Positions 1 to 5,382 of a DNA stretch of 5,382 nucleotides are shown one piece after another (within the stretch, counting starts at the first letter, position 1; every line of letters starts with the position of its first letter). The stretch comes from a virus (lineage: Duplodnaviria > Heunggongvirae > Uroviricota > Caudoviricetes), in IMG/VR virus record IMGVR_UViG_2563366830_000003. One strand, written 5' to 3'. The notes beneath the pieces were generated by a model. It saw nothing but the letters and a program-made list of their open reading frames with translations. It did no database searches and was not told the DNA's origin. The translations under genes were made by a program, and so were the position numbers.

Positions 1-15
1 GAAAGGCTGGGCCAT
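1..15 (-). CDS. Probable 5' end of the next gene in the operon (continues beyond left edge); product unknown, by position a candidate large internal core/ejection protein
   Basis: ATG at 15..13 is preceded by GGAGGAG (23..17), and the frame reads M-A-Q-P-F to the window edge. Only 5 codons are visible, so this is tentative. Confidence 0.3.
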
Positions 16-16
16 A

Positions 17-23
17 CTCCTCC
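17..23 (-). promoter_or_regulatory. Shine-Dalgarno (GGAGGAG) for the putative downstream gene
   Basis: Minus-strand sequence is CTGCCGGAGGAGTATGGCC; the spacer to the ATG is short (1-3 nt depending on which G's pair). Confidence 0.3.
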
Positions 24-83
24 GGCAGAAGCAGAAAAAGCTTATTATGCTTCCATCGGAAACGATGATCTGGCAGCCTGAGT

Positions 84-1523
84 TCACAGATAAAATACTC
101 TCCAGGAAACCCGGGGCGGTTCATTCTGCATTTCTTCTTGCTGCTGAGAAGGAGGTAAATACTGAATTGCCTGGAATATTCTCGCGTTATCAATCGCTAT
201 ATCCAGTTGATTGATTATTTTATCTGCATTTTTTCCATACCCCCTGATGATAGTCTCCTGAGCCGGTATATAATCTGGAACCTCACCGTTATATAGCTGG
301 GCCATGGTGTTATTAATAGCTGGCTCAAGCTGTTCTAATATTAACTTCCTTTGCTTTTCTATCTGACTATTAGCAAGGTTATCTATTTGATAAATAGTCA
401 GCGGATCCATTCCAGTTTTATTTTTTCTATATCGGGAAAGCCACCCTTGTGTTTCTGATGGAAGATTTCGGATAAATTCTTCTTCTGATATTTCACCTTT
501 ACGCGGATCACCGACTTTGGCGATCAGTTTATCCACGTTACCCATCCCCCAGTTATATGCTGCTCCGGTCAATATTTCTGAGCCGTACTTACCATACAGT
601 TGATTTACATAGTCACTGGCAAGCATTTCATGCTGTTGTTCGTCCGTAGGGTTGTATTCAACGCCACGTTTGGCCGCCAGTTCTTTCCCTGTGCCCGGCA
701 TTAACTGGTATTTCCCCTGGGCCCTCTCTCCAGAAGATGTTTTCGGTCCTTCAAGAATACTACCATCAGGATTAAAGTGACGATCACCTGATTCAACAAG
801 GCGTATGGCACGCATGTCCATGCCTCCAGAATCATTTTTCTGAAACTGACCATTTAACCATCCTTCCGGGTTAGCAGCGGCATAATTCTTCGCCCGCATT
901 TCTGTGGCACTGCGATCATCACTTTCTATTTCTTCCAGAATGCGTTCTTGTGACCATCCCCTGGCTGCTCCATATCTGGCAATGGCTACCATTCTGGAAT
1001 TTCTGGCTAAAGTGGCAGTTTGCGGGTCATTCCAGGCATCCGCTTCATTTTGTATCCATAATTTTCTCGTTGCCTGATATTGCTCATCTTCATAGGCATT
1101 TGTCTGCCCTATCTCATGTCTGAGAACTCCAGTACTGAACTGAATTTTCTGTGTTCTGGCTTGTTGCAAAAACATATTTCTTGCTGCTTCATCAGTCAAT
1201 GAAGCAGCTATTTCTTCCACATCCTGATCAAATCCAGATATGTACTCTTGCCCCTTACCAATCGCATTTTTGCCTTGTTGTGCATAAAAACCGGTTTGAG
1301 GGTTATAAAGACGTTCATTGCTGCGCTGATTAAGCTGAAGGATGGCATCCTGAGACAATGCAACATTCGCTTTCTGCCTGGCTTCACCATATGCCACCGC
1401 ATACTGATCTGCGACATTCGCCAGCACCTGACCTGCTTGAGGAACATCGAAGATCTGAAAACCACCGGTTTGCACACCACGACTTTGCACCTGGCGTCCG
1501 GATGTAGTAGGAACAACAGGCAT
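84..1523 (-). CDS. Virion-associated lytic transglycosylase (SLT domain) protein, 479 aa; candidate peptidoglycan-degrading ejection protein
   Basis: ATG at 1523..1521 with AGGAGG at 1535..1530 (6-nt spacer) and a TGATG overlap with the upstream gene. All three family-1 lytic transglycosylase motifs are present in order: catalytic E-S in RLVESGDRHFNP (E244, + coords 792..794), GKYQLMPGT (690..716), and AAYNWG (546..563). Confidence 0.9.
   Translation of the reverse strand: MPVVPTTSGRQVQSRGVQTGGFQIFDVPQAGQVLANVADQYAVAYGEARQKANVALSQDAILQLNQRSNERLYNPQTGFYAQQGKNAIGKGQEYISGFDQDVEEIAASLTDEAARNMFLQQARTQKIQFSTGVLRHEIGQTNAYEDEQYQATRKLWIQNEADAWNDPQTATLARNSRMVAIARYGAARGWSQERILEEIESDDRSATEMRAKNYAAANPEGWLNGQFQKNDSGGMDMRAIRLVESGDRHFNPDGSILEGPKTSSGERAQGKYQLMPGTGKELAAKRGVEYNPTDEQQHEMLASDYVNQLYGKYGSEILTGAAYNWGMGNVDKLIAKVGDPRKGEISEEEFIRNLPSETQGWLSRYRKNKTGMDPLTIYQIDNLANSQIEKQRKLILEQLEPAINNTMAQLYNGEVPDYIPAQETIIRGYGKNADKIINQLDIAIDNARIFQAIQYLPPSQQQEEMQNEPPRVSWRVFYL
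516..818 (-). other. SLT / lysozyme-like catalytic domain within the 479-aa protein (about residues 236-336)
   Basis: Motif spacing ES-x4-NP ... G-x-YQLMPGT ... AYNWG matches the Slt70/MltE-type catalytic core. Domain boundaries are approximate. Confidence 0.8.
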
Positions 1524-2098
1524 CAGTAACCTCCTATTTTGAATCGGGAGTCAGAATTCATAAAACCTGAGTTAGATAACATTGGCGTCCCACCACTAGA
1601 TGTACTTCCTTTAGAGAACGGACTCCACGTCCCACCAAACATCTGGTACGCACCGTATGCCTTCAGAGGCGCGGTGAGCAATGTTGTTGCTGCTCCCACA
1701 TTCCCCTGTTTACGGGCTGAACTGGCTTCTGCTTTATAGTTGGCAGCCTGAACCTGATAACCGTAAGCCTCGCGTTGCGCGTTATTCACCGTCGTCAGCG
1801 AATCAAGAGCGCCAAACTGGGCAGTGTCGCCAAATATATCCAGCGCGTTACCTGTAGATAAATCAGCGCCGGTAGCCCCCATTGTCGCTGCCTGTGTACC
1901 AAGCCGCTGTCGGGTCTCTCTGCGCCGTTGCTCAGCTTCAGCGTTACCTCTGTTTATTGCATCATTTGCCTGAGCAGTGGCTATATCTGCGTTCGCTTCT
2001 GCAACCTTCGAGGCATACTTTCCCTGTTGGTACTGGGTGTATGCCTGAATGCCACTCATGGCGAGCATTGCGCCACCAGCAATAACCGGATCGCACAT
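1523..2098 (-). CDS. Internal virion / ejection protein B-like (T7 gp14-like), 191 aa, with N-terminal membrane segment
   Basis: ATG at 2098..2096 with GGAGAG 7 nt upstream, inside the 3' end of the preceding gene. The N-terminus MCDPVIAGGAMLAMSGIQAY is hydrophobic and resembles the MC-hydrophobic-SG.QA start I recall for T7 gp14. The rest is Ala/Gln/Gly/Thr/Asn-rich low-complexity sequence. Its TGA overlaps the next ATG. Confidence 0.8.
   Translation of the reverse strand: MCDPVIAGGAMLAMSGIQAYTQYQQGKYASKVAEANADIATAQANDAINRGNAEAEQRRRETRQRLGTQAATMGATGADLSTGNALDIFGDTAQFGALDSLTTVNNAQREAYGYQVQAANYKAEASSARKQGNVGAATTLLTAPLKAYGAYQMFGGTWSPFSKGSTSSGGTPMLSNSGFMNSDSRFKIGGY
1530..1535 (-). promoter_or_regulatory. 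Shine-Dalgarno (AGGAGG) for the SLT-protein gene, embedded in the 3' end of the upstream gene
   Basis: Minus-strand sequence is AAAATAGGAGGTTACTGATG; the SD lies 6 nt before the ATG and is encoded by the Gly-Gly-Tyr codons of the preceding protein, indicating translational coupling. Confidence 0.6.
2039..2089 (-). other. Predicted N-terminal transmembrane/hydrophobic helix of the gp14-like protein (about residues 4-20)
   Basis: The stretch VIAGGAMLAMSGIQAYT is uncharged and hydrophobic, and is followed by polar low-complexity sequence. Confidence 0.5.
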
Positions 2099-2562
2099 TA
2101 TTTTCTCTCCATGTGAAATCTGTGGAAATTAAGACCAAGAGCACCATAAGGCGCGGCTTCTTCAAGCCTGAATCCAAGCCAGTGCAGCCATGCTTTGGCA
2201 ACATGGTTTCGCTCGTCGACGTAGTTTTCCAGGCGCGGATAAACTGCCAGCATCTGCTGCAATACAGGGCGGCAGTGGCGAAGAAATGTCTTCTGATATT
2301 TTTCAATACGGCTGGTTCCTACCAGCCAGGGCGTACCATTGCCACCGATCATTGACGCCGGAGATACGCCAAACATGGTTACCAGTTCTCCGTTCGCAAA
2401 TCCTGACCAGGCCATAGTCGAAGTACGCAGACCAACACGCAGCGCATCTTCGGTAGTCATCAGTGATACCGCATACAGTTCGTCAATATCAGCCTGACGA
2501 ACATCCGGCAAAATCATCTGAAGATGCTCTTCGGTTGCGGGAATAATTTGAACATCGATCAT
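2098..2562 (-). CDS. Hypothetical virion protein in the gp13 (internal virion protein A) position, 154 aa; possible acyl/acetyltransferase-like fold (speculative)
   Basis: ATG at 2562..2560 overlaps the nozzle gene's TGA; its TAA at 2100..2098 overlaps the next ATG. The C-terminal segment NHVAKAWLHWLGFRLEE fits the loose N..A...Y/W...GF pattern seen at GNAT C-termini. No other motif was recognised. Confidence 0.75.
   Translation of the reverse strand: MIDVQIIPATEEHLQMILPDVRQADIDELYAVSLMTTEDALRVGLRTSTMAWSGFANGELVTMFGVSPASMIGGNGTPWLVGTSRIEKYQKTFLRHCRPVLQQMLAVYPRLENYVDERNHVAKAWLHWLGFRLEEAAPYGALGLNFHRFHMERK
2105..2110 (-). promoter_or_regulatory. Shine-Dalgarno (GGAGAG) for the gp14-like gene
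   Basis: Minus-strand sequence is CACATGGAGAGAAAATAATG, with a 7-nt spacer to the ATG at 2098..2096. Confidence 0.5.
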
Positions 2563-5033
2563 CAGAACCCACCAACAGTAAGGCGAGGAATAACGGCAAG
2601 AACAGACAGCGGCAACGGATCAAGCTGACGGATTTTTACACGTCCGTTTTTGCCCCAGTTACTGTCCAGTTTCACTTCTACTTTTCCGGTAGCATCATCA
2701 ACAGGATCATCGTAGAACTCGAATTCACGCTGTGGATATTCGTACCATTTACCGCCGGGCGTAGTCGCCCAGATGCCGCGACTGGCATTCACAACCAGAG
2801 TAACGGACGGGATCACCTGTTTTTTGTCCAGCAGCGTTTCCTGTCCGTTAATGTTGATATCCAGTGTTTCGAATTCAGCAGTTATTGGCAGGCCGATGTG
2901 CACTACAGCCCCCGGAGATTCCAGTGTGACGGCACCTCCGGAAACAACTTTCTGTGGCTCAACATTCGCATCAGAAAGAATGTTTACGGTCTGTCCTTCA
3001 AGATGAGACAGGCCTCCAAATGTCCGGCGCGCCATCTGCCAGTTCGTGGTGGCCGTATTCCTGAGGGATGGCGGGACGTTCCTGTTAGCACGAACCACTA
3101 CTGCGGTATTGCTGGTTACAGAAATAATGTCGCAACGTAATTCTTTTGACACCTCATCGCCAGTATCAGGATCAGTTCCGGTATAAGGGAACTGTAGTTG
3201 CGCGCCGACATCACTACTGGTGAAGTACGCACCACCAGAAACACTGATTGTATATTCCGCGCGGTAATCCCATTCGCCAGAACCACCAGTGATGATCATC
3301 GTTCTGTCAGACGTATTTCTTCCATCATAGCTAAGGCCAGAATCAACAAAGAAAGCATCTTCATCGCTGGTAAATAAACGGCTGGACAGTCGCTCGATGT
3401 ATCTCACTGTTTGCCCGTTAACGGTTCGGTTAACGACGAAATACACCGCATCTTCATTGCCTTCGCTGATACTGCATGTGCTTTCATATTTTCCGGTACT
3501 GGACTGTGGTGCCCATGCAAAAACCTGTTGATCACGCAAATAGGTCATCACCAGTAATTTACCGTCATCACGAATGCAGAAGGCGCTGGAGTAAGGGACA
3601 ATAGAGAAGCACCAGTCAACAATGCTGTGCTTCTGAAAAAGATGATTGGCAAGGATGGTCAGGTCGTTCCCCTGATAGCCGTCAACATCGAATGAGTAGG
3701 CCAGATCACGGACAACACTGCCTTTCTCCTGGACGAACAGAGCAATATTCGCCACGGCAATTGGTGGGACATTGCTCGAGCCATTTGATCCCTGAGAGCT
3801 GAATGCAAATGATGATGGGGTAAGCACTTTGTTCTGGTCGCCGGTGATGACGTACTCACCTCCGGAAGTCAGCGCCACCAGCGAACCGACATCAATCAGG
3901 TGGCGGATCTCATTAACCTGACGCCCGGCATAGGTGTAGATAATTCTGTCGTCATCCTGCGTAGGATTGCTTTTGCCAAAATCCTTATAATCCCCGGTAC
4001 GGCTGACCCAGATAGTCTGAGGGAACGCAGTCGATGCGGCGAAGTAAAGACGTTGTTGATAATAAACAACAGTGCCAGGATAACCATTAACACTGTTCCA
4101 GGCATATTTAGCCCATTTATAGCTGGCATTATCCTCGCCAACTACCTGCGAAGGGATATAGGAAATCACCTCGGCAGTTGCAGTAGTTCCATTTGCAGCA
4201 GTGATACGGGCAATGCCAAAACCACTGTGCAGATATTCCCACTCAATGCCAGTATCATCATCACCGGATCCGCCCCAGCCATCCCATGATGTGCCTTCTG
4301 TATGCGAAGGGCGCAAAGTGCCTGTTTTGCCTACTGTAACGGCGCGATAGTAGTTACTGTCTGCACGGCGAATATCGCCAATTGACGTACTCTTACTGGT
4401 TTCCCATACCGGCACAGAATCCACTGCAGGCTGTTCCAGATAGAACAATTTGCCTACCTGCTCCGCGCCAAAAATAGAGGCGCTTGCCGTTAACGTAATT
4501 GTCCCGGTGCTGGCGCTGGCATAAACCGTCACTGACTCGTCAATATTGATATCTTCAAATGGTCCGTTCTTCGTTACCACATCAACCAGTTGCCAGTTGT
4601 CATGCGCATAGCGACGCAACTCTTTCGGCGGGTATGCCGGATGAACAAGCGTAAGCACGTCGGCGCTTTGCGTGAATTTAATTCGGAACAGATCGGCTTC
4701 AGTATATGGCGTGGAAATTTCATAAATAACATTGCTGCTGTTCAGCACCAACGCACCATCTTTGATAACGCGCATGTACTGGTGTCCGAACTCCAGAGCA
4801 TAAGTCTGAACCGTCGAGAACTGGAACGGGATCAGGCGGCATTTCCGATTTGGGTATTTGGCGGCACCGACAAAACGCGTACCAGGTCGATTCTCAACTC
4901 CGCCATACTGCCGCACGATAAAGTTATCGCACTTGCGCAATGCCACCTGGTACTTCGCCATGTCAATACGACCGTACAACGACGGTCCAATCTCACCACC
5001 GGCAAAGCTGGGCTGGATCCAACTGATAGCCAT
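2562..5033 (-). CDS. Tail tubular protein B / nozzle-like protein (T7 gp12-like), 823 aa
   Basis: Long uninterrupted ORF with ATG at 5033..5031 overlapping the upstream stop (TGATG) and a GAGG about 9 nt upstream. The N-terminus MAISWIQPSFAGGEIGPS, and later segments such as GGLSHLEGQTVNIL and KLLVMTYLRDQQVFAWAP, resemble T7 gp12 as I recall it. The size is in the 790-830 aa range typical of podovirus nozzle proteins. Confidence 0.8.
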   Translation of the reverse strand: MAISWIQPSFAGGEIGPSLYGRIDMAKYQVALRKCDNFIVRQYGGVENRPGTRFVGAAKYPNRKCRLIPFQFSTVQTYALEFGHQYMRVIKDGALVLNSSNVIYEISTPYTEADLFRIKFTQSADVLTLVHPAYPPKELRRYAHDNWQLVDVVTKNGPFEDINIDESVTVYASASTGTITLTASASIFGAEQVGKLFYLEQPAVDSVPVWETSKSTSIGDIRRADSNYYRAVTVGKTGTLRPSHTEGTSWDGWGGSGDDDTGIEWEYLHSGFGIARITAANGTTATAEVISYIPSQVVGEDNASYKWAKYAWNSVNGYPGTVVYYQQRLYFAASTAFPQTIWVSRTGDYKDFGKSNPTQDDDRIIYTYAGRQVNEIRHLIDVGSLVALTSGGEYVITGDQNKVLTPSSFAFSSQGSNGSSNVPPIAVANIALFVQEKGSVVRDLAYSFDVDGYQGNDLTILANHLFQKHSIVDWCFSIVPYSSAFCIRDDGKLLVMTYLRDQQVFAWAPQSSTGKYESTCSISEGNEDAVYFVVNRTVNGQTVRYIERLSSRLFTSDEDAFFVDSGLSYDGRNTSDRTMIITGGSGEWDYRAEYTISVSGGAYFTSSDVGAQLQFPYTGTDPDTGDEVSKELRCDIISVTSNTAVVVRANRNVPPSLRNTATTNWQMARRTFGGLSHLEGQTVNILSDANVEPQKVVSGGAVTLESPGAVVHIGLPITAEFETLDININGQETLLDKKQVIPSVTLVVNASRGIWATTPGGKWYEYPQREFEFYDDPVDDATGKVEVKLDSNWGKNGRVKIRQLDPLPLSVLAVIPRLTVGGF

Positions 5034-5382
5034 CAGGACAACCTCGCAATGGTAAACTCGTCAACCGGTGGCAGTGGTTCCTGTGATTCATTCTGGCTAT
5101 GCGAGCCAGCACTAAGAATCACGCGATTGTACATATTGAGGGCAAACGTACCGAGGTCTGCATTCCCAGTCAGCGCCATGTTAATAGCTGCCGCAAGACG
5201 CCAGGCCAACGCCTCCATAAAAATGGCATCAAACATGTTCACATCTGTAACGCGAGAGACATACTTGAGCCATGCCTGAGGCTGGTCTGAACCGCCCCGG
5301 GAATCCTGGAGACTAAACTTCCTGAGAAAGAGGTAAACAGGATGACTAAAAATACTCGTTTTTCCCCCGAAGTCCGTCAACG
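5033..5382 (-). CDS. Partial CDS, 3' portion only (5' end beyond right edge); virion structural protein, by position a candidate head-tail adaptor / tail tubular protein A-like
   Basis: Reading frame is open from the window edge to a TGA at 5035..5033 that overlaps the ATG of the next gene. The leading 'M' in the ORF track is a TTG at the window edge, not a real start. Function is inferred only from position immediately upstream of the nozzle-like gene; I could not confirm a gp11-like motif. Confidence 0.5.
   Translation of the reverse strand, partial: LTDFGGKTSIFSHPVYLFLRKFSLQDSRGGSDQPQAWLKYVSRVTDVNMFDAIFMEALAWRLAAAINMALTGNADLGTFALNMYNRVILSAGSHSQNESQEPLPPVDEFTIARLS

Follow-up and report, generated by a model that had tools for sequence, protein, structure and literature searches.

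Organization of the gene block

The window, i.e., the whole 5,382-nt stretch of DNA analysed here, carries a block of five ORFs whose predicted products are a truncated head-to-tail adaptor, a tail nozzle, a small GNAT-fold protein, a gp14-like internal virion protein, and a truncated ejection protein with an SLT domain (Table 1). Phage DNA occupies positions 124–5287, and the outer segments, 1–123 and 5288–5382, are IS DNA. The ORF coordinates confirmed that, as previously described, the five ORFs are consecutive and lie on the minus strand. TGATG (at 1523, 2562, and 5033) or TAATG (at 2098) was indeed found at every junction, but the overlap is of 1 nt and not of 4 nt as first stated, since a single base serves both the stop and the start codon and the coordinates of neighbouring ORFs share a single position; a 4-nt overlap would be of the ATGA type. 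The same 1-nt junction is annotated in phage TL-2011b and in most of the epsilon15 junctions and thus represents a conserved junction type rather than a chance arrangement. Purine-rich stretches resembling Shine-Dalgarno sequences (AGGAGG, GGAGAG, GGTGGG, and GAGG) were located 5–8 nt upstream of each start, within the preceding gene, in agreement with the preliminary description. Promoter-like or terminator-like sites showed no excess within the gene block, an Rfam search gave no match, and none of the six proteins searched against NCBIfam found one. With IS elements cutting short both of its outer genes, the block does not constitute a functional operon.

Table 1. Coordinates of the features found in the window
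Feature	Position	Strand	Remarks
IS copy 2, right end (last 123 nt), in SLT gene	1-123	+	orfB TGA 79-81; right inverted repeat 83-123
Chimeric SLT ORF	84-1523	-	Phage part 124-1523; 84-123 read from IS
Target-site duplication, IS copy 2	124-126	.	TTC (GAA on coding strand)
gp14-like gene	1523-2098	-	Intact
GNAT-fold protein gene	2098-2562	-	Intact
Nozzle gene	2562-5033	-	Intact
Adaptor ORF	5033-window end	-	Gene part 5033-5287 (last 84 codons); rest IS
Target-site duplication, IS copy 1	5284-5287	.	GGTC (GACC on coding strand)
IS copy 1, left end (first 95 nt), in adaptor gene	5288-5382	+	Left inverted repeat 5288-5328; orfA start 5342-5344

Insertion sequences at the window ends

Both ends of the window belong to IS629/IS1203-type elements of the IS3 family and represent separate copies in the same orientation. 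The right end of copy 2 shares 99.2% identity with that of a 1311-bp IS in locus L001 and 97% identity with the annotated IS629 of the Stx2 phage F422, and the left end of copy 1 is 100% identical to that of the 1311-bp IS in L001. The 41-nt terminal inverted repeats of the two ends pair with each other. These repeats, together with target-site duplications of 3–4 bp, place the elements in the IS629/IS1203 group of the IS3 family, which they also resemble in their terminal sequence (TGAACCGCCCCGGG...) and in their location, frequent for such elements, in an E. coli prophage.

The GAA triplet flanks IS copy 2 on both sides in locus L006 and is present as a single copy in the uninterrupted L001 gene; likewise, IS copy 1 in L005 has GACC at either flank, and the uninterrupted gene contains this tetranucleotide a single time. 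A third copy interrupts the next large ejection gene beyond the SLT gene, with AAC as its target-site duplication, and all three copies run in the direction opposite to that of the phage genes. Those portions of the adaptor and SLT genes that the window lacks were located beyond the gaps. The interiors of the elements are N-gaps in both scaffolds, the window holding only 123 and 95 nt of two of the copies. Two database matches with an apparent 100% coverage (H31 and H32) were rejected, as unrelated IS copies located elsewhere in related prophages had been joined to the match.

Assignment of the gene products

The ORF previously proposed as an adaptor candidate does show adaptor homology, but only its gene part corresponds to the adaptor, namely to residues 118–201 of a 201-aa protein, and the remainder is IS sequence. 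This part shares 97.6–98.8% identity with the same residues of full-length proteins. The N-terminal part of the gene lies beyond IS copy 1 (L005, positions 4470–4824); the complete gene, split by the IS with the GACC duplication, is therefore absent from the window. The full-length orthologue from L001 matched chain 8CK1_E, annotated as "Connector Protein" (E 4e-26), and the adaptor of the Legionella element/phage LME-1, 9EFK_T (E 3.3e-5), and the GenBank note on epsilon15 gp11 cites an HHpred match to the T7 tail tubular protein A. On these similarities, the protein is the predicted head-to-tail adaptor, or tubular tail protein A, orthologous to epsilon15 gp11.

The assignment of the intact 823-aa protein as nozzle-like was borne out by a match over residues 2–822 to the solved structure 8CK1_A, the "Tail Nozzle" of Cobetia phage Carin-1 (E 9.5e-217, about 50% identity); PDB entry 8CK1 was attributed to Carin-1 by tblastn of its sequence. 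The protein also matched the LME-1 nozzle 9EFK_M (E 3.3e-16) and phrog_376 ("tail protein"), and its family profile matched 9k09_U, "Tail tubular protein B" (E 6e-11), and 23sh_T, "nozzle gp13" (E 2e-4). Sequence comparison thus identifies it as the predicted tail nozzle, or tubular tail protein B, orthologous to epsilon15 gp12. An AlphaFold2 model built with 17 close homologues was of low confidence (mean pLDDT 39, pTM 0.28). When T7 gp12 was compared with the nozzle as a single sequence no match was obtained, and a shallow alignment of 17 close homologues gave an hhalign probability of 0.1; with a 57-sequence nozzle profile, hhalign returned a weak match to T7 gp12 residues 349–466 (114 columns; probability 66%, E 5.7e-5). 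The epsilon15 and T7 gp12 groups have been matched by HMM–HMM comparison with E<1e-10 (PMC4819975), and a remote relationship between the nozzle and T7 gp12 is suggested by this published comparison and the moderate hhalign score. Residues 354–556 of T7 gp12 form a central domain reported to be conserved (PMC4819975), within which we place the segment matched by hhalign.

The intact 154-aa protein yielded an AlphaFold2 model with a pLDDT of 94.3, and all 50 of the 50 PDB matches listed by Foldseek were GNAT-family or related N-acetyltransferases, with TM scores up to 0.76. It matched phrog_308 (E 4e-63), and sequence searches of the PDB with the protein or its profile gave nothing significant. 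Alignment with T7 gp13 by hhalign spanned 61 columns (E 3.4e-4, probability 38%), and the match to the Pfam family of T7 gp13/IVP-A, PF11090, remained below the gathering cut-off (13.6 bits versus 25), reaching E<0.01 in only 3 of 31 family members. The gene lies between the nozzle and gp14 genes, in direct synteny with T7 gp13, and T7 IVP-A has itself been reported to match acetyltransferases (PMC4819975). Within the family, a motif-B-like N-x-x-A...G-F is invariant, and the usual acetyl-CoA loop (R/Q-x-x-G-x-G/A) was not recognisable. This is a predicted GNAT-fold protein in the T7 gp13 (IVP-A) position, orthologous to epsilon15 gp13, and is probably a morphogenesis factor.

The gp14-like call for the 191-aa protein was likewise upheld, as Pfam PF24072 (T7_gp14) scored 33.7 bits (gathering cut-off, 27), aligning residues 1–167 to profile positions 1–182 of 187. 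The protein also matched phrog_418 (E 1e-72), is 100% identical to a protein of a complete prophage, and identical proteins are named "virion core protein, T7 gp14 family" by PGAP; a sequence search of the PDB gave no match. It is therefore regarded as a predicted, intact member of the T7 gp14 family of internal virion proteins, orthologous to epsilon15 gp14. T7 gp14 is the outer-membrane pore of the ejection channel.

The "479-aa SLT protein" of the preliminary description contains an SLT domain but is a chimera. Positions 124–1523 encode residues 1–466 of a 905-aa protein, and positions 84–123, which belong to the IS, extend the frame by 13 codons to a stop. The phage-derived part shares 98.7% identity with residues 1–466 of the 905-aa TL-2011b protein, and phrog_1044 matched the ORF over positions 1–470 of its 900-position profile. 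Pfam PF01464 (SLT) was matched with 32.9 bits against a cut-off of 21.3 (E 5.3e-8), and the motifs E244-S245 (catalytic Glu-Ser), GKYQLM, and AYN at 322 are kept; the domain is a predicted lytic transglycosylase. The gene product appears to be an internal virion (ejection) protein orthologous to epsilon15 gp15.

The window as part of a probably defective prophage

The window matched positions 6142–11523 of L005 with 100% identity (5382/5382 bases). This stretch is bordered by N runs at both edges in the 1.57-Mb scaffold KE137258.1 of E. coli KTE130, and the chimeric 479-aa protein, A1YG_03316 of this strain, was found on only two contigs. The genes flanking the window are phage capsid genes of the epsilon15/BPP-1 type (GP7, Bbp16, and Bbp19), with a portal gene alongside, and a secretion-system or fimbrial context was accordingly rejected. 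The preliminary description had named such non-phage neighbours, or a failure of the nozzle and gp14-like proteins to match their profiles, as evidence against a phage tail module; the matches to 8CK1_A and T7_gp14 and the capsid-gene flanks indicate the contrary.

Positions 124–5287, which encode orthologues of epsilon15 gp11 to gp15, share 97.7% DNA identity with TL-2011b, 98.4% with vB_EcoP_ZX5, 97.8% with phiV10, and 75% with epsilon15, and the module is present in 42 complete E. coli genomes. The TL-2011b record contains an integrase gene, and in strain APEC E18055 a prophage that is complete, measures 40 kb, and encodes a tyrosine integrase adjoins guaA. Phage vB_EcoP_ZX5 has been shown experimentally to lysogenise, integrating at the 3' end of guaA (PMC9782041). 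In relatives, the integrase lies about 20 kb from the module, and the KTE130 flanks examined here extend over 10 kb; integrase and repressor-type regulator genes are annotated in these relatives, where a phage RNA polymerase is not. The question of a lytic phage or a prophage, initially left open, is thus answered in favour of a prophage by the 1.57-Mb E. coli scaffold and the approximately 98% identity to temperate Uetakevirus phages, near-identity to sequenced members and chromosomal location both being found. Taken together, these findings support, with an estimated probability of about 0.94, that the window is one contig of the draft E. coli KTE130 chromosome, lying inside an epsilon15/phiV10-type (Uetakevirus) temperate podovirus prophage that is defective through IS insertions. 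From the disruption of its genes we infer that this prophage cannot make infectious particles, because the adaptor is split and two ejection proteins are truncated.

A prophage that is intact and inducible, with IS ends arising as assembly or scaffolding artefacts, is very unlikely. Such artefacts could be suspected where the IS interiors consist only of Ns in both scaffolds and the inner three genes (nozzle, GNAT-fold, and gp14-like) are 99–100% identical to alleles of live phages; however, the same junctions are present in two separate assemblies, and IS629-type elements occur in most E. coli genomes searched. Moreover, each insertion bears a clean 3–4-bp target-site duplication and the gene halves resume exactly beyond the gap, which argues against artefacts, as chimeric joins would yield neither. 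We give slightly less credence still to the proposal that the 5.2-kb segment between the direct-repeat IS copies is a composite transposon or a domesticated module, either mobile or serving the host. Each IS has its own target-site duplication, and the segment therefore lies in its original phage context and was not transposed, even though two copies in the same orientation bracket three intact genes and the sister scaffold L005 lacks the 2.5 kb that separate IS copies 2 and 3, consistent with active IS–IS recombination at this site. Further against a composite unit, a set of 5,426 complete E. coli genomes contained neither IS/phage junction, an exact search with the left junction gave no match among IMG/VR viral contigs and species-representative genomes, and the intact genes have separated too recently from the live-phage alleles to have decayed.

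An origin of the window from the genome of a virulent T7-like (Autographiviridae) phage has a probability close to negligible. A gene order like that of T7 genes 11–16 and the T7_gp14 match would fit such an origin, which was nevertheless rejected on the location in a bacterial scaffold beside epsilon15/BPP-1-type capsid neighbours, the 98% identity to temperate Uetakevirus and not to T7, and the integrase and regulator content of the relatives.

The role of the block in a working phage may be proposed by reference to T7, Carin-1, LME-1, and epsilon15. There, positions 124–5287 would be part of a long, translationally coupled late operon. By analogy, the adaptor would dock on the portal as a 12-mer, the nozzle would form a hexameric tail tube beneath it, the small GNAT-fold protein would aid assembly, and the gp14-like and SLT proteins would, with a further large protein, make up a core packaged inside the head. 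During infection, ejection of this core would build a channel that spans the outer membrane, the peptidoglycan (cleaved by the SLT domain), and the inner membrane. In the present prophage, three IS629/IS1203-type copies have transposed independently into the adaptor, SLT, and next large ejection genes, and the assembler, unable to resolve the IS repeats, produced a contig that starts and ends inside two of the copies.

Comparison with known phages

The element is an ordinary, well-described epsilon15/phiV10-type tail nozzle and DNA-ejection block, and as such already known. It resembles TL-2011b, vB_EcoP_ZX5, and phiV10 in gene order, 1-nt overlaps, and the lengths of the nozzle (823 aa) and GNAT-fold (154 aa) proteins, and differs from them in carrying IS insertions that interrupt the adaptor and SLT genes. 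With the phiV10-type phages, the match is confined to window positions from 1617 upward, and these phages thus have another gene in place of the SLT/gp15 gene. The guaA integration site of ZX5 is where complete relatives of the prophage sit.

The epsilon15 proteins gp11 to gp15 share 88%, 88%, 64%, 73%, and 42% identity, respectively, with those of the window; gp11 is annotated as a tail protein, gp13 as a GNAT acetyltransferase, and gp15 as a putative lytic transglycosylase. Two genes (gp16 and gp17) follow gp15 in epsilon15, whereas the E. coli phages have one gene of 1004 aa. Epsilon15, described as temperate, has a hexameric tail hub, and its core forms a trans-periplasmic tube (PMC12391199). 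In Carin-1 (8CK1) and LME-1 (9EFK), the nozzle matches over its full length and the adaptor also matches, whereas hosts and remaining genes differ; their portal–tail complexes have been solved, whereas the E. coli proteins are known here from sequence. LME-1 possesses a dodecameric adaptor and a hexameric nozzle and is closely T7-like (PMC12407071).

The proposed parallel with T7 genes 11–16 holds in that this is a podovirus tail/ejection block with the same order of functions; it needs correction in that the outer genes are truncated and the SLT protein takes the gp15 position. T7 is virulent, and its genes have short spacers and their own promoters, whereas those of the window overlap by 1 nt. 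The gp14 family match above the Pfam cut-off and the acetyltransferase-like character of both gp13 and the 154-aa protein are shared with T7, whereas the adaptor and nozzle show no single-sequence similarity to it. The SLT domain lies in mid-protein (about residues 235–345), as opposed to the gp16 N-terminus in T7. The published homologue of T7 gp16 in epsilon15 is gp17 (PMC4819975), and its E. coli counterpart lies outside the window. Epsilon15 gp12, gp13, and gp17 were described in 2016 as homologous to T7 gp12, gp13, and gp16 (PMC4819975).

The initial expectation that temperate elements would seldom carry a T7-like module does not hold, as the module belongs to Uetakevirus, in which epsilon15 is temperate, ZX5 lysogenises, and TL-2011b has an integrase; such modules have long been known for epsilon15, phiV10, and BPP-1, and recently for LME-1. 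The locus neatly illustrates the inactivation of a young prophage by IS629-type elements that inserted three times independently. Its relevance beyond correct annotation is small: the ORFs touching the window ends are chimeric pseudogene products, the ends being IS repeats at contig breaks, and such products are already public (RefSeq WP_016248088.1; PHROG families match end to end).

It is improbable that the GNAT-fold protein is a real enzyme acetylating a virion or ejection protein during assembly instead of a passive assembly factor, or that the 5.2-kb segment between the IS copies can be mobilised as a composite unit, and neither reading is specific to this window. The presence of a small GNAT-fold protein between the nozzle and gp14 genes is conserved from T7 (gp13) to the epsilon15-like phages.

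Setting of the window in the E. coli KTE130 chromosome

Exact look-up of the 479-aa product retrieved two contigs only, KE137258.1 (GCA_000408725.1, 1.57 Mb) and KE137271.1 (GCA_000408745.1, 1.39 Mb), and at NCBI this product is A1YG_03316 of E. coli KTE130. All 5382 bases of the window align at 100% identity with positions 6142–11523 of the KTE130 scaffold KE137258.1 (L005), where they are flanked on either side by runs of N (4927–6141 and 11524–13233). The window is therefore a single contig of a scaffolded short-read assembly, ending where the assembler met insertion sequence (IS) repeats. The first 118 codons of the adaptor gene, missing from the window, are found past the first gap, after the other IS end (L005 4470–4824); beyond the second gap, in a sister scaffold carrying the same prophage (L006), the other IS end is followed by the remainder of the gene encoding the lytic transglycosylase (SLT) protein. 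The scaffold upstream of the window encodes the portal (Head-tail_con), Bbp19, a protease, a GP7-type major capsid protein and the Bbp16 cement protein. In related prophages, a gene for tRNA-Arg is situated between those for terminase and portal (L001 24040–24116, L004 27357–27430, L009 30727–30803).

Insertion sequences at both ends of the window

Megablast searches against phages and E. coli genomes confined the phage-like DNA to positions 124–5289. Thousands of entries with the annotation IS629, IS1203 or IS3-family transposase matched the terminal ~120 and ~95 bases. Direct alignment identified positions 1–123 as the final 123 nt, and positions 5287/5288–5382 as the initial ~95 nt, of a 1311-bp IS3-family element. 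Both ends are in + orientation, antisense to the phage genes, with 99–100% identity to the copy in the related prophage L001 and 97% identity to the IS629 of Stx2 phage F422. The terminal inverted repeats of the element constitute a 41-nt inverted repeat (83–123 and 5288–5328). The preliminary description of a five-gene operon overlooked that both window ends are insertion-sequence DNA.

A third copy of the same IS interrupts the gene downstream of the SLT gene (1004 aa in relatives). Comparison with the uninterrupted genes revealed a target-site duplication at each insertion: GACC (adaptor gene), GAA (SLT gene) and AAC (1004-aa gene). These clean duplications indicate three independent simple transpositions and not assembly chimeras. 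In L005, ~2.5 kb between copies 2 and 3 are missing, owing either to a deletion by IS–IS recombination or to an unplaced contig. Moreover, the same IS type has independently inserted into the Bbp16 cement gene of strain N25 (L001 18164–19474) and into the nozzle gene of strain 2011C_4247 (L004 18145–19456); IS629-type inactivation thus recurs in the epsilon15-like prophage family.

Features of the window and of the third IS copy, with epsilon15 numbering
Feature	Sequence	Position	Strand	epsilon15 protein	State
ORF 479 aa, SLT-bearing ejection protein	window	84–1523	minus	gp15	residues 1–466 of 905
ORF 191 aa, T7 gp14-family core protein	window	1523–2098	minus	gp14	intact
ORF 154 aa, GNAT-fold protein	window	2098–2562	minus	gp13	intact
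ORF 823 aa, nozzle	window	2562–5033	minus	gp12	intact
ORF running off window end, adaptor	window	5033 to window end	minus	gp11	residues 118–201 only
Transposase orfB stop	window	79–81			
Transposase orfA start	window	5342–5344			
IS copy 3 and target-site duplication AAC	L006	14554–14648 and 16229–16308			
IS copy 3 and target-site duplication AAC	L005	11524–13313			

Gene block and junctions

The five consecutive minus-strand genes described previously were found as five ORFs between position 84 and the window end. On the coding strand, the junctions read CTGATG at 1523, 2562 and 5033, and ATAATG at 2098. Stop and start have one base in common and adjoining ORFs share a single position, so that the overlap is 1 nt and not the 4 nt originally claimed. 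Shine-Dalgarno-like sequences do lie within the preceding genes (AGGAGG, GGAGAG, GGTGGG and GAGG, 5–8 nt upstream of the starts). The same architecture is annotated in Escherichia phage TL-2011b (L002, positions 17958, 20675, 21220, 21684, 24155 and 24760) and, with one exception, in epsilon15; the 1-nt junctions are a conserved feature of a longer, predicted coupled operon. Within the window, promoter-like sites were not enriched (4 found, 7.4 expected), terminator-like sites were likewise judged not enriched (8 found, 4.2 expected), and Rfam returned no family match. A 229-aa ORF on the + strand (4590–5279), opposite the genes for nozzle and adaptor, shows no sign of being a gene and is most likely a by-product of coding-strand composition.

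Assignment of the tail and ejection proteins

The nozzle assignment of the 823-aa protein was borne out by a full-length match to the solved 'Tail Nozzle' 8CK1_A (E 9.5e-217), which tblastn of the entry's sequence traced to Cobetia phage Carin-1; the protein also matched 9EFK_M, the nozzle of Legionella phage LME-1 (E 3.3e-16). This very large family numbers 18,291 representative clusters (E ≤ 0.001). A profile built from 57 diverse members matched 'Tail tubular protein B' 9k09_U (6e-11) and 'nozzle gp13' 23sh_T (1.7e-4), and gave a moderate, remote alignment with residues 349–466 of T7 gp12 (hhalign E 5.7e-5, probability 66%). This last segment falls inside the central domain of T7 gp12 (354–556), whose conservation across the T7 and epsilon15 groups was reported by Hardies et al. 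(HMM-HMM E<1e-10; PMC4819975). A full-length adaptor orthologue matched the Carin-1 'Connector Protein' 8CK1_E (4e-26) and the LME-1 adaptor 9EFK_T (3.3e-5). The LME-1 tail, whose nearest structure is that of Carin-1, has a dodecameric adaptor and a hexameric nozzle and is closely T7-like (PMC12407071).

The 154-aa protein gave a confident model (pLDDT 94.3), and among the 50 structural matches listed all were GNAT-family or related N-acetyltransferases (TM 0.52–0.76), in agreement with the epsilon15 GenBank note. It aligned weakly with T7 gp13 (E 3.4e-4) and scored under the cut-off for Pfam PF11090. T7 gp13 (IVP-A) is reported to match acetyltransferases too, and to be needed for morphogenesis yet absent from virions (PMC4819975). 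The family retains an invariant motif-B-like N119-x-x-A122...G130-F131 (gene at 2098–2562), while the acetyl-CoA pyrophosphate loop (R/Q-x-x-G-x-G/A) is unrecognisable after strand 4, SRIEKY standing there instead; the protein may be catalytically inactive.

The gp14-like reading of the 191-aa protein holds, since it passes the Pfam T7_gp14 cut-off. In the SLT protein, the SLT domain exceeds its cut-off and the catalytic E-S motif is present. The proposed parallel with T7 genes 11 to 16 agrees with the adaptor, nozzle and gp14 assignments but not with the SLT protein, which stands in the place of gp15, an arrangement also seen for muralytic domains in K1E-type phages (PMC8954989). In epsilon15, the protein published as homologous to T7 gp16 is gp17 (PMC4819975), and its E. 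coli counterpart is the 1004-aa gene outside the window. Table 1 of PMC8954989 names gp11 (229 aa), gp12 (499 aa) and gp13 (708 aa) as the ejection proteins of epsilon15; these do not correspond to AY150271.2 (gp14, 180 aa; gp15, 842 aa; gp16, 634 aa; gp17, 918 aa), and their sizes are nearer to those of the P22-like phages in that table.

Relationship to temperate phages

The window is 97.7% identical to TL-2011b over 124–5289, and 98.4% and 97.8% identical to vB_EcoP_ZX5 and phiV10, respectively, over 1617–5289; identity to Salmonella phage epsilon15 (genus Uetakevirus) is ~75%. TL-2011b carries an integrase gene, and APEC E18055 harbours a complete related 40-kb prophage with a tyrosine integrase adjoining guaA at one side and lysis genes at the other. 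Lysogenisation by ZX5 at the 3' end of guaA has been demonstrated experimentally (PMC9782041), and epsilon15 is a well-characterised temperate phage (PMC12391199). The module occurs at >=98% identity in 42 of 5,426 complete E. coli genomes, and one 90%-identity nozzle cluster holds 4,579 member sequences. Temperate elements with a T7-like module, previously considered uncommon, have long been known: such a module is a defining property of epsilon15-like phages and equally occurs in BPP-1, in F116-like and Stx phages (Table 2 of PMC4819975), and in LME-1. Every surviving element of the earlier interpretation is in the literature or GenBank annotation; only the three IS insertions and the artefact at the contig ends are specific to this locus.

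The gp14-like gene has a mosaic boundary in its 3'-terminal part (1535–1616). TL-2011b does not align across this interval, and its gp14-like protein has 181 aa versus 191, diverging after residue 170. For phiV10, ZX5 and most of the other phage relatives, the match is limited to positions from 1617 upward, so the gene that they carry at the SLT/gp15 position is a different one.

Consequences for the prophage

By analogy with T7, epsilon15, Carin-1 and LME-1, the adaptor ring would dock on the portal and the nozzle hexamer would close the channel, with the gp14-like, SLT and gp16/17-like proteins forming an internal core. At infection these core proteins would be ejected and form a channel through the envelope, in which the SLT domain would cleave the peptidoglycan. 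In KTE130, one IS insertion divides the adaptor gene and two others truncate ejection genes; we infer from this that the prophage cannot assemble infectious virions. The three intact proteins share 98.7–100% identity with their complete-prophage counterparts, and the close match of their genes to those of live phages indicates recent inactivation.

The truncated products have entered protein-family resources. The 479-position profile phrog_19141 aligns over positions 1–479 with the 479-aa product, its 13 IS-derived residues included, and this chimera has its own RefSeq entry (WP_016248088.1); the 67-position profile phrog_35446 matches the adaptor fragment from an internal Met (5033–5236). Prophage pseudogene fragments thus sit in these resources as real proteins.

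Follow-up and report, generated by a model that had tools for sequence, protein, structure and literature searches.

The window, a stretch of 5,382 nucleotides, contained one tightly packed operon in which all of the long open reading frames (ORFs) lay on the minus strand, and at each edge it ran into an insertion sequence (IS). The most upstream gene (5033..5287, minus strand) was a 3' fragment made up of the last ~85 codons of a 201-codon gp11-like tail tubular A/connector gene, the 5' side of which was cut by the element IS#1; this assignment was based on the junction and on the length of the intact gene, which is 606 nt in Escherichia phage TL-2011b, E. coli N25 and Salmonella phage epsilon15. 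It was followed, on the same strand, by an 823-residue tail tubular B-like protein at 2562..5033, a homologue of epsilon15 gp12 (phrog_376, E 0; synteny with TL-2011b and epsilon15), and by a 154-residue protein in the gp13 position at 2098..2562, a homologue of epsilon15 gp13 that matched phrog_308 (internal virion protein, E 4e-63) and had no match in Pfam. The epsilon15 gp13 record itself carries a GNAT acetyltransferase HHpred note, an unusual fold for a virion protein in the gp13 position. The next gene, at 1523..2098 on the minus strand, encoded a 191-residue internal virion (ejection) protein of the T7 gp14 family (PF24072, 33.7 bits against a gathering score of 27 bits; phrog_418, E 1e-72). 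The order in which the tail tubular A and B genes precede the gp14-family gene was seen both in the matches to the tail proteins phrog_394 and phrog_376 and in the synteny with epsilon15 gp11-gp14. An ORF of 479 residues, running from ATG to stop at 84..1523 on the minus strand, came directly after the gp14-like gene, as the original prediction had stated, and overlapped it by one base. Each of the gene boundaries at 5033, 2562, 2098 and 1523 was such a one-base overlap (TGATG or TAATG), which was consistent with translational coupling along the tail/ejection operon. The Rfam scan of the window gave no matches.

The 479-residue ORF had been described as the carrier of an SLT-type lytic transglycosylase domain, and the searches bore this out. 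Pfam SLT (PF01464) matched residues 260-342 with 32.9 bits (E 5e-8; gathering score 21.3 bits), and the Pfam, BLASTP, phmmer and AF2/Foldseek results together placed the SLT (GH23-type lytic transglycosylase) domain at residues ~232-346, corresponding to 486..830 on the minus strand. The codon of the catalytic Glu244, which lies within the motif VESG, was located at 792-794. In the alignment, E244-S245 paired with E37-S38 of T7 gp16, of which E37 is the catalytic residue (PMC8954989). BLASTP aligned residues 224-354 with residues 13-142 of T7 gp16 at 30% identity over ~130 residues (E 3e-4). Further SLT motifs were found from residue 270 (GKYQLM) and residue 321 (AAYNWG), and the motifs also aligned to solved structures of the Slt70 type; when a 905-residue homologue was used as the phmmer query against solved structures, Slt70-type enzymes only were returned, over residues 263-332. 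Judged by profile and motifs, the ORF is assigned a family-1 lytic transglycosylase domain (SLT, GH23). An AF2 model built from 39 aligned sequences was confident over residues 35-470 (pLDDT 84.7). It began with a disordered segment (1-34) and long helices (30-223), followed by a fold resembling SLT (~237-370) and by a further helical hairpin (374-454), with low confidence in the last residues, which turned out to be IS-encoded. Foldseek against the PDB gave weak matches only for this model, to the transglycosylase Cj0843, with a best E of 0.09.

The original prediction had taken the 479 residues as a short stand-alone protein, in other words as the native and complete product of the gene, a compact transglycosylase core protein in a re-organised ejectosome. 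The frame open from ATG to stop and the confident model agreed with such a protein, and so did a PHROGs family of 479 positions, phrog_19141, which was matched end to end, although this family may itself derive from the same truncated allele. The other PHROGs matches pointed to a longer product. The ORF matched the “endolysin” family phrog_1044 at profile positions 1-491 of 900 only, and it also matched phrog_36437 (374 positions) and phrog_38128 (534 positions), with positions 1-101 of the latter falling on residues 372-472. These two families look, from the profile matches, like halves of a longer protein, and together with the partial match to phrog_1044 they suggest that the normal protein has ~900 residues. 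In TL-2011b (gp37), E. coli N25 (7683-10400 of the N25 sequence) and E. coli 2011C_4247, the intact gene was indeed 2718 nt long, encoding 905 residues, and was followed by a gene of 3015 nt encoding 1004 residues; a length of 905 residues was found in all of the intact relatives examined. Annotated complete genomes were the source of these lengths, since the wide homologue search gave mostly partial cluster representatives and was unsuited to a length census. In a global alignment with three 905-residue homologues, the ORF was collinear to residue 466 (...QQQEEMQ) at ~97% identity and then diverged, the intact proteins reading KVKPEVNDPHYALK... where the ORF read NEPPRVSWRVFYL and a stop. The same ~97% identity over residues 1-466 was found with TL-2011b gp37 (YP_007001988.1, 905 residues) and with E. 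coli prophage proteins such as WP_001145642.1, which have the same architecture as gp37 and are annotated as “transglycosylase SLT domain-containing protein”; in the 905-residue homologues, 463-465 of the 479 aligned positions matched, with the 13 divergent residues counted in. Compared with gp37, the ORF lacked residues 467-905 and had the 13-residue tail in their place.

The DNA at the point of divergence showed where this tail came from. Bases 1..123 (plus strand) were the right end of an IS629/IS1203-type element of the IS3 family (IS#2), with 97-99% identity to the right ends of annotated IS629/IS3-family copies; they comprised the last codons of orfB, whose stop lay at 79-81, and the terminal inverted repeat, ending ...CCCGGGGCGGTTCA at base 123. 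Within the ORF at 84..1523 (minus strand), protein alignment and DNA junctions assigned codons 1-466 (1523 down to 126) to the phage, codon 467 to both sources (AA being phage and T being IS sequence), and codons 468-479 with the TGA stop to the inverted repeat of the IS. It is this repeat that supplied the final 13 residues, NEPPRVSWRVFYL, as well as the stop. On the gene strand the junction was ...GAA ATG CAG AA/T GAA CCG CCC CGG GTT TCC TGG AGA GTA TTT TAT CTG TGA, with the IS to the right of the slash, or, as the joint between the phage gene and the inverted repeat, ...ATGCAGAA/TGAACCGCCCCGGGTTTCC..., in which the second part is the IS. IS#2 had duplicated 3 bp of its target site (GAA as read along the gene). 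One copy occupied bases 124..126 (minus strand), and the other followed the IS in the scaffold of the sister assembly; the intact sequence CAGAAAGTG has a single GAA. The opposite edge of the window had the same organization. Bases 5288..5382 (plus strand) belonged to another IS629-type copy, IS#1, of which they formed the left end. This copy had the same orientation as IS#2, and its left end matched that of the 1310-bp copies in E. coli N25 and SA186 with 100% identity; its inverted repeat TGAACCGCCCCGGG... started at 5288 and its orfA at 5342, and the same terminal repeat TGAACCGCCCCGGG... was present at both edge copies. Bases 5284-5287 were one copy of the 4-bp target duplication of IS#1, GACC on the gene strand.

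In a megablast search against phage genomes, the window edges matched IS629 copies in Stx phages. The window was 97.7% identical to TL-2011b over 124-5289 only, so that phage homology ended at base 124; partial identity to phiV10-type phages covered 1617-5289, and identity to epsilon15 was ~75%. When the junction was searched for in complete E. coli genomes, some megablast alignments continued beyond base 123, as far as 135-152, where the IS lay in an unrelated context. The boundary was set at 123/124 because the inverted repeat ends and the phage homology starts there. Complete IS copies in the relatives were 1310 bp long. Since the interior of the element was represented by N runs in both source scaffolds, the identity of the IS was based on 123 and 95 terminal bases. 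IS629 is known to generate target duplications of 3-4 bp, and 62% of its copies reside in prophages (PMC3271280). On the consistent orientation of the ends and on the target duplications, the edge elements are classified as an IS629/IS1203-type insertion of the IS3 family. A sequencing frameshift was considered and rejected: the frame was unshifted, and the sequence turned into the IS inverted repeat at 123/124. The notion, raised with the original prediction, that a frameshift might have split a larger protein and left the ORF as its N-terminal part was therefore right about the N-terminal part but wrong about the cause, which was an IS insertion. Likewise, the ~140 residues following the SLT domain were present as described, but they were the severed start of a further region of ~560 residues and not a C-terminal domain.

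The source scaffolds supplied the sequence beyond the window. An exact-sequence look-up found the 479-residue protein on two contigs only, in the NCBI draft assemblies GCA_000408725.1 and GCA_000408745.1, and its record (EOW44644.1/WP_016248088.1) names E. coli KTE130. The window corresponded to positions 6142-11523 of its source scaffold (L007) with 100% identity and was exactly one assembly contig, flanked on both sides by N-gaps (L007 4927-6141 and 11524-13233). These gaps stand in for unassembled IS interiors, and because of them the sequence after the 479-residue ORF was invisible to the original prediction. Both the IS and the assembly thus cut short whatever lies near either edge of the window. 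Across L007 and the scaffold of the sister assembly (L008), three insertions of one IS629-type element were found in the source prophage, all in the same orientation, in the gp11-like, SLT and 1004-residue genes (around 4825-6237, 11401-12089 and 14554-16308). Each of them had both IS ends and a clean target duplication (GACC, GAA and AAC, respectively) that is single-copy in the intact prophage, matching the published 3-4 bp range of IS629 (PMC3271280). In L008, directly behind IS#2, 436 codons (KVKPEVNDPHY... to the natural stop) continued in frame and aligned to residues 467-905 of the intact homologues. No secondary frameshift or stop was found in either half of the split gene.

Such joints could also have been created by the assembly, if IS reads had been wrongly attached to a phage gene that is intact in the real genome, and a short-read contig that ends in repeats, with the IS interiors left as N-gaps, is the kind of sequence in which this might be suspected. 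Against this, identical junctions were present in two separate assemblies, the contig ran 123 and 95 bases into the IS without ambiguity, and all three insertions had both IS ends correctly oriented with precise 3-4 bp duplications, which chimeric joins would not give. An assembly artefact is extremely improbable. The three insertions are simple transposition events and neither frameshifts nor assembly chimeras, and they are probably recent. Both junctions were searched for in 5,426 complete E. coli genomes and were found in none. The two scaffolds differed in the segment between IS#2 and IS#3. This 2.45-kb segment, running from the 3' half of the SLT gene into the 5' part of the 1004-residue gene, was present in L008 (11996-14648) and absent from L007, where a gap of 1710 N took its place at 11524-13233. 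Its DNA was 91-92% identical to the N25 allele, compared with 98.8% for the part within the window. Either the IS copies recombined and the segment was deleted, or its contig was left unplaced, and in the genome of the window itself the C-terminal half of the gene may therefore be deleted rather than merely separated.

The analysis of the junctions thus refutes the reading of the 479-residue ORF as a native protein. The final 13 codons and the stop are an IS inverted repeat, the gene resumes in frame on the far side of the IS, the intact relatives have 905 residues, and the allele is restricted to the two contigs; there is next to no chance that a compact stand-alone core protein is encoded here. 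We are nearly certain that the ORF is the IS-truncated front half of a ~905-residue ejection protein in an epsilon15-like prophage. On this reading, the draft E. coli genome contains a prophage of a temperate, epsilon15-like podovirus (TL-2011b/phiV10-type), and the window covers 5.17 kb of its virion-structure operon, bounded by two copies of a 1310-bp IS629/IS1203-type element in direct orientation. The ORF is a pseudogene fragment comprising residues 1-466 of the ejection protein, 13 IS residues and the IS stop, and IS#2 cuts the C-terminal ~440 residues off from the SLT domain and the helical region at the N-terminus. In combination with the IS copies in the gp11-like and 1004-residue genes, IS#2 should leave the prophage unable to produce infectious particles.

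Truncation by the IS is compatible with a fragment that is still expressed and is kept, with its N-terminal helices and complete SLT domain, as a muralytic protein for the host or a helper phage. The intact SLT domain with its catalytic motifs and the undisturbed frames of both gene halves would be expected of a retained protein, but intact frames are equally expected after a recent insertion, and the allele was limited to two closely related assemblies. Moreover, the IS in the gp11-like gene cuts the operon off from the upstream genes and presumably from the late promoter, and the fragment has no start resembling a signal peptide (residues 1-34 are predicted to be disordered), while the periplasm is normally reached through ejection from the virion. 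Retention of the fragment for its function is very unlikely. Hardly more can be said for a related scenario built on the three same-orientation copies, in which IS-flanked cassettes would be formed, the 5.17-kb tail/gp14/SLT segment would move or be lost as a composite unit, and the fragment of N-terminal helices and SLT domain, expressed through IS-borne or read-through transcription, would become a free muralytic protein useful to the host; we consider this scenario just as doubtful. The truncation by IS#2 leaves an ordinary broken prophage gene.

In the intact prophages, the gene has the context expected of an ejection protein. TL-2011b and the E. coli prophages have the same upstream genes as the window (gp11-, gp12-, gp13- and gp14-like), and the intact operon has the usual ejection layout of gp14, a large protein and another large protein, here of 905 and then 1004 residues. 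The differently organised ejectosome proposed earlier rested on the stand-alone status of the ORF and fell with it, since large proteins do follow the gp14-like gene in intact phages. From its position and from the homology of its neighbours, the 905-residue protein is likely the gp15-position ejection protein of this lineage, bearing a peptidoglycan-cutting domain. By analogy with T7, the native protein would be packaged in the capsid with the gp14-like and ~1000-residue proteins and ejected at infection; its GH23/SLT domain, through Glu244, would cut peptidoglycan locally, and this local cleavage of murein would allow a trans-envelope DNA channel to be formed with the gp14-like and ~1000-residue proteins. 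T7 likewise has an operon of the gp14-gp15-gp16 type, and the SLT domain of T7 gp16 (residues ~1-156) is homologous, with the catalytic Glu conserved. In T7, however, the domain forms the N-terminal end of the last core protein, which is also the largest (1318 residues), whereas here it is internal (~232-346) and belongs to the protein in the gp15 position. The part of the original prediction that placed the muralytic domain on a core protein other than that of T7 was thereby upheld, for the 905-residue protein of the intact relatives. Similarity to T7 gp15 itself was faint: residues 451-772 of the 905-residue protein aligned to it in pairwise BLASTP at E 0.002-0.02, and Foldseek listed the T7 gp15 chains 6yt5_A and 7k5c_A for the 479-residue model at non-significant E values of 1.5-4.1. 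A gp15-like fold of the helices flanking the SLT domain was neither backed nor ruled out by the AF2 and Foldseek analysis of the 479-residue model.

Muralytic activity is also found in phiKMV gp36, another ejection protein in the gp15 position, in which the domain is C-terminal. In phages K1E and K1-5, the muralytic domain is carried by gp35, a gp15-like protein, rather than by a gp16-like one (PMC8954989). These proteins share with the 905-residue protein a muralytic domain on the protein in the gp15 position, and the location of the domain within the protein differs. Placement of the domain on a core protein different from that of T7, and with it the domain transfer between core proteins that the original prediction had offered as an alternative, has already been described for podovirus ejection proteins, namely for K1E/K1-5 gp35 (PMC8954989), and the 2022 review of these proteins counts epsilon15 among the phages with gp14/gp15/gp16 homologues. 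Epsilon15 gp15 (842 residues), named as part of the packaging/injection apparatus (PMC12391199) and recorded as a putative lytic transglycosylase/head protein, occupies the same place directly after gp14, and its N-terminal ~250 residues are 42% identical to the ORF, but beyond residue ~250 the two are unrelated at the BLAST level. Pfam SLT was not detected in epsilon15 gp15, whose record cites an HHpred match of the SltB type. Downstream, epsilon15 has two proteins, gp16 and gp17 (634 and 918 residues), compared with one of 1004 residues in the TL-2011b lineage. No Pfam domain other than SLT was found in the 905- and 1004-residue proteins or in epsilon15 gp15 and gp16. The 905-residue protein was mosaic: its N-terminal ~250 residues were shared with phiV10, epsilon15 and SPN1S at 36-50% identity, its SLT domain with tape-measure and lysin proteins of many unrelated phages, and its residues ~496-753 with ~32-kb Vibrio podophages at 31% identity. 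The homologues of 835-838 residues of the phiV10/epsilon15 type, which are common (one cluster has 4311 member sequences), had no Pfam SLT match.

In the TL-2011b/epsilon15 lineage, the gp15-position ejection protein is confirmed as the carrier of the muralytic domain, in keeping with the published mosaicism of ejection proteins. The feature within the window is a gene of a known kind, in a prophage of a known kind, that has been truncated by an IS629-type element, and it makes no open question newly testable. It serves mainly as a caution, as an ORF that ends near a contig edge can mimic a new compact architecture when the repeat of a mobile element supplies its last codons and stop. As in the IS629, IS1203 and IS3411 insertions described in E. 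coli prophages, the inverted repeats, the 3-4 bp duplications and the preference for prophages are the same (PMC3271280), and the insertions found here add one more case in which structural genes of an E. coli prophage are inactivated by IS629-type elements. IS inactivation recurs in this prophage family. The same type of prophage was broken by IS at other sites in other complete E. coli genomes: the N25 prophage had an IS3-family copy in a Bbp16-like gene (15165-16474 of the N25 sequence), and the 2011C_4247 prophage had one in the tail tubular B-like gene (~12150-13456 of the 2011C_4247 sequence). Five further matches in complete genomes had IS3-family, ISEc8 or IS2 copies under the match, with ISEc8 in the case where the SLT gene was listed twice. 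Separately, a mosaic breakpoint was observed in the gp14-like gene at 1535-1616 of the window, where TL-2011b was unaligned (its gp14-like protein has 181 residues, compared with 191 in the window). The identity to phiV10-type phages began at 1617, and downstream of the breakpoint the SLT gene was a module different from those of phiV10 and epsilon15.
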